Shown here: positions 1 to 64,000 of the stretch, one piece after another
How the letters are laid out: the number at the start of each line of letters is the position of its first letter
How positions within the stretch are numbered: position 1 is the first letter of the stretch
NCBI GenBank assembly: GCA_963843575.1
Contig: CAWJKZ010000024.1
Location: 352,001 to 416,000 of the forward strand
Length of the DNA: 64,000 nt
Source: an uncultured Acidobacteriota bacterium
Lineage (GTDB): Bacteria > Acidobacteriota > UBA6911
Direction: 5' to 3'
Position numbers and translations under genes: made by a program
Notes under the pieces: generated by a model
The model's input: the letters and a program-made list of their open reading frames with translations, nothing else
What the model was told of the DNA's origin: nothing
Databases searched by the model: none

Positions 1-94
1 ATCTTTGACAATCAGGCAAAGAAGACGACGGGTAAAGAGAGAAGTGGACTATGGGATTTACCCGCCTGGAGGTTTCGGGCGGAGTAAATTTTAT

Positions 95-3117
<3,023 letters not shown>

Positions 3118-3204
3118 ATAAAATTTACCCTGCTTGAAACCCCTGGGGGCGCGCGTTGCCCCGCAGGACTTCTTGCCTGATTGAGATTGGCGGTATATCG
3201 GGTT

Positions 3205-3320
<116 letters not shown>

Positions 3321-3332
3321 TTAAATACCAAT

Positions 3333-3366
3333 GGCCCCGGACTCACCTCCGGGGCCTTTTTCTTTC
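3333..3366 (+). terminator. rho-independent terminator of the rrn operon
   Basis: GGCCCCGGA/TCCGGGGCC stem followed by TTTTTCTTT. Confidence 0.9.
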
Positions 3367-3423
3367 GCCCCAAAGACAGCGACAGCAAACGGCTTCCGCG
3401 CTCCAAACACAACGACGGTTGAT

Positions 3424-3536
3424 TCTGGAGTGCGGCGGCTCGACTGGCTCGACGCCGCTTTGATGGCGGCGCCGAGGCGCCGCACTTCCACAATCAACCG
3501 TTGGACAGCCTCTGAAGCCCGGACCCACTTGTTTTG
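3424..3536. repeat. REP-like composite palindromic element (TGGAGTGCGGCG...CGCCGCACTCCA family)
   Basis: Same motif recurs at ~25997, ~28377 and ~46923-47045; tail ATCAACCGTTGGACAGCCTCT..AGCCCGG.CCCACTTGTTTTG is shared with ~26181-26224. Confidence 0.8.
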
Positions 3537-3585
3537 TACTTCTTTTGTGGCATGCTTGGCCTTCCACCTCTCTCCAGGAGGCCCC

Positions 3586-5610
3586 ATGCCAGCATCCCTC
3601 AACCGCCGCCAGTTCCTGGCCGGCAGCGCCGCCGCTCTTCTCGTCCTGCGCGACCTGAAACCCGCAGCCCGCGAGACCCCGGGTCGGCTTGCCCGTAAAG
3701 ACAGCTTTTTCGGCGTCCACTTCGACCTTCACCCCGCAAAGGAGGACACCGCCCTCGGGCGCGACATCACCGACCCGATGATCGAGCGCTTCCTGCAACG
3801 GGTAAAACCCGACTACGTCCAGTACGACTGCAAGGGACACCCGGGCTACGCCGGATACCCGACCAAGGTGGGGATCCCCTCCCCGGGAATCGTCAAAGAC
3901 TCGCTCGAGATCTGGCGCAACGTCACAGCCCGGCACGGCGTCGCCCTCTACATCCACTACTCCGGCATCTGGGACGGGGTTGCCTGCGAACAGCACCCGG
4001 AGTGGGCCGCCGTGCACGCCGACGGTTCGCGCGACACCCAGAAGACCAGCACGTTTGGTCCCTACGTCGACGAACTGCTCATCCCGCAGCTCCTTGAGGC
4101 GGCCGCGAAATACGACCTCGACGGCGCGTGGGTCGACGGCGAGTGCTGGGCGGTGATCCCCGATTATTGTCCAGCCGCGCGCGCCGCGTTCACCAGCGCC
4201 ACTGGCCTCGCCGACCCGCCGAAGGGCCCCAAGGACCCGGGCTGGAGGCAGTTCCTGGATATCAATCGGAGCCAGTTCCGCAACTACGTCCGGCATTACG
4301 TCGAAGCGATCCACGCACGGCGCCCAGGCTTCCAGATCGCCAGCAACTGGCTCTATTCGACCTTCGTGCCGGAGCGCCCCGACCTCCCCGTCGACTTTCT
4401 CTCGGGAGACTACCTCGGCAACGCCAGCATCTCGACGGCGCGGCTCGAGGCCCGCTATCTCGCCGCAACCGGCAAGCCCTGGGACCTGATGGCTTGGGGA
4501 TTTCAGAATGCCGGCCGCGAGTTCACCCACAAACCGGCCGTGCAGCTCATGCAGGAGGCTTCCGTCGTGCTGGCGCAGGGCGGCGGTTTCCAGGTCTACT
4601 ACCAGCCTTCGCGGGGCGGCCACCTCGAGGAACCGTTGATCGAAGTCATGGGACGGCTGGCCGACTTCTGCCGCGAGCGAAAGCCATTCTGCCACGGGAC
4701 GGAGCCGCTGCCCGGCATCGCCGTCCTCTTCTCCGGCCACAGCCTGTATGCGGGCGATTCCCGCCTGTTCGGCAGCTGGCGCGGCGCCGCGAACCCGGCG
4801 CGGGGCATCGTCGACGCGCTGATCGAGTGCCACCACTCCGTCGACGTCGTCCCCGATTGGCGTGTCGACGCGGACCTGGGCAAGTACCGGCTGCTCGTCG
4901 TCCCCGACTGGCCCGATACCGGCACACGCGCCCGGGATTCCATCGTGGAATACGTGCGCGCCGGCGGGAGCGCCCTGATCGTCGGCGCCGAAAACGCCAG
5001 GCTCTTTGCCGCCGTCCTCGGGGTAGAACTGACGGGGGAGGCGTCGGAGCAGCGCGCCTTCATAAAGGGGAGCGAGGTGCCCGGAAACATGGGCGGCCTG
5101 TGGCAGAGCGTCCTGCCCGGGAACGGGCGATCGGTGGAGCTGCGCTATCCCGAACTGGACTTCACCCGCGCCGGCGCCTGCGCGGCGACCGTCGCCGACT
5201 GCGGGAAGGGCCGCGTTGCCGCTGTCTATGGGCCGGTGGGTGCCCTGTCGGCCACGTACCATTCCGCGGCGAACCGGGAATTCCTCGATCGGGTGCTGCG
5301 GCAGATCTACAAGCCTCAGGTCGAAATACAGGGCCCCCCGACCGTGGAAGTCGCGCTGCGGAAGAAGGACGGCCGGATCCTGCTCCAGCTTTCGAACGCC
5401 ACCGCGATGCAGGTCGCCCAGGAATACGCGGTCAACGATTTTGTGCCGCGCCTCGGGCCCCTGCCGGTCAGCGTCGAGCTGCCTCAACGTCCCGCCGCCG
5501 CGACGCTGCAACCCGGAGGCACCGTCCTGGACGGCCGGTGGTCGGAAAACCGCTGGACCGGCACCGTGCCGGAGCTCCACATTCACTCGACCTTGTGCTT
5601 TTCATTCTGA
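3586..5610 (+). CDS. TAT-exported glycoside hydrolase (alpha-L-fucosidase/GH29-GH151-like TIM barrel with trimerisation-type C-terminal domain)
   Basis: GGAGG RBS; twin-arginine signal NRRQFL; FGVHFDLH, QYDCKGH and DGAWVDGE motifs. Confidence 0.75.
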   Translation: MPASLNRRQFLAGSAAALLVLRDLKPAARETPGRLARKDSFFGVHFDLHPAKEDTALGRDITDPMIERFLQRVKPDYVQYDCKGHPGYAGYPTKVGIPSPGIVKDSLEIWRNVTARHGVALYIHYSGIWDGVACEQHPEWAAVHADGSRDTQKTSTFGPYVDELLIPQLLEAAAKYDLDGAWVDGECWAVIPDYCPAARAAFTSATGLADPPKGPKDPGWRQFLDINRSQFRNYVRHYVEAIHARRPGFQIASNWLYSTFVPERPDLPVDFLSGDYLGNASISTARLEARYLAATGKPWDLMAWGFQNAGREFTHKPAVQLMQEASVVLAQGGGFQVYYQPSRGGHLEEPLIEVMGRLADFCRERKPFCHGTEPLPGIAVLFSGHSLYAGDSRLFGSWRGAANPARGIVDALIECHHSVDVVPDWRVDADLGKYRLLVVPDWPDTGTRARDSIVEYVRAGGSALIVGAENARLFAAVLGVELTGEASEQRAFIKGSEVPGNMGGLWQSVLPGNGRSVELRYPELDFTRAGACAATVADCGKGRVAAVYGPVGALSATYHSAANREFLDRVLRQIYKPQVEIQGPPTVEVALRKKDGRILLQLSNATAMQVAQEYAVNDFVPRLGPLPVSVELPQRPAAATLQPGGTVLDGRWSENRWTGTVPELHIHSTLCFSF

Positions 5611-5763
5611 ATCCATGGAAAAAGCGCACCTCGAAGCCTCGAAGAGCTCGAAGAATCTCAAACAAACCGCCGATGGTGGCGTTCGGTATTTTTCCGTGTC
5701 CTCCGTCTTTTTCAGTGTCTTCCGTGACCGGTTGTTTTGGCTGTCCGTGTCCGATTGCCCGCC

Positions 5764-6546
5764 TCATTTCGGCGTGCGGCTGCGGGTACCGTAGCGCAAC
5801 GCGATGGCGTGCCGGGCGGCCTGCGGCAACCAGTGCTGCGCGCGCACGGCAAGCCTGTAAGGCCAGCCCGGGATGACGAACAGCCTGTTGCGCTCGAGCG
5901 CGCGCAACGACGCCTCGACCACCTTGCCGGCCGGCATCCACAGCGGCCTCGGGATGGCCCGGCGGTCGATGTTGAGCACGTCGTGGAACTCCGTGTAGGT
6001 AAACCCCGGGCAGAGGCACTGCGCGCGCACGGGCGAGCCGATCGCCTTCAGCTCGATGTACACTCCTTCCGTGAAAGTGTTTACCCAGGCCTTGGTCGCG
6101 CAGTAGCTCACGTTGAGCGGATTGTGAAAAAAGGCCGCGACCGACGACACGTTTACGACTGCGCCCAGGCCGCGGCTCACCATCCCGGGAAGCGCCGCGC
6201 GCGTGAGCCGCATCGTCGCCAGCACGTGCACGCGGTGCATCGCCAGCTGCCCTTCAGGGTCCGCCTCGAAAAACATCCCCATCGTGCCGAAACCGGCGTT
6301 GTTGACCAGGAACTCCAACCGCGGCTCGTCGGCGAGCCGCCTCTCGAGACGCTCCACGTCGGCGTCCGCTGCGAGATCCGCCGGCAGCGCCTCGGCTGTG
6401 CCTAGTTCCGAAGCCAGCCGCTGGAGGCGCTCCGCGCGCCGCGCCACGAGGAGCAGCCGATAGCCGCGCGCGGCCAGCCTCCTCGCGTACACCTCCCCGA
6501 TCCCGCTCGATGCTCCCGTCACCATCGCCAAAGGCCGGTCTTCCAT
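5764..6546 (-). CDS. short-chain dehydrogenase/reductase
   Basis: TGASSGIG, NNAG and YCATK motifs. Confidence 0.92.
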   Translation of the reverse strand: MEDRPLAMVTGASSGIGEVYARRLAARGYRLLLVARRAERLQRLASELGTAEALPADLAADADVERLERRLADEPRLEFLVNNAGFGTMGMFFEADPEGQLAMHRVHVLATMRLTRAALPGMVSRGLGAVVNVSSVAAFFHNPLNVSYCATKAWVNTFTEGVYIELKAIGSPVRAQCLCPGFTYTEFHDVLNIDRRAIPRPLWMPAGKVVEASLRALERNRLFVIPGWPYRLAVRAQHWLPQAARHAIALRYGTRSRTPK

Positions 6547-6597
6547 CGTCTCCTCCCCTGGAGGTCGAAAATCCCGGAGCCCGTCGAATCCCGCAGT

Positions 6598-9043
6598 TTA
6601 TTCGCACCGGAGGGCTTCGGCCGGGTCGGCCGAGGCGGCCCGGCGTGCAGGGACGGCGCAGGCGAGCAGGGCCGTCGCCAGCAGGGCCGCGGGGGCTGCG
6701 CCAAAGGCGACCGCATCCAGCGGAGACACGCCGAAGAGCAGCGCCTTCATCAGCCTCGTCAGGGCCGCGGCTCCCGCGACTCCCAGCGCCAGTCCGGCCA
6801 GCACAGAGGTGATTCCCTCGCGCACCACCATGCCGACCAGATCGCCCCTCGACGCACCCAGGGCTGCCCGGATCCCCAGTTCCCGGCGGCGCTGCGCCAC
6901 GCCGTACGAGAGGACGCCGTACAGCCCCACCGCCGCCAGCGCCAGGGCCAGCGCCGCGAACGCCGTCATCACCGCGGCCGCGAAACGCGGCTCGCTGACC
7001 GACGCGGAGACGCGCTGCGCCAGTGTGGCCACCTCGTCCACCGCGGCATTCCGATCCGTTTCGAGCACGACGGCGCGCAGGAGGGGCGCCATGGCGGCGG
7101 CGTTCCCGTGCGTCCGCACCACGACACTGAAACTGTTCCCGAGCGGCCGTTCGCCACGGCGCAGCAGGTATATCTCCGGCTGCGGCCGGCCGTCGAGGCC
7201 GTCCTTGAGGACGTCACCGACCACCCCGACGATCTCGGTGGTCTGGTCCGGGCGCGACATGAGCCCGCGATATCTGCGGCCGGCCACCGGACCGGGCGGC
7301 ACGTACTGCCTCGCGAACTCCTGGTTGACTACGATGGGTTGGATCCCGCTCGATTCGTCGGCCTCGGTGAACGACCGCCCCTCGCGCACGCGCAGCGACA
7401 GGGCCTCGGCATAGCCGGGGGTCACGAGATAGCTCAGCGCCTTCGCCGTTCGCGCCGGGCCGTTCCCTCCCTCGGGCAGGGAAAACCCGGAGATGGCCGT
7501 CACGCCCGCAAGCGGCGCCATGTTCGACACGCCCGCGGCGGCGACCCCGGCCATCCCCCGCAAGCGCCCGAGCAGGGCGTCGGCGAACCGGCTGCTCTGT
7601 TCCGGAGAGGTCCCGGGCGGGAGGTAGACGCGCGCCGTGACGACGTTGGACGGATCGTAGCCGGCGTCGACGGCGACCAGGCGCCCGAAGCTGCGGATGA
7701 GCAGCCCGGCGCCCACGAGCAGCATCGTCGCAACCGCAGCCTCGGCCACCAGCAGCAGGCCTCGGAGCCGCGGGGTCCAAGCTCCCCGAAAACCCCCTTC
7801 GGTCGAGCGCGAGGCGGTGCGCAGGGATCCCCACGATCCCTGGCCGCCGCGCAGCACGGGGGCGATCCCAGACAGCACGCCCGCAGCCATCGAGATCAGG
7901 GCGGCGAAAGTCAGCAGGCCCGCGTCGATCCTCACGTCGCTCAGTCTGGGGAAGTTTTCCGGCGCGATCGACGGCAGGAAACGCACCAGCGCCAGCGCGA
8001 GGCCGAGCCCGAGCGCCCCGCCGGCGAGGGACAGGACGAGGCTTTCGGTGACCAGCTGGCGGGCGAGGCGCGCCCACCCTGCGCCCAGCGCCACCCGCAC
8101 CGCCATTTCGCGCTGCCGCGCCAGCCCGCGCGACAGGAAGAGGTGCGCGACGTTCGCGCACGCGATCAGCAGCACCAGGATGACGGCGAAGGCGAGCACC
8201 AGCAGGGCCGGCCGGATCGATGCGGCCGTCTCGTCCGCCAGGGTGCGGACACGGACTTCCACCGGACCCCCGGTGCCGAACAGCATGTCCGCCGCCATGG
8301 GCCTCGTGGCCCGCCCCCCGTGCGGCGGCGGTTCCCTCGGCCGCCGCCTGCGCCGCGCTGGCTCCCGGACGAAGCCGCGCCAGGGCGGGGAAGACCGAGA
8401 CCGTCGTCCCCCCGGGCGTTTCGGGCCTCTGCACCGTGTTCGGCAGCCAGAAGCGCGTCTCGTGGTCGGGGAAGTAGAAGCCGGGCGGGGTGACCCCTAC
8501 GATCGTGTACGCGCGCCCCTCGAGTGTCAGGCTGCGCCCGACCGCCGCAGGGTCGGCCCCGAAGTGCTGCCGCCAGAATTCGTGGCCGAGGACGATCACG
8601 GGGGCGTTGTCGGTCGCTTCCCGTTCCGAGAAGAACCGGCCGGCCGCGGGCTTCTGCCGCAAGAGCCGGAACAGGACGGGGGAGACCGCGCTCCCCTTCA
8701 CGCGCATCGGCTCGTCCAGGCCAGTCACGGTGTAGCGGTCCGCTTCGTACACCGCGATCCCTTCGACAGTCCGCGGCGACCCGCCCCAGGCGTAATACGT
8801 CAGGTTGCTCAGCAGCGAAGCGCGCAGCGGGGAAGAGGCCCCGGCGTGCCCCTCGGACAACCGCACCAGCCCGTCGGGCTCGGGATACGGGAGCGGCCGC
8901 AAAAGCACCCCGTACACGAGCGAGGCCACGGCCGTGCTGGCCCCGATGCCGAGTGCCAGGGTCAGCAGGGCGGCGCAGGAGAACCCCTTGTTGCGCAACA
9001 TCGTCCGACACGCGTATCGGACGTCCTGCAGAAGCTTGTCCAC
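6598..9043 (-). CDS. ADOP-family duplicated ABC permease (MacB-like), frameshift near 8310
   Basis: DKLLQDVRYACRTM..TLALGIGA N-terminus; LLIACANVA..REMAVRVALGA and GLYGVLSY..RELGIRAALGA repeats; split over two frames. Confidence 0.9.
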
Positions 9044-9552
9044 GCTTCCTCCGAACCCTTTACCGTAACAATACGAGAAATGCCGGGGCGAGTTGATCTT
9101 TTTCGCCCAGGGTTCGCGCAAGAACAAGTTCACATTTAGGCGCGAGCGCCGGGCGGGCAGATGCAAGGCGCCGCGACGCAGGCGATGTGGGGACATCGTC
9201 GAGGAGCGGCAACGCCGCAGATGCCCGCCCGCCGCCGCGCCCCGGAGGGCTGACGGCTCCGTCAATAGCCATCTCCTGTCGTGGATTGCTCTAGGATCTG
9301 TTGACGCGGGAGCCGCCAGCAAAATGTGAAATTATTCTTGCGCGAGCCTAAGTACTAGTGTTCAGAAATACGCCGTAAATCGTTTCCAGGACGCAGATTT
9401 GCGCGGATACACGCGGATTTCTACCTGGTGGCAGGCCGCGCCCGGCCGATCCGCGTGAATCCGCAAAATCCGCGAAGATCCGCGTTCTGCTGTTGTCAAT
9501 CGGTGACCAGCTTCATCCCAACAATGCGTTAGCGTACTTGCGAAATGGGGTA

Positions 9553-10308
9553 CTAAGCCGTGGGTCGCGGCGGCCCGTCGCGGCCCAGTTCCACGCGCCG
9601 GACCTCGAACGCCTCGGCGTATGGGGCGCGCCCTTGCGCTGCGGCGGCCACTTCACGGTTCAGCCTGAGGATGCGTTCGTCGAAACCATAGCCGCGGGTG
9701 TTGAGGTTCCGCTGCTGCTGCGAGCGGTGGCAGCGCAGCAGCCCGGCCTTCCAGCGCGCCTCCTCCTCGCCGAAGAACATCAGCAGGTCCGGGCGCATCG
9801 AGAGGGTCTTGGGGTCGCGGTTGAGCAGCGCGGTGAAGGGGAATGCAGACTCGCGGCCGAAACGCTCGAGCATGGCGAAGGTCCGCCGGTGTCCGGCGTT
9901 CGTGTCGTTGCCGTGGGGGAGGAAAACGAGGTCCGGCCGCGCCTGATCCAGCACGGCGCGGATGCGGGCGTAATTGGCGTCGTCCTCGCGCGGCTGGCCG
10001 TGTTCGTCCTCGGCCAGCCGCAGGAAGGTCAGGCAGCGGTCCGGCAAGCCGAAGAGGCGGCAGCTCTCGCGCTGCTCCGCTTCGCGGACGGCCGCCTTGG
10101 CCGTCGCGGTCGGGGTGGGACAGAAGCTGTCCTCGACACCGGACGCAGAGGAACTGGCCACGGCCAGGCGGATGCCGGCGTCGCGCTCGCGATAAAACCG
10201 CAGCGTCACGGCGATGGCGTCGAAGTCGTCCGGGTGGGGCGCGAGCACCAGGATGCGCAGGCCGCGCGGCCAGGCCAGTTCGTTCAGGACCCCGAACGCG
10301 CCGTTCAT
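9553..10308 (-). CDS. PIG-L/LmbE family deacetylase
   Basis: APHPDD motif, DxNxGH, HRSQ; ATGA overlap with the upstream gene. Confidence 0.88.
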   Translation of the reverse strand: MNGAFGVLNELAWPRGLRILVLAPHPDDFDAIAVTLRFYRERDAGIRLAVASSSASGVEDSFCPTPTATAKAAVREAEQRESCRLFGLPDRCLTFLRLAEDEHGQPREDDANYARIRAVLDQARPDLVFLPHGNDTNAGHRRTFAMLERFGRESAFPFTALLNRDPKTLSMRPDLLMFFGEEEARWKAGLLRCHRSQQQRNLNTRGYGFDERILRLNREVAAAAQGRAPYAEAFEVRRVELGRDGPPRPTA

Positions 10309-11374
10309 ACGATGACCGAGTCGGGTGCGATCGGAAGCTCGACCCGGCGGTTTTCGCGCGCCGACTGGTACATGGCGAGGACGCATTCGAGCGCGGGCCG
10401 CGCCGACCGCAGCGGGATCATCGGCTCGCCACCGGACGCGACGGCATGGGCCAGGTCCTCGATAACGACCTGGTGGTCCTGGAAACCGAGGTCGGCGGCC
10501 CCGGTCGCGCCCGTGGCGGCCGCCTCGCTGCCGTAGGTCCGGATCTCGGCGTCTCCGGGGTGTTCCTCGCGGAAGCGCCACATCTGGAGTCGCTCGCCGA
10601 CCAGGATGGCGGTGCCGTCCTCCCCGTTGATTTCGATCCGCACGTCGGTGCCGGGCCAGAGCGCGGTCGACGCCTGCACCACTCCCTGGGCGCCGCACTC
10701 GAAATCGAGGAAGGCCAGCACGGTGTCTTCCAGGTCGACGGACGGGTGCGCGAGGTTGGACATGCGCGCCTGCACCGTGCGCACCGGGCCCCGCGAGGTG
10801 GGTCAGCAGGTCGATGTAGTGGAACGCCTGCTGCACCGTCACGCCCGCCCCGGCGCTGCGCGAGCTGCGCCACGCGTCCATGCGGTAGTAGTCTGGCGGC
10901 CGGTACCACTTCATGTACGCGTCCGCGTGCCGGATTTTGCCGAACCGTCCCCGTGCGACGGCTTCCCGGATGGCACGGACGGCGCGCCGCGCACGGCACT
11001 GGAGCACCACCCCGACCTTGACCCCGGCGACTCCCGGCTGCCGCGTCCATCTCGTCCAGCTCGCGCAGCGACACGGCGGGCGGCTTTTCCACGAGCACGT
11101 GCTTCCCGCGCGCGATCGATTGCAGGAGCGCTTCGCGGTGCAGGTGGTTGGGGGTGAGGATGCCGACGGCGCCGACCGCCGGGTCGTCGAGCATCGCTTC
11201 CAGCGTGGCGTGACCCCGGCAGCCAAAATCCGCGCAAAAGCGCGCCAGCCGCGCCGCGTCCAGGTCGCACGCCGCCTCCAGCCGCGCCTTCCGGGATGCC
11301 TGGAGCGCGCGGGCGTGAAACGGCGCGATCAGGCCGGTGCCGAGCAGACCAAAACCCAGGGGGACCGGGCTCAT
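10305..11374 (-). CDS. Gfo/Idh/MocA oxidoreductase (frameshifts near 11040 and 10790)
   Basis: GLLGTGLIA, KHVLVEKP and HYIDLL motifs across three frames. Confidence 0.85.
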
Positions 11375-11383
11375 GGTTTCACC

Positions 11384-12420
11384 TCACTCCGGGATCAACA
11401 GCACCTTCAGGGCACGCTGGGCCTCGATCTCGTCGAAGGCCCGCCGCCAGCCGGACAGCGGCAGGCGATGCGTGATGATTTCGCCCGCCGGTATCTTCCC
11501 GGAGGCGATCAGGTGAATGGTGCGGTCCCAGCTCGTGTAGCTCGTTGAAAGGTTGAAAATGATGTCGCAGACCTTGAACATCGCCTTGTCCCACGGAAAC
11601 GGGACGGTGGGCCGGGACGAGAGCCCGATGACACCGATGCGCCCCTTCTTGCGGATCAGGTCCACCGTCGAGGCGATGGCCGCGGGGGCGCCGCTGCACT
11701 CGACGACGACGTCGGCGCCCAGCCCGCCCGTCATCTCCTGGACGACCCGCAGACGGGTCTTCCGTCGTGATGTTGAGGGCGCGAAACCCGAGGCTGCGGG
11801 CCTTCTTCAGCCGGATGGCCTCGTCCGCCTCCGTCCCCACGACGACGACGTCGCGGGCGCCGGCGGCGCGTGCCGTCATGGCCGCCAGCAGCCCGATCGG
11901 CCCGGGGCCGAGCACCGACCACGAAATCGCCCGCCTCCACCCTCGTCCGCTCCACCACGTCGTGGACCGTGTTGGCCGTGGGTTCCACCAGGGCCGCGAG
12001 CTCGTAGCTCATCGCGTCGGGGATCCGGTGCAGCAGCCGCTCGGGCATCCGGATGTATGCCGCGAACGCGCCGTCGATGCCCCAGCCGGGGGAGCGCTTC
12101 GCCGCGCAGATCTGGATGTTGCCGGTCCGGCAGAGGTAGCACTGTCCGCACGCCTGCGTGTGCGGTTCGCCCACGACCCGGTCTCCGACCGCGTAGAGCG
12201 ACACTCCCGGGCCGAGCTCGACGATTTCGCCGGAGAACTCGTGTCCGAGGACCACCGGCGGCCAGTAGGGGAATTCGTCGTGCAGGACGTGGACGTCCGT
12301 GCCGCAGACGCCGCACGCCTTCACCTTGATCAGGACTTCGCCGGCGCCCGGCGCCGGCACGGGGTGCTCGCGCAGTTCGAGAAAGCCGTCCCCTTTCTGC
12401 GTCTTGACCAGCGCCTGCAT
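11384..12420 (-). CDS. Zn-dependent alcohol/polyol dehydrogenase (frameshifted)
   Basis: CGVCGTD, GHEFSG, CxxCxxC..C structural Zn site, GPGPIG; AGGAGG RBS. Confidence 0.88.
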
Positions 12421-12538
12421 ATGAACCTCCTGAGATGTCGAGTGGGCCGCGCCGCAGTGGGCCGCGCCGGCCCGGCTCGGTCCCCTCGTGGATGCACCGT
12501 TTGGAGCGGGGTCGGGGCCGCCCCTGCCCACTGTGCCC

Positions 12539-13792
12539 CTATCCACTCCATCGCGCGGCCATGTAGGCCAGGATCGCGGCGGCGGCGCACACGTCCTCGA
12601 CCCGGATCTGCTCGTCGTTGGAATGAGCGTGGCCCAGGCTGCCCGGCGCCGAAGACGACGGTGGGGATGCCGAGCTGGTTGTTGTAGAACCACGAGTCGC
12701 ACGATGCGGTCATGGCCGAGACTTCGCCGGCCATCCCCGCCGCCGCGCAACACTCCTGCAGCGTGGCCACCAGCGGGTGGCCGGGGTCGAGCACGTGGGA
12801 GTCGTGCCGGTACATGAACTCCAGGCTGAAGTGTTCGCGCAGCCAGGGATCGCCGCCGCTCCAGGATGGCCAGCCGCATCTCCTCCATGACCTGGCCGCG
12901 GGTCTTGTTGGGGAGCAGGCCCAGCACGCCTTCGACGACCGCGCGGGCCGGCGCCGTCGCCGGCCAGTCGCCGGCCAGCAGCTTGCCGAACGTGATGGGC
13001 ATGGGATTCGCGAACTTGTCGAACAGCGCAATCCCCCTGGACGAGGCCAGCAGCCGCGCGTGGTACTGCTCGAGGATGTCGATGACCCGGAGCGCCATTT
13101 TCAGCGCGCTGACCGTGTCCCCGGCGCGCCCGCTGTGGCCCGGCTTCCCCTCGCAGATCACCCGGAACCAGACCGCCCCGCGGACCGACGGGAGGATCCG
13201 GAGCTCCGTCGGCTCCATGACGATGCAGCCGTCGGCCTGCTCTCCGCGCCGCGCGCAGCGCCAGGGTGCCGTTGCCGCCGACCTCCTCCTCGACGACCAG
13301 GTGCGCCAGCAGGTCCCCTCGCAGCCGGAGTCCCAGTCGGTGCAGGGCCGCCCAGGCGGTGAACAGGGCCGCCACCTGCCCCTTGGCGTCGCAGGCGCCG
13401 CGGCCGCGGACGGTCCCCCCGGCGACGACCGGTTCAAACGGCCGCTCCTGCCCCTGCGACGGCGGGAACGACGTCGAGGTGGGTGTTGAACAGCAGCGCC
13501 CGCCCGCCGCCGCTGCCCGGCACCCGAGCCCGGATCACGCTCCGGCCGTCGTACTCGATGCCCGGGATCGGGTCCGCGTAGTCCGGGTCGCTGCGCAGGG
13601 CGTTGGAGAGCGGGACCATCTCCACCTCGGCGATCCCGGCAAAACGGCGCGCCGCGTATTCGACGGCCTCCGCCTCCCGCCCCGGCAGCGAGGGGATCCG
13701 GATGAGGTCGCAGAGCAACTCTACCGCCCGGGGCTCGAGCGACCTTCACCGTCGTGCGGATCTCATCGAACGAAGGAATATCATTTTGGCAA
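12539..13792 (-). CDS. M20 family (ArgE/DapE-like) amidohydrolase, several frameshifts; start approximate
   Basis: NTHLDVVP, EEEVGGNG, MEPT, GKPGHSG and HSNDE motifs in successive frames. Confidence 0.82.
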
Positions 13793-13918
13793 ACCCGTAA
13801 TCCGCAAAACCAGCGGGTCCTGCAGCCCGGACGTCTTCTGATCCGATCCATGTGGCGACGGGCCACGTGATAGCGACCGCAGCAGTCGGGCTGAACCAGG
13901 ACCCGCTTGGTTCTTAAG

Positions 13919-15252
13919 TTACAGCATGGACAGCGAGCGTTCGAAGATGTCGAGGCTTTCGTGCGCCTCGGCCTCGGTGATCACGAGCGGCGGCGCCACC
14001 CGGATCACGTTTCCGAACATCCCTACGGAGCCGATGAGCAGCCCGTTCTGCGCCGCGAGGTCGATCAGCCTGCGGGTCAGCTCCGGCGCGGGTTCCCGCG
14101 TGCTCTTGTCCTTGACGAGTTCGACGCCCATGACCAGGCCCAGGCCCCGGACGTCGCCGACGTAGGGGCAGCGCTCCGGCCATCTCCAGCAGCCGCGCCT
14201 TCATCAGCCCGCCAATGCGGGCTGCGTTGGCGGCCAGGTTTTCGCGCCTCATGATGTCGACGACGGCGACGACGGCGGCGCACGCGACCGGGTTGCCGCC
14301 CATGGTGCTGCTCATCTCCCCGGGGCCGAGCACGCCGATGACGTCCCCGCGGGCCGCCACGGCTGCCGCGGGGACGCCGCTGCCGATGCCCTTGCCGATG
14401 CAGACGAGGTCGGGCGTCAGGCCCTCCCACTCCATGGCGAAGAACTTTCCCGGTGCGCCCGAAGGACGACTGCACCTCGTCGAGTGCGAACAGCAGCCCG
14501 TGGCTCGCGCGCCCACTCCTCCAGCCGCCGCAGCCAGCCCTGCGGGGCGAAGATGAAGCCCGGCGGCGCCCTGGTACGCCTCGACCAGGATGCCGGCCAG
14601 GCTGCCGGTGCTGTTGGCCCGGACCGCGTCGTCCAGATAGTCGAGGCAGAGCATGTCGCAGGTTTCCGGCTTCGCCTTGAACGGGCAGCGGTAGCAGTAG
14701 GGGAACGGGACGCGGATGGCGCCCGGCAGCATCGGGCCGTAGCCCTTTTTGGGCCCGGCCAGCCCGCCGGCGGTCGCCGCCGCGTAGGTGCGTCCGTGGA
14801 AGCCCCCGTAGAAGCTGACGATCTCGAACTTGCCCGTCTTGCGCTTCATGATGCGGATGGCCGCTTCGGTCGTCTCGCTTCCCGTGCTCAGGAAGAAGCA
14901 CCTGTCGAGGTGCGGGCGGGAGCACGGAGACGAGTTTCTCGGCGGCCTCGACGCGAGGTTCGTTCAGGCACTCGTAGTTGTTCAGGAGCCGGGCGGCGGC
15001 GGCCTGCACGGCGCGCACGAGGTCGGGGTGGCAGTGCCCGACGTTGGTCACCAGCACGCCGGACGTCCAGTCGATGAAGGCGTTGCCGTCGACGTCGCGC
15101 ACGACCACGCCGCGCGCTTCGTCCCAGACCACCCTCGCCTGGTAGCCCGCGCACTGGGCTTCGACCTTCGCCCAGCGCTCGAAGAGTTCCCGCGAGCGCG
15201 GGCCGGGGAGCGGAGTGTTGACGTGCGCCACGCGCGCTTCTGCACCGTTCAT
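13919..15252 (-). CDS. class III PLP aminotransferase (GabT-like), frameshifted
   Basis: DVDGN.FIDW, GFHGRT, DEVQS, GKGIGSG, TMGGNP. Confidence 0.88.
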
Positions 15253-15273
15253 GTTCAGCTCCTTTCCGCAGCC

Positions 15274-16251
15274 TCAGTGTGCTGGCTGCGCGACGTAGCG
15301 CGGCGGCAGCCCGGCAGCCAGCCGGTCGATTTCGAGGATGATCAGCTCACGGATGCGCCGGCTGGCGTCCTCCGAGTACCAGGCCGCGTGCGGCGTGAGG
15401 ATGGCGTTGGGCAGCCCGAGCAGCGGGTAGTCCTCCGGCGGCGGCTCCTTGTCGAACACGTCGATGGCGGCGCCGGCGATGACGCCCTCTCGTAGAGCCT
15501 GCGCGAGGGCGCCCGAGTCGACGACCGGCCCGCGCGCCGTGTTGACCAGGTAGGCCTCGGGTCTCATCAGCCGGAGGGTGCGGTCGTTGATCATGTGCCG
15601 CGTCTCGGCCGTCAGCGGCGTGTGGATCGTGACGTAATCCGAACCCGCGGAGCACCGCTTCGAGCGACTCGACCTCCGTCCCCAGCGCCCGTTTCCGCTC
15701 CTCCGGCAGGTAGGGGTCGCACACGAGGAAGTTCACGCCGAAGGACTGGAGCTTCTCGTAGACGCGGCTCCCGATGCGGCCGCAGCCGAGGATTCCGACC
15801 GTCTGTCCGGCGATACGCCGAATCGGGATCAGCGGGCCAGAAATCCCAGCGGCCGCGCCGCACCGAGTCGTCGAGCACCCGGCGGCTGGCGACGACCTTG
15901 CGCCCGCAGGCCAGGATCAGCGCGATGGCCTGTTCGGCGACGTCCTCGGTGCAGTAGTCCGGGATGTAGCACAGCGGGATGCCGGCACGGGCCAGTGCCT
16001 CGACGTCGACGTTGTCGTAGCCGACCCCGTGCCGGATCACGAGCCGGCACCTGCGCCAGCCGGCCACGAGATCTGCCGTGACCGGGACCATGTTGACGAC
16101 CACGACGTCCGCGTCGCGCGTCGCCTCCGCGACCGCGCCGGCAGGCGCGGTCGTCAGCTGGTGGCATCCCAATTCGATCCCGCGTCCGCGAGAGCTGCCC
16201 CCGTTCCCAGTCCAGGTCGGGTTCGATGTAGTCGGTGACCACGACTTTCAT
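15274..16251 (-). CDS. D-2-hydroxyacid dehydrogenase (CtBP/SerA-like), frameshifted
   Basis: RHGVGYDNVD, VNTARG, DVF..EP, TPHAAW. Confidence 0.87.
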
Positions 16252-17354
16252 ACGTTTTCGCTCCCGCCCGGCCGCGCGGCGCGGCCTGTCTCCGCCGATT
16301 CGTAGATGGCCTCGACGACTTCCAGGGCGCACAACCCGTCTTCGGCGGCGATCGGCGGCGCCGTGCGCCCTGCCACCGCGTCGAGCACGTCCGACAGGTA
16401 GCGGCGACCCATGACCCCCGCGTAGCCCGGTTGCGGTTCCAGCTCGAAATCGATGTGCCGGCGCGGGGCGGCGGCGAACTCGCCCGAGTCGCTGCACACG
16501 AACAGCCGTTCGCGCGTGCCCTCGTAAGAGGGGCTCCAGGACAGGACGCCCGCGGTCCCGCGCAACCCCAGGTACAGATCGCGCCCGTGCGGGTACGATT
16601 CCGGCACGGTGTAGCTGATGTCGAGCACCACGACCGTCCCGCGCGAGAATGTGAGAAGCGCGAACGAGTTATCCTCGACGTCGAACTCCCCGTTGACGTG
16701 CACGTTCTTGCCGAGCACCTCAACCACCTCGTCGTCCAGCATCCAACGATAGAAGTCGATCCAGTGCACGCCGAGGTTGTACATGGGGCCACCGCCGCTC
16801 TCCTTGCGGTTGAGCATCCACCGGGCGTTGCCCTCGACGTACCGGTTCAACCGCCCCGCCGCGCAGCGCCCCTCGCAGCCGACGATGCGACCCAAGGCCC
16901 CCTCGTCGACGAACCGCTTCATCTGCCGGGCGACGGGGTGGTAGCGCCAGACGTACGGCGTCGTGAGGATGGTGCCGGCAGCGCGCGCCGCCCGGATCAT
17001 GCGGGCGACGCCCCCGGAAGAGGCGGCCATCGGTTTTTCGACCACCGCGTGAATGCCCCTCTCGGCGCAGGCGACCGCGGCGTCCGGGCACTGGGCATGC
17101 GGCAGAAACACCAGGGCGAGGTCGACCTGCTCGGAGTCGAGCAGGCTTTCCCAGTCTTCGTAGACAGCGGCGTGAAAGTCGCGCGCGAAAGAGTCGCGCA
17201 GCGGCGCGTGAGGGTCCGACGCCGCGACGACCCGGGCCGCCGGCAGGGAGGCCAGAGTCTCCATGTAGCTGCGCGGGTGCAGGTGCGACAGGCCGAGCAG
17301 GCCAACGTTGATCGGCTGCTCGGGCGGTTCCGCCTTGTTGGATTGAGCTTTCAT
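16248..17354 (-). CDS. Gfo/Idh/MocA oxidoreductase
   Basis: VVEKPMA, GGGPMYNLGVHWID; start/stop overlaps with both neighbours. Confidence 0.9.
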   Translation of the reverse strand: MKAQSNKAEPPEQPINVGLLGLSHLHPRSYMETLASLPAARVVAASDPHAPLRDSFARDFHAAVYEDWESLLDSEQVDLALVFLPHAQCPDAAVACAERGIHAVVEKPMAASSGGVARMIRAARAAGTILTTPYVWRYHPVARQMKRFVDEGALGRIVGCEGRCAAGRLNRYVEGNARWMLNRKESGGGPMYNLGVHWIDFYRWMLDDEVVEVLGKNVHVNGEFDVEDNSFALLTFSRGTVVVLDISYTVPESYPHGRDLYLGLRGTAGVLSWSPSYEGTRERLFVCSDSGEFAAAPRRHIDFELEPQPGYAGVMGRRYLSDVLDAVAGRTAPPIAAEDGLCALEVVEAIYESAETGRAARPGGSENV

Positions 17355-18416
17355 TAGAATCGTCCGTCCCGGGCTTCGAAATGCGTCGGCTTGTTCAGTG
17401 TCGGCCCGCCGGACCTGATCCAGTGGGCCGTCCACTCGATCAGGGTGCGCACGGGGACCGAGGGGAACCCGTACAGCCTGTGACACCATGAGGCGTTGTT
17501 GAGCAGGGCGGTGTCGGCCTCCGTCCCCTCGAGTTGGGGAGCAGTCCCGAAAATCTCGCCGAAGCGCGCCGCCACCTCGCGCACCGAGAGTATCTCCGGT
17601 CCCGTCACGTTGAGCACCGCCGGGGGTGACTGGCACAGGCCGAACGAGCGCAGGCAGACCGAGTTCGCGTCCCCCTGCCATATGACGTTCACGCTCCCCG
17701 TCCCGAGCGGAACGGGGATCCGCCCGTAGACGCGGGTGCCGATGTCGAGCAGCACGCCGTAACGCAGTTCGACGGCGTAGTTGAGGCGCAGCAGGGTCAT
17801 CGGGGTGAAGTTGCGGTCCGAGAAATACTGCAGGATCCGCTCGCGCGCCAGCACCGATTGCGCGTACTCGCCGACCGGTCCGGGAGACGAAGCCTCGGTG
17901 CATCCCCCCGACGACGTCGGGACCAGCGGATAGATGTTGCCGCTCGAGAAGGCGACGATCCTCGAGCCGCGGTAGCGTTCCGCCACCAGCGCCGGGAGCA
18001 GCGCGTTCATCGCCCAGGTCAGGGATTCGGCGCCCGTGGAGCCGAACTTGCGGCCGGCCATGAAGACCACGTTGGGAGCGTCCGGCAGTTGCGCGACCTG
18101 ATTCCGCTCCAGGAGATCGGCTGCGATCACCTCGACCCCCGCTTCGGACAGGGAGCGCCGGCCGGCCGGGTCGGAAAAACGGGACACGGCGAAGATGCGC
18201 GGCTGCACTCCGGCCTGGTCGGCCGCCCGGCGCAGACGGCGCGCGAGGCTGGGTCCCATCTTCCCCCCCGCGCCCAGGATGACGACGTCTCCCGCCAGGG
18301 CTGCGGGCCGCCGCCGTATCCTCCGCCGACGGACGCGAGAGGAACTCCTCGAGTTCGGCGACGTCGGCGATGCGCTCCGGCAGCGCTTGCAGATTTGATC
18401 CGGGAATCGGGTTCAT
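17354..18416 (-). CDS. NAD-dependent epimerase/dehydratase (frameshift near 18305)
   Basis: GAGGKMGPSL, GRKFGS, EYAQS..ARE, LRLNYA. Confidence 0.85.
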
Positions 18417-18642
18417 GGCACCTCGCAGGCAGTCGGTTGAAGCTATCGCAACGGCGCCTGCCCGCGCAACCTCAAAAGAGGCCTGAAACTCGTGCGCATC
18501 TTCGAGCTCCATGGCCAAGTTTCGATCATGGGAGCGCCAATAAACAAAAACCTGCCACGGAGGGATACGGAAGGACTTGGCCTGCGGGCGCACTTCCAGA
18601 TTGCGTGCGTTCGGGCGGAGTAATGGCTTATCATCCACATGT

Positions 18643-19410
18643 ATGGCCATACTTGACCTGTTTCGACTGGACGGGAGGGTCGCGCTCGTCACGGGCGCCG
18701 GACGGGGCATCGGACGGGCCATCGCGGAGGCCCTGGCGGGGGCGGGTGCGGACCTCGTCCTGACGGGACGGGGCGGCCGGCTCGTCGAGGCGGCGTCGGA
18801 CATCGGCCGGGAGAGCGGGCGCCGGACGGCAGTCGTGCGCGCCGATCTGGCGCAGGCGGGGGCAGCGCGCCGGGCCTTCGCCGAGGCGGAGCGGGCGTTC
18901 GGGCGCGTGGACATCCTCGTGAACAACGCCGGCACGATCCGCCGCGCAGAGCTCGCCGAATACGCGGAGGCGGACTGGGACCTCATCCTCGAGGTTAATC
19001 TCAAGGCGGCCTTCTTGCTCAGCCAGGCCGCAGCCCGGGGAATGGTCGGGCGCGGCCACGGCAAGATCATCAACGTCGCCTCGCTGCTCTCGTTCCAGGG
19101 GGGGATTCGCGTCCCCGCTTACGCGGCCAGCAAGGGGGGGCTGGCGCAGCTGACCAAGGCGCTCGCCAACGAGCTCGCCCCCCGCGGCGTGAACGTCAAC
19201 GCCATCGCCCCGGGGTACGTTGCGACCGACAACACCACGGACCTGCGCAGCGACGAAGCCCGCAGCCGGCAGATCCTCGACCGGATCCCCGCGGGAAGAT
19301 GGGGCGAAGCGTCCGACCTGGGCGGCGCCGCGGTGTTCCTGGCGTCGGAGGCGAGCCGCTACGTCCATGGACACGTCCTGCTGGTCGACGGCGGCTGGAT
19401 GGCGCGATAA
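18643..19410 (+). CDS. kduD: 2-dehydro-3-deoxy-D-gluconate 5-dehydrogenase KduD-like SDR
   Basis: NNAGTIRR, SLLSFQGGIRVPAYAASK, RIPAGRWG, VDGGWMAR C-terminus. Confidence 0.85.
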   Translation: MAILDLFRLDGRVALVTGAGRGIGRAIAEALAGAGADLVLTGRGGRLVEAASDIGRESGRRTAVVRADLAQAGAARRAFAEAERAFGRVDILVNNAGTIRRAELAEYAEADWDLILEVNLKAAFLLSQAAARGMVGRGHGKIINVASLLSFQGGIRVPAYAASKGGLAQLTKALANELAPRGVNVNAIAPGYVATDNTTDLRSDEARSRQILDRIPAGRWGEASDLGGAAVFLASEASRYVHGHVLLVDGGWMAR

Positions 19411-19478
19411 TCTTCGAGATTCTTCGAGCCCTTCGAGGTAAGGTTCAGGACGTCTGACGACTTGCCCGGAGGCACACG

Positions 19479-20875
19479 ATGCACCGCGCGAACATGGACG
19501 ACCAGGCCGAGCGCGTCAACGCAGCCTCGCTCTCCCTCCTGGAGGATCCCGGGATCAGGATCGAGCACGATGCGGTCGCCGCCCTGCTGCTGGCCGGCGG
19601 GGCGCGGCCCGGGGCTGCTTCGTCCGTGGTACGGTTCCCCCGCGGGCTGGTGGAGGACGCGCTGGCGGCCGCCCCCCGCTCGTTCGTGCTGGCCGCCAGG
19701 TGCGGCCCTGCGGTTGAGCTCGCACCCGATTCGACACCCGTCTTCTGGTCCGTCCCCGGCATGTCGCTCTTCCGCAACGGGGCGCATCGCCCGTTCACCT
19801 CGGCCGACATGGCCGATGCGGCGCGCCTGCTGGACAGGCTGCCGAGCGTGCACGCCGTCTTCGGCATGGCGCTCGACGACGTGCCGCCCCCGGCGCGCGA
19901 TGTCGCTGGCCTGAACATAATCGCCCGCAACAGCGGAAAGCACGTCCGGGTGCTTTGCTTCAGCCCGCAGGGGGCGGAGACCCTCGTGCGCATGCAGGCC
20001 GTCGTGCGCCAACGCGCTCCTGGTTCAGCATCGGGTTCACGGCACACGGCCCCCTGAGGTGGACCAACCTCGCCCTGGAAATCTACCGGCGCACCGCCGG
20101 AGTGGGGATACCTGCGAGCATCAACGGCGAGCCGATGGCCGGCGTGTCCGGCCCGGTGACTCTCGCGGGGGCTGCCGCGGTCGGCAACGCCGAGATCCTG
20201 GCCGGCCTGGTCGTCAACCAGCTGCTCGAGCCCGGAAGACCCTGCATTTACAACCTCGGGCTCGCCCACGTGCTAGACATGCGGACCGCCGTCGCAGTCA
20301 CCGGCGGCCCGGAAAACGCGTTGTTTGCTGAGCTGTCTGCCGCCATGGGCCGCTTCTACGGGCTCCCCTCGGCCTCGTGGGTCTCCACCGAAGCGATGTG
20401 CCCGGATTCCCAGGCGGCGCTGGAGAAGATGTTCGGTTTCCACACACATGCCGCGGCAGGGGTCAGCGTCATCTGGGGGGTCGGCCAACTCGAATCGGAG
20501 ATGACGTTCTCGCCGGCGCAGGCGGTCATCGACGACGAGATGATCTCCTATGCGAAACGCTTCCGTCGCGGCCTCGAGGCCGACGACGACAGCCTCGCCG
20601 TCGACGTGATCCGCTCTGTCGGCATCGCGGGCTCCTTCCTGGATCACCCGCACACGCTCGACAACTTCAAGTCCGAACTCTACATCCCCTTCATTCTCAA
20701 TCGTGTGCGCCGGAGCGCCTGGGAAAAAGCCGGGCGCCTCAGGCTGGACGAGCGAGCCGAGGAAACGGCGACCCGGCTGATGTCGCAGCCCGTGAGCAAC
20801 GGCCTGTCCGAGCTCCAGTCCCTCGAACTGGACCGGATCACCAGCGCGTTCCTGCGGGACGTCGCCCGCAGCTGA
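19479..20875 (+). CDS. trimethylamine methyltransferase (MttB) family protein, non-pyrrolysine; frameshift near 20015
   Basis: PMAGVSGPVTLAG..GNAEILAG, D.QAALEK, QAVIDDEM, FLDHPHT; no in-frame TAG seen. Confidence 0.85.
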
Positions 20876-21053
20876 CTGGATGGACTGCGGCGCCTCGGCG
20901 CCCCGCTCTAGAATCAACAGTTGGGCAGCCTCCGAAGCTTGAACCCGCTGAGCAGCCGGTCGAAAATTTCGAAACCTTTTGCCCCACACTCTATCAATAA
21001 CTGTGCGTCCCGAGCCTCCCAGAGGGGTGGGCCAGGACCAGAGGAGGGGGAAA

Positions 21054-21632
21054 ATGATGAGCGAAAGGACTTTGCGAAAACTGCTGTTGGCTGTTCCTGT
21101 CCTGGCATTGGGTCTGGCGCTACCAGGGGGTATTTCCGGTAAGGAAGCACAGAAGCCGCAACGTGTGGACCAGGCGCAGAACCGTCTCGCCAGGGAAGTG
21201 CGTCACCAGTTGGTCATGCTCCCGTTCTACGGGGTTTTCGACAACCTGGAGTATCAGCTCCAGGGGGTGGACACGGTCGTACTGTCGGGCCAGGTGACCC
21301 GGCCGACACTGAAGAGCGGGGCTGAGAACGTGGTGCGCGACATCGAGGGCGTGGCCAAGGTGGTCAACAACATCGAAGTTCTTCCGTTGTCGCCCAACGA
21401 CGACAGGATCCGGCTGGCGGTTTACCGGGCTATCTATGGACACACCGGCCTCGACCGCTATGGCATACGCGCGGTGCCGCCTATCCACATCGTGGTGAAC
21501 AACGGCAAGGTGACGCTCGTGGGGGTGGTCGCCAACGAGGCGGACAAGAACCTGGCCGGCATAGTCGCCAACGGTGTCCCGGGGACATTCGGGGTTACCA
21601 ACAATCTTCGGGTGGAAACCGAGGACAAGTAG
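21054..21632 (+). CDS. secreted BON-domain protein
   Basis: Signal peptide; two BON-like repeats (VVLSGQV..VNNIEV; VTLVGVV..VTNNL). Confidence 0.88.
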   Translation: MMSERTLRKLLLAVPVLALGLALPGGISGKEAQKPQRVDQAQNRLAREVRHQLVMLPFYGVFDNLEYQLQGVDTVVLSGQVTRPTLKSGAENVVRDIEGVAKVVNNIEVLPLSPNDDRIRLAVYRAIYGHTGLDRYGIRAVPPIHIVVNNGKVTLVGVVANEADKNLAGIVANGVPGTFGVTNNLRVETEDK

Positions 21633-21943
21633 CAGTGGGCGGGGGCGGCCCGACCCCGCCCCCGGGAGCTGCAGCAGGGGGCACCAGGGCCCACTTAGTA
21701 CACAGTCTCATAAGTGCGCTGACGCATTTTTCAGGACGCAGAACAACCCGGGCGATGAGAGACAAAAGCCAAAACAGAACGCCGATTCCGCGGATCCAAC
21801 GGATTCACGCGGATCGGCCGCGTCCGGCATCCCACCGTGAGGGCTGCCTTGGGCACACAGGACTTTCCGGGCCCTGCCGGAAAACGCCGGACGCGGCCTA
21901 TCGCTAGGTCGATCCGTGGGGATCCGCGCGCATCTTATGAACA

Positions 21944-22465
21944 TCAGTACTCAGTCTCCCCAGGGGGAACCGGATTGACGAGGTCCAGATACCGGCGGAC
22001 GACGTACACGCCATCGGGTGTGAACGAGGGACCCTGAGCGATCACGGTGTCGGGGGCCACGAAACACCCGCTCACGATTTCTTCTTCCTGCAGCGTCATC
22101 GGGCCGTCGTACATGCACGTGAAGACCGCTCCCCAGACCTCGACGCCGGCGTCGGCATAGTGGAACTCGAACAGGAACCGCAGCGGTACCCCCCGGATGC
22201 CGAGTTCCTCGTCCAGTTCGCGGGCGGCCCCCTGCTCGTAGCTCTCGCCCTGCAACACTACGCCTCCCGCGGCGGGGTCCAGGTAGCCGGGGAAGATATC
22301 TTTCGTCGGGGAGCGCCTCTGCACGAAGAGTTCGCCCGCGGAGTTGAAGACGAGGATGTAGGTGCTCCGGTGCGGCAGGCGCCGGCGCCGCATCTCCGCC
22401 CGGGGCGCCGCTCCCACGACCCGGTTCTCCCCGTCGACGATGACGACGATTTCGTCGGCCGACAT
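21944..22465 (-). CDS. NUDIX hydrolase (YfcD/IDI-like)
   Basis: GGVV..GESYEQGAARELDEELGI Nudix box. Confidence 0.9.
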   Translation of the reverse strand: MSADEIVVIVDGENRVVGAAPRAEMRRRRLPHRSTYILVFNSAGELFVQRRSPTKDIFPGYLDPAAGGVVLQGESYEQGAARELDEELGIRGVPLRFLFEFHYADAGVEVWGAVFTCMYDGPMTLQEEEIVSGCFVAPDTVIAQGPSFTPDGVYVVRRYLDLVNPVPPGETEY

Positions 22466-22487
22466 CTTTTCCTCCCTTGGTACCGGA

Positions 22488-24086
22488 CTAGTTCCCGGCG
22501 GCCACCTCAGCTGCGGCGGCGGCGGCGGACCTGTCTTTCAGGAGTTTGTACCGTACGCCGTCGGCCAGGGCCTGGTAACTGGCCTCGAGAATGTTTTCAG
22601 ACACCCCGACGGTTGTCCAGTTCTCCTGCCCGTCACTCTGCTGGATCAGGACGCGGACCTTCGCCGCCGTCCCCTTGCCGTCGTCCAGCACCCGGACCTT
22701 GTAATCCGTAAGCTGGACGGAGCGGAGCGGCTCGAAGAATTCCTGCAGCGCTTTGTGCAGGGCGCAGTCCAGCGCGTGGACCGGGCCGTCCCCCTCGGCT
22801 GCCGTGTGGACGACACGGTCACCGACCAGTATCTTCACCGTGGCTTCCGAGGTGTATTCCCCGGTCCGGCGCAGTTCGTTGATCACCCGGAAATTGTCGA
22901 TCGTAAAGAAGTCGCTCTCCCCGTGCATTGCGGTTTCGAGCAGCACCCGCAGCGAACCCTCGGCCGCCTCGAACTCGTACCCCTCGTGCTCGAGCTTTTT
23001 GACGCGGCTCAGCGCGTGTTTCAGGGCCTCTTGGTTGTCTTCGATCCGGAGGTTCATCTCGCGGGCCTTGTAAAGCAGATTGCTCTTACCGGAGAGCTCC
23101 GAAACCAGGACGCGGCGCGCGTTGCCGACGGTTTCCGGGGTGATGTGTTCGTAGGTTGCGGCATCCTTGACGACCGCGCTGACGTGCACCCCGCCTTTGT
23201 GTGCGAAGGCGCTTTCACCGACGAACGGGAGTTCGTTGCGGTGAGGCAGGTTCGCGACCTGGCTGACGAAGCGCGAGGTGGCGGCGAGGAGGGGAAGCCG
23301 GTCCCTGCCGATGGTTTCGACCCCCATCTTGAGCTCGAGGTTGGGGATGACCGAGCAGAGGTTGGCGTTGCCGCAACGCTCGCCGAAGCCGTTGATCGTT
23401 CCCTGCACTTGCACGGCGCCGCACCGGACGGCGGCGAGGCTGTTGGCGACGGCCAGTTCCGAGTCGTTGTGGGCATGGATTCCGAGGGGAAGCCGCACCG
23501 CCGAGCGGGCACTGAGCAGCGCCTCCTCGACGTGGCCCGTCAGGCTGCCTCCGTTGGTGTCGCACAGCACGATGATGTCGGCGCCTCCTTCCTCGGCCGC
23601 ACGGAGCGTCGCGAGGGCGTATTCGGGATTGGCGGCGAAGCCGTCGAAGAAGTGCTCGGCGTCGTAGACCACTTCGCGGCCAGCCTCCTTGAGGTAGGCC
23701 ACGGAGGCACGGATGAGGTCGCAGTTCCTCGCCAGCGGGATCTTGAGGGCGGTGGTGACGTGAAAATCCCAGGTTTTGCCGAAGATCGTCACGACCGGGG
23801 TCGCCGCTGCCAGCAGAGCGTTCAGGTTGGGATCCTCCGACGGGGTGTGGCGCGCGTGGGCGGTGCTCCCGAAAGCCGCGATTCTGGCACTGTGCCACGT
23901 CATCGAGCGCGCCCGCTCGAAGAACTCGGCGTCCTTCTCGTTGGAGCCGGGCCACCCCCCCTCGATGTAGTCGACCCCCAACTCGTCGAGCTTCCGTGCC
24001 ACGCGCAGCTTGTCCTCGACTGAAAACGCCACGTTTTCGCTCTGGGTTCCGTCCCGAAGGGTCGTATCGTAGATCTGGACTTTCAC
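22488..24086 (-). CDS. cimA: citramalate synthase
   Basis: DTTLRDGTQ, IEGGWPGSN, DAEHFFDG, HAHND, GERCGN, AHKGG; LeuA-type allosteric C-terminus. Confidence 0.92.
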   Translation of the reverse strand: MKVQIYDTTLRDGTQSENVAFSVEDKLRVARKLDELGVDYIEGGWPGSNEKDAEFFERARSMTWHSARIAAFGSTAHARHTPSEDPNLNALLAAATPVVTIFGKTWDFHVTTALKIPLARNCDLIRASVAYLKEAGREVVYDAEHFFDGFAANPEYALATLRAAEEGGADIIVLCDTNGGSLTGHVEEALLSARSAVRLPLGIHAHNDSELAVANSLAAVRCGAVQVQGTINGFGERCGNANLCSVIPNLELKMGVETIGRDRLPLLAATSRFVSQVANLPHRNELPFVGESAFAHKGGVHVSAVVKDAATYEHITPETVGNARRVLVSELSGKSNLLYKAREMNLRIEDNQEALKHALSRVKKLEHEGYEFEAAEGSLRVLLETAMHGESDFFTIDNFRVINELRRTGEYTSEATVKILVGDRVVHTAAEGDGPVHALDCALHKALQEFFEPLRSVQLTDYKVRVLDDGKGTAAKVRVLIQQSDGQENWTTVGVSENILEASYQALADGVRYKLLKDRSAAAAAAEVAAGN

Positions 24087-24110
24087 TCTTGCCTCCTTTT
24101 GCGGCGCCTG

Positions 24111-24150
24111 AAAAACAAAAACGCCCTCACCCGGCCGGCGGATGAGGGCG
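24111..24150 (-). terminator. attenuator terminator upstream of cimA
   Basis: Minus-strand CGCCCTCA..TGAGGGCG stem followed by TTTTTGTTTTT, ending 25 nt before the cimA start. Confidence 0.85.
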
Positions 24151-24174
24151 ATGCGTACAGCGGATCGCGAGCCT

Positions 24175-24249
24175 CTAACCGCCGGGGGGGCTCCCCCGGA
24201 CGATGATGATGCTAATGGCGATCGCGACGAACCCGGCTTCCCTGGTCAT
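24175..24249 (-). CDS. Ile/Val-rich leader peptide MTREAGFVAIAISIIIVRGSPPGG (attenuator)
   Basis: 24 codons with 5 Ile and 2 Val clustered; directly upstream of a terminator and of cimA. Confidence 0.85.
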   Translation of the reverse strand: MTREAGFVAIAISIIIVRGSPPGG

Positions 24250-24345
24250 TTACAGATCCTATACCTAGAATTAATACAACTCTGCCACACACCGCCCAGT
24301 TTGTAAACAACATCTGCGGGTGCCTCATGGTCCGGCTTCCGATTT

Positions 24346-25380
24346 TCATTCGAGGTCGCCGCAGCGCTCCGCCACCGTCGAAAGGAACTGCACGACCCGG
24401 CACTCGCCCCAGTATGCGTCGAAGTCCGTGCCGGCGGGTGGGCGGGGCTGCAGGAAACCGGTGTGGCCCCCGTACCGGGTCGCGAGGAGCAGGAGGTGCG
24501 GGTTCCGTTCGATGCCCGAGGTGAGGAACGGCTCGAACGGGATCATCGGGTCGTCCATGGCCTGAACGATCAGGGTCGGCACCCGGATGGCGCCGAGCAA
24601 CGGGGCCGAGCTGGCGAGGCGGTAGTAGTCGTCGGCCGTCCCGAAACCGAAGTGGGGCGCAGTGACGAGGTCGTCGAATTCGTATATGGTCCGGACCCGC
24701 TCGATCTTCTTCATGTCGCCCAGGGCCGGGTAGAGCGCCAGCTTGCGCCGCATTCTGCGGATCAGGTTGCGCACGAAATACCGCTGGTAGATCCAATTCT
24801 GCGGGAGGCTGAGCTTCTCCACCCCGAGACCGAGGTCGATCGGCGGGCTGATGACGGCGGCCGAGCGCAGCGGGTCACCGCCGTTTTCACCCTGCTCTCC
24901 CAGGTATTTGAGCAGGACGTTTGCCCCGAGCGACACGGCGGCAGCGTACACGTGCTCCAGCCCGAGCCCGCGCAGCCAGCGGATGACGGCGCGCACGTCC
25001 TGCGACAATCCGGCGCAGTAGAGCGTCGCGGTCAGGTGCTCGGTGCCGCCGCAGTTGCGCATGTTGAGCCTCACCACGTGAAACCCCTGGGCATACGCCT
25101 TCTTGCTCATCCCTACCAGGTAGTGCGAGCGCGCGCTGCCTTCCAGGCCGTGCAGAAATATCGCGACTGGCCGCTTTCCGAGGTGTCCCGGCTGCCACGA
25201 CGCCTCGCCGGTGATCCTCCCCTCGGCGCCCAGATCGATTTCCACGGTTTCGTACGACTGCCAGCCGTAGTTCCAGCTCCGCGGTTTCCGGGAGGAGACG
25301 ATCGTCTGCAGATGCGGGTTGCGCAGCCAGCGGGGCGGGTCGAAGGGCGGATAGGTCAGCCGCGGCATCCGAGAAGCCAT
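24346..25380 (-). CDS. YheT-like alpha/beta hydrolase
   Basis: NPHLQT, HGLEGS, VSLGAN, DDP, GGHTGF. Confidence 0.9.
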   Translation of the reverse strand: MASRMPRLTYPPFDPPRWLRNPHLQTIVSSRKPRSWNYGWQSYETVEIDLGAEGRITGEASWQPGHLGKRPVAIFLHGLEGSARSHYLVGMSKKAYAQGFHVVRLNMRNCGGTEHLTATLYCAGLSQDVRAVIRWLRGLGLEHVYAAAVSLGANVLLKYLGEQGENGGDPLRSAAVISPPIDLGLGVEKLSLPQNWIYQRYFVRNLIRRMRRKLALYPALGDMKKIERVRTIYEFDDLVTAPHFGFGTADDYYRLASSAPLLGAIRVPTLIVQAMDDPMIPFEPFLTSGIERNPHLLLLATRYGGHTGFLQPRPPAGTDFDAYWGECRVVQFLSTVAERCGDLE

Positions 25381-25445
25381 AGGTGGCAAATAGTGCGCGC
25401 GGGCCTGTCCGCCGTCAAGCGCATGGTTTACAATGGCCCGTACCG

Positions 25446-25982
25446 ATGCGCACGATCGTGGTGGGCGGCCATACGCGAGGAGTCGGAAAGACGGCGGTGG
25501 TCTGCGGCATCCTGCGCGCCTTCGCCGGGATGCGCTGGACCGCAGTCAAGGTCACCCCGCACCCGCACGTCGCCGCGGCCGGTCCGGCCGTGGCGATATA
25601 TGAGGAGGCCGACGGGGCTGGTGGAAACGACACGGCGCGTTTTCTGGCGGCGGGCGCGTCCCGCGCGCTGCTGATCCAGGCCGGGGCGGGCGCCGCAGGC
25701 GAGGCGGCTGCAGTCGTAACGAAACTCGCGGAGCAAGGACCGGTGGTGGTGGAAGGAAACAGCCTCGTGTGCCACCTGGCGCAGGAGCTATTCCTGTTCG
25801 TCGTCCGGCCGGAGTGTGGGGAGTGGAAGGAAGCCGCCCGCGGGCTCCTGGAGAGGGCGGACGCCGTGATCGTCAACGGGCCGGGAGGTCCGGACGTCGC
25901 GGGCCGTGTCTTTCGCATGGAGGCGCCAGAAACACTCCCGCCCCAGCTCGTCCGTTTGCTGAAGACGGCCGGTGTTTATTGA
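25446..25982 (+). CDS. small P-loop NTPase (MobB-like hypothetical)
   Basis: GGHTRGVGKT Walker A, DTARFL.AGA, VVEGNS. Confidence 0.7.
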   Translation: MRTIVVGGHTRGVGKTAVVCGILRAFAGMRWTAVKVTPHPHVAAAGPAVAIYEEADGAGGNDTARFLAAGASRALLIQAGAGAAGEAAAVVTKLAEQGPVVVEGNSLVCHLAQELFLFVVRPECGEWKEAARGLLERADAVIVNGPGGPDVAGRVFRMEAPETLPPQLVRLLKTAGVY

Positions 25983-25996
25983 AACAAGAGGGTGAT

Positions 25997-26225
25997 CTGG
26001 AGTGCGGCGCCGAGCCGCCGCACTCCACAATCAACCGCCGGCCCCGCCCGTAAGACAAGTGCGTCCGGGCTTCAGCCCGGACGTTTGTCGCGATGCAGGG
26101 CAGGTGGAACTCTATGGAACGGATTTAAAGACGTCCGGGCTGAAGCCCGGACCCACTTGCTTTACGGGCAGGGCGGGCAGATCAACCGTTGGACAGCCTC
26201 TGGAGCCCGGCCCCACTTGTTTTGG
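25997..26225. repeat. REP/BIME-like mosaic between convergent genes
   Basis: TGGAGTGCGGCGCCGAGCCGCCGCACTCCA plus inverted pair GTCCGGGCTTCAGCCCGGAC / GTCCGGGCTGAAGCCCGGAC. Confidence 0.8.
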
Positions 26226-26248
26226 ACAGATGACGCCGCCGGCGTCCG

Positions 26249-26650
26249 CTATTCCGGGCGGACGTGGGTGCGGACGAAGGATACGATCTCCTCCAGTGAG
26301 CTCCCTGGCGGGAACACCTCGGCGACCCCGAGTTCCTTGAGCCGTGGGATATCCTGATCGGGGATGATCCCGCCGGCGAACACCATGATGTCGTCGAGCT
26401 GATTCTGCCGCCTCAGCTCCATGATGCGGGGGAAGAGGTGCATGTGGGCACCCGACAGGATGGACAGGCCCACGGCATCGACATCCTCCTGCAGGGCGGC
26501 GTCGATGATCTGCTCGGGCGTCTGACGCAGCCCTGTGTAGATCACCTCCATCCCGGCGTCCCGCAGGGCGCGGGCGATCACCTTGGCGCCGCGGTCATGC
26601 CCGTCCAGCCCGGGTTTGGCTACGAGCACTCGGATTCGTCGTTCGGTCAT
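26249..26650 (-). CDS. cobalamin-binding subunit of acyl-CoA mutase
   Basis: [22 protein letters not shown]. Confidence 0.95.
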
Positions 26651-26654
26651 AGTC

Positions 26655-28276
26655 TCAGTCGATCAGGGGTTCCTTGTATTCGCCGAATACAGCCCTCAGA
26701 GTATCGCACATTTCGCCCAGGGTCGCGTAGGATCGCACGCAGTCGAGAACGGCGGGCAGGAGGTTTTCGGAACCCCGGGCTGCGGACTCCAGCAGGCGCA
26801 GGTTTTCCCGGACCCGGGCGTCGTCTCGCTGCGCGCGGACGCGGCGCAGCTTGGCGCACTGCCGCTCGTGGGCCTGGTCGTCGATGACGTGCACGTCGAC
26901 GGGGGCGCATGAGTCGGCGCCGAACCCGTTGACCCCGACTATGATCCTCTCCCCCGGTCCACTTCCTTGGCGTACCGGTAAGACGCGTTCTGGATCTCGC
27001 GCTGGGGGTAGCCCGCCTCGATGGCGGCGACCATACCGCCCAGCGCGTCGATCCGCTCGAAGTACTCCAGGCAGGCTTGCTCCATCTCGTTGGTGAGCGT
27101 CTCGACGAAGTAGGATCCGCCGAGGGGATCGACGGTGGCGGCGGCCCCGCTCTCGCAGGCGATGATCTGCTGCGTGCGCAGCGCAAGCGTCACGGCCTGT
27201 TCGGTCGGCAGCGAGAGCGTCTCGTCGAGGGAGTTGGTGTGCAGTGACTGGGTGCCGCCGAGCACGGCCGCAAGCGCCTGCAGCGCCACGCGCACGACGT
27301 TGTTGTAGGGCTGCTGCGCCGTCAGCGACACGCCCGCCGTCTGGCAGTGGATCCGGCAGAGGAGGGAGCGCGGGTTCCGGGCGTGGAACCGGTCCCGCAT
27401 CACCCGGGCCCAGATCCGGCGCGCGGCGCGCAGCTTGGCGATTTCCTCAAAAAAGTCGTTGTGCACGTCGAAGAAGAAGCTGAGCCGCGGGGCGAAGTCG
27501 TCCACGGCAAGGCCCGCACGCACCGCGTGGTCGACGTACTCGATGCCGTCGCGCAGCGTGAACGCCAGTTCCTGGATGGCGGTCGATCCGGCCTCCCGGA
27601 TGTGATAACCGCTGACCGAGACCGTGTTCCAACGGGGAGCGTGCCGCGTGGCGAACGCGATGATGTCGGTGATGATCCTCATCGAGGGACGGGGGGGGTA
27701 GATGAAGGTCTTCTGGGCGATGTACTCCTTCAGGATGTCGTTCTGGATCGTCCCCGAGAGGTTGCGCCAGTCCACCCCCTGCTTTTCCGCGGTGACCAGG
27801 TACATGCCCCAAAGCATGGCCGCCGGGGCGTTCGTCGTCATCGAGGTGGTCACCTGATCCAGCGGGATTCCCTCGAAGAGGGCCTCCATGTCGGCCAGCG
27901 AATCGATGGCGACGCCGCACCGGCCCACCTCGCCCAGCGAGAGCGGGTGGTCGGAGTCGTAACCGAACAGGGTGGGGTAATCGAAGGCCACCGAAAGCCC
28001 CGTCTGCCCCTGCTGCAGAAGGTACTTGAAGCGGGCGTTGGTGTCCTCGGCTGTCCCGAAGCCGGCGAACTGCCGCATCGTCCAGAGCCGGCCACGGTAC
28101 ATGTTTCGGTGCACACCCCTCGTGTAGGGGAACTCGCCCGGTTCGCCCAGGTTGCGCCCCGGGTCGAACCCGTCGAGATCGCCGGCGCCGTAGAATTCAC
28201 GGATGGGATACCCCGAAACGGTGGTAAACGACCGGTCCGCCCCCGCAGCGGCCGGTTGCTTTTCCCGCACTTTCAC
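26655..28276 (-). CDS. methylmalonyl-CoA mutase large (substrate-binding) subunit, frameshifts near 26950-26895
   Basis: [41 protein letters not shown]. Confidence 0.92.
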
Positions 28277-28486
28277 TATCCCCCTCCCGGCTCGAAATAT
28301 AGCACAGGTATGGAAGTGAGGCGCCTCAGCGCCACGCCGGTTGCGGTCGATCGGCGCCCTGTCGCTGTGTATATTTTGGAGTGCGGCGCCTCGGCGCCGC
28401 TTTAACTTACGTCGGGCTGCCGGAATGCCCGACGCCTTGGCGCCGCGCCCTGTTTGTCGGGCAGCCGCGGAGCCCCAGACGATACG

Positions 28487-28951
28487 TCACTGGGGGGATT
28501 CCAGCCGGCGCGCCTCGCGGAAACAGTCGAGGGCCCTGTCGTTATCCTTGAGTACCTTGTAGAGGTACCCCTTTTCCTTCCAGATGGCCACCCGGCTTTC
28601 CGTGGTCCGGAAGGCCTTCTGGTTATCCTCGAGCAGCTGCAGCCCCGCCTTTGTCTGGCCCCTGCGGGCAAACTGATCCGACAGGAAGAGGAGCTCCTTG
28701 AGCAGGACCGGCTCCTGGTCCGCCGGCCATTGCATCGAAAAGATCTTGCCGGCTTCGACGGCCGCCTGGGCGAAGCTGTTTTTGTTGAGCAGCAGCATCA
28801 CGATCTCGTGCTGGGCCTCGGCGGCGCTGCGCGTTTTTTGCAGGGCCGCCGCATTCTGACCAGGCATGGCTGCGGAGGCGGCCGGCCACAGCACGGCTGC
28901 CAGCGCTGCCGCGAGGAGAGCTGAAGACGGGGGGATAGCGGCGGGTCTCAT
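28487..28951 (-). CDS. secreted TPR-like protein
   Basis: Signal peptide; helical repeat (WKEKGYLY..ALDCFREA). Confidence 0.7.
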   Translation of the reverse strand: MRPAAIPPSSALLAAALAAVLWPAASAAMPGQNAAALQKTRSAAEAQHEIVMLLLNKNSFAQAAVEAGKIFSMQWPADQEPVLLKELLFLSDQFARRGQTKAGLQLLEDNQKAFRTTESRVAIWKEKGYLYKVLKDNDRALDCFREARRLESPQ

Positions 28952-29484
28952 CGCGCCTCCTGGCGGAACGGATTATCGGTCATGGTGGCCCTGATGGTCA
29001 CGAACGGGTTGGTCATGTCGTCGGGTACGTCGGGCGGCATCAGGACTTGCGGCGCCTTTGTTCGCCTCTCCTCCCGCAGCTGCCTGTGCTGGAGATAGTC
29101 GGTCATGTACAGTTCGAGGCCGCGCTGATCGGCCTGGTGTTGCCTGTAGCCCCAGATGCCGACCGCGAGCACCACGGCCGCCGCCAGGGCGGTCACGGCT
29201 GCGAGCCTGCGATATCCCAGAAAAAGCTGCATCCAACCGGGCCTTGCAGCGGGGGATTCGAGGGAGATCCGGGCGCGCACGTGCCCCCAGACCTCCTTGC
29301 GGAGCTCGAGCTCGCGGACCCCCGATTCGAAAACCGCGGCGGATTCCTCGAGGCTGCGGAGCTCCTCCGTGCAGGGTTTGCACCCCTGGACGTGCGCCTG
29401 GATTTGCGAGGCGGCGGATGGAGGGAGCTCGCCGTCCAGGTAAGCGGTCATCTCCTCTTGGCAAAGTCGACAATCCATATTCAC
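28948..29484 (-). CDS. zf-HC2 membrane anti-sigma factor
   Basis: AYLDGEL..HVQGCKPC; one TM helix. Confidence 0.85.
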   Translation of the reverse strand: MNMDCRLCQEEMTAYLDGELPPSAASQIQAHVQGCKPCTEELRSLEESAAVFESGVRELELRKEVWGHVRARISLESPAARPGWMQLFLGYRRLAAVTALAAAVVLAVGIWGYRQHQADQRGLELYMTDYLQHRQLREERRTKAPQVLMPPDVPDDMTNPFVTIRATMTDNPFRQEAR

Positions 29485-30086
29485 ACCTTCAGATAATCTT
29501 TCACCCTTTTCCGCACCTCGAGCCTGGCCCGGTGAATGTCTGTTTTCACGCTGGGCAGGCTCCGGCCGACGATGTCCGAGATCTCCTGGTAGCTGAGGCG
29601 TTGGATGGCAGACAGGACAAAAACCTCACGGTACTTTTCCGGCAGATCCGCTATCACTTCATGCACGACACCCTCCAGTTCCCCCGCCTGGAAGGACTCG
29701 TCCGGGTTCTTTCTGACATCCGCGAGGTGCGTTACAGGCTGCCCCTCGTCGTCGAGCTCGTCGATCGACACCGTGGCCGGAGACCGGCTGCGGTAACGCT
29801 GGTACACGAAGTTGCGCGCGATGCGGAACAGCCAAGGTTCGAATTTCGTATCGTCTTTCAGCGCTCCCAACTTCTGGTAAACCGTTACGAACGTCTCCTG
29901 CGTTAGGTCCTCAGCTTCCTCGACCGAACTGACCATGCGATAGACGAAGTTGAGGACTTTGCGGGCAAATACTCCATAGATCTGCTGGTAGGCCCCGATG
30001 TCCCCTTTCTTGGCCTGCCTGATCCACCGGATCAGGGCGTCGGGGTCAATGGAGACGCTACCAGGGTTCGAGTTTTTTGTCGTCAA
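29481..30086 (-). CDS. ECF sigma factor
   Basis: AEDLTQETF, WLFRIARN, SYQEIS..SVKTDIHRAR. Confidence 0.92.
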   Translation of the reverse strand: MTTKNSNPGSVSIDPDALIRWIRQAKKGDIGAYQQIYGVFARKVLNFVYRMVSSVEEAEDLTQETFVTVYQKLGALKDDTKFEPWLFRIARNFVYQRYRSRSPATVSIDELDDEGQPVTHLADVRKNPDESFQAGELEGVVHEVIADLPEKYREVFVLSAIQRLSYQEISDIVGRSLPSVKTDIHRARLEVRKRVKDYLKV

Positions 30087-30172
30087 ACTGAACTCACTAG
30101 GCTTGATTCCCGGCGATACGGAAAGTTTCGCAATGGTTCAAAAAATCTTCGGGCCCGGAGGACGACTCCATT

Positions 30173-30517
30173 TTACCGGGAACCGGCCGGTTCGGAAGGG
30201 AGATCTTCCGCGATGACCGCGGTGCCGTAGGCCATGATCTCGGCCGTTCCCTGCGTCACGTAGGTCGTCGAGAACCTCAGGCCCACTACCGCGTTGGCGC
30301 CCAGGTTACGGGCCTCCGCCACCATCCGGTCCAGCGCCTGCTCGCGGGACTGGGCGATGACTTCGGTGTATTCGGCCACCTCCCCGCCGACCAGGTTCTT
30401 GAGAAAAGCCATGAGGTCCTCGCCCACGTGGCAGGCACGCACCGTGTTGCCCTTGACGATCCCGAGGGTGCGGGTGATGCGGCGGTCGGCTATGGTTTCG
30501 GTGCTCACCACGATCAT
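30173..30517 (-). CDS. YbjQ/UPF0145 family protein
   Basis: GGEV.EYTE..R.QAL.RM..A..LGANAVVG; AYGTAV. Confidence 0.92.
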   Translation of the reverse strand: MIVVSTETIADRRITRTLGIVKGNTVRACHVGEDLMAFLKNLVGGEVAEYTEVIAQSREQALDRMVAEARNLGANAVVGLRFSTTYVTQGTAEIMAYGTAVIAEDLPSEPAGSR

Positions 30518-30957
30518 CGCTTGATCCTTTCGTATTTGTCGGCTTTCGCCAGAAAAATCCTCTCCCGCAGCACGGAGACCAGCAGCGTGCAGAGCCCGAC
30601 CACCAGGGCCAGCACACCGATCCGCACCACGAGCGGGATCTGGGTCTCGAAAAGCTCGAGAATCAGCGCGTACACCGCATAGGAGGCCAGGAGAATGGAT
30701 CCCAGGGACATCAGGATCCAGCCGACGCGGCGTTCGAGCCGGTTATAAATGTTCGACCAGTATACATCCCAGTATTTCTCGTCCGGCGCGACGACTCTCA
30801 TATTCTGCGTGACCTCCTTGAGCCTCCGGAACTGCGCCAGTTCGGCCGAACAGTCGGCGCAATCCTTCAAGTGCTGTTCGAAACGCTCGGCTTCGGTCTC
30901 GGTCAGCTCCGCGTCGAGGTAACCCATCAGCAGGGTCTTGTATGTGTCTTCGACCAT
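30514..30957 (-). CDS. zf-HC2 anti-sigma factor with two TM helices
   Basis: GYLDAEL..HLKDCADC. Confidence 0.85.
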   Translation of the reverse strand: MVEDTYKTLLMGYLDAELTETEAERFEQHLKDCADCSAELAQFRRLKEVTQNMRVVAPDEKYWDVYWSNIYNRLERRVGWILMSLGSILLASYAVYALILELFETQIPLVVRIGVLALVVGLCTLLVSVLRERIFLAKADKYERIKR

Positions 30958-30961
30958 TGCG

Positions 30962-31537
30962 CTAGTACTTTACCCCCATCCGTTGCAGTTCCCGCCGGAG
31001 CGCGCCCCGGGCACCGTAGAGGCGGGACATCACCGTCCCGATCGGGATGCCCAGGAGATCGGCGATCTGCTGGTAGCTGTAGTCTTGGAAATGCTGCAGG
31101 ATGATGATCTCGCGCTCTTTCGGCTTGAGACGCAGCAGGGCCTGGCCGATCTTCTCCTCCAGGTCCTTGCGCACGATGCTGTCTTCCGGGCTGATCGATT
31201 CGATCGGGATGGCTGGCTGGCCCTCCTCGGCCATCTCGTCGATGGAATCCTCTCGGCGCCGGCGAATCCGGTTGAGATGGTTCATGCATAGGTTCTTCAG
31301 GATGCTGTAGAACCAGGGGAAGAAGCGCTTGGATGAATCGAACCTCTTGATGTGCCGGAAGGCGTTGACGAACGCGTCCTGCGAGAGGTCGAGCGCGTCC
31401 TCCGGCCTCCCGACGTAACCGAGCGCGACATAGTAGGCCGGCCGCATGTATTGCTGCACGATCAGGGCGAAGGCCTCGCGGTCCCCCTTTTTGCAGCGCT
31501 CAATAATCGAACCTTCGTCTTGCTGGCTCTGGTTCAT
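30962..31537 (-). CDS. ECF sigma factor
   Basis: ALDLSQDAF, PWFYSILKN, SYQQIADLLGIPIGTVMSRL. Confidence 0.92.
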   Translation of the reverse strand: MNQSQQDEGSIIERCKKGDREAFALIVQQYMRPAYYVALGYVGRPEDALDLSQDAFVNAFRHIKRFDSSKRFFPWFYSILKNLCMNHLNRIRRRREDSIDEMAEEGQPAIPIESISPEDSIVRKDLEEKIGQALLRLKPKEREIIILQHFQDYSYQQIADLLGIPIGTVMSRLYGARGALRRELQRMGVKY

Positions 31538-31674
31538 CGTCGATGCCGCTATACCGAAGTTGTGCCGGGTTTATTCGTCGAAGTCTAGCAGAATTTAAAT
31601 TTTGGAACACGACCGGTTGCGCCCCGTGTAATCCCGTGTATGGCGTGAAGGAGAGCATACATTTCGGAGGGCAT

Positions 31675-32572
31675 ATGAGAGTGCATCTGTCGTTTCCACG
31701 CTCGGGGCTGGCGTTGGCCGGAGCGGCCCTGATGAGCCTCGGACTGGCCGGCCTGGTGCAGGCCCAATCGACCCGGCCGGGGATCGTCCAGTTCAGCACC
31801 GGCGAGTCTTCCTACCTGGGTATCCAGATGGAAGACGTCACCCCCGCCAGCATGGCGACCTACAAGCTCGGCAGCGAGCGGGGAGTCATCGTGGTCTCCG
31901 TCGAAAAGGGAAGCCCGGCCGAATCGGCCGGGCTGCAGGCGAAAGACGTCGTCCTGGAGTATGCGGGGACGCCTGTCTTCTCGTCGATGCAGATGACGCG
32001 GCTCGTGCGCGAAACGCCCGTCGGCCGCAAGGTCGATATCGTGGTCAGCCGCGACGGCAAGAAGGTCACCCTGACCCCGACCGTCGGCAGACGCGAGGGG
32101 GCGGACAACGTCACTCGGCGCTTCGAGGTCGTGCCGCGCGGCGAGTTCCCCGACCGCGAGCAGCCCGAAAGCCGCGGGTTCATGTTCCGGATGCCCGAAA
32201 TGGACGAGTTCCCCTTCGGCTGGCAGGGGCGTGGCGCCGTTCCCCCGGGACGGCCCCGGCTGGGCGTATCCATGCAGCCTCTCACCGATCAGATGGCGGC
32301 TTTCCTCGGCGTACCCGGAAAAGAAGGGGCGATGATCATCGATGTCACCGAGGGTTCCCCCGCCGCGGGCAGACTCAAGGCCGGCGATGTCATCGTGAAG
32401 GCCGACGGGCGAAAACGTAGGCTCGCCCGACGACTTGAGCCGGATGGTACGGGCCAAGAAGGGCGGTGCCGCCCTCGACCTCCGCGTGATCAGGGACAAA
32501 AAGGAAATCAGCATCCAGATCCAGTTGCCCGCCGACGACTCCAAGCCCAAAACCAATTCCTACCGGCTCTGA
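31675..32572 (+). CDS. secreted tandem-PDZ protein with no protease domain (frameshift near 32420)
   Basis: GGAGG RBS; signal peptide; YLGI..GSPA..AGL..DV and RLGV..GSPA..LKAGDVI. Confidence 0.82.
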
Positions 32573-32655
32573 GACCTTTTACCCTGGGAGCCTTCAGGGT
32601 GCAGCCGACCCGGCGCACCTCGAAGGCTCCGACCGCCGACCCTCCTCTTTTTCTC

Positions 32656-32706
32656 TTGATATTCACCTTTTCATCACCTATGATCTTCAGGTGTAGAAAA
32701 GGTGAA
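32656..32706 (+). promoter_or_regulatory. lexA sigma70 promoter with overlapping candidate operator
   Basis: TTGATA(32656)-17 bp-TATGAT(32679); inverted repeat TTCACCTTTTC...GAAAAGGTGAA. Confidence 0.75.
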
Positions 32707-32711
32707 TCCAG

Positions 32712-33317
32712 ATGAAACTGACAAAGCGCCAGAAAGAAATCCTCGATTTCATCACCGATTTCATCGAACGGGAAGGCTACTCGCCGAGCATGGAGGAGAT
32801 CGCGGCCCACTTCCATTTCGCGTCCCTGAACGCGGTCTTCAAGCACCTGCAGGCGCTCGAGTCCCGCGGCCACCTCAGGCGGGACCCGAACCGGGCGCGC
32901 GCCATCGAGGTCTCTCACGGAGCCTCGGCAGGAGCCCGCACCGTCCCGATGTTCGGCTACATCGCAGCCGGCCGCCCGATCGAAGCCGTGGAAACCCCCG
33001 AGACTGTCTCGATCCCGGAGGATTTCCTGCCGCGGCGCGCATCCTGCTACGTGGTGCGCGTCCAGGGCGAGTCGATGATCGAAGACCACATCCAGGATGG
33101 GGATTACGTGGTGGTCGAATCCCGGGCGGAGGCCAACGACGGCGAGATGGTCGTCGCACTCGTCGACGGGGAGAGCGTCACGCTCAAACGGCTATATCGC
33201 GAGAACGGAAACATAAGGCTGCAGCCTTCAAACACGGCCGTGGCGCCGATCGTCCTGGAAGCTGCGCGCGTCAAGGTGCAGGGCGTCGTGGTAGGGGTTA
33301 TGAGGAAGTACCATTGA
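32712..33317 (+). CDS. lexA: SOS repressor LexA
   Basis: LTKRQKEILDFI..PSMEEI wHTH; AAG cleavage site; GESM Ser and TLK Lys dyad. Confidence 0.96.
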   Translation: MKLTKRQKEILDFITDFIEREGYSPSMEEIAAHFHFASLNAVFKHLQALESRGHLRRDPNRARAIEVSHGASAGARTVPMFGYIAAGRPIEAVETPETVSIPEDFLPRRASCYVVRVQGESMIEDHIQDGDYVVVESRAEANDGEMVVALVDGESVTLKRLYRENGNIRLQPSNTAVAPIVLEAARVKVQGVVVGVMRKYH

Positions 33318-33334
33318 GACCTGGAGGAAAGCAT

Positions 33335-33526
33335 ATGGTCACCAGCCAGATCTACAGGGTCACGATTCGCGGACGCAAACTCGAAAGCAGGAATCTGCGG
33401 GATCTGCTGGCCCGGGCGGTTTCCGAGAAGCGAAGCATCGACCGGAGACTCCGGATCTGCCCGGGCGCCGGGCGGTCTGGTCTCATGACGGGTTCGGCCC
33501 TCTCGGGGACGGCGATGGCGGGCTGA
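33335..33526 (+). CDS. 63-aa basic hypothetical protein
   Basis: GGAGG RBS; fills the gap between lexA and the next gene. Confidence 0.6.
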   Translation: MVTSQIYRVTIRGRKLESRNLRDLLARAVSEKRSIDRRLRICPGAGRSGLMTGSALSGTAMAG

Positions 33527-33539
33527 GCGGAAGGCGCGT

Positions 33540-34295
33540 ATGAACCTCGACCTTAAATCGACATGGCGCCCGGCCCCCCCGGTTCCCGCGCGCATCGACT
33601 GCGGCACATGCCACGGTACGGGCTGGCAACTGCTCCCCGGGCCGGGCGCCGGCTTCGCCCGCCGCTGTCCCTGCCGCGCCCAGTTCAACACGGATCGTCT
33701 GGAAGCGCAGGTCGGTATCCCGCCGCGTTACGCGCATTGCACCCTCGCGAACTTCGAGCCCCGGAATTTCTCGCAGGTGCGCGCCCTGGCCGAGGCGCGC
33801 CGGTTCGCCGAGCGTCACCCGGCCGTCGAGCGGGGCTTGTTCTTCGTCGGCAGCCCCGGGATAGGGAAGACACACCTGGCCGTGGGCATTGTCACCGAAC
33901 TGCTTCAGCGCTTTCAGGACGACATCCTGTTTGTGGATTTCCCCGCCCTGGTGGCTCCTCTTACGGGCCGGGCTGCCAGGTTCGATTGGGCGAGGCTGCG
34001 CCGCGTTTCGCTCCTGCTGCTGGACAACTTCGGCGTGGCCGCACCCGGTGACGACGGCCTCGCGATCACCGAAGAACTAATGCGGGGGCGGAGCGAATCA
34101 AAAAAGACCACCGTGTATACGGGCGAGCGGTTGCGTGCGCGGGAGCTATTCGGGGGCGCAGCCGGCCCCGGCCTTTCCCGCACCCACAATTACCTGCTTT
34201 CGCTGCCACGCCCACTGATCGTGCGATTTCTTTCCGAAACAAGAGTCCTGTCCATGGTGGGGGAAGATTACAGGAGTCAAATCGCACTCCTCTGA
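33540..34295 (+). CDS. DnaC/IstB-like AAA+ ATPase with N-terminal Zn finger
   Basis: CGTCHGTG..CPC; IPPRY..CTL.NF; GSPGIGKTHLA; LLLLDN Walker B. Confidence 0.82.
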   Translation: MNLDLKSTWRPAPPVPARIDCGTCHGTGWQLLPGPGAGFARRCPCRAQFNTDRLEAQVGIPPRYAHCTLANFEPRNFSQVRALAEARRFAERHPAVERGLFFVGSPGIGKTHLAVGIVTELLQRFQDDILFVDFPALVAPLTGRAARFDWARLRRVSLLLLDNFGVAAPGDDGLAITEELMRGRSESKKTTVYTGERLRARELFGGAAGPGLSRTHNYLLSLPRPLIVRFLSETRVLSMVGEDYRSQIALL

Positions 34296-34513
34296 GTCGA
34301 CTGTGGAGGTCGTGACCAGACTCTGCCGGGTCGAAGGCACCCGAAGTGGGTTGCACACGGTTTAAGCAAACAGCTTTCAAGTTATTTGTCTGCTTAATTT
34401 ACCCCTGTCGAAAACCCCGATTTTAGTCGTTTTTCCACACCCTTTGTGAATATCTCGCAAAACCTGAATTCCGTGAACGGGGTGGCGTTTGCCTGCGACA
34501 GGTCGCGTCGGCG

Positions 34514-34542
34514 TTGAAACGCCCGGGCGGGGTGGTTATAAT
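34514..34542 (+). promoter_or_regulatory. sigma70 promoter of the DUF47 gene
   Basis: TTGAAA-17 bp-TATAAT. Confidence 0.7.
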
Positions 34543-34604
34543 CCCGCCGCCTTTACGTAGTCGTGAAGGCGAAGACTCGATGCGCGCGCTGCCCGGAGGA
34601 CGAT

Positions 34605-35226
34605 ATGGCAAAGTTGTTTCGCCAAAGATGAAAAATTCTTCAAGATCTTTGCCCAGATGACGTTTCATATACTCGAGGCGGCCGAGATCCTCGGCACCAT
34701 GCTGGCCGACCCGAAGGGCGACATACAGAGCGCCGCGGTCAAAATCAAGGACCTGGAACACAAGGGGGACGAACTGACCCACAAGGTGATCGAGGAGCTG
34801 AACAAGACGTTCATTACCCCGATCGACCGCGAGGATATCCACGATCTGAGTAAGGCGCTGGACGACGTGCTCGACCTCATCGATACGACGGCGGGGCGCA
34901 TCGTGTTGTTCCAGATCCGGGAACCGATTCGGGAGCTTGGCCGAGATGGCGGCGGTGCTGCTGAGCCAGGTGCGGGAGATCTGCGCCGCGGTGACCAAGC
35001 TGCAGGACAACGACCATGTCGTCGAGCGCTGCATCGAAATTAACAGGCTCGAAAACGACGCGGACCGACTGTTTCCAGTCCGCGATCGGTCACCTGTTCC
35101 AGGACGTCAAGGATCCCGATCGATGTGATCAAGCGCAAGGAGATCATCGAGACGCTCGAGACCGCCACCGACAAGGCCGAAGACGTCGCCAACGTGCTGG
35201 AGACGATCATGGTGAAGAACGCCTGA
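34605..35226 (+). CDS. DUF47 / PhoU-like phosphate transport regulator (frameshifted)
   Basis: EHKGD..TFITPIDRED..LDDV; LENDAD; ETATDKAEDVAN. Confidence 0.88.
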
Positions 35227-35316
35227 CTTCGGCTTCGGGCTTCCGCTTTAGGGCTTTTAAAAAACTCACCTCCTCGAAGGCTCGAAGGCCTCTGAGAATC
35301 TCGAAGGCTTCCGCCT

Positions 35317-36318
35317 TCACGAAGAGCGCCTGACCTCGGCTCGCGCCTTGGCTTCCGGCTTCAGGCTCCCGGCTTCCGCTTCGACAAGGTCCTCCGCGAT
35401 CCCGGCGAGGACGTCCCCGTTTTCGACCTCGTCGCGCCACAGCTGCGGCACCGCCTCGAGTCCCGCGAGCGCCCCCACGAAGCTGCCGGCCAGCGCCGCG
35501 ATGGAGTCGGCCGCGTCGCCCGCGTTCACCGCAGCCAGCACCGCGGGGGAGTACTGCCTGGGATGTTTGAGGAAGCAGTACACTGCGGCGGGGATAGCCT
35601 CGAGGGCGTCGTTGCTGGTGCCGATTTCGAACAACCCTTCTTCCACCGGGAGGTGCACGATCTGGGTGATCCAGCGGAGCATGGCGGCCATGTCCTGGTC
35701 GATGCTGGCGATGCGGTCCGCGGTCTCGAGCACCTGGTCTCCGGGAGAGCACCGCTGGGTCGATTGCACCAGCCTCGCCACCAGGTAGGCGACGGCGACC
35801 GAGGCGGCGCGGGCCCTCGGTTCTGTGTGGGTGATGGCGCACTCGTCGAGCGCCGCACGGACGAGGCTGTCGGGCTGGCGCAGGAAGAACAAGCCGATCG
35901 GGGCCATGCGCACGGCGGCCCCGGACCCGCTGCTGAACACGCCGCTCTTGGTCCAGGCGCGCCCGGCGGCGAGGTGCTTGCACGCACGCACGTTCGCGTG
36001 CGTCGGGGTCCGGTGCGGGATCGTGTTGGCGTACCAGGCCAGGAGTGCGTCTGCCTGCCGGGCCGCGTCCATCTTCCCGCACTCGATGAGGCACTCGGCG
36101 GTGGCGAGCATCATCTGGGTGTCGTCCGTGTACGATCCCGCGTTCAGGAAATCGCTGGCGTGGCCCGGGTGGGCCTTGACAAACCCGGATATCGGCTTGT
36201 CGTAGTAGCGGCGTATCTGATCGCGCGTCAGGAACTGGGCCGGCATCCCGAGCGCGTCGCCCACGGCGAAGCCGAGCAGCGTCCCGGCAAAACGGCCGAC
36301 GAGTTCCGTGGAATCCAT
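35317..36318 (-). CDS. ADP-ribosylglycohydrolase (DraG-like)
   Basis: GDALG, YTDDTQM, GSGAAVRMAP, ITH, D.IAALAG. Confidence 0.9.
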   Translation of the reverse strand: MDSTELVGRFAGTLLGFAVGDALGMPAQFLTRDQIRRYYDKPISGFVKAHPGHASDFLNAGSYTDDTQMMLATAECLIECGKMDAARQADALLAWYANTIPHRTPTHANVRACKHLAAGRAWTKSGVFSSGSGAAVRMAPIGLFFLRQPDSLVRAALDECAITHTEPRARAASVAVAYLVARLVQSTQRCSPGDQVLETADRIASIDQDMAAMLRWITQIVHLPVEEGLFEIGTSNDALEAIPAAVYCFLKHPRQYSPAVLAAVNAGDAADSIAALAGSFVGALAGLEAVPQLWRDEVENGDVLAGIAEDLVEAEAGSLKPEAKARAEVRRSS

Positions 36319-36341
36319 ATCCGCCTCCGTCTCGCGCGCAG

Positions 36342-37124
36342 CTAGGACAACCGGCGGGCGTAGTAGCTGAGCGGCGTCGTCGAACGGGTGGAGACGTTGA
36401 CGCGCCACACATACTGCGCGGGCGCGCCGGTCCCCTCGTCGATGATGTTGAAGGTCACCAGGTATTCGTCCGTTCCCTCGGGTTGTGCACTCCATTCTTT
36501 GCTGTTGGGCGTGGTGACGAGCCGGGCCAGTGCGGGATTCTTCTCGATCACGATCTCCCGGGCCAGTTCGCGGCGAGCGATTTCGATGTCGGACAACTTC
36601 GGCGGGGCCGGTTCCACTGCCGCCGTTTCGGGGACGGGCTTGGAGGCTGCGGCGGCCGGTGCTTTGGCCCGGGCAGGCCTCTCCGCCGTGTCGCGCGTCA
36701 GGACGGGTTTGCGCGCCCCTTCCACCTCACCCTTCGATCTCTCCGCCGCGGGGCGCGGGGCCCTCTCCCCCGTAGCGGCGGGGCCTGGAGCGGGCGCGGC
36801 CTGGGGCGGGGAGGCGGGTGCCGGATGAGCCGAGGGCTGGGCCGTCTGCGGCGCGACGGCCGGCGGAGGTGCGGGTTGGGTGTCGAGCATTCCAGGCGGC
36901 GGCGCCTCTTTCACCACGGAGGGCGGCGTATTGGCTGCGACGACGGCGTCCTTCGGGCGTTTGAACCCTCCGAACATCTGGATGGCCAGCAGCGCCAGCG
37001 CGGCCAGCGCGAGCGTGACGTAAAAAACCTTCTTCATGGAAAGCGAATCCGATGTGGGCAACTCGTCCGACTCGGCGCGCTCGCGATACAGTTCCGAAGC
37101 CTGCTGCTTCAGATCGTCGACCAT
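36342..37124 (-). CDS. membrane-anchored Pro/Ala-rich hypothetical protein
   Basis: One TM helix, low-complexity linker, small C-terminal domain. Confidence 0.65.
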   Translation of the reverse strand: MVDDLKQQASELYRERAESDELPTSDSLSMKKVFYVTLALAALALLAIQMFGGFKRPKDAVVAANTPPSVVKEAPPPGMLDTQPAPPPAVAPQTAQPSAHPAPASPPQAAPAPGPAATGERAPRPAAERSKGEVEGARKPVLTRDTAERPARAKAPAAAASKPVPETAAVEPAPPKLSDIEIARRELAREIVIEKNPALARLVTTPNSKEWSAQPEGTDEYLVTFNIIDEGTGAPAQYVWRVNVSTRSTTPLSYYARRLS

Positions 37125-37273
37125 TGTGTCAAGCACCTCGCGACGGAAGTATAACACGCGCCCGAGCGACGGCGCCTGCGGGAGTGCCGCCCGGAGGGGC
37201 GCGACAGATTCGAACGCGCGGCGAGCTCTTTCGGGCCGGTATTTCCTGCGGCGTGGGAGTCCGTGGAAGCGGT

Positions 37274-38524
37274 CTACAACGGGTTCAGCGCTTCGCCGCG
37301 CACGAGGTCCTTGAAAACTTCGCGCTTGCGGATCACCTTCATCCGTTTGCCGCGGACCATCACCTCCGGGGCGCGGGGGCGCGAGTTGTAGTTCGAGGAG
37401 AGGACGAAACCATACGCCCCGGCACTCATGACGGCGAGCAGGTCCCTGGGCCTGACGACGGGCATGTCGCGGTCACGGGCGAGGAAGTCGCCCGACTCGC
37501 AGATGGGACCCACGACGTCGGCGCTGCAGCGGCCGCGGCCGCGCAGGGTTTCCGGCTGGATGGCGTGGTAGGAGCCGTAGAGGCTGGGCCGCATGAGGTC
37601 GTTCATGCCGGCGTCGACGATGACAAACGTCTTGCCGCCGTTCTTCTTGGTCAGCAGCACCTTCGTCACCAGGATTCCGGCGTTGCCGACGAGGACGCGG
37701 CCGGGCTCGAGCAGGACCGTGCATCCCATGTCCCGGACCAGGTCGAGCACCGCCTTCCCGTAGTCGTCGGGGTGCGGCGGGACCTCGTCGTTGTAGGTGA
37801 TGCCGAGTCCGCCGCCCAGATCCAGGTAGTCGATCTGCAGGCCGCCGTCGCGCAGCGCCGTGACCACATCCTTGAGCCGGCTCAGCGCTTCGACAAACGG
37901 CTCGACCCGCGTGATCTGCGAGCCGATGTGGAATCCAATCCCCGTGATCTTCAGGTGAGGCGAGCGGCTCGCCTTCCGGTACAGCTCGGGAGCCGCCTCG
38001 ATGGCCACGCCGAACTTGTGCTCGCGCAGGCCCGTGGCGATGTAGGGGTGCGTCTTCGGGTCCACGTTCGGGTTGACCCGCAGCGCGATGCGCGCGGGCT
38101 TGCCGGCGACCGCCGCGCGCGCGTCGATGATGTCCAACTCGGCCGGCGATTCGACGTTGAACTGAAGGATGCCGGTGTTGAGCGCGAGGTCGATCTCGTC
38201 TTCCGTCTTGCCGACGCCCGAAAAGACGATCTTTTCGGGATCCGCCCCCGCCCGCAAGGCCCGCATGAGTTCGCCGCCCGATACGATGTCGAATCCGGCG
38301 CCCAGCCTGCGGAACAGGCTCAGAATGGCAAGGTTCGAATTGGCCTTGACGGCGTAGCAGGTCAGGTGGGGCAGCAGCCCGAACGCAAGGTCGAACGTCT
38401 TGAAATGGCGCTCGAGGGTCGACTGGCTGTACAGGTAAAAGGGGGTTCCGACCTTCTTGGCGATGTCGGCGACCGGAACATCCTCGCAGTAGAGCTTGTT
38501 TTTGTTGTACCAGAAGTGGTGCAC
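37274..38524 (-). CDS. lysA: diaminopimelate decarboxylase
   Basis: YAVKAN, HIGSQ, DLGGG, EPGR, GPICESGD, SNYNSR. Confidence 0.96.
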   Translation of the reverse strand: MHHFWYNKNKLYCEDVPVADIAKKVGTPFYLYSQSTLERHFKTFDLAFGLLPHLTCYAVKANSNLAILSLFRRLGAGFDIVSGGELMRALRAGADPEKIVFSGVGKTEDEIDLALNTGILQFNVESPAELDIIDARAAVAGKPARIALRVNPNVDPKTHPYIATGLREHKFGVAIEAAPELYRKASRSPHLKITGIGFHIGSQITRVEPFVEALSRLKDVVTALRDGGLQIDYLDLGGGLGITYNDEVPPHPDDYGKAVLDLVRDMGCTVLLEPGRVLVGNAGILVTKVLLTKKNGGKTFVIVDAGMNDLMRPSLYGSYHAIQPETLRGRGRCSADVVGPICESGDFLARDRDMPVVRPRDLLAVMSAGAYGFVLSSNYNSRPRAPEVMVRGKRMKVIRKREVFKDLVRGEALNPL

Positions 38525-38634
38525 CCGGCGACCTCAGAGAGTTTGGATTTTAGGTTTCATGGGCCGGGCGGGTCAATCAATAAAACTTCGGGGGCCTTCT
38601 GCGGCCACCACTCGTGTTGCGGCGGAGACGACCG

Positions 38635-39813
38635 CTATGCCCCGAAGACGATTCTTCCTGCGACCATCGTCTTGACGACCCGCAGCTGCGCGTCGAGAAA
38701 CACGAGGTCGGCGTCGGCACCCGGCGCCAGGATGCCGCGGATCTCCCCCATTCCCATGGCGCGCGCCGGGACGGCGCTGGCCGCGGCGACGGCCCCGTCC
38801 TCGGGCACCCCCATCCATCCCGCCAGGTTGCGCACCGCGCGGTCCAGGGTCAGGGTGCTGCCGGCGAGCGCCCCCTCCTCGTCGCGGCACACGCCGTTCT
38901 CCACCCGGATGCGCTTGTCGCCGAGGGGGTACAGCCCGTCGGGCATCCCCAGGGCGCTCAGGCCGTCGGTGACGAGCAGCGTGCGCTCGAGCCCCTTGAG
39001 CCGGACGACCAGTTGGACCGCCGTCGGGTGCACGTGCACCCCGTCGGCGATCACCTCGGCATAGACCCTGTCGTCGGACAGGATCGCCCCCAGCAGTCCG
39101 GGTTCGCGGTGGTGCAGCGGCCGCATGGCGTTGAAGGTGTGGGTTGCCAGTGAAGCGCCCGCAGCGATGGCGGCGCGGGCCTGCTCCTCGGTGGCATCCG
39201 AGTGTCCGATGGACACGCGGATCCCCAGGGCCACAGCCTGGCGCGTCAGCTCCAGCCCCGGGTCCATTTCCGGCGCAACCGTGATCCTGCGCACGCAGCC
39301 GCCCGAGACCTCGACGAAGCGGTGCAGGGAAGTCGCGTCGGCTTGCCGCAGGTAGGCGGGGTTGTGGGTCCCGCGCCTCAGCGGATTGAGGTACGGCCCC
39401 TCCATGTGGACGCCGATCGGCCGGGCACCTTCGGCGACCAGCGCGTGGTGCGCGGCATAGCCGCGCAGCGCGGTTTCCGTGTCGCCGTCCGGGGCGCTCA
39501 GGGTCGTGGCCAGAAACGAGGTCGTGCCATACCTTGCCAGCGTTGCGGCCACCGTCTGCAGTGTCTGGAGGGTGCCGTCCATCAGGTCGCAGCCGCTCGC
39601 GCCGTGCACGTGCAGATCGATGAAACCGGGTGCGACCGTCGCTCCCGGCTCGTGGATTTCGCGGCCGCGCGCAACCCGCGGCACGGCCGCGCCATCCAGG
39701 ACCTCGGCTATCCTGCCCGCGCGGATGCGCAGGAGCGCGTTGGCCCGGCGCTCAAACGGCGTCAGCAGGGTGGAACAACGTACCCAGACGTCCTTGTCAT
39801 TTTGAGCGATCAT
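38635..39813 (-). CDS. nagA: N-acetylglucosamine-6-phosphate deacetylase
   Basis: PGFIDLHVHG, HMEGPY, HTFNAM, DGVH, LAGS. Confidence 0.93.
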   Translation of the reverse strand: MIAQNDKDVWVRCSTLLTPFERRANALLRIRAGRIAEVLDGAAVPRVARGREIHEPGATVAPGFIDLHVHGASGCDLMDGTLQTLQTVAATLARYGTTSFLATTLSAPDGDTETALRGYAAHHALVAEGARPIGVHMEGPYLNPLRRGTHNPAYLRQADATSLHRFVEVSGGCVRRITVAPEMDPGLELTRQAVALGIRVSIGHSDATEEQARAAIAAGASLATHTFNAMRPLHHREPGLLGAILSDDRVYAEVIADGVHVHPTAVQLVVRLKGLERTLLVTDGLSALGMPDGLYPLGDKRIRVENGVCRDEEGALAGSTLTLDRAVRNLAGWMGVPEDGAVAAASAVPARAMGMGEIRGILAPGADADLVFLDAQLRVVKTMVAGRIVFGA

Positions 39814-41102
39814 CTCTACCCCCGGTTGGCGGTGCCGCGGCCCTGTAGGCGCGGTCGAGCAGTTCGATCGGGTGGGCCGTCTCGACCGGGATCCGCTGGG
39901 CGCGCAGCCCCAGTCCGATCTGGATGAGGCAGCCCGGGTTCCCGCTGACGACGACCTGCGCCCCCGTCCGTTTCACGTGGTCGATCTTGTCTGCCAGGAT
40001 GCGGGCGGCCATTTCAGGGTGTGTGATGTTGTAGATCCCCGCGGAACCGCAGCAACGGTCCGCGTCGCGCAACTCGACGAGCTGCAGCCCGGGGATGCGG
40101 GCCAGCAGCCTCCGGGGGGCGGCCTTGATCCCCTGGGCGTGCAGGAGGTGACACGGGTCGTCGTAGGTGACCTTGAGGGGGAGCCGTCCCATCTCCCCGG
40201 TGACCCCGAGCTCGTCCAGGAACTCCGAGATGTCTTTCACCCTCCGGCTGAACGCGGCGGCGCGGCCGGCATAGCGGGGATCGTCCTTCAGAAGGTGCCC
40301 GTACTCCTTGAGCATCGCGCCGCAGCCGGCGGCGTTGACTACGATGAATTCGGCCCTGTCGCCTTCGAAGGCGTCGATGTTCCTGCGCGCCAGGTCGAGC
40401 GCCCGGCCGACGTCGCCGTCGTGCAGATGCAGCGCGCCGCAGCAGGTCTGCCGCCGCGGGGAGCAGGCCGAAACGTCGTTGCGCTCGAGGACCCTCAGGG
40501 TCGCTTCATGCACCGGCCCGAAGAGTTCCGGCATCATGCACCCCTCGAAAAAGGCGACCCGGCTGCGCCCTTTTGCAGGCGCCGTGGCCGGGAGTGTGGA
40601 GACCGCGGCGGGAGGCACTTCGGGAAGGAGCGCCTCCATGGCTCGAATCCTCCCGGGGAGCAGCTTCAAGACTCCGGAGGCCCGCGCGAGTCTCCGGGCG
40701 CCGCTGCGCTGGTAGAGACGCAGCAGCCGGAACACGGCATGCATCAGCCGGCGGCTGGGGAAGACGGCGTCGAAGACGATCTTCCGCGCCAGCCGGGCCG
40801 GCAGCGACATCCTCGCGTGCTCGCGAATGGCGGCGCGCGCGTCGTTCATCATCAGCGAGAACCGGACCCCCGACGGACAGGCGGACTCGCAGGCGAGGCA
40901 CTCGAGGCACATGTGCATGTGCCGCCCGAATACCGGGCTTTCCGGCGCGACGCGGCCTTCCCCGAGCCCGGTGATGAGGTGGATCCGGCCGCGCGGCGAG
41001 TCGACCTCGCTGCCGAGCTGCAGGTAGGTCGGGCAGACGGCGAGGCAAAGGCCGCAGTGGATGCAGTCGAGATTAGGCTGCGGCACGTTCGCCCGCCGAC
41101 AT
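39797..41102 (-). CDS. glcF: glycolate oxidase Fe-S subunit GlcF-like (frameshift near the 5' end)
   Basis: CIHCGLCLAVCP and CLECLACESACP; CCG domains. Confidence 0.85.
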
Positions 41103-41103
41103 C

Positions 41104-42378
41104 TCAGATCCCCCCGACGAAGCGGCCGCGGTTGAGCAGCGCCTGCGGGTCGAATTCCCGCTTGATTCGGCGCATGATCTCCAGCGCCGGCGCGTCGTAG
41201 CCCCACACGTCGAACCCGGCCTTGACCTCCGGCCGGACCGTCTCCACCACCATGTGCCCTCCGCTGCCGGCGCAGCGCCGGCGCAACACGGCCAGCCCGG
41301 CTCTGAGCGCGTCGGAAGCCGGGGCGCCGTCTTCCCAGAGATAGCGGCCATACAGGACGTACGTCCCGGCGTGACAGTACACTTCGAGCCGGGCCCGGAG
41401 GCTGTCGGCCATCTCCTGCATGCGCTGCGCCACGTCGGCCGCAGCACGGTGCACGACCGAGCACTTCACCCGCGCCTCCTGCCCGCCGGCCGGCGCTTCC
41501 CGAGCGCCGGCCGCCCCCTGCCAGAACAGGCGGGACTCCTGCGCACCGAGCTCGAGCAGGACTGCCCTCGAGCCTGCGGCCGCGATCTCGAGGGCACGGC
41601 CGGCCTGCCAGCGCACGGCGGGTGACGTGTCGCCGAGCCGGATCATCAGGACCCACGGCGCGGCCGCCCGGCCGGACGCCGTCCGGCTGAAGGCGGCGCC
41701 GTTCCAGGCTTCCAGGGCCTCAGGCAGCAGATCGGCCCGGAGGAGGGACTGTGCGGTCTCCAGCGCTGCGCCGAACGTGTCGCAGCCCAGGACGACGGTG
41801 GTGGCGTCTTCGGTGAGCGGCATGACCTTCAGGGTCGCCTCGGCGACGATCCCCAGGGTGCCAAGAGCCCCCGTGTACAGCTTGCACATGTCGTAGCCGG
41901 TGACGTTCTTGACGAGTTTGCCGCCGGCCTTGGTCTCCGTGCCGTCCGCGTGCACGACCCTGACGCCGAGCAGGAAGTCGCGCATGGTCCCGTAGCGGAA
42001 CCGGAGGGGGCCGCTGGTGTTGCACGAGACGAGGCCGCCGAGCGTGGCACGCTTCGGGTCCGGCGGGTCGAGCGGGATGAACTGGCCTTGACCGGCCAGC
42101 ACCTCCTGCACCTCTGCCAGGGGGGTGCCGGCCCGCACCGAGACCGTCATGTTGTCCGGTTCGTACTCCGCGATGCCCCGCAGCCCGGAGGTACGAATCG
42201 CCACCGCTCCCCGGGGGGCAAGGTTGCCCAGGTGCAGCTTCGTCCCTCCCCCGACCGGCAGCATGACGGTCCCCGCCGAAAAGGCACGAGCGGCGGCCTC
42301 GCGGAGCTCCGCGGTCGAACCGGGAGCTTCCTCGCATTCCACGGGGATATCGTCGACCAGGAAGGGAGCGTGCGCCAA
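41104..42378 (-). CDS. glcE: glycolate oxidase FAD subunit GlcE-like
   Basis: GGGTK, GGKLVKNVTGYDMCKL..GTLG, FDP..LNRGR. Confidence 0.88.
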   Translation of the reverse strand: MAHAPFLVDDIPVECEEAPGSTAELREAAARAFSAGTVMLPVGGGTKLHLGNLAPRGAVAIRTSGLRGIAEYEPDNMTVSVRAGTPLAEVQEVLAGQGQFIPLDPPDPKRATLGGLVSCNTSGPLRFRYGTMRDFLLGVRVVHADGTETKAGGKLVKNVTGYDMCKLYTGALGTLGIVAEATLKVMPLTEDATTVVLGCDTFGAALETAQSLLRADLLPEALEAWNGAAFSRTASGRAAAPWVLMIRLGDTSPAVRWQAGRALEIAAAGSRAVLLELGAQESRLFWQGAAGAREAPAGGQEARVKCSVVHRAAADVAQRMQEMADSLRARLEVYCHAGTYVLYGRYLWEDGAPASDALRAGLAVLRRRCAGSGGHMVVETVRPEVKAGFDVWGYDAPALEIMRRIKREFDPQALLNRGRFVGGI

Positions 42379-42385
42379 GGGAGCC

Positions 42386-43840
42386 TCACAGGTACCGGCA
42401 ATGCCGGGAGGGGAAGATCTTGCCAGGGTTGCACAGTTCGTCGGGATTGAACACCGCGCGCAGCTTCAGCATGGCTGCGAGATCGGCGTCGGTGAAGACC
42501 ATCCCCATGTACTCGTTCTTTTCGCTGCCGATGCCGTGTTCGCCGCTGAGCGTGCCCCCGGCGTCGACGCACACCTGCAGCATTTCGCGGGCAAGCGCGA
42601 TCACCTTTTCCTCCTCACCGGGTGTCCCGCGGTCGAACAGGAGCACGGGGTGGATGTTGCCGTCGCCCGCGTGGAAGACGCTGGCCAGGCGGATCCCCGC
42701 GCGGTCGGCAATTTCGTAGAGGCGGACCACGACGTCGCTCAGCCGGTTGCGGGGCACGACGACGTCCTGCAGGTACAGGTCGCGGGTGAGCCGTCCCATG
42801 GTGCCGAAGGACTGCTTGCGCCCTTTCCAGATCGCCGCCCGCTCTTCCTCGTCCCGGGCGACGCGGGTCTCCGTGCAGTTGTGGGCGCGGCAGATCGCAA
42901 TGACGCGGTCCGCCTGGCTCTCCAGCGAGGCGGCCAGCCCGTCGAGTTCGACGATGAGCACGGCCTCGGCGTCGGTTGGGAGCCCGGCGCGGTTCACCGA
43001 AGCTTCGACGGCCACGATGGTGCGGTGATCCATCATCTCGAGGGCCGCGGGGATGATGCCGCCGGCGATGATCCCCGAGACTGCGTCGCAGGCGTCTTTC
43101 ATGCTGGCAAAGGCGGCGAGCAGCGTCTTGACCGCCTGCGGGAGCCGGGTCAGCTTCATCCCCGCCAGGGTGGCGATTCCGAACGTCCCCTCCGATCCGA
43201 CGAAGACGCCGACGAGATCGTAGCCCGGACAGTCGGCGGCGAGGCTGCCGAGCGCGCAGGCGTCACCCCAGGGTAGGACCACCTCCAGGCTCACGATGTG
43301 GTTCGTGGTCATGCCGTACTTGAAGCAGTGCGGGCCGCCGGCGTTTTCCGCCAGGTTTCCGCCGAGCGTGCTGACCATCTGGCTCGAGGGGTCGGGCGCG
43401 AAGTAGTAGCCGCGCGCCTCGGTGGCGCGCGACAGCTCGATGTTGACGAGCCCGGGCTCCGCGAGGGCCTGACGGCCGTCGTAGTCGATCTGCCGGATCG
43501 CCTTCATGCGCGACAACTCCAGCACTACACCGCCGAGACGGGCCACGGCGCCCCCGCTCAAACCCGTGCCGGCGCCCCGGGGGACGAACGGGATCCCATG
43601 GCGGACGGCCGTGCGCACCGCGGCGACGACCTGGTCGAGGTCGGCAACCATCAGCACCGCGTCGGGGGTGTGCCGGTGAAAGGCGAACCCGTCGCACTCG
43701 TACGCCATCGTCTGCTCGGGCTCGGCAAGGACGTTTTCCGTCCCCACGATGGCGCGGAATTCGTCGAGGATCTGCGGCGTCAGCGGGGTGAGGCGGCGCG
43801 GCTGCGGCCCTTCGAGGCGCGTGTCCATAAGAGGGCGCAT
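42386..43840 (-). CDS. glcD: glycolate oxidase subunit GlcD-like
   Basis: PRGAGTGLSGG, PDPSSQ, ENAGG..KYG, HAGDGN.HP, GEHGIG.EK. Confidence 0.92.
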   Translation of the reverse strand: MRPLMDTRLEGPQPRRLTPLTPQILDEFRAIVGTENVLAEPEQTMAYECDGFAFHRHTPDAVLMVADLDQVVAAVRTAVRHGIPFVPRGAGTGLSGGAVARLGGVVLELSRMKAIRQIDYDGRQALAEPGLVNIELSRATEARGYYFAPDPSSQMVSTLGGNLAENAGGPHCFKYGMTTNHIVSLEVVLPWGDACALGSLAADCPGYDLVGVFVGSEGTFGIATLAGMKLTRLPQAVKTLLAAFASMKDACDAVSGIIAGGIIPAALEMMDHRTIVAVEASVNRAGLPTDAEAVLIVELDGLAASLESQADRVIAICRAHNCTETRVARDEEERAAIWKGRKQSFGTMGRLTRDLYLQDVVVPRNRLSDVVVRLYEIADRAGIRLASVFHAGDGNIHPVLLFDRGTPGEEEKVIALAREMLQVCVDAGGTLSGEHGIGSEKNEYMGMVFTDADLAAMLKLRAVFNPDELCNPGKIFPSRHCRYL

Positions 43841-43972
43841 TATAGCGAAATAACGCGCCGGTCACCACCGGCACGGTATTTCGCCCGAGCGGCGGTCTGA
43901 TGTATAATCCGCCGCGAAAAGGTCTCAGTAAGAGCTTGGCCGCAAACTGGTTTTCCCAGGGAAGGGAAGGCA

Positions 43973-44845
43973 ATGATGCCCGTGACGCGCAGGAAGAGAC
44001 GCGACGAGATCAAGGTCGCCATCGCTCCTTTCCGGAGCCTCGCGGACTACAACACCTGTGTGGACATCCAGCGCGAAGTCTGGCGCTTCGAAGACATCGA
44101 CGTCACCCCGGTCTCACTGCTGCTGGCGACGGAACACTGCGGCGGGATCTCGCTGGGCGCCTTCAACAGCCTCGGGGAAATGGTTGGGTTCGTCAGCAGC
44201 ATGCTCGGTTCCGACAACGGACGGCTGCTGCAACACTCGCACATGCTCGCGGTCCGGCTCGCCTACCGCAACTTCGACGTGGGCTACAAGCTGAAGCTGG
44301 CCCAGCGCAAGGAAGCGCTGCGCCGCAAGATCGGCCTGATCACGTGGACCTTCGACCCCATGCAGCCGCTGAATGCCTACTTCAATCTGGGGAAGCTGGG
44401 GGCCTGGGCAAGCGCCTACGAAGAGAACTTCTACGGCGAGTCGACGAGCGCGCTCCACCGCGGGCTGCCGACCGACCGCTTCGTCACCCGGTGGGACTTG
44501 GCGGACCCGGCCGTCGAGAATCGGCTCGAAGCCGGGCCGCCGCACCACGACCTGCGCAAGGAACTGAAAAAATACTCGATCGTCAACCGGCTCGAGGAGG
44601 TCGCCCCCGGGATGACCACGTCCTCGCCCCTGAAGCTGAACTGCACCGATAAGGAGCTCCTCTTCGAGGTGCCGTACAACCTCCCCGACATCAAGAACCG
44701 CAATCTCGGAGTGGCGCTCGAGTGGCAGGGGAAAATGCGCCAGCTGTTCCGCCACTACTTCAAACGGGGCTACGCCGCCACCGATTTCTGGGTTGCCGAG
44801 GAAGAGGGTCATCTCCGCGCCTTCTACCTTCTCGAAAAGCGCTGA
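43973..44845 (+). CDS. GNAT-family acyltransferase
   Basis: HSHMLAV..G.KLKLAQR..WTFDP.Q..NA.FN..KLG..GLPTDR. Confidence 0.85.
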   Translation: MMPVTRRKRRDEIKVAIAPFRSLADYNTCVDIQREVWRFEDIDVTPVSLLLATEHCGGISLGAFNSLGEMVGFVSSMLGSDNGRLLQHSHMLAVRLAYRNFDVGYKLKLAQRKEALRRKIGLITWTFDPMQPLNAYFNLGKLGAWASAYEENFYGESTSALHRGLPTDRFVTRWDLADPAVENRLEAGPPHHDLRKELKKYSIVNRLEEVAPGMTTSSPLKLNCTDKELLFEVPYNLPDIKNRNLGVALEWQGKMRQLFRHYFKRGYAATDFWVAEEEGHLRAFYLLEKR

Positions 44846-44883
44846 AGAACTTCGAGCTTCTTTGAGTCCTTTGAGCCTGCGAG

Positions 44884-46494
44884 GTGACCTTGCAGTTTCC
44901 CGTCAGACTAATACCGCCCTTGCTCTCCATCCTGCTGGCTGCGGCATTCGCGCAGGCCGCGGAGCTGCCGGCCGTGGTCCTGCTCGGCGACTCGGCGCGG
45001 CCCGGCTACGCCGACGCCGTCGCGCGGCTCCTTCAGGGCCGGGCCAGGGTGATCGTACCCGAACCTGGCGACGGCGATGGCTGGGCCTCCGGGAAACCCG
45101 CGCTCATTCACTTCCAGATCGGGCCGCCGGGCTCGATTCCCCTGCCCGAGTACGAGTCGAGGCTGCGACGGAACCTCGCGAGGCTGCGGGGGATCCCGGG
45201 CGCCGCCCTGGTGTGCGCCACCTCGCCCCCGGTCGGTGCCGACTCGGAGGTGCGGCGCTATAACGAGGCTGCAGCGCGCATCATCGTGGACGCCGGCGTG
45301 CCGGTGCACGACCTTTACGCGCTGGCGGAAGCACACGGAGCGGCCCGCGACGAGGCCCTGGGCGAGGCGGTTGCGGACTGCGTCGTCCGCCACCTCACGA
45401 TCGCGTCATATCGCCCGCTGCCGGCCGCGCCGTCCGGGCCGGAAGCTGCGAGCGTCTACAGGGAATCCGAGGTGGGTCGCGACGCCCTCGTGCCGGAGTA
45501 CTACAAGCGCATGGAGTTCGGGGAATTCGCGGTGCCGCAGTCGGCTTCTGCATGGGAGGAGAGGAGGCCGTCGGTCCTCAAATCGGTGCTCGAATCCCTC
45601 GGCGACCTGCCGCCGCGGCCGGCGCCGGTGCGGGCGCGAGTGGTCTCCGTCGAGCTGCGGCGGGATTTCCGCCTGGAAAAGGTGCGGATCGGCAACGGCG
45701 GGGAAGGCGAAATTTCGTCGCTTCTGCTGATCCCGAACAAGCTCGCGGGGCCAGCCCCAGCCGTCCTGTGGCTGCACTCGTCGACCCCGGACCACACCCA
45801 GATCATCATCCCCGGTACCAACGGCGGCGAGGAATCGCTCGGCGAAGCGTTTCTCCGAGCGGGCTACGTGGTTCTCTCCCCCGACGCCTTCTGGCATGGC
45901 GACCGGGTCGGCACCGGGCCGGCGGGGAAGTCCGAGACCGGTAGGGACGAGCAGGAAAGCCTTTTCAAGCTGCACCTCTGGCTGGGCCGCACGCTCTGGG
46001 GCATGTTCGTGCGCGACGATCAGGTGGCGTTGGACTACCTGGTCAGCCGGCCTGAAGTGGACCGGTCGCGCATCGGGACGACGGGCATGAGCATGGGGAG
46101 CACGCGTGCGTGGTGGCTGGCCGCCGTCGACGACCGCATCGCGGCCGCCGTGGGGGTTGCCTGCTTCACCCGGTACCAGAACCTGATCGCCCACGGCCAG
46201 CTGCGGCAGCACGGCGTGTACTACTTCACCGACGGACTGCTGCGTCACTTCGACACGGAAGGGGTCCTGGCCCTCATCGCGCCCCGGCCGTTCCTCGCCT
46301 TGACCGGCGACCTTGACGCGGGTTCTCCCGTCGACGGCATCCGCGTCCTCGAGGATCGGGTTGGGCGCACGTACGGCGCGCTCGGCGCGCGCGAGCGCTT
46401 CCGGAGCGTCGTCTACCCGGAGCTGGGGCATTCCTTCACCCCGGCGATGCGGGCCGAGCTGCTGGCGTGGTTTGACCGCTGGCTGAGGCGATGA
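44884..46494 (+). CDS. secreted fusion of an SGNH-like domain and an alpha/beta hydrolase (DLH/esterase)
   Basis: LLGDS N-terminal block; GMSMG nucleophile elbow; C-terminal D..H. Confidence 0.75.
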   Translation: MTLQFPVRLIPPLLSILLAAAFAQAAELPAVVLLGDSARPGYADAVARLLQGRARVIVPEPGDGDGWASGKPALIHFQIGPPGSIPLPEYESRLRRNLARLRGIPGAALVCATSPPVGADSEVRRYNEAAARIIVDAGVPVHDLYALAEAHGAARDEALGEAVADCVVRHLTIASYRPLPAAPSGPEAASVYRESEVGRDALVPEYYKRMEFGEFAVPQSASAWEERRPSVLKSVLESLGDLPPRPAPVRARVVSVELRRDFRLEKVRIGNGGEGEISSLLLIPNKLAGPAPAVLWLHSSTPDHTQIIIPGTNGGEESLGEAFLRAGYVVLSPDAFWHGDRVGTGPAGKSETGRDEQESLFKLHLWLGRTLWGMFVRDDQVALDYLVSRPEVDRSRIGTTGMSMGSTRAWWLAAVDDRIAAAVGVACFTRYQNLIAHGQLRQHGVYYFTDGLLRHFDTEGVLALIAPRPFLALTGDLDAGSPVDGIRVLEDRVGRTYGALGARERFRSVVYPELGHSFTPAMRAELLAWFDRWLRR

Positions 46495-46539
46495 TTTTTC
46501 TGGTGGTAGGGAGTTGTGAAGTGAGTTCGGGAAAAAGAA

Positions 46540-46772
46540 ATGGTCGCTGTTGATCCCGTTTCCTTGACCCGATGCTTTCGGAATCCTCTCACCCGTTGCC
46601 CGGGTTCGAGTTTGGGTCGGCGGGAGCTACCCTTTGCCGGAGCTTTCTTCCGGCAATCCCGGCCGGCTTCGACGCCTGCCGGTTCCGACCTCCTAGTGCA
46701 ACGAACAAACCTGTTAAGCCCGTCCGTCGCCCTTCAACCGGTGTTCAAGGTCACGCAAATCACAGCGACCAT
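46540..46772 (-). ncRNA. ~233-nt structured ncRNA (possibly a divergent 6S RNA, otherwise an unclassified motif)
   Basis: 5' AUGGUCGCUGU pairs with 3' ACAGCGACCAU, extended by GAUUU-CGU/ACGGGAUC and CCUUGA/UCAAGG; G-U pairs form only on the minus strand; upstream promoter; U-rich tail. Confidence 0.75.
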
Positions 46773-46776
46773 GCTC

Positions 46777-46805
46777 ATAATGCCCCTGCGGCGCGAAACC
46801 GTCAA
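46777..46805 (-). promoter_or_regulatory. sigma70 promoter of the ncRNA
   Basis: TTGACG-17 bp-CATTAT, predicted start ~46770-46772. Confidence 0.75.
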
Positions 46806-46826
46806 CAGCATTTCTTTCAGCAAAAG

Positions 46827-46851
46827 TTATCCACAGGATATGTGTGGCTAA
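46827..46851. promoter_or_regulatory. pair of DnaA-box-like sites
   Basis: Perfect TTATCCACA (46827-46835) and an inverted 1-mismatch copy TGTGGCTAA (46843-46851). Confidence 0.5.
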
Positions 46852-46922
46852 TATCGAGAGATCGGGACCCGGGCCCCAGCGCCTGAGTTTCCATTCCGGG
46901 AAACTCCAGAATTTCACGTTAA

Positions 46923-47080
46923 TCTGGAGTGCGGCGCCTCGGCGCGCTTTGGTGATGGCGCCTCGGCGCCACATCCAGGCAACTCGCTGAGGCATCGGGC
47001 ATTCCGGCCGCAGGAACAGGCGGCGTCGAGCCGCCGCACTCCGCAATCAATCGTCGGACAGCCTCTCCGGCTCGGACCTG
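46923..47080. repeat. REP-like element (TGGAGTGCGGCG family)
   Basis: TCTGGAGTGCGGCGCCTCGGCGC ... GCGGCGTCGAGCCGCCGCACTCC, with tail similar to the 3424-3536 copy. Confidence 0.75.
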
Positions 47081-47139
47081 CTGGAATTTTCGGGCAAGGT
47101 AAGGGGCTCCATCCAGCCCGATCCGGATGGTGGATTTGC

Positions 47140-47168
47140 TTGACTTCGCGCAGGGTGGTCTGTAAGCT
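47140..47168 (+). promoter_or_regulatory. tRNA promoter
   Basis: TTGACT-17 bp-TAAGCT, 11 nt before the tRNA. Confidence 0.7.
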
Positions 47169-47179
47169 TTCCCCCGTGT

Positions 47180-47256
<77 letters not shown>

Positions 47257-47295
47257 ACGGATTCATAAAGCACAACGTCATAAAGCTAATATCCA

Positions 47296-47326
47296 CAGGG
47301 GGCTGCGAAGTCCCCTGATTTGTTTT
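47296..47326 (+). terminator. terminator after the tRNA
   Basis: CAGGGGGC/GTCCCCTG stem followed by ATTTGTTTT. Confidence 0.6.
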
Positions 47327-47337
47327 GGGCAGCGTTT

Positions 47338-48246
47338 TCACTGCACCACCGACTCCTTCGGCACCGTTTCTACCACAGATCTACCACAAGTCCCGGCGAA
47401 CACTTTTCCTAGCACTTCCGCCGTATGGTTCATCTGATCGCGATCGACGTGAGTGTAGATGTCTCCCGTCGTCGCGACGTTGGAATGACCGAGTAGGCTC
47501 TGTGCCAGCTTAAGGCTGCCTGTCTCTTTGTGGATGATGCTGCCGGCCAGGTGCCGAAACATATGAGCGCCCGACGCCCGCTTCTGGAATGGCACGCCGG
47601 CCTTTTCCATGGAAGGAGTGATGCCCAGCTTCCTGAACGAATCAGGGTCCATCGGTGTTCCGTCCTCCTGGCAGAAGACGAAATCGTCAGGGCCCGTGAA
47701 TCTTGAGTCAGCCCGATGCTTCAGTAAAAAGTGGGACAGCTCCTCGGGCATTGCGAGATCCCGCCTGCTGGCCTCAGTCTTCAGCTCCCCGACTTGCTTC
47801 TTCCAGACCTTTTCCCGAACGAAGATTCTCTTGCCGAGAAAGTCCCGATGACGCCACCGGAGTCCCCGAAGTTCGCTCAGTCGGACACCTGTCATCGCGA
47901 CCGTGGCGATTGCCGTCTTAAACGGGGGTTCCGCTGCTTCAAGTATGGCTCGACCCTGTTCAGGGCTGATATGAGCTTTCTCCTTCTTGCGAACCTTCGG
48001 GCGATGCACCTTCGCCCTTAAGGGCATTTTGCTCATCAGGTCGTTGTCGACAGCAACTTCCAGCATGAGCTTCAATAGCCCGTAGATGTTCAGGCGGTAG
48101 TGTTCGCTCAGCCCTAGCTTGGTCAACCGGCTCATAAACTCCGAGCTATCGGTCGGCTGGATCTCGTCGAGAACACGGTCCCCCCAATAGGGCAGGATGT
48201 GCTTCTTGAGCATCGCGTTATTCCCGTTGATCGTGGATGGCTGCAT
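47338..48246 (-). CDS. tyrosine recombinase/integrase, probably N-terminally truncated
   Basis: TGVRLSEL, LKTEAS, HMFRH, LGHS..TT..IYTH. Confidence 0.9.
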   Translation of the reverse strand: MQPSTINGNNAMLKKHILPYWGDRVLDEIQPTDSSEFMSRLTKLGLSEHYRLNIYGLLKLMLEVAVDNDLMSKMPLRAKVHRPKVRKKEKAHISPEQGRAILEAAEPPFKTAIATVAMTGVRLSELRGLRWRHRDFLGKRIFVREKVWKKQVGELKTEASRRDLAMPEELSHFLLKHRADSRFTGPDDFVFCQEDGTPMDPDSFRKLGITPSMEKAGVPFQKRASGAHMFRHLAGSIIHKETGSLKLAQSLLGHSNVATTGDIYTHVDRDQMNHTAEVLGKVFAGTCGRSVVETVPKESVVQ

Positions 48247-48459
48247 CCCTCGGTTCTCAGTGTCCTTGCGGCAAGGGTGCGGGATCTTTAGAAGCGAGCG
48301 CGGGGGAAAGTTTCAGTCGATCAGCTGCAGGCCGCCGTCGCCCTGACTGCAAAGCCATCGCTCCAGGTATTCCTCCACCGCCTGGCGCCCGCCCTGCGCG
48401 ATCACGATGTCGAGCAGTTCCGGAACGTGTCAATGATTTTGAGACACCTGAAACTCGAA

Positions 48460-49586
48460 ATTAGTGTCGTTTTTTATCGCTCGAACTGCATCGTTTAACA
48501 GCCCAGCCTCTGAAAATCGTGGACCCCGCATCAACCCTGGTTCTGCAACTCCGACCATCGATCCCATGTTGCCGCTTATGGAAATCTCAATGCCTTCCGG
48601 CTTGTCCTTTGGTTTGTTGATCCAGGCCGCTTCCGGCAATGTCGGTGGCACTCGGCGTTCCACGGACGAAACGTTCCGGATGGGCGTCAAGCGCCGAAGA
48701 AAGAACGATCCGCCGTTGGCTGGTCACCAGCTCGGCTTTGCCATAATGAACCATTTCCGGAGTCAGCAGTCCGATGCCGCTGTGGCGATGTTCGCAGTTG
48801 TACCAGGGGAAAAAATCCTGGCAAAAAGAGCGAGCATCCTGGATGGAGCCAAAGCGGTCGGGAAAACCCGGACGATACTTCAGCGTCTTAAACTGCGATT
48901 CCGAATACGGATTATCATCGGACACATGCGGCCGGCTGTGGCTTTTCGTGATGCCGAGATCCGCCAGCAGCAAAGCCACGGGCTTGGATTTCATCGAAGA
49001 TCCACGGTCGGCATGAATCGTCAGTTGCCCGGGCAGCACGTTCTGCTTCTCGCACGTTTCCGCAATGAGGCGCTTGGCGAGCGCGCTGCTCTCGTGGGGA
49101 GCAATCATCCAGCCGACCACGTACCGGCTGAAGATATCCAGAATCACATACAGGTAAAAGTACGACCACTTCACCGGACCGAGCAGCTTCGTGATGTCCC
49201 ACGACCAGACCTGATTGGGAGCGGTGGCCAGGAGCTCCGGTGCTTTGTAGTGGGGATGCCGAGCCTGATCGCGGCGCTCCCGGACTTCGCCGGCATCCTC
49301 CAAAATGCGATACATGGTGCGAACCGAACAATGGTAGGTTCCCTCATCCAGCAGGGTGGCGTACACCTCGGTCGGCGCTTTATCCACGAAGCGATCCGTG
49401 TGCAGGACGTCCAGGACTTGCCTGCCGTTCGATCGCGCTCAGAGCCCTCGGCGGCGCAGGCGCGAGGTCGGCCTCTCCTCGAGCGCCGGCGCCAAGCCGG
49501 CGATAGTACGTCGGCCTGGCAATGTCCAGCGATCTGCAGGCAGCAACGGTTCCTACTTCCTTCGACAGCTCCTGGCAGGCAATCAT
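48460..49586 (-). CDS. IS3-family transposase OrfB (DDE/rve), frameshifted; end approximate
   Basis: PNQVWSWDIT, DIFSRYVVGW, HADRG, SDDNPYSESQFKTLKY. Confidence 0.9.
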
Positions 49587-52175
49587 TCGTCGTCCTCGTT
49601 CTGCTCGATCGGGGGAACCGTCAGACCCAGTAGATCGCAGAGTTTTTTTTGGACATCGATGATGATTTCGGCCTGCCTGAGCCGTTTTTGCAGGCGTTGG
49701 TTTTCCCGCGTCAGACGATGCACTTCACCGGCCAGCGGATTCCGCGGAACCGGCTTCTTGCCGCGCTTACGCGGCTCCAGGCCGGCGATCTCGCCCGTCT
49801 CCCGCTGCTTGCGCCAGGTGGTCAGGTGCGACGAATACAGGCCCTCACGCCGCAAGAGCGCCGGCAATCCCTCCGGACCCACCCTCGTCGGCTTCCTGCA
49901 GAATGCGACGCTTGTATGCTGCGGTGAATTGCCGTCGGACAGCCTTTGAGTCAACTTCGGGATCAGGGGCAGCCGGACCCGGGTCCGCGGGCGCCGCCCC
50001 GAGTATGGTTGCTCCTCCGCTATCGGGTAGGCGCCCGGGTCACGCCGAGCACCTCCCACGGAACCGTACGTGCGCTGTTCGCATACGGCTCTTCGGGATG
50101 GCGGGTTATTACCCCCGTCACCGGCCGGTTCACGACCTCGTGGTTCCCAGCGGCAGCCCAAGCTGCGCCGGGGCGTTGATGGTCGCCCAGATCTACCGGA
50201 ACCGTTCCAGAAGTGATACGAGCCCCCGTTCGGCGAAATACGCGTTGCGGAGTCCCCGATCTACTGCCGGATTGTGGCTCAACGCCCAGATGGACTGACG
50301 CCCCTCATAGATGCGTTGCCACGCCGTTTTCCGTCTAGATTCCAAGCCGAATGAGGCGTCGGGCGATCGTTCGCTTCGTCTTCCAGTGCTTCAGCACGAT
50401 CGCGCGCAAACGTCGCCGAATGTGCGCGTCCGCCTCTGGATACTCGCTCGATCCCCGGCGTGCAGACCCGGAAATGCCCAAGCCATCCTTGCAGGTACGC
50501 GTTGACCTCGGGATGGTCGCTTCAAGCGACTGCCCCCGAGATCGCGGCGTAAGCTCATGGATGCGCTCACGAAGCCGCTTTTCGCTGCGCTCTGACAGCA
50601 GAACCTCGACCAGGCCGCCTTCTACTGGCTGCAGCCGATATCCGAGGAAATGCCGTGTCTCCGGTCGGGCCACTGCGCTCTTGCTCTCATTCACCTTCAG
50701 GCGTAGTCGCCGGTTGATGAACGAGGTCACGCTTGCCATGACCCTTTGCCCCGCACGCTCGCTCCGGACGTAGATGTTGCAATCATCCGCGTACCGGACA
50801 AACCGATGCCCGCGCCGCGCCAGCTCCTCGTCGAGTTCGCTCAGCACGATGTTCGAGAGCAACGGAGAAAGCGGACCACCTTGCGGCACCCCTTCTTCCG
50901 TGCTCACCTTCACGCCGTCCGGCATTACCACTTTGGCCTTGAGCATCCGCCCGATTAGAGCCAGAGAGCCGCTTGTCGTCGAGCCGCTGTGCAAGCCGCC
51001 CCATCAAGCGCTGATGATGAACTCGATCGAAGAATTTCTCCAGATCCAAGTCCACCACCCAGTCGTGTGCCCTTCTCTACGTAGCTCCGTGCCTCCGCAA
51101 TCGCCGTCTGGCAGCTCCGGTTTGGACGAAACCCGTGGCTCGATTCATGGAACGTTGGCTCATACACCGGTTCAAGTACCAGCCGTACCGCCTCCTGTAC
51201 CATTCGATCGACCACGTTCGGAATCCCCAGCCCGCGCTGTCCGCCTCCCGCTTTCGGTATCCACACGCGCCGGATATCTCCGGGACGGTAGCTCCCATCC
51301 AGCAAGGAAGCGCGCAGCTCCGGCAATAGCTCTTGCAGGTGCTCGCGCACTTACTCAATGCTCTGCCGGTCCGGCCCGGGCGCTCCTTGATTCGCCGCCA
51401 CTTTCTCGAACGCCTCTTCGAGACGTTCGACTACCTCTTCCATCCTCGCAGGTCCGACTCTCTTCGGCTTGCTCTTCGTCTTCCGCACCTTCTGCAGTCG
51501 CGATGTGGATCGGTCCCTATCTCGTCTGCCCTCGGCTCCGCGTTGCCGCGGATTTTCGGCGGTCACGAAGTTCAGCGTCTGTTGTCGTTCCTCTTCCTTG
51601 ACCGGGACCGCTTTCCCTCCCCCGGACATACGAGTGTTCCGAGTTTGGCCCCGGTTTCCCGGCGCTTTTGGTACTATGCGGTCCTCTGACTTCTGCTGGG
51701 CCATTGGTTTTCGTCTTTCGTCCTACGACCTACCGCTTTCGCGGAACCCAGCAGATCTCGCTGGGTAATGCCAAGAGATTTTGCAGCCATCTCGTCGCCC
51801 ATACGCACGTGACTCCAACGAATATCGGGATTTTGTCGCTGCGAGCCGACTTACCCACCACGCACGCCTCACGGCGCTTCGCTTTCGCTCGAAACGCTCG
51901 CACACCTACGGCTTCTTCTGGACACCCCCTCGCGGGTCCTCCGGAAACCCTTGTCAGGTGTCCGGTTCGACTTGGTACTCCAAGCCAGTGCTCTTGCCTC
52001 ATCGGTGTCGGATTCCCTTCGTTAGGGCTCCGGGACAGGACTTGCGCCTTGCTGGCGCTCACCTCCGATCTCCTGGCCATGCCAGTCACACCCGTTCCGG
52101 CTCGCTACGCTCGCCTTCACTCCGCTTCGGAGCAACCATACCCGTCACTCCTTTCATCATTCCTGTCATTACCAT
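49583..52175 (-). CDS. IS3 OrfA split by the intron (exons 52175-52092 and 50021-49583; one further indel near 49860)
   Basis: Joined exons read MVMTGMMKGVTGMVAPKRSEGERSEPER|SGGATILG..PDPEVDSKAVRRQFTAAYKRRIL..LLRREGLYSSHL. Confidence 0.8.
50022..52091 (-). mobile_element. group II intron (IIC-like), 2070 nt
   Basis: 5' GTGTGACTGGC; short domain V GAGCCGTATGCG-AACAG-CGCACGTACGGTTC; domain VI ending ACCCGAT; internal RT ORF. Confidence 0.9.
50130..51445 (-). CDS. ltrA: group II intron reverse transcriptase/maturase (frameshifted, no endonuclease domain seen; ends approximate)
   Basis: GAPGPD, IPK..G.R.LGIP..DR, SHGFRP, DLEKFFD, GVPQGGPLSPLL, RYADD. Confidence 0.9.
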
Positions 52176-52249
52176 CTTGGATTTTCTCCCTGCCCTCTAC
52201 ATTAATTTAACCAGGGGCAGGTGTCTCACCATTATTGGCACAGAGGGGT

Positions 52250-52950
52250 TCGTTGATACGAAATCCAGGGCCGGAGTTTGCACGCACCATTGTGCGACGC
52301 ATCCAAACTACGACCCCATTCGGAGTTGAGTATGGGCGCTACTCTCGCCGGGGGGGGGTGGTGCGCCTACGGTCGTACCCCACAGCCTTGGCACCACCGT
52401 CAGTGCGGAGGTGCTCGTACTTCCCGGCTCTGTCACGCTCCAAGAGGCGAAGAACATGCTTTGGCGGCGCGAAACCCGGCAGGAGGGCTCTGGTCGAGTA
52501 TACTGGGACAGAGCCGCGGCGAATGCTGTACTGGTGCGGGATGCGAGGGAGTGCGGCGGGATCGAGCACGTCTTGTACACGGACTTCAATTCAGCCGGCA
52601 AGATCGTGACGCCTGATCCGCTGGAGCTTCCCCAAGCGGCAATAGCCAGCGTCTCGAAGGCGGAAACAGGCATGGACGGGATTAGCTACCTGATGGATCT
52701 GATCAGTGTGGGTGTAGATACCCTGCTCAGCCGGCAAGATCGTGACGCCTGATCCGCTGGAGCTTCCCCAAGCGGCAATAGCCAGCGTCTCGAAGGCGGA
52801 AACAGGCATGGACGGGATTAGCTACCTGATGGATCTGATCAGTGTGGGTGTAGATACCCTGCTTATGCCCTCGTATCGTGACGCAAATTCTGCAGCAAAC
52901 TGACACACGCTCCTTGGGCGAGGCTCTCCAAAGGGCAGGGGAACTTGGAG
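52250..52950 (+). pseudogene. 5'-truncated gene remnant (possibly gamma-glutamylcyclotransferase-like) with an internal duplication
   Basis: PFGVEYGR..GAPTVVP..LWRRE..GISYL segments; cut by the IS end. Confidence 0.45.
52591..52862 (+). repeat. perfect 136-bp tandem duplication
   Basis: 52591-52726 is identical to 52727-52862. Confidence 0.92.
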
Positions 52951-53031
52951 ACTCGCGCTCCTAGGGTTGTGGTGCCAAGGCGGATGCCAGGGGAGATTTG
53001 GCCGAGCAAGTCTGGAACCAAGAAGAAATGT

Positions 53032-53259
53032 TTAGCTGCGTTTCGCTTTACGTTTCGCCGCCCAGATCTTCTTCATCTTGACGCTCTGTGCCTTACGCTG
53101 CGCAGCAGTTCTTTTCCGCCGAGGTTTGCTTCTAGCCTGTGCGACGGCATGGGGAGATGCCGCGGGAGTTTTTCCGCGCAGCTTCGCCATCTCGACATCG
53201 ATCTGGTTTTTTCGGTTCTCAAGTGCCTCAATCGCAAGTTCCAGAATCCGTCTTTCCAT
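53032..53259 (-). CDS. 75-aa Lys/Arg-rich small protein (putative DNA-binding)
   Basis: GAGGT RBS; coiled N-terminus; RRKRTAAQRKAQS.KMKKIWAAKRK. Confidence 0.75.
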   Translation of the reverse strand: MERRILELAIEALENRKNQIDVEMAKLRGKTPAASPHAVAQARSKPRRKRTAAQRKAQSVKMKKIWAAKRKAKRS

Positions 53260-53381
53260 AGCACCTCGCCAAAATTGGAACAGAAGAGTAGGATATTTCA
53301 CAAAGAACGGCAAGCTATTTCTGACGCAATTTACCGTGGCCGTAGCAGATGACAAGAGTGCCATGAAAGGAAAGAGCAAGT

Positions 53382-53966
53382 ATGAGTGCCTTTGAAGGAC
53401 TAAAGCAGAACCATCCATGGTGGATAAAGTTGATCTTCATGACGCTAGTCATTCTGGCTACTCTCGGCGTCCTTGGACTCACAGGGTTCTACCTCTGGTT
53501 TCTCTTCCCGGTGCAGAAGATCCGCGGTCTTACGTATCTGGCAACTCCCCACTTGATCCTCTATTACGCCATCCTTAATCTGCTGGATGTGGCTGGGATC
53601 ATCCTGTTTGCGCAACTGCTCTATTTTCGACGCGTTAATGCCTACAATCCAATCCGCGACGGGATCATCCTGGGACTCTATATGGTCGTTTTGAGCTGGG
53701 GTGTTGACATTTTCGTCTATGTCTTTCTTCGGAACACACTGCCTTCCATTCACGAGTATTTCCTGGGAAAGAATCAGCCCGAGATTGGCATCGCATGGTT
53801 AGTAGGTTTTACCGCTGCTGTCCTGGCTGGCTGGCTGGAAAAGCGAAGACGGACGTTGCCGGCACATCTGTTCCGGCGAAAGGTGCTTCTCTGCTCGAGT
53901 GTCCTGATCGGCGCTGCAGCCGCACTCACCCTGATTGGAATCGCGCTCTTTGATATTCAACCCTGA
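53382..53966 (+). CDS. multi-TM membrane protein
   Basis: About 5 hydrophobic helices in a 194-aa ORF. Confidence 0.7.
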   Translation: MSAFEGLKQNHPWWIKLIFMTLVILATLGVLGLTGFYLWFLFPVQKIRGLTYLATPHLILYYAILNLLDVAGIILFAQLLYFRRVNAYNPIRDGIILGLYMVVLSWGVDIFVYVFLRNTLPSIHEYFLGKNQPEIGIAWLVGFTAAVLAGWLEKRRRTLPAHLFRRKVLLCSSVLIGAAAALTLIGIALFDIQP

Positions 53967-54632
53967 GACGCTTCCACACAAACAATGGGAACCAAGCAGT
54001 ATTTTGAGTTCAGACAATTCGTCCAGGCGATCGACCTAGATCGGCATCTGGATCGTGACGCCAACTCACCGGAGTGTTACAGCAAACTGTCGCTCTGATC
54101 AGAGTCCTGAACTTAGTCGACAGTACTGGTTGGTTTAATTCACTGACGGTGTCGTTATTGAGAGTGGGCAGCGAAGGTGTTACCTGAGTCGTGTCCAACC
54201 GGTTGGACCCTGCATGGAAGGGCGGCGAACAGCCGCCAGGCTATCACCGAGGAGACAATCGAGCTTGGTTAACCCGATCTCGAGAGCAATGAAGCCGACC
54301 ACCGTCAGGGAGGGTACCAAGCCACCTTCCCATTGTCATGTCCTATGGTCTCGATAACGGCCAGCTATTGTTGACTGGGAGTACTTGTTGCCGCCAGTAA
54401 ATCGTTTGACAATTGCGCCTGAGCAGATCTCTTAAAGATTACGGACTAGCGGATTGGTAGCGATTCGCCGTCGCCTCGCCAGTAGGGTTCCAGGACTTCA
54501 ATAATGGAAACGAATACCAAGGGCGGGTTTGCTGGTGATCGTGCCTTCCGGGGCACTACACGAGCCGGGCGGGGTTACTTTTGGGTAGGCCGGTGGGTCT
54601 CCGAGAGCAACCTGAAAGGCCCAGTGAATAGC

Positions 54633-55803
54633 TTAGACTGATGCCTCTATGGCGGGCATGCTGACCTTACAGATAACCGAGGTGATGTCATCGGACGGAG
54701 GCCCGTCGCCAGTGAAGGCCCGAACCGTCTCGTGGATGCCTCGGACGAGTTCAGCCGCGCTGCTATGCGGATGGCATTTGATGAACTCAAGAGCTTTGCC
54801 CGCGCCAAACTGAGCCTCGGCGTCGTTGGCAGCCTCCGTGACCCCGTCGGTCAACAAAACGAGGGTTTCACCATGATCCAAAGGGATGGCCGGACTGGTG
54901 CAAAACAGACTGCCGGCGAAGAGACCTGACGGGGGTCCCGTGCTTTCCATGACGTGCCTGATCTCTCCAGAAGGGCGCAATATGTAACACGGTATATGCC
55001 CGGCACTGGCGTATTCGACCAAGCGGTTTCGCGGGTCGATGCGGGCCAACAGCAAAGTCACGTACTGTCCGCCGTCGAGGTCGGTGACGAGGGCATTATT
55101 AACGCGGCCGAGGAGAGAACCCATGTTCGACTCCAACGGTGCAAAGGACCGCACATACGCCCGGGTTTCAGCCATTACCAAAGCAGCTCCGAATCCATGG
55201 CCGCTGACATCGCCTATGGCGATACAGAGACACCCGTCCGGCAGCATAATAAAGTCGAAGTAGTCGCCCCCCGTCAGCATTGCAGAGCAAACGATTCCAG
55301 CAATATCAAAACCCGGCAACGATGCCACCGTGGTGTTTAGGCGCTGCTGAACTTCATGGGCGATTTGCAGGTAAAACTCCTCCTCCTGCTGTTTCCTCAG
55401 CTCGGTCACGTCTTTCAGAACGGAGACGAAGTGTGTAATCTCTACCTTTCTCATCTTTCATTGAGCTAATCGTTTGTGCAGACCAGTAGAGCCGGCCGGA
55501 TTTCTTCCGGTTGACGATGATTCCACGGAATGATTTGCCCGCCAGGAGTAGCGCCCAAAGCTCTTTGTAGAACTGCTCGTCGTGTAGCCCGGACTTGAGG
55601 AGACTTGGAGTCCGGCCCAGGACCTCGATTGCGGAATAACCTGTGGTCTCTTCAAAGGCTGGGTTGACATACTCGATGACTCCCTGCCTGTCCGTTATCA
55701 TCACGGTGTCCGCAGTTTGCTCCACAGCCCTGATGAGCCGATCGTAGCTCCGGTGCAGCCGCTGGAGCTGTTCCTGAATGCCGAGGGTTCCCGAGTTACT
55801 CAT
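54633..55803 (-). CDS. PAS + PP2C/SpoIIE (RsbU-like) phosphatase, frameshift near 55450
   Basis: YVNPAFE.TTGY PAS; GGDYFD, GDVSGHG, TDGVTEA, DDIT. Confidence 0.88.
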
Positions 55804-55959
55804 AGAGCTTCCCGCTGCCCCGCTGGACGAGTTCGCACGCTTTGTTTTTCACTGTTGCTGAGCTTCCGCAACACACCCTTGCCAAAATAGTCGTGAACGC
55901 ATCGAACCGGGAATTCCATTGTGGGCTCCAGGAAGCTTTCAGTATACACCTGGCTTTCG

Positions 55960-56468
55960 ATGAAAACACCTATTGCAATTTGTTTGGTTGTTTCCCTTCT
56001 GATGCCCTCGGTCGCAGTCGCTGGCATCAGCAGCAAACGAGCGGCCTATCAAGGGGGAACTACCAAGGATCGGGACTTCCCGGGCGCTAAGAAGGCAGTC
56101 GAGGGTTATCTGGACACTAGCGATCCCAACGATCTACGGTTTGAATATTTTCTGGATAAGAGGAACAAGGTTTACTCGATACCATACAAACACTTTATAG
56201 ATATCGAATACGGGCAAAAGGCAGGTCGTCGAGTAGGCGCTTCGATTGCTACCGCTGTTTTACTCACTCCACTCGGTTTATTCATGCTTTTTTCGAAGAA
56301 GCGAAACCCTTCGTCACGATTGGATACTCCGATGATGCTGGGAAAGAAGAAGTCGCAGTCTTCGAACTGGGTAAGGACATTGTCCGAACGACAGTACCGA
56401 TTCTTGAAGCTCGTTCTGGCAAGAAGATCACTTACCAAGATGAGGAAGCCAAGAAGTCTGGGAAGTAG
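55960..56468 (+). CDS. exported hypothetical protein (frameshift near 56305)
   Basis: Signal peptide; EYGQKAGRR; continues in another frame as FVTIGY..AVFELGKD..LEARSGK. Confidence 0.65.
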
Positions 56469-57031
56469 ATCGCGGCCATAGTCAAGCTGTAGCTCTGTTA
56501 CCCAGAGAGTACAGCCCTGGACGGTCGATGAACTTCGAGGCACAGCCTAATTGTATCGGTTGTCAAGCTGTACTGAACTCACAACGCCCAGCGCAGTTTG
56601 CCGCGGCATCGGAATCTTGACATAACATATTTCTTCAAGTGAGAGCATCATGAATAAGCTCGTCGGTTTGTGGCTGTGGGTCTCGGTATGTGGCTTGACT
56701 CCCCTTTTCCTGCAGGTAATCGCGCCTACTCAGGAACTTCTATTTCCCCATTTCCCCACTTTGCAGTCGGCAGCGGTTGGGAGAGTGATTTGACCTTCAT
56801 TGCCCAAGGTGGAGAAACCTCATCAGGTTCGATTGTCTACCGTCAATGGCAGAACTTACAGCGGGACGCTTGACTCCCGAAGTTGCCGCGTGTTACCCAA
56901 CGAAACTCCACGTCCAGTGAACTCCTGATTCTCCTCGAACGCCGCAACGGGTCATAGAGATTGTCTTCAAAGCCACGCATTTCTCAACACTGGACAGCTA
57001 TCCACTGCCTACAAAGGTGTCTGAAATGCGG

Positions 57032-57463
57032 CTATTTCGTTTGCCTAACACAGTACTCGTCGAACGCCGCGATCAGGGACTGGGCGATTTCGTGGGCTTC
57101 CCGGTTTTCAATCTGGTAGCGCTGGAGCATGAAAACCGCTTGGCCGTCACGGAAGATTGCCACCGACGGCGACGACGGGGGGTACTCTTTCAGGTAGCCG
57201 CGAACGCAGGCTGTGGCTTCAATATCGCCACCGGCAAAGACCGTGGCCACCTTGTCAGGCAGCGCCGAATGTTTTAAGGCCATTGCGATGCCTGGACGCG
57301 CGCGGCCGGCCGCACAGCCGCACATGGAATTAATCACCATCATCACCGTGCCGTTGCCCGGTTTCAAGATCTCATCCACCGCTTCCGGCGTCCGCGTCTC
57401 AAGTACCTCTAACCGGGTCAACTCCTCGCGCATGGGGCCAATAAACTCTTCTGGATATCTCAC
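57032..57463 (-). CDS. BrxA/BrxB (YphP/YqiW) bacilliredoxin-family protein
   Basis: PMREELT, NS.CGCAAG.ARP, TVFAG.D, PPSSPS. Confidence 0.9.
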   Translation of the reverse strand: MRYPEEFIGPMREELTRLEVLETRTPEAVDEILKPGNGTVMMVINSMCGCAAGRARPGIAMALKHSALPDKVATVFAGGDIEATACVRGYLKEYPPSSPSVAIFRDGQAVFMLQRYQIENREAHEIAQSLIAAFDEYCVRQTK

Positions 57464-57572
57464 AACTTCCTCCTTGCTCGATCTGGGCAGTGCAAAGCAG
57501 GCTTAACCACATGAGTTCGCCCGGCTTAGTTCTCCCATACGTTTCCTCTCTTGTTGTAGTGGATGGGGGTGG

Positions 57573-57833
57573 CTACTTCTTCCAGTAATCGTAATTTATC
57601 TGAATGAACGACTTCCATTTCTCTGGGACTTCACTTTCGGGGAAGATGGCCGTGACCGGGCATGCAGGCTCGCAAGCGCCACAGTCAATGCATTCGTCAG
57701 GGTTGATATAAAGCTGTGTTGCCTCAGCGAACCCCACATCATCCTTCCTGGGATGAATGCAATCCACCGGACAAACATCAACACACGCGGTGTCTTTGAT
57801 GTTGATGCAAGGTTCAGCAATAATGTACGTCAT
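57573..57833 (-). CDS. 7Fe-type ferredoxin
   Basis: MTYIIAEPC..KD.ACVDVCPVDCI and CIDCGACEPACPV. Confidence 0.93.
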   Translation of the reverse strand: MTYIIAEPCINIKDTACVDVCPVDCIHPRKDDVGFAEATQLYINPDECIDCGACEPACPVTAIFPESEVPEKWKSFIQINYDYWKK

Positions 57834-57994
57834 ATCCCCCCACTGGCGGTTCCAAGCGAAGCTCGCGAGCAAGCGCCCCCACGGAGGGAAACTTGCCTTC
57901 TTGCAGCGCAACCCGCGCCGTCGACCTGACCGTGTGCTCAGTCGGCAGATCCATGGCGGTTATTGGCCAGAGTGATGGCATGCATCCCGAGCTT

Positions 57995-58471
57995 CTATAG
58001 CGACCATAACGACGGGACGAGTACTTGCTCCGTGAGAGGTTCGTACGGTTCGGGCGTAGGAAGATCCAGAACCAGCGCGCGCTGGCCTTCGCTTAGACAC
58101 TGCAGGCGGACCTCGCATTTGTCCGTGAAACGGACCGCGTCACGATACGTGTAGGCTGAGTCGCTCAGTTGCACGAATGTGACCTCTTCAACCGGACCGA
58201 CCGCGAGCCAGCGCTGCAGGCGTTCGGGGATGTTCCGCAAGCTGAGCCTTGCGCCCGGCGGGATGCAAACCGCCCGAATCGATTCTGTTTTGGGCCTCAG
58301 CCTGAAAAACGACCAGAGCCCGTTTGACAGCGCTTCAGGCGGAACTGCTCTTCTCTGCAAGTCCGACGGGGAAGCGAAACCGATCGTCCCGGTACGAAAC
58401 CTGTGGGCGACCAATTCCTCTCCCTTGACTGCCAGCCGGTTTGGCATTGACATTAGGGAATAGTCACACAT
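57995..58471 (-). CDS. hypothetical protein (MCDYSL N-terminus)
   Basis: GGAGG RBS; MCDYSL..RLA..GEEL, AVCIPPGA.L, YRDAVRF motifs. Confidence 0.75.
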   Translation of the reverse strand: MCDYSLMSMPNRLAVKGEELVAHRFRTGTIGFASPSDLQRRAVPPEALSNGLWSFFRLRPKTESIRAVCIPPGARLSLRNIPERLQRWLAVGPVEEVTFVQLSDSAYTYRDAVRFTDKCEVRLQCLSEGQRALVLDLPTPEPYEPLTEQVLVPSLWSL

Positions 58472-58619
58472 CCTTTCTTCCTCCCGTTGAGCCAGGATTT
58501 CCGCTTTGGACCCTGGATCAAACCTTAGCGTAAGCCGAGATTTGATACTTTGTCAATACCGATATTTACTAAATCTACAAGTTGACTATATTCTCAAGAA
58601 TCCGCTAAAATAGCGATTA

Positions 58620-59324
58620 ATGGAAGGGCTGACTGCGACTAAGGTTAACGAACAGTCCACTAGGACCGAAATCCTGCACTTATTGAAGGCGCACGGCCAT
58701 TTGGAAGCAAAGGCGATTGCCCAGTTTTGCGGATTTACTACGATGGCCGTCCGCCGGCACCTTCTGAGACTCTGCGCCGACCGTGTCATTCAAACGAGAA
58801 CCGAGCGCCGTCCCAAGGGCCGCCCAACCACTCTTTATTCGCTCACCGACCTGGGGGATGCTCAGTTCCCGAGAGACTACGCGGCGCTGGCCAAAGAGCT
58901 ACTCTCAAGCTTGGAACTCCTTGACGGCGAGTCCAAAATCGAGGCGGTTTTTCGGAGACGTCGCTCAAACCTGATTGCGCGGTACGGTCATCGCGTACGG
59001 GGAAAGGATCTCGAAAAGCGGGTGCGAGAGATGGCGGCGGTACTGACCGACTGCGGATACATGGCAGAAGTGGAGGTAGCGGGCTCGGGCCGTTTCTTGC
59101 TGATCGAACATAACTGCGCCATTCGCGAGGTCGCGAAAGGCTATCCCGTCGCCTGCCAGGAAGAACTGTGCCTAATCGGCAAACTCTGCGGCAGAAGTGT
59201 CGCGCGCGTCTCTCACGTTCTCGCCGGAGACAGGCACTGCTCCTATTTGGTCGAGGAGGGTGGCGGGTCAAAGAGGCCCGAAGAGAGCCCAGCGCGCAGC
59301 GATACCCCGGATCGCCGCCGATAG
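58620..59324 (+). CDS. SufR-like metal/Fe-S-sensing HTH transcriptional regulator
   Basis: AVRRHL..L, GRP...YSLT..G...FPRDY, EHNCAI..AC.EEL..C three-Cys pattern. Confidence 0.85.
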   Translation: MEGLTATKVNEQSTRTEILHLLKAHGHLEAKAIAQFCGFTTMAVRRHLLRLCADRVIQTRTERRPKGRPTTLYSLTDLGDAQFPRDYAALAKELLSSLELLDGESKIEAVFRRRRSNLIARYGHRVRGKDLEKRVREMAAVLTDCGYMAEVEVAGSGRFLLIEHNCAIREVAKGYPVACQEELCLIGKLCGRSVARVSHVLAGDRHCSYLVEEGGGSKRPEESPARSDTPDRRR

Positions 59325-59413
59325 GAATCGCTCGGGTGAAGGCGCGATACACCAACGCCGCGGATTTAGTTCAAGGACCACAACTTCACTAATGTCAACA
59401 GGAAGATAGAGAT

Positions 59414-60343
59414 TTGATTACTCTCGAGATGCTTTCCGACATGTGCTGCCCGGTTTGTCGCAGCGGGGGATTGGAAGCCGATATTGCCAGGCAAGAAAAC
59501 GGCAAAATCATCGAGGGCCAGTTGGTTTGCAGCCTGAAGGGAGAGAGTTACCCGGTTCGTTCCGGGGTGGCTGATTTCATTCCCCGCAGTCTGGTGAGCG
59601 ACGTGCAATGGAAGATGTGGCAGGATCATTTGCTCGGTTTCCAGGAGCGGCGGGACGAGCGCATCAGGGAACCGCGTCGGCAAGTTCATGCCCTCGCAAA
59701 GAAATCCCGCTCAAGAAACGCAAAAAGTAAGTTTGCCGAGTTCGCGGGTATCCGGGAAGGAAAAGTGTTGGACCTGGGATGCGGCCCCGGCAAATTCAGG
59801 TTCAACTTGAATGACAACGTTGAATACTATGGCCTTGATCCCCTGCCGTTGCTGGAGGTGGCGGAGTTTCCGTTCGTCTGTGCTTTGTCAGAGTACATGC
59901 CCTTCAAAAACGACACGTTTTCCCATCTGTTGGTGATTGACGCGATGGACCATTTTAAAGACCTGGAAGCTTCCTTCAAAGAAGCGCTGCGGATTCTCAA
60001 ACCCGTCGGTAAATTCCATCTGATCCAGGTTATCCATGATTTGAAAGGACCGGTATCGGCGGTCAAGGTGTTCACCCACTGGGTGAAGGATTCACTGGAA
60101 GAGCACGCTACCAAGATCAAGAACCCCGACGCTCCCAAACATATGACCGAATTCACCAGCACATCGCTGCGTGAATTCATGAACCGCTATTTCACCATCG
60201 ACGCGGTGCGCATTTACAACGACAAATGGTACAGCCCGACCAAGTTATTCCTGAGCATGTCTCCCCTGCCATCAATGGGCGCGTACGCAAACCGTGGCGA
60301 GGGATCCACCCCGATGCTGAAGGAACGCGGCGTTGTTCGTTGA
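59414..60343 (+). CDS. class I SAM methyltransferase with a Trm112-like N-terminal domain
   Basis: CCPVC..LVC..YPV; VLDLGCGPG; LKPVG. Confidence 0.82.
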   Translation: MITLEMLSDMCCPVCRSGGLEADIARQENGKIIEGQLVCSLKGESYPVRSGVADFIPRSLVSDVQWKMWQDHLLGFQERRDERIREPRRQVHALAKKSRSRNAKSKFAEFAGIREGKVLDLGCGPGKFRFNLNDNVEYYGLDPLPLLEVAEFPFVCALSEYMPFKNDTFSHLLVIDAMDHFKDLEASFKEALRILKPVGKFHLIQVIHDLKGPVSAVKVFTHWVKDSLEEHATKIKNPDAPKHMTEFTSTSLREFMNRYFTIDAVRIYNDKWYSPTKLFLSMSPLPSMGAYANRGEGSTPMLKERGVVR

Positions 60344-61545
60344 GCAGGCCGATCACCAATCCGGGCAGTTGGACAAAGAAATCATCGAGCGTTCCGAGGA
60401 ACTGAGCCGATTGCTGTCCGGGAAAGCCCCTTTCAGCATGTTTCATCCTTAGCCGGGCGGGGTTGAAGCGCTGTATAAGGCCATTTTTGCCCGGAAGCAT
60501 AGATGTGCACCTATTGAACACTGGCGAGGGGACGCCAGGGATTCAGCAGACAACCACTGGTGGGATTCCCTCCGGCCGGATCGCTGCAATCGACGTCTCC
60601 GACTCTTTCACTCCTGCAAGTCACTGCAACTATGCTGCAACCTTTGCGCTAGCAATGGATTACGATCCTGGTATCCGGCATATCAATATGTCATCTCATC
60701 GGCACCCTTTCATCCACCGTCAGGGAAGTCTCCCTCCGACTGCTGGTCCGCACTGACGGGGTGTAAGTGGGTTACGTTATGGGGCGTCTCGGGGCTCCGG
60801 GTGGGGTTCACGCAGTTCGCTTGCACTCTCTCATAGTGATTCGTATTGCCGATTGCTCGGTGGGGTGGTGACGCCAAAATGGTGCGCTAACAGCCCAGGG
60901 CACCACGGGAAGAGCTCAGATTAGTTGCAGAAATCTCGCAATAGTTCCGACACCGTCAGGAAGTTCCAATCCCTTTTCGCATCGTTGGTTCCTATGACCT
61001 CGATTGCAGATTAATGCTGCCGACTAATAGTATCGTTCGCTATTGTGCCTCGCCAGTTGTGCGCCAGGGCATCAATAACGGTACTGGATACCAATGGATA
61101 GGATTGCTGCTGATTGCGCCTCCTGGGGCTTTACGCGAACCGGACGGGGCTGTTTTGCGATCGGCCACTGGGTGCGTTGCCGGGGCGGTCTGTGCCGACA
61201 TTCGCAGGTTGTGGCGACGTGGCCATCCCGGTGGCCATAAACCAAGTGTGACAAATAACCTGTTTGTCACAGCGCTTTCGCAGAGCGCCGCGCTGGAACT
61301 GCGGGCGAGACTGGATGTGATCGCCCGGATTCGTGTGATCATTTCTCACTGGCGGCGGGTGAAGGGTGCGTTAAGGGACGCATCTGCGCGGCTCTGGAGC
61401 GTAAGTTCCAGTAGCCGCAATGCAGGATGGATTCATCGGACCCGTTCCGACAGCGTCATTCCCTGCGAGGAGGAGAGTCGGAGGATGGGTGTATAATTGC
61501 GGACAACTCAGGGTTAGCTGTCTCACCCAGGATGGAATTGTGGCA

Positions 61546-61782
61546 ATGCCATCCCCGCATGACGTCACTCATCTGCTCCAGGCCTGGTGCGGCGGCGACC
61601 AGGCTGACCTGGATAAGCTCATCCCTCTGGTTTATGACGAAGTGCACAGGCTGGCGCATATCTACACGGTGCGCGAGCGGCCGGGCCACACGCTGCAGAC
61701 CAGTGCCCTGGTCAATGAGGCCTATCTGCGGCCCATCGATGCGTGGTTGCTGCAGGAGTTGAAACGCGGGGCGCGCGGATGA
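61546..61782 (+). pseudogene. internally deleted ECF sigma factor (kinase-associated type)
   Basis: VTHLLQAW..L.PLVYDE...HTLQTSALVNEAYLR joined directly to the C-terminal AWLLQEL; only 78 aa. Confidence 0.8.
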
Positions 61783-64000
61783 GTATCGATCGGTGGCAGC
61801 GGGTCAAGGACATCTACAACTCGGCCCTGGATCTCGAGTCGGGAGGGCGCGAGGCCTACCTGCGAGAGGCCTGCGGGGGAGACCACGCCCTGCGGCAGGA
61901 GGTGGAGGCTCTGCTGGCCAACCTGCCGGAGGCCGAGGGATTCATGAAGGATCCCGCAATGGAGGTGGCGGCCCGAGGCCTGGCCGGGGAACGGACGAGT
62001 GAGCCACAACCGGACTATGCAGGCCGGTCCGTGCGGCAATACCGGATTGTGGAAAAGATCGGCGAAGGCGGGATGGGAGTGGTCTACCTGGCGGAGGATG
62101 GTTCACTCCATCGGAGAGTCGCGCTGAAGTTTCTGCCGCCGGAGATGCAGCAGGACGCGACTGCTCGAAAGCGGTTCCTGCGCGAAGCCCGTTCGGCAGC
62201 CGCTCTGGATCATCCCTACATCTGCCACATCAACGAAGTGGGCGAGGCCGAGGGTGCGGACTTCATCGTCATGGAGTACGTCGAAGGCCAGATGCTGATG
62301 GACAAGCTCCGTCAGGGGCGGTTGCCGCTGAAGCAGGTCCTGCAGATCGCCACAGAGGTTACGGAGGCGCTGGAGGCCGCGCATGGCAAGGGGATCATCC
62401 ATCGGGACCTGAAGCCCGCGAACATCATGCTGACACCGACGGATCACGCGAAGGTGATGGACTTCGGGCTGGCCAAGCAGTTGATTCCGCCTGGAGGAAT
62501 CGAGAGCCAGGAAAAGTCGGGGACGGCGCTGACCCGGAGCGGCATGACGCTGGGGACTTTGGCGTACATGTCGCCGGAGCAGTTGCGCGGGGAGACCGTC
62601 GATGCCCGTTCGGACATTTTCTCGTTTGGCGTGGTGTTGTACGAGATGCTGGCCGGGGTTCATCCCTTCAAGAAACCGACCGGGATGGACACGGCCGGTG
62701 CGATCCTGAAGGATACCCCTCCGCCCCTGGCAGAGAGTTGCCCGGACGTTCCGGTTCTGCTCCAGCACGTCGTGAAGAAGATGCTGGCCAAGGATCCTGA
62801 GGATCGGTATCTATTGATGCACGATGTGAGGACCGACCTGAGAGAGTTGCTCGATGAGTCGAACCGGCCGGTACGGGGGAAGCGCAGAGGGCGGAAACCG
62901 TTGTACTTGATTGCCGCAATCGCGTTGGTGATTGTCGGCGCGGGGATCTGGGCGTTGTTCCAGTTCTCTCCTCGCGGGGCGGCGCTGCCCCCGCCGAGGT
63001 TTGTGCCCATAACAGCGTCCGGTGGCGCAAAAGGTTTTCCGTCACTTTCACCGGATGGAAACTGGATCGCGTTTGCCTGGACGGGTGAAAAGGGAGGTAA
63101 CCAGGACATCTACGTCAAGGAGTTGGAAGGCCCCGGCTTCAATCGGCTGACGACCGACCCGGCAGTTGACAACTTTCCCGCGTGGTCTCCCGATGGCCGC
63201 CAGATCGCTTTCCTGCGACGCTCGGGCGATCGATGGATACTGTACCTCATCAGTATGGTGGGCGGTGGAGAAAGGAAGCTGGCTGAGGTAGGCCTCGGAC
63301 GACCGAGCTGGTCGCCCGATGGGAAGAACATCGCATTTGTGGACCGAAAATCACCGAAAGATCCTTCGAGCATCTGGTTGTTATCGGTGGATACGCTGGC
63401 AACCAGGCAGATGACCACCCCGGAGGTAAGTTACTACGGTGACGATCATCCGGCCTTTTCCCCCAATGGTCGCTACCTTGCGTTCATCAGGCAGATTGAC
63501 GCTTTGACACCCATTCTATATGTCATGCATCTTCCCGGTGGAGAGCCCAAGGTTGTGACGGACCATAACGGCCCCTGGTGGCCATGCTGGACTGCCGATA
63601 GCCGCGAGATTGTCTTCATTACTGACCCTATGACAGGGGAAGCGTCGTTGTGGCGGATCGTCATGGACGGCGGGGAGCCTCTCAGAGTCCCGGCTCGTGG
63701 CGAGCGGGTTCGTCAGCCCACCATCACCGGGAATCGTCTGGCCTACGTAAGCGATACCTCCAACTGGGACATGTGGAGACTGGAATTGACGGGGCAGGAC
63801 GCGATGAAACCGCCATCCAGGCCCCTATTGTCCTGGACATCAGATGAGTCTGATCAGGGTATTTCACCCGACGGAAGCAGGATAGCTTTCGCGTCCGACA
63901 GTTCAGGAAGCATGGAGATCTGGATCTGCAATGCCGACGGCACAAAGCCGATGAAGCTCACCGACATGAAGGCGGGAGACACCGGCAGTCCAGACTGGTC
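61779..64000 (+). CDS. membrane Ser/Thr protein kinase with C-terminal PD40/TolB-like beta-propeller repeats (runs off the window)
   Basis: ATGA overlap; IGEGGMGVVY, VALK, HRDLKPAN, DFGLAK, YMSPEQ, TM helix, repeated (W)SPDG; same frame at every motif checked to the end. Confidence 0.93.
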   Translation, partial: MSIDRWQRVKDIYNSALDLESGGREAYLREACGGDHALRQEVEALLANLPEAEGFMKDPAMEVAARGLAGERTSEPQPDYAGRSVRQYRIVEKIGEGGMGVVYLAEDGSLHRRVALKFLPPEMQQDATARKRFLREARSAAALDHPYICHINEVGEAEGADFIVMEYVEGQMLMDKLRQGRLPLKQVLQIATEVTEALEAAHGKGIIHRDLKPANIMLTPTDHAKVMDFGLAKQLIPPGGIESQEKSGTALTRSGMTLGTLAYMSPEQLRGETVDARSDIFSFGVVLYEMLAGVHPFKKPTGMDTAGAILKDTPPPLAESCPDVPVLLQHVVKKMLAKDPEDRYLLMHDVRTDLRELLDESNRPVRGKRRGRKPLYLIAAIALVIVGAGIWALFQFSPRGAALPPPRFVPITASGGAKGFPSLSPDGNWIAFAWTGEKGGNQDIYVKELEGPGFNRLTTDPAVDNFPAWSPDGRQIAFLRRSGDRWILYLISMVGGGERKLAEVGLGRPSWSPDGKNIAFVDRKSPKDPSSIWLLSVDTLATRQMTTPEVSYYGDDHPAFSPNGRYLAFIRQIDALTPILYVMHLPGGEPKVVTDHNGPWWPCWTADSREIVFITDPMTGEASLWRIVMDGGEPLRVPARGERVRQPTITGNRLAYVSDTSNWDMWRLELTGQDAMKPPSRPLLSWTSDESDQGISPDGSRIAFASDSSGSMEIWICNADGTKPMKLTDMKAGDTGSPDW

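Follow-up and report, generated by a model that had tools for sequence, protein, structure and literature searches.

A previously undescribed, lineage-restricted structured RNA gene lies on the minus strand of the window (the whole stretch of 64,000 nucleotides that was analysed). The preliminary description of this DNA had proposed either an unusually expanded, branched 6S RNA or an undescribed ncRNA, to be told apart by a scan against Rfam, 6S (RF00013) included. When the window was searched with the 4227 models of Rfam 15 at gathering score, no family was found on the RNA, and at E≤10 the region 46400-47000 gave only a 10.1-bit chance match, to an archaeal snoRNA model, at 46732-46785; the undescribed ncRNA is the alternative thus supported. 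As canonical 6S, SRP, RNase P and tmRNA genes are all located elsewhere in the genome, the RNA is not a diverged copy of any of them and, given the absence of an Rfam match, it represents a new RNA family. A full-text literature search, judged from listings and abstracts, returned no description of it.

Promoter, terminator and transcript of the RNA gene

The gene and the elements that delimit it are as follows.

46800..46805, minus strand: −35 hexamer TTGACG (promoter scan)
46777..46782, minus strand: −10 hexamer CATTAT, separated from the −35 hexamer by a 17-bp spacer (promoter scan)
46539..46772, minus strand: ncRNA gene of ~234 nt, both ends deduced, 5′ by way of the promoter and 3′ by way of an A-tailed contig
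46758..46772, minus strand: 5′ strand of the closing helix, P1 (MFE and consensus fold)
46540..46554, minus strand: 3′ strand of P1, which forms an intrinsic terminator with the U tract at 46540-46532

The TTGACG-17-CATTAT promoter claimed in the preliminary description was confirmed (−35 at 46805-46800 and −10 at 46782-46777); the scan returned two promoter-like sites in a 1-kb stretch, against 0.2 expected, and the position of CATTAT places +1 at about 46772-46770. In each of the 30 distinct genome copies that were inspected, the −35 hexamer is located −35 to −37 relative to the first helix, with a TTGAC-type hexamer as the usual form and TTGCA in the few remaining, and TTGACN or TTGCAN occupies the −35 position in 75 of 75 scored copies. 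An extended −10 (TGnCAAATT), as read from the sequences, replaces CATTAT at the same place in many other copies.

At the other end of the gene, the 11-bp perfect terminal pairing that had been described, AUGGUCGCUGU (46772-46762) with ACAGCGACCAU (46550-46540), and the U-rich tail after the closing helix (46540-46532) were both present, and T runs directly follow the P1 3′ strand in the aligned copies. The terminator was missed by a simple scan because such a scan needs a loop of 3-8 nt, and the P1 helix encloses ~200 nt. Thus a −35/−10 pair at fixed distance and a GC-rich helix with a U tract at the 3′ end mark a stand-alone RNA gene. A sigma-70-type promoter starts transcription at the first base of the long closing helix, whose 3′ strand, together with the U tract, terminates the transcript and yields a closed molecule of ~234 nt. 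Consistent limits were returned by covariance model R1, which matched the window at 46523-46775 (minus strand, 260.8 bits), and by the BLAST-defined conserved core (query 90-332, that is, window 46771-46529).

The element is present in RNA libraries. Fifteen runs recorded as RNA contain 31-40% of its sampled words (the word shares of runs X4, X5 and X8-X20 being 0.31-0.38), and contigs were mapped from four RNA runs belonging to four studies (X2, X3, X6 and X7), although contigs are no measure of expression and RNA libraries may contain DNA. Zero-difference contigs cover 46547-46738 (X2), 46539-46720 (X3), 46554-46727 (X6) and 46545-46672 (X7). On the plus strand, 22 non-templated T precede 46539 in the contig of X3, which is equivalent to an A-tail following ...ACCAUU in the minus-strand RNA and settles its strand as well as its 3′ end. 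Depth in X7 reached ~141,700 over hairpin A, a value summed over the contigs of many relatives and not a measure of expression. The flanks (46300-46515 and 46786-47100) are without contigs in X2, X3 and X6 and have a depth of ≤2.4 in X7, missing cover not being evidence. A discrete ~230-nt transcript had been named in the preliminary description as a check; what the four RNA libraries offer is exact contigs, of which one is A-tailed at the predicted 3′ end.

Fold, covariation and identity of the RNA

The minus strand folds with a minimum free energy of −118 kcal/mol, as compared with −85.4 ± 4.9 for shuffled sequences (z −6.7; 0 of 200 shuffles fold as well), and the plus strand with −96.4 (z −4.7), in line with the earlier claim that the wobble pairs work on the minus strand only. 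Both the MFE and the consensus fold are a four-way junction with three inner arms, in which the internal loops of the closing helices are ≤4 nt. Inside P1, the following parts were distinguished.

46738..46750, minus strand: 5′ strand of P2, CCUUGAACACCGG, with two conserved bulged A residues (alignment and consensus fold)
46562..46571, minus strand: 3′ strand of P2, CGGGUCAAGG (alignment and consensus fold)
46698..46730, minus strand: hairpin A, GCGACGGACGGGC-UUAACAG-GUUUGUUCGUUGC (alignment and consensus fold)
46691..46696, minus strand: conserved single-stranded linker CUAGGA, with columns C80, U81, A82, G83 and G84 invariant or nearly so
46615..46690, minus strand: domain B, comprising the GGUCGG/CCGACC stem, hairpins B1 and B2 and linker GGUAGC (covariation)
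46690-46685 with 46620-46615, minus strand: GGUCGG/CCGACC stem of domain B
46682-46659, minus strand: hairpin B1, with a loop of variable length
46656-46634, minus strand: hairpin B2
46586..46610, minus strand: hairpin C, CUCGAACCCG-GGCAA-CGGGUGAGAG (covariation)
46573..46583, minus strand: conserved segment UUCCGAAAGCA with a GAAA motif, in which columns C195, C196, G197 and A198-A200 are near-invariant

The helices of the preliminary description are all found here on the minus strand: the second helix CCUUGA/UCAAGG, the GU-rich hairpin (46730-46698), the GGUCGG/CCGACC stem enclosing two hairpins and the hairpin CCCG-GGCAA-CGGG. With the promoter and the terminator, the fold supports its view of an independently transcribed, multibranched minus-strand ncRNA of ~233 nt.

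The collection of Acidobacteriota homologues and a search for covariation among them, both proposed there as checks, provided 89 distinct sequences, in which 49 of 71 pairs show double compensatory changes and 95.9% of cells are paired. None of 500 shuffles reached 49 of 71, and slid controls gave 13-27 pairs with 29-48% paired. The number of compensated pairs was 30 of 71 in 21 copies and 44 of 71 in 31 distinct sequences. Both-side changes are spread over the whole fold: 7 of 13 pairs in helix 1 (P1, where 97.2% of cells are paired), 8 of 12 in helix 3 (P2), 5 of 6 in helix 5, 7 of 8 in helices 6 and 7 and 9 of 9 in helix 8 (these last three sets in domain B), and 7 of 8 in helices 9 and 10 (hairpin C). 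For mutual information, rows with >140 gaps were dropped, which left 72 of the 89 distinct rows. The top pairs are mostly predicted helix pairs; in these 72 rows nothing convincing was found for a pseudoknot or tertiary pairs beyond the predicted helices. One additional pair at columns 106-159 and an odd signal at 95-307 were seen in the same computation. For the UUCCGAAAGCA segment, no pairing partner was supported by RNAalifold or mutual information.

No part of the RNA is more strongly conserved than hairpin A. Its tandem G.U pairs are near-invariant, staying G.U in 29-31 of 31 distinct sequences, and the distant homologues L066-L068 retain a modified version of the hairpin; hairpin C is shrunken or absent in L066 and L067. 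The molecule is organized as a conserved core (P2 with its bulged A residues, the G.U-rich hairpin A, the CUAGG linker and hairpin C) on which a variable peripheral domain B sits.

A 103-aa ORF on the plus strand (46540-46851) spans the region, and the coordinates of the earlier finding follow its limits. That the locus is this protein-coding ORF or a DNA-level repeat, and not an RNA gene, is hardly conceivable, even though copies often have stop-free frames. Of 21 copies, 11 have a spacing of 0 mod 3 from one invariant anchor to a second, and the remaining 10 have 1 mod 3; the spacing is therefore not frame-preserving and the ORF is not a conserved gene, which agrees with the earlier statement that no credible ORF is present. 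Moreover, the substitutions in helices are compensatory, and the G.U pairs function on a single strand only.

The fold also bears on the 6S alternative, which did not hold up. RF00013 has no match at gathering score or at E≤10, the RNA is multibranched around a four-way junction instead of a rod with a large central bubble, and the canonical 6S gene is located elsewhere (G000:C14:427434-427617; 71.3 bits against a cut-off of 46.4). A 6S-like or Ms1-like binder of RNA polymerase, that is, a second, branched 6S paralogue, would account for the long closing helix in which the 5′ end pairs with the 3′ end and for the many RNA libraries that contain the RNA, and some bacteria do carry two 6S RNAs. 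Yet with RF00013 silent, no central bubble, internal loops of ≤4 nt, a canonical 6S gene in the same genome and the RNA absent from many family members, we regard this as quite improbable. A Y RNA (YrlA) of a Ro RNP was likewise rejected, there being no TROVE (Ro60/Rsr) match in the RNA's own genome (88% complete), whereas the Ro gene commonly neighbours that of a Y RNA; no Y-RNA or tRNA-like Rfam match falls on the element.

Copies, neighbourhoods and upstream elements

Among the genomes searched, the RNA is confined to one Acidobacteriota family. It is present in 19 of 51 genomes of that family (an order-level search covered the same 51 genomes), three copies being located in its own genome (besides the window copy, at G000:C15:204541-204793 and C18:145362-145612), and in none of 86 genomes of a class sample outside the family (Infernal's stricter filters) or of 149 genomes of a phylum sample (core model R2, Infernal's stricter filters). 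Within the family, genera g3, g7 and g9, whose genomes are 96-98% complete, gave no match, and neither did 27 of 30 genomes of genus g2; when g2 was scanned again with R2 and laxer filters, the three positive genomes of the 30 were recovered and one marginal match (E 0.07) was added. This patchy distribution indicates that the RNA is dispensable. Seven of 83 copies are truncated, hence some loci are decaying; for two truncated copies in G017, no matching 3′ fragment was found elsewhere. The paralogue lineages are older than the species splits. Phage and plasmid collections held no match to the RNA, and a single match in IMG/VR is on a 1268-nt contig, too short for judging mobile origin.

Neighbouring genes differ between copies, with no protein gene consistently adjacent; the gene downstream of the window copy, which encodes a DLH-family hydrolase (44884-46494, plus strand), is convergent. 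A recurrent setting involves prmA and NYN_YacP, a YacP-type nuclease gene. In 10 genomes a copy is located ≤3.5 kb from NYN_YacP (four directly upstream and co-directional, two divergent and adjacent), with prmA on the opposite side of the RNA, and the copy between these two genes is found in both orientations. In RNA-less relatives prmA and NYN_YacP abut, and their intergenic regions contain no hidden copy. In g6, these regions have a small conserved ORF instead of the RNA.

Variable neighbours, a convergent gene at the window copy and a prmA/NYN_YacP copy in both orientations together indicate action in trans rather than as a leader. A riboswitch-like, cis-acting leader or attenuator of a downstream gene would be in keeping with the complex, aptamer-like conserved core and with the four copies that share the strand of NYN_YacP and precede it by 34-200 nt. 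This candidate was rejected because a conserved same-strand downstream gene is lacking, and we rate it as highly improbable: downstream genes are mostly unrelated or convergent, as at the window copy, the terminator is the closing helix of the entire fold with no alternative pairing evident, and the RNA-library contigs stop at the terminator, one of them A-tailed.

If the position between prmA and NYN_YacP is read as ancestral, a link to the ribosome or to RNA decay is suggested, in which the RNA is a substrate, cofactor or decoy of the YacP/Rae1-type NYN nuclease or is connected with L11 methylation. However, NYN_YacP is present in 39 of 51 genomes irrespective of the RNA, it simply abuts prmA in the RNA-less relatives, and the RNA's own genome (88% complete) has no match to it. 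Given further that the orientation of the RNA between the two genes is not fixed and that the window copy and most other copies with regulated promoters are located elsewhere, such a link appears unlikely to a considerable degree.

Upstream of the promoter, two further elements of the window copy were recognized.

46826..46842, minus strand: conserved upstream element CATATCCTGTGGATAAC, which contains the DnaA-box word TGTGGATAA at 46835-46827
46886..46905, minus strand: far-upstream palindrome AGTTTCC-CGGAAT-GGAAACT (conserved spacing)

Promoters were divided into two classes based on these elements. In the regulated class (52 of 75 copies with enough upstream sequence), to which the window copy belongs by its palindrome and its GATATCC-TGTGGAWAA element, both are present at fixed spacing: a GATATC(C/T)TGTG element at −71 to −74, with the consensus GATATCCTGTGGAaAA over the 52 copies, and, at a fixed distance from it, a palindrome of consensus AGTTTCC-N6-GGAAACT. 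The −35 hexamer is TTGACG in 31 of these 52, and in some copies the GATATC element is duplicated at an 11-bp period. The plain class (21 of 75 copies) has neither element and uses TTGACA in 16 of 21; the plain TTGACA class is the one located between prmA and the YacP-type nuclease gene. The palindrome is presumed to be the site of a dimeric regulator. GTTTCC-N6-GGAAAC is restricted, across all 6.68 Mb of the genome, to two of the three RNA loci; a genome-wide search for ATATCCTGTGG found one further site, apparently intragenic, at C21:363453. No regulon could be derived from the upstream motifs in the RNA's own genome.

The preliminary description had pointed to a pair of DnaA boxes and hinted at DnaA-linked control. 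A perfect DnaA-box word is indeed present, TTATCCACA at 46827-46835 on the plus strand (TGTGGATAA on the minus strand), 21 bp upstream of the −35 hexamer. The second box, TTAGCCACA at 46851-46843 (minus strand), contains a single mismatch and the other copies have not conserved it, so the pair is confined to the window copy. The DnaA-box consensus of E. coli is TTWTNCACA, and the 9-mer at the fixed position fits it in 43 of 52 regulated-class promoters, although among the three copies of the RNA's own genome only the window copy fits strictly. DnaA-word variants as in the RNA promoters cluster around dnaA in this genome: 5 of the 93 relaxed DnaA boxes in 6.68 Mb are within 1.8 kb around dnaA, and CCTGTGGAAAT is located upstream of it. 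On the other side, the DnaA reading of the upstream element is a weak one: the conserved element GATATCC-TGTGGAWAA exceeds the 9-mer box by 7 bp, and CCTGTGGAWA was seen 20 times genome-wide against ~17 expected, thus not rarer than chance. The hint therefore stands in part: because the regulated-class 9-mer fits a DnaA box, DnaA control of window-type promoters is plausible, yet unproven.

Proposed role and comparison with known systems

The reading that we favour, at about even confidence, is that this new structured-RNA gene acts in trans as a stable, protein-binding regulatory RNA. Protein binding is suggested by three features taken together: the closed, end-paired architecture; the near-invariant bulges and G.U pairs, which are not required by base pairing alone; and the lack of long complementarity to the rest of its own genome, where blastn-short found only chance matches of 13-17 nt. 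The RNA would bind, and probably sequester or scaffold, a protein. Basal amounts of the RNA would come from the plain-promoter paralogue, and the window-type paralogues would add to them in response to a signal. Two DNA-binding factors would read this signal, the first at the AGTTTCC-N6-GGAAACT palindrome and the second, possibly DnaA, at GATATCC-TGTGGAWAA.

As a counterpoint, CUAGGA and the hairpin-A loop UUAACAG could equally be base-pairing seeds. A base-pairing sRNA with these two unpaired stretches as mRNA seeds, and with the fold serving stability, would agree with a stand-alone gene that has an intrinsic terminator and a U tail and with the conserved single-stranded linker, and several sRNA families comprise multi-copy paralogues with regulated promoters, as here. 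Nevertheless, nearly all of the 234 nt are within covarying helices, the AGGAGG-like portion of the linker differs among copies, an Hfq gene was not found in the RNA's own genome (88% complete), and the short blastn-short matches fall mostly on the variable GC-rich part; this reading is therefore unlikely.

A protein sponge of the CsrB/RsmZ type, directed at CsrA, is suggested by the multi-copy paralogues, by the 6-N6-6 architecture of the upstream palindrome, which resembles a GacA box, and by CsrA itself, which is encoded in the RNA's own genome and in 16 of 19 RNA-positive versus 17 of 32 RNA-negative genomes. The GGA content does not agree with it: the window copy has 8 GGA against 6.2 ± 2.0 in shuffles (26% of shuffles have as many or more), and of a mean of 7.9 GGA per copy, 0.24 are wholly in a hairpin loop. 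Furthermore, CsrA gave no match in G043 (100% complete), which carries two copies of the RNA, and 17 genomes have CsrA without the RNA. We regard the sponge as very improbable.

The protein-binding reading can be extended to a bolder one, which we consider a long shot: the RNA would found a new class of abundant RNP RNAs in Acidobacteriota whose inducible paralogues, switched on or off by the replication initiator DnaA and a second, dimeric regulator, couple growth state to an RNA that sequesters a global protein. If true, the replication or growth state would set the level of a stable RNA, a role analogous to that of 6S RNA, from which it would differ entirely in fold, partner and control logic.

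In soils and sediments, Acidobacteriota rank among the most abundant bacteria; the members of the family that carries this RNA are mostly uncultured and, to our knowledge, almost nothing is known of RNA-based regulation in the phylum. Very strong covariation, a conserved core, several paralogues per genome with two promoter types and an occurrence in RNA libraries from many studies and habitats are features common among RNAs with a central role in the cell. Its partner and the two upstream elements offer a testable handle on a regulatory circuit in a poorly understood phylum, and adding the RNA to family databases would prevent annotation of the spurious 103-aa ORF.

Among known systems, 6S RNA (SsrS; RF00013) is likewise a stand-alone stable RNA whose paired ends make up a long closing helix and which RNA libraries readily yield; unlike 6S RNA, the present RNA has a four-way junction instead of a rod with a central bubble, is ~50 nt longer, multi-copy and patchily distributed, and has a separate canonical 6S gene in its genome. 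With CsrB/CsrC and RsmX/Y/Z it shares several paralogues per genome, trans action, no fixed neighbour and a 6-N6-6 upstream palindrome, the architecture of the GacA box. However, its GGA motifs are unenriched and nearly never in hairpin loops, its link to CsrA is imperfect and its core is far more conserved and compact. GlmY and GlmZ are homologous, paralogous RNAs of ~200 nt with upstream activator sites and a role in protein sequestration. The likeness is in the paralogous RNAs of such size, the upstream-site promoters and the sequestration (here inferred), whereas a sequence or Rfam relation and sigma-54 promoter features are not evident and the host phylum is another.

Only if the DnaA reading is right would there be a likeness to CcnA of Caulobacter, a cell-cycle-linked base-pairing ncRNA under CtrA (PMC8959179), in that transcription of an ncRNA would be tied to a master regulator of replication or the cell cycle. 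CcnA differs in being base-pairing and CtrA-controlled, the tie to DnaA being here a motif match only.

IMES, raiA and OLE are orphan environmental structured RNAs, and Rfam holds families of this kind. Like them, the present RNA is defined by covariation, has no assigned function and is conspicuous in RNA libraries, as they are in metatranscriptomes or through high expression; it matches none of them and differs in its restriction to one Acidobacteriota family and in its two promoter classes.

A structured minus-strand RNA and its transcripts

In the window copy, the promoter and closing helix (P1) were located from the sequence and a promoter scan, and the features are as follows.

Features of the window copy (coordinates, strand, feature)
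46905-46886, minus, palindrome of the two-element promoter class (defined below)
46842-46826, minus, GATATC-type element of the same class
46805-46800, minus, −35 hexamer TTGACG
46782-46777, minus, −10 hexamer CATTAT, 17 bp past the −35
46772-46762, minus, closing-helix 5′ strand AUGGUCGCUGU, six bases past the −10
46730-46698, minus, G.U-rich hairpin (hairpin A), inside the closing helix
46550-46540, minus, closing-helix 3′ strand ACAGCGACCAU, pairing perfectly with AUGGUCGCUGU and directly followed by UUUCUUUUU

The promoter, closing helix and inner hairpins and stems of the preliminary description are all present in the minus-strand sequence, the closing helix also enclosing CCUUGA/UCAAGG, a GGUCGG/CCGACC stem with two inner hairpins, and CCCG-GGCAA-CGGG. 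The minus-strand 241 nt folds at −118 kcal mol−1 (z −6.7; none of 200 shuffles equally good), and the plus strand of the locus at −96.4 (z −4.7). A 103-aa ATG ORF on the plus strand shares the limits, 46540-46851, first assigned to the RNA; it was rejected as a false call, an artefact of GC-rich sequence whose frame is not conserved (modulo 3, the spacing of two invariant anchors is 0 in 11 copies and 1 in 10). The absence of a credible ORF, as first described, is upheld by this loss of frame among copies.

A run index returned 20 runs from 13 studies that partly cover the element and its surroundings (441 nt); 15 of the 20 are on record as RNA, with 31-40% of the sampled words of these 441 nt. 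All runs are in the form of contigs, which cannot give levels or 5′ ends. When four RNA runs from four studies were compared with 46300-47100, zero-difference contigs covered 46547-46738 (run X2), 46539-46720 (X3), 46554-46727 (X6) and 46545-46672 (X7), and at the conserved hairpin many more contigs piled up at 88-99% likeness. The X3 contig carries, before 46539, 22 T absent from the genome, which in minus-strand reading form an A-tail after ...GCGACCAUU; this is direct evidence of a minus-strand RNA with its 3′ end two U past the closing helix.

Homologues and covariation

BLAST with the element matched 15 of 41 genomes (own plus 40 relatives), often with two or three copies apiece; the second and third copies of the own genome (contig C15, 204537-204859; contig C18, 145371-145608) are each 79% identical to the window copy. 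For a first alignment of 21 full-length copies (two 3′-truncated and one contig-end-cut copy left out, copy L013 added), RNAalifold gave 71 pairs, and compensatory double changes occur at 30. The covariance model R1 found the RNA in 19 of 51 family genomes and 8 of 11 genera, counting three weak full-length matches in genus g2 that score 60-70 bits. A degenerate 26-mer taken from hairpin A, scanned for exactly, hit the GTDB species set at 21 loci in 12 MAGs (every title Acidobacteriota, Acidobacteria or Terriglobia), metagenome contigs at 75 loci and IMG/VR at one, on a 1268-nt contig. The RNA was not found in genera g3, g7 and g9 (96-98% complete genomes), in 27 of 30 g2 genomes, in 86 further genomes of the class or, under stricter Infernal filters, in 149 further phylum-sample genomes.

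Covariation among homologues, named as a check in the preliminary description, is extensive. Among 31 distinct sequences, 96.3% of cells are paired and 44 of the 71 pairs show double changes; among 89, the values are 95.9% and 49 of 71. None of 500 column shuffles matched the observed covariation in either set, and shifting the partners 1-3 columns along as a control left 27-48% paired, with 8-27 double-change pairs. Mutual information (72 of the 89 rows) recovered mainly the predicted pairs and, in these rows, no convincing pseudoknot. In the 89-sequence alignment hairpin A is invariant in part because the pattern-scan sequences were chosen by it; it is also near-invariant in the BLAST-derived set, and changed yet recognisable in g2. 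That this is a real, transcribed and structured RNA family is regarded as close to certain.

Promoter classes, genomic setting and DnaA

Every one of the 30 distinct genome copies examined has a TTGAC-type −35 that lies 35-37 nt ahead of where the helix starts and, as read from the sequences, an extended −10 (TGnCAAATT) follows 17 bp past it in many; +1 is therefore placed at the start of P1. Among the 75 of 93 distinct copies whose upstream sequence extends to 160 nt or more, 52 carry both an AGTTTCC-N6-GGAAACT palindrome and GATATC(C/T)TGTG-GAWAA at −71 to −74 (regulated class), 21 carry neither (plain class) and two the palindrome alone. The unit is doubled at an 11-bp period in some copies, with the palindrome displaced by an equal amount. 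The −35 is TTGACG in 31 of the 52 regulated copies and TTGACA in 16 of the 21 plain ones. In a copy tree, the paralogue lineages are older than the split between the window's species and its sister species, and genus g10's plain-class copies group in a single clade.

Neighbours of regulated-class copies are unrelated between copies. The window RNA and a DLH-family hydrolase gene (44884-46494, plus) converge; the RNA lies 400 bp from tRNA-Met and integrase genes, a stretch that looks like an element integrated at a tRNA gene; 23S (95-3119) and 5S (3205-3321) rRNA genes stand on the plus strand at the window start.

Neighbouring features (coordinates, strand, feature)
47180-47256, plus, tRNA-Met(CAT) gene
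47338-48246, minus, phage-type integrase ORF (PF00589), directly after the tRNA-Met gene
50022-50093 and 51770-51939, minus, group II intron domains, ~2-4 kb beyond

The three copies of g2, like those of the plain class, are located between prmA and a gene for NYN_YacP; in Bacillus, YacP is the ribosome-dependent nuclease Rae1. Ten genomes have a copy no more than 3.5 kb from NYN_YacP, directly upstream on the same strand in four and divergent in two; in RNA-less relatives prmA and NYN_YacP adjoin or have other sequence between them. In genus g6 (L184:1921-2375 and L190:945-1412) this spacer is occupied instead by a small conserved ORF (~100 aa), alike in both genomes and starting ATGTCCGA.../ATGCCCGA....

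Truncated copies number 7 of 83. Two copies 4.9 kb apart in one genome (L021 and L010; G017:C116:30271-30585 and 35140-35492) retain the regulated promoter along with ~180 nt from the 5′ end of the RNA, break right past CCCGGGCAACG in the hairpin C loop and continue into unrelated sequence; no detached 3′ fragment was found elsewhere in that genome, and the breaks could mark a recombination site or decaying pseudogenes. More truncated or chimeric copies occur in metagenome or IMG/VR contigs (L083, L150, L097, L102, L107 and L133), L083 and L150 both stopping after GAAAGGGTCGG.

Of the DnaA-box pair first described upstream, the promoter-proximal word is sustained and the second box (TTAGCCACA, 46851-46843) is not, being absent as a conserved feature from other copies. 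The proximal 9-mer is TGTGGAAAA in 31 copies, TGTGGATAA in seven, TGTGCATAA in four and a few others besides, and in 43 of 52 copies it is the reverse complement of TTWTNCACA, the E. coli DnaA-box consensus. Only 93 such words occur in the genome, five of them within 1.8 kb around dnaA on contig C13, with CCTGTGGAAAT just upstream of the gene; because such words gather there, the DnaA boxes of this lineage appear to resemble the promoter word. That region (C13:638216-639966, outside the window) is probably the dnaA promoter and oriC. Three points weigh against a specific link: GATATCC in the conserved element goes beyond what one DnaA box accounts for, CCTGTGGAWA is no rarer genome-wide than chance (20 observed, ~17 expected), and the window's second box lacks conservation. 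A winged-helix response regulator, which an 11-bp direct-repeat site suits, would also fit the element. DnaA binding is judged possible but less likely than not. A further CCTGTGGATA word lies at 47290-47299 on the minus strand (C24:399290-399299), between the tRNA-Met and integrase genes.

Proposed action and relation to known RNA families

The RNA is closed, end-paired and heavily structured, has its own promoter and terminator, occurs as several paralogues under two promoter types, and is unlinked to any single target gene. Its conserved core may be what lets it act in trans, with protein binding as the likeliest mode of action. Protein binding is suggested because the invariant features are protein-readable (two bulged A in the second helix P2, the CUAGG linker, the GGCAA and GAAA loops, and a G.U run whose pairs are never converted to G-C), B1 and B2, the hairpins at the periphery, are free to vary, a search of the own genome with the RNA gave no extended complementarity to other loci, and no Hfq gene was found in that genome (88% complete). 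A protein-binding regulator, as opposed to a base-pairing sRNA or some other role, is put at slightly short of an even call. As partner, CsrA fares poorly: motif content fails, co-occurrence is imperfect (CsrA in 16 of 19 RNA-positive versus 17 of 32 RNA-negative genomes), and one complete genome has the RNA without CsrA. RNA polymerase, the 6S-like option, fares poorly on both fold and model match.

Searched against Rfam 15 at gathering score, the whole window gave only 23S, 5S, one tRNA and the group II intron, and 46400-47000 at E≤10 gave chance-level matches only, with no match to the 6S model. A canonical 6S RNA lies elsewhere in the genome (C14:427434-427617, 71.3 bits), as do SRP RNA, RNase P RNA and tmRNA. 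Whereas 6S RNA has a central bubble, the RNA here has a four-way junction without one. Given the missing Rfam match, the separate 6S and this fold, the expanded-6S half of the original alternative was rejected and the undescribed-ncRNA half upheld; the literature searched, judged from listings and abstracts, yielded no published description. Its interest lies in the strong evidence, the promoter dichotomy, the possible DnaA link and the large, little-studied phylum. We rate the RNA as a new family, outside Rfam 15 and, by defining features, outside 6S, CsrB/Rsm, Y RNA and riboswitch leaders; its general kind, the abundant orphan structured ncRNA, is already familiar.
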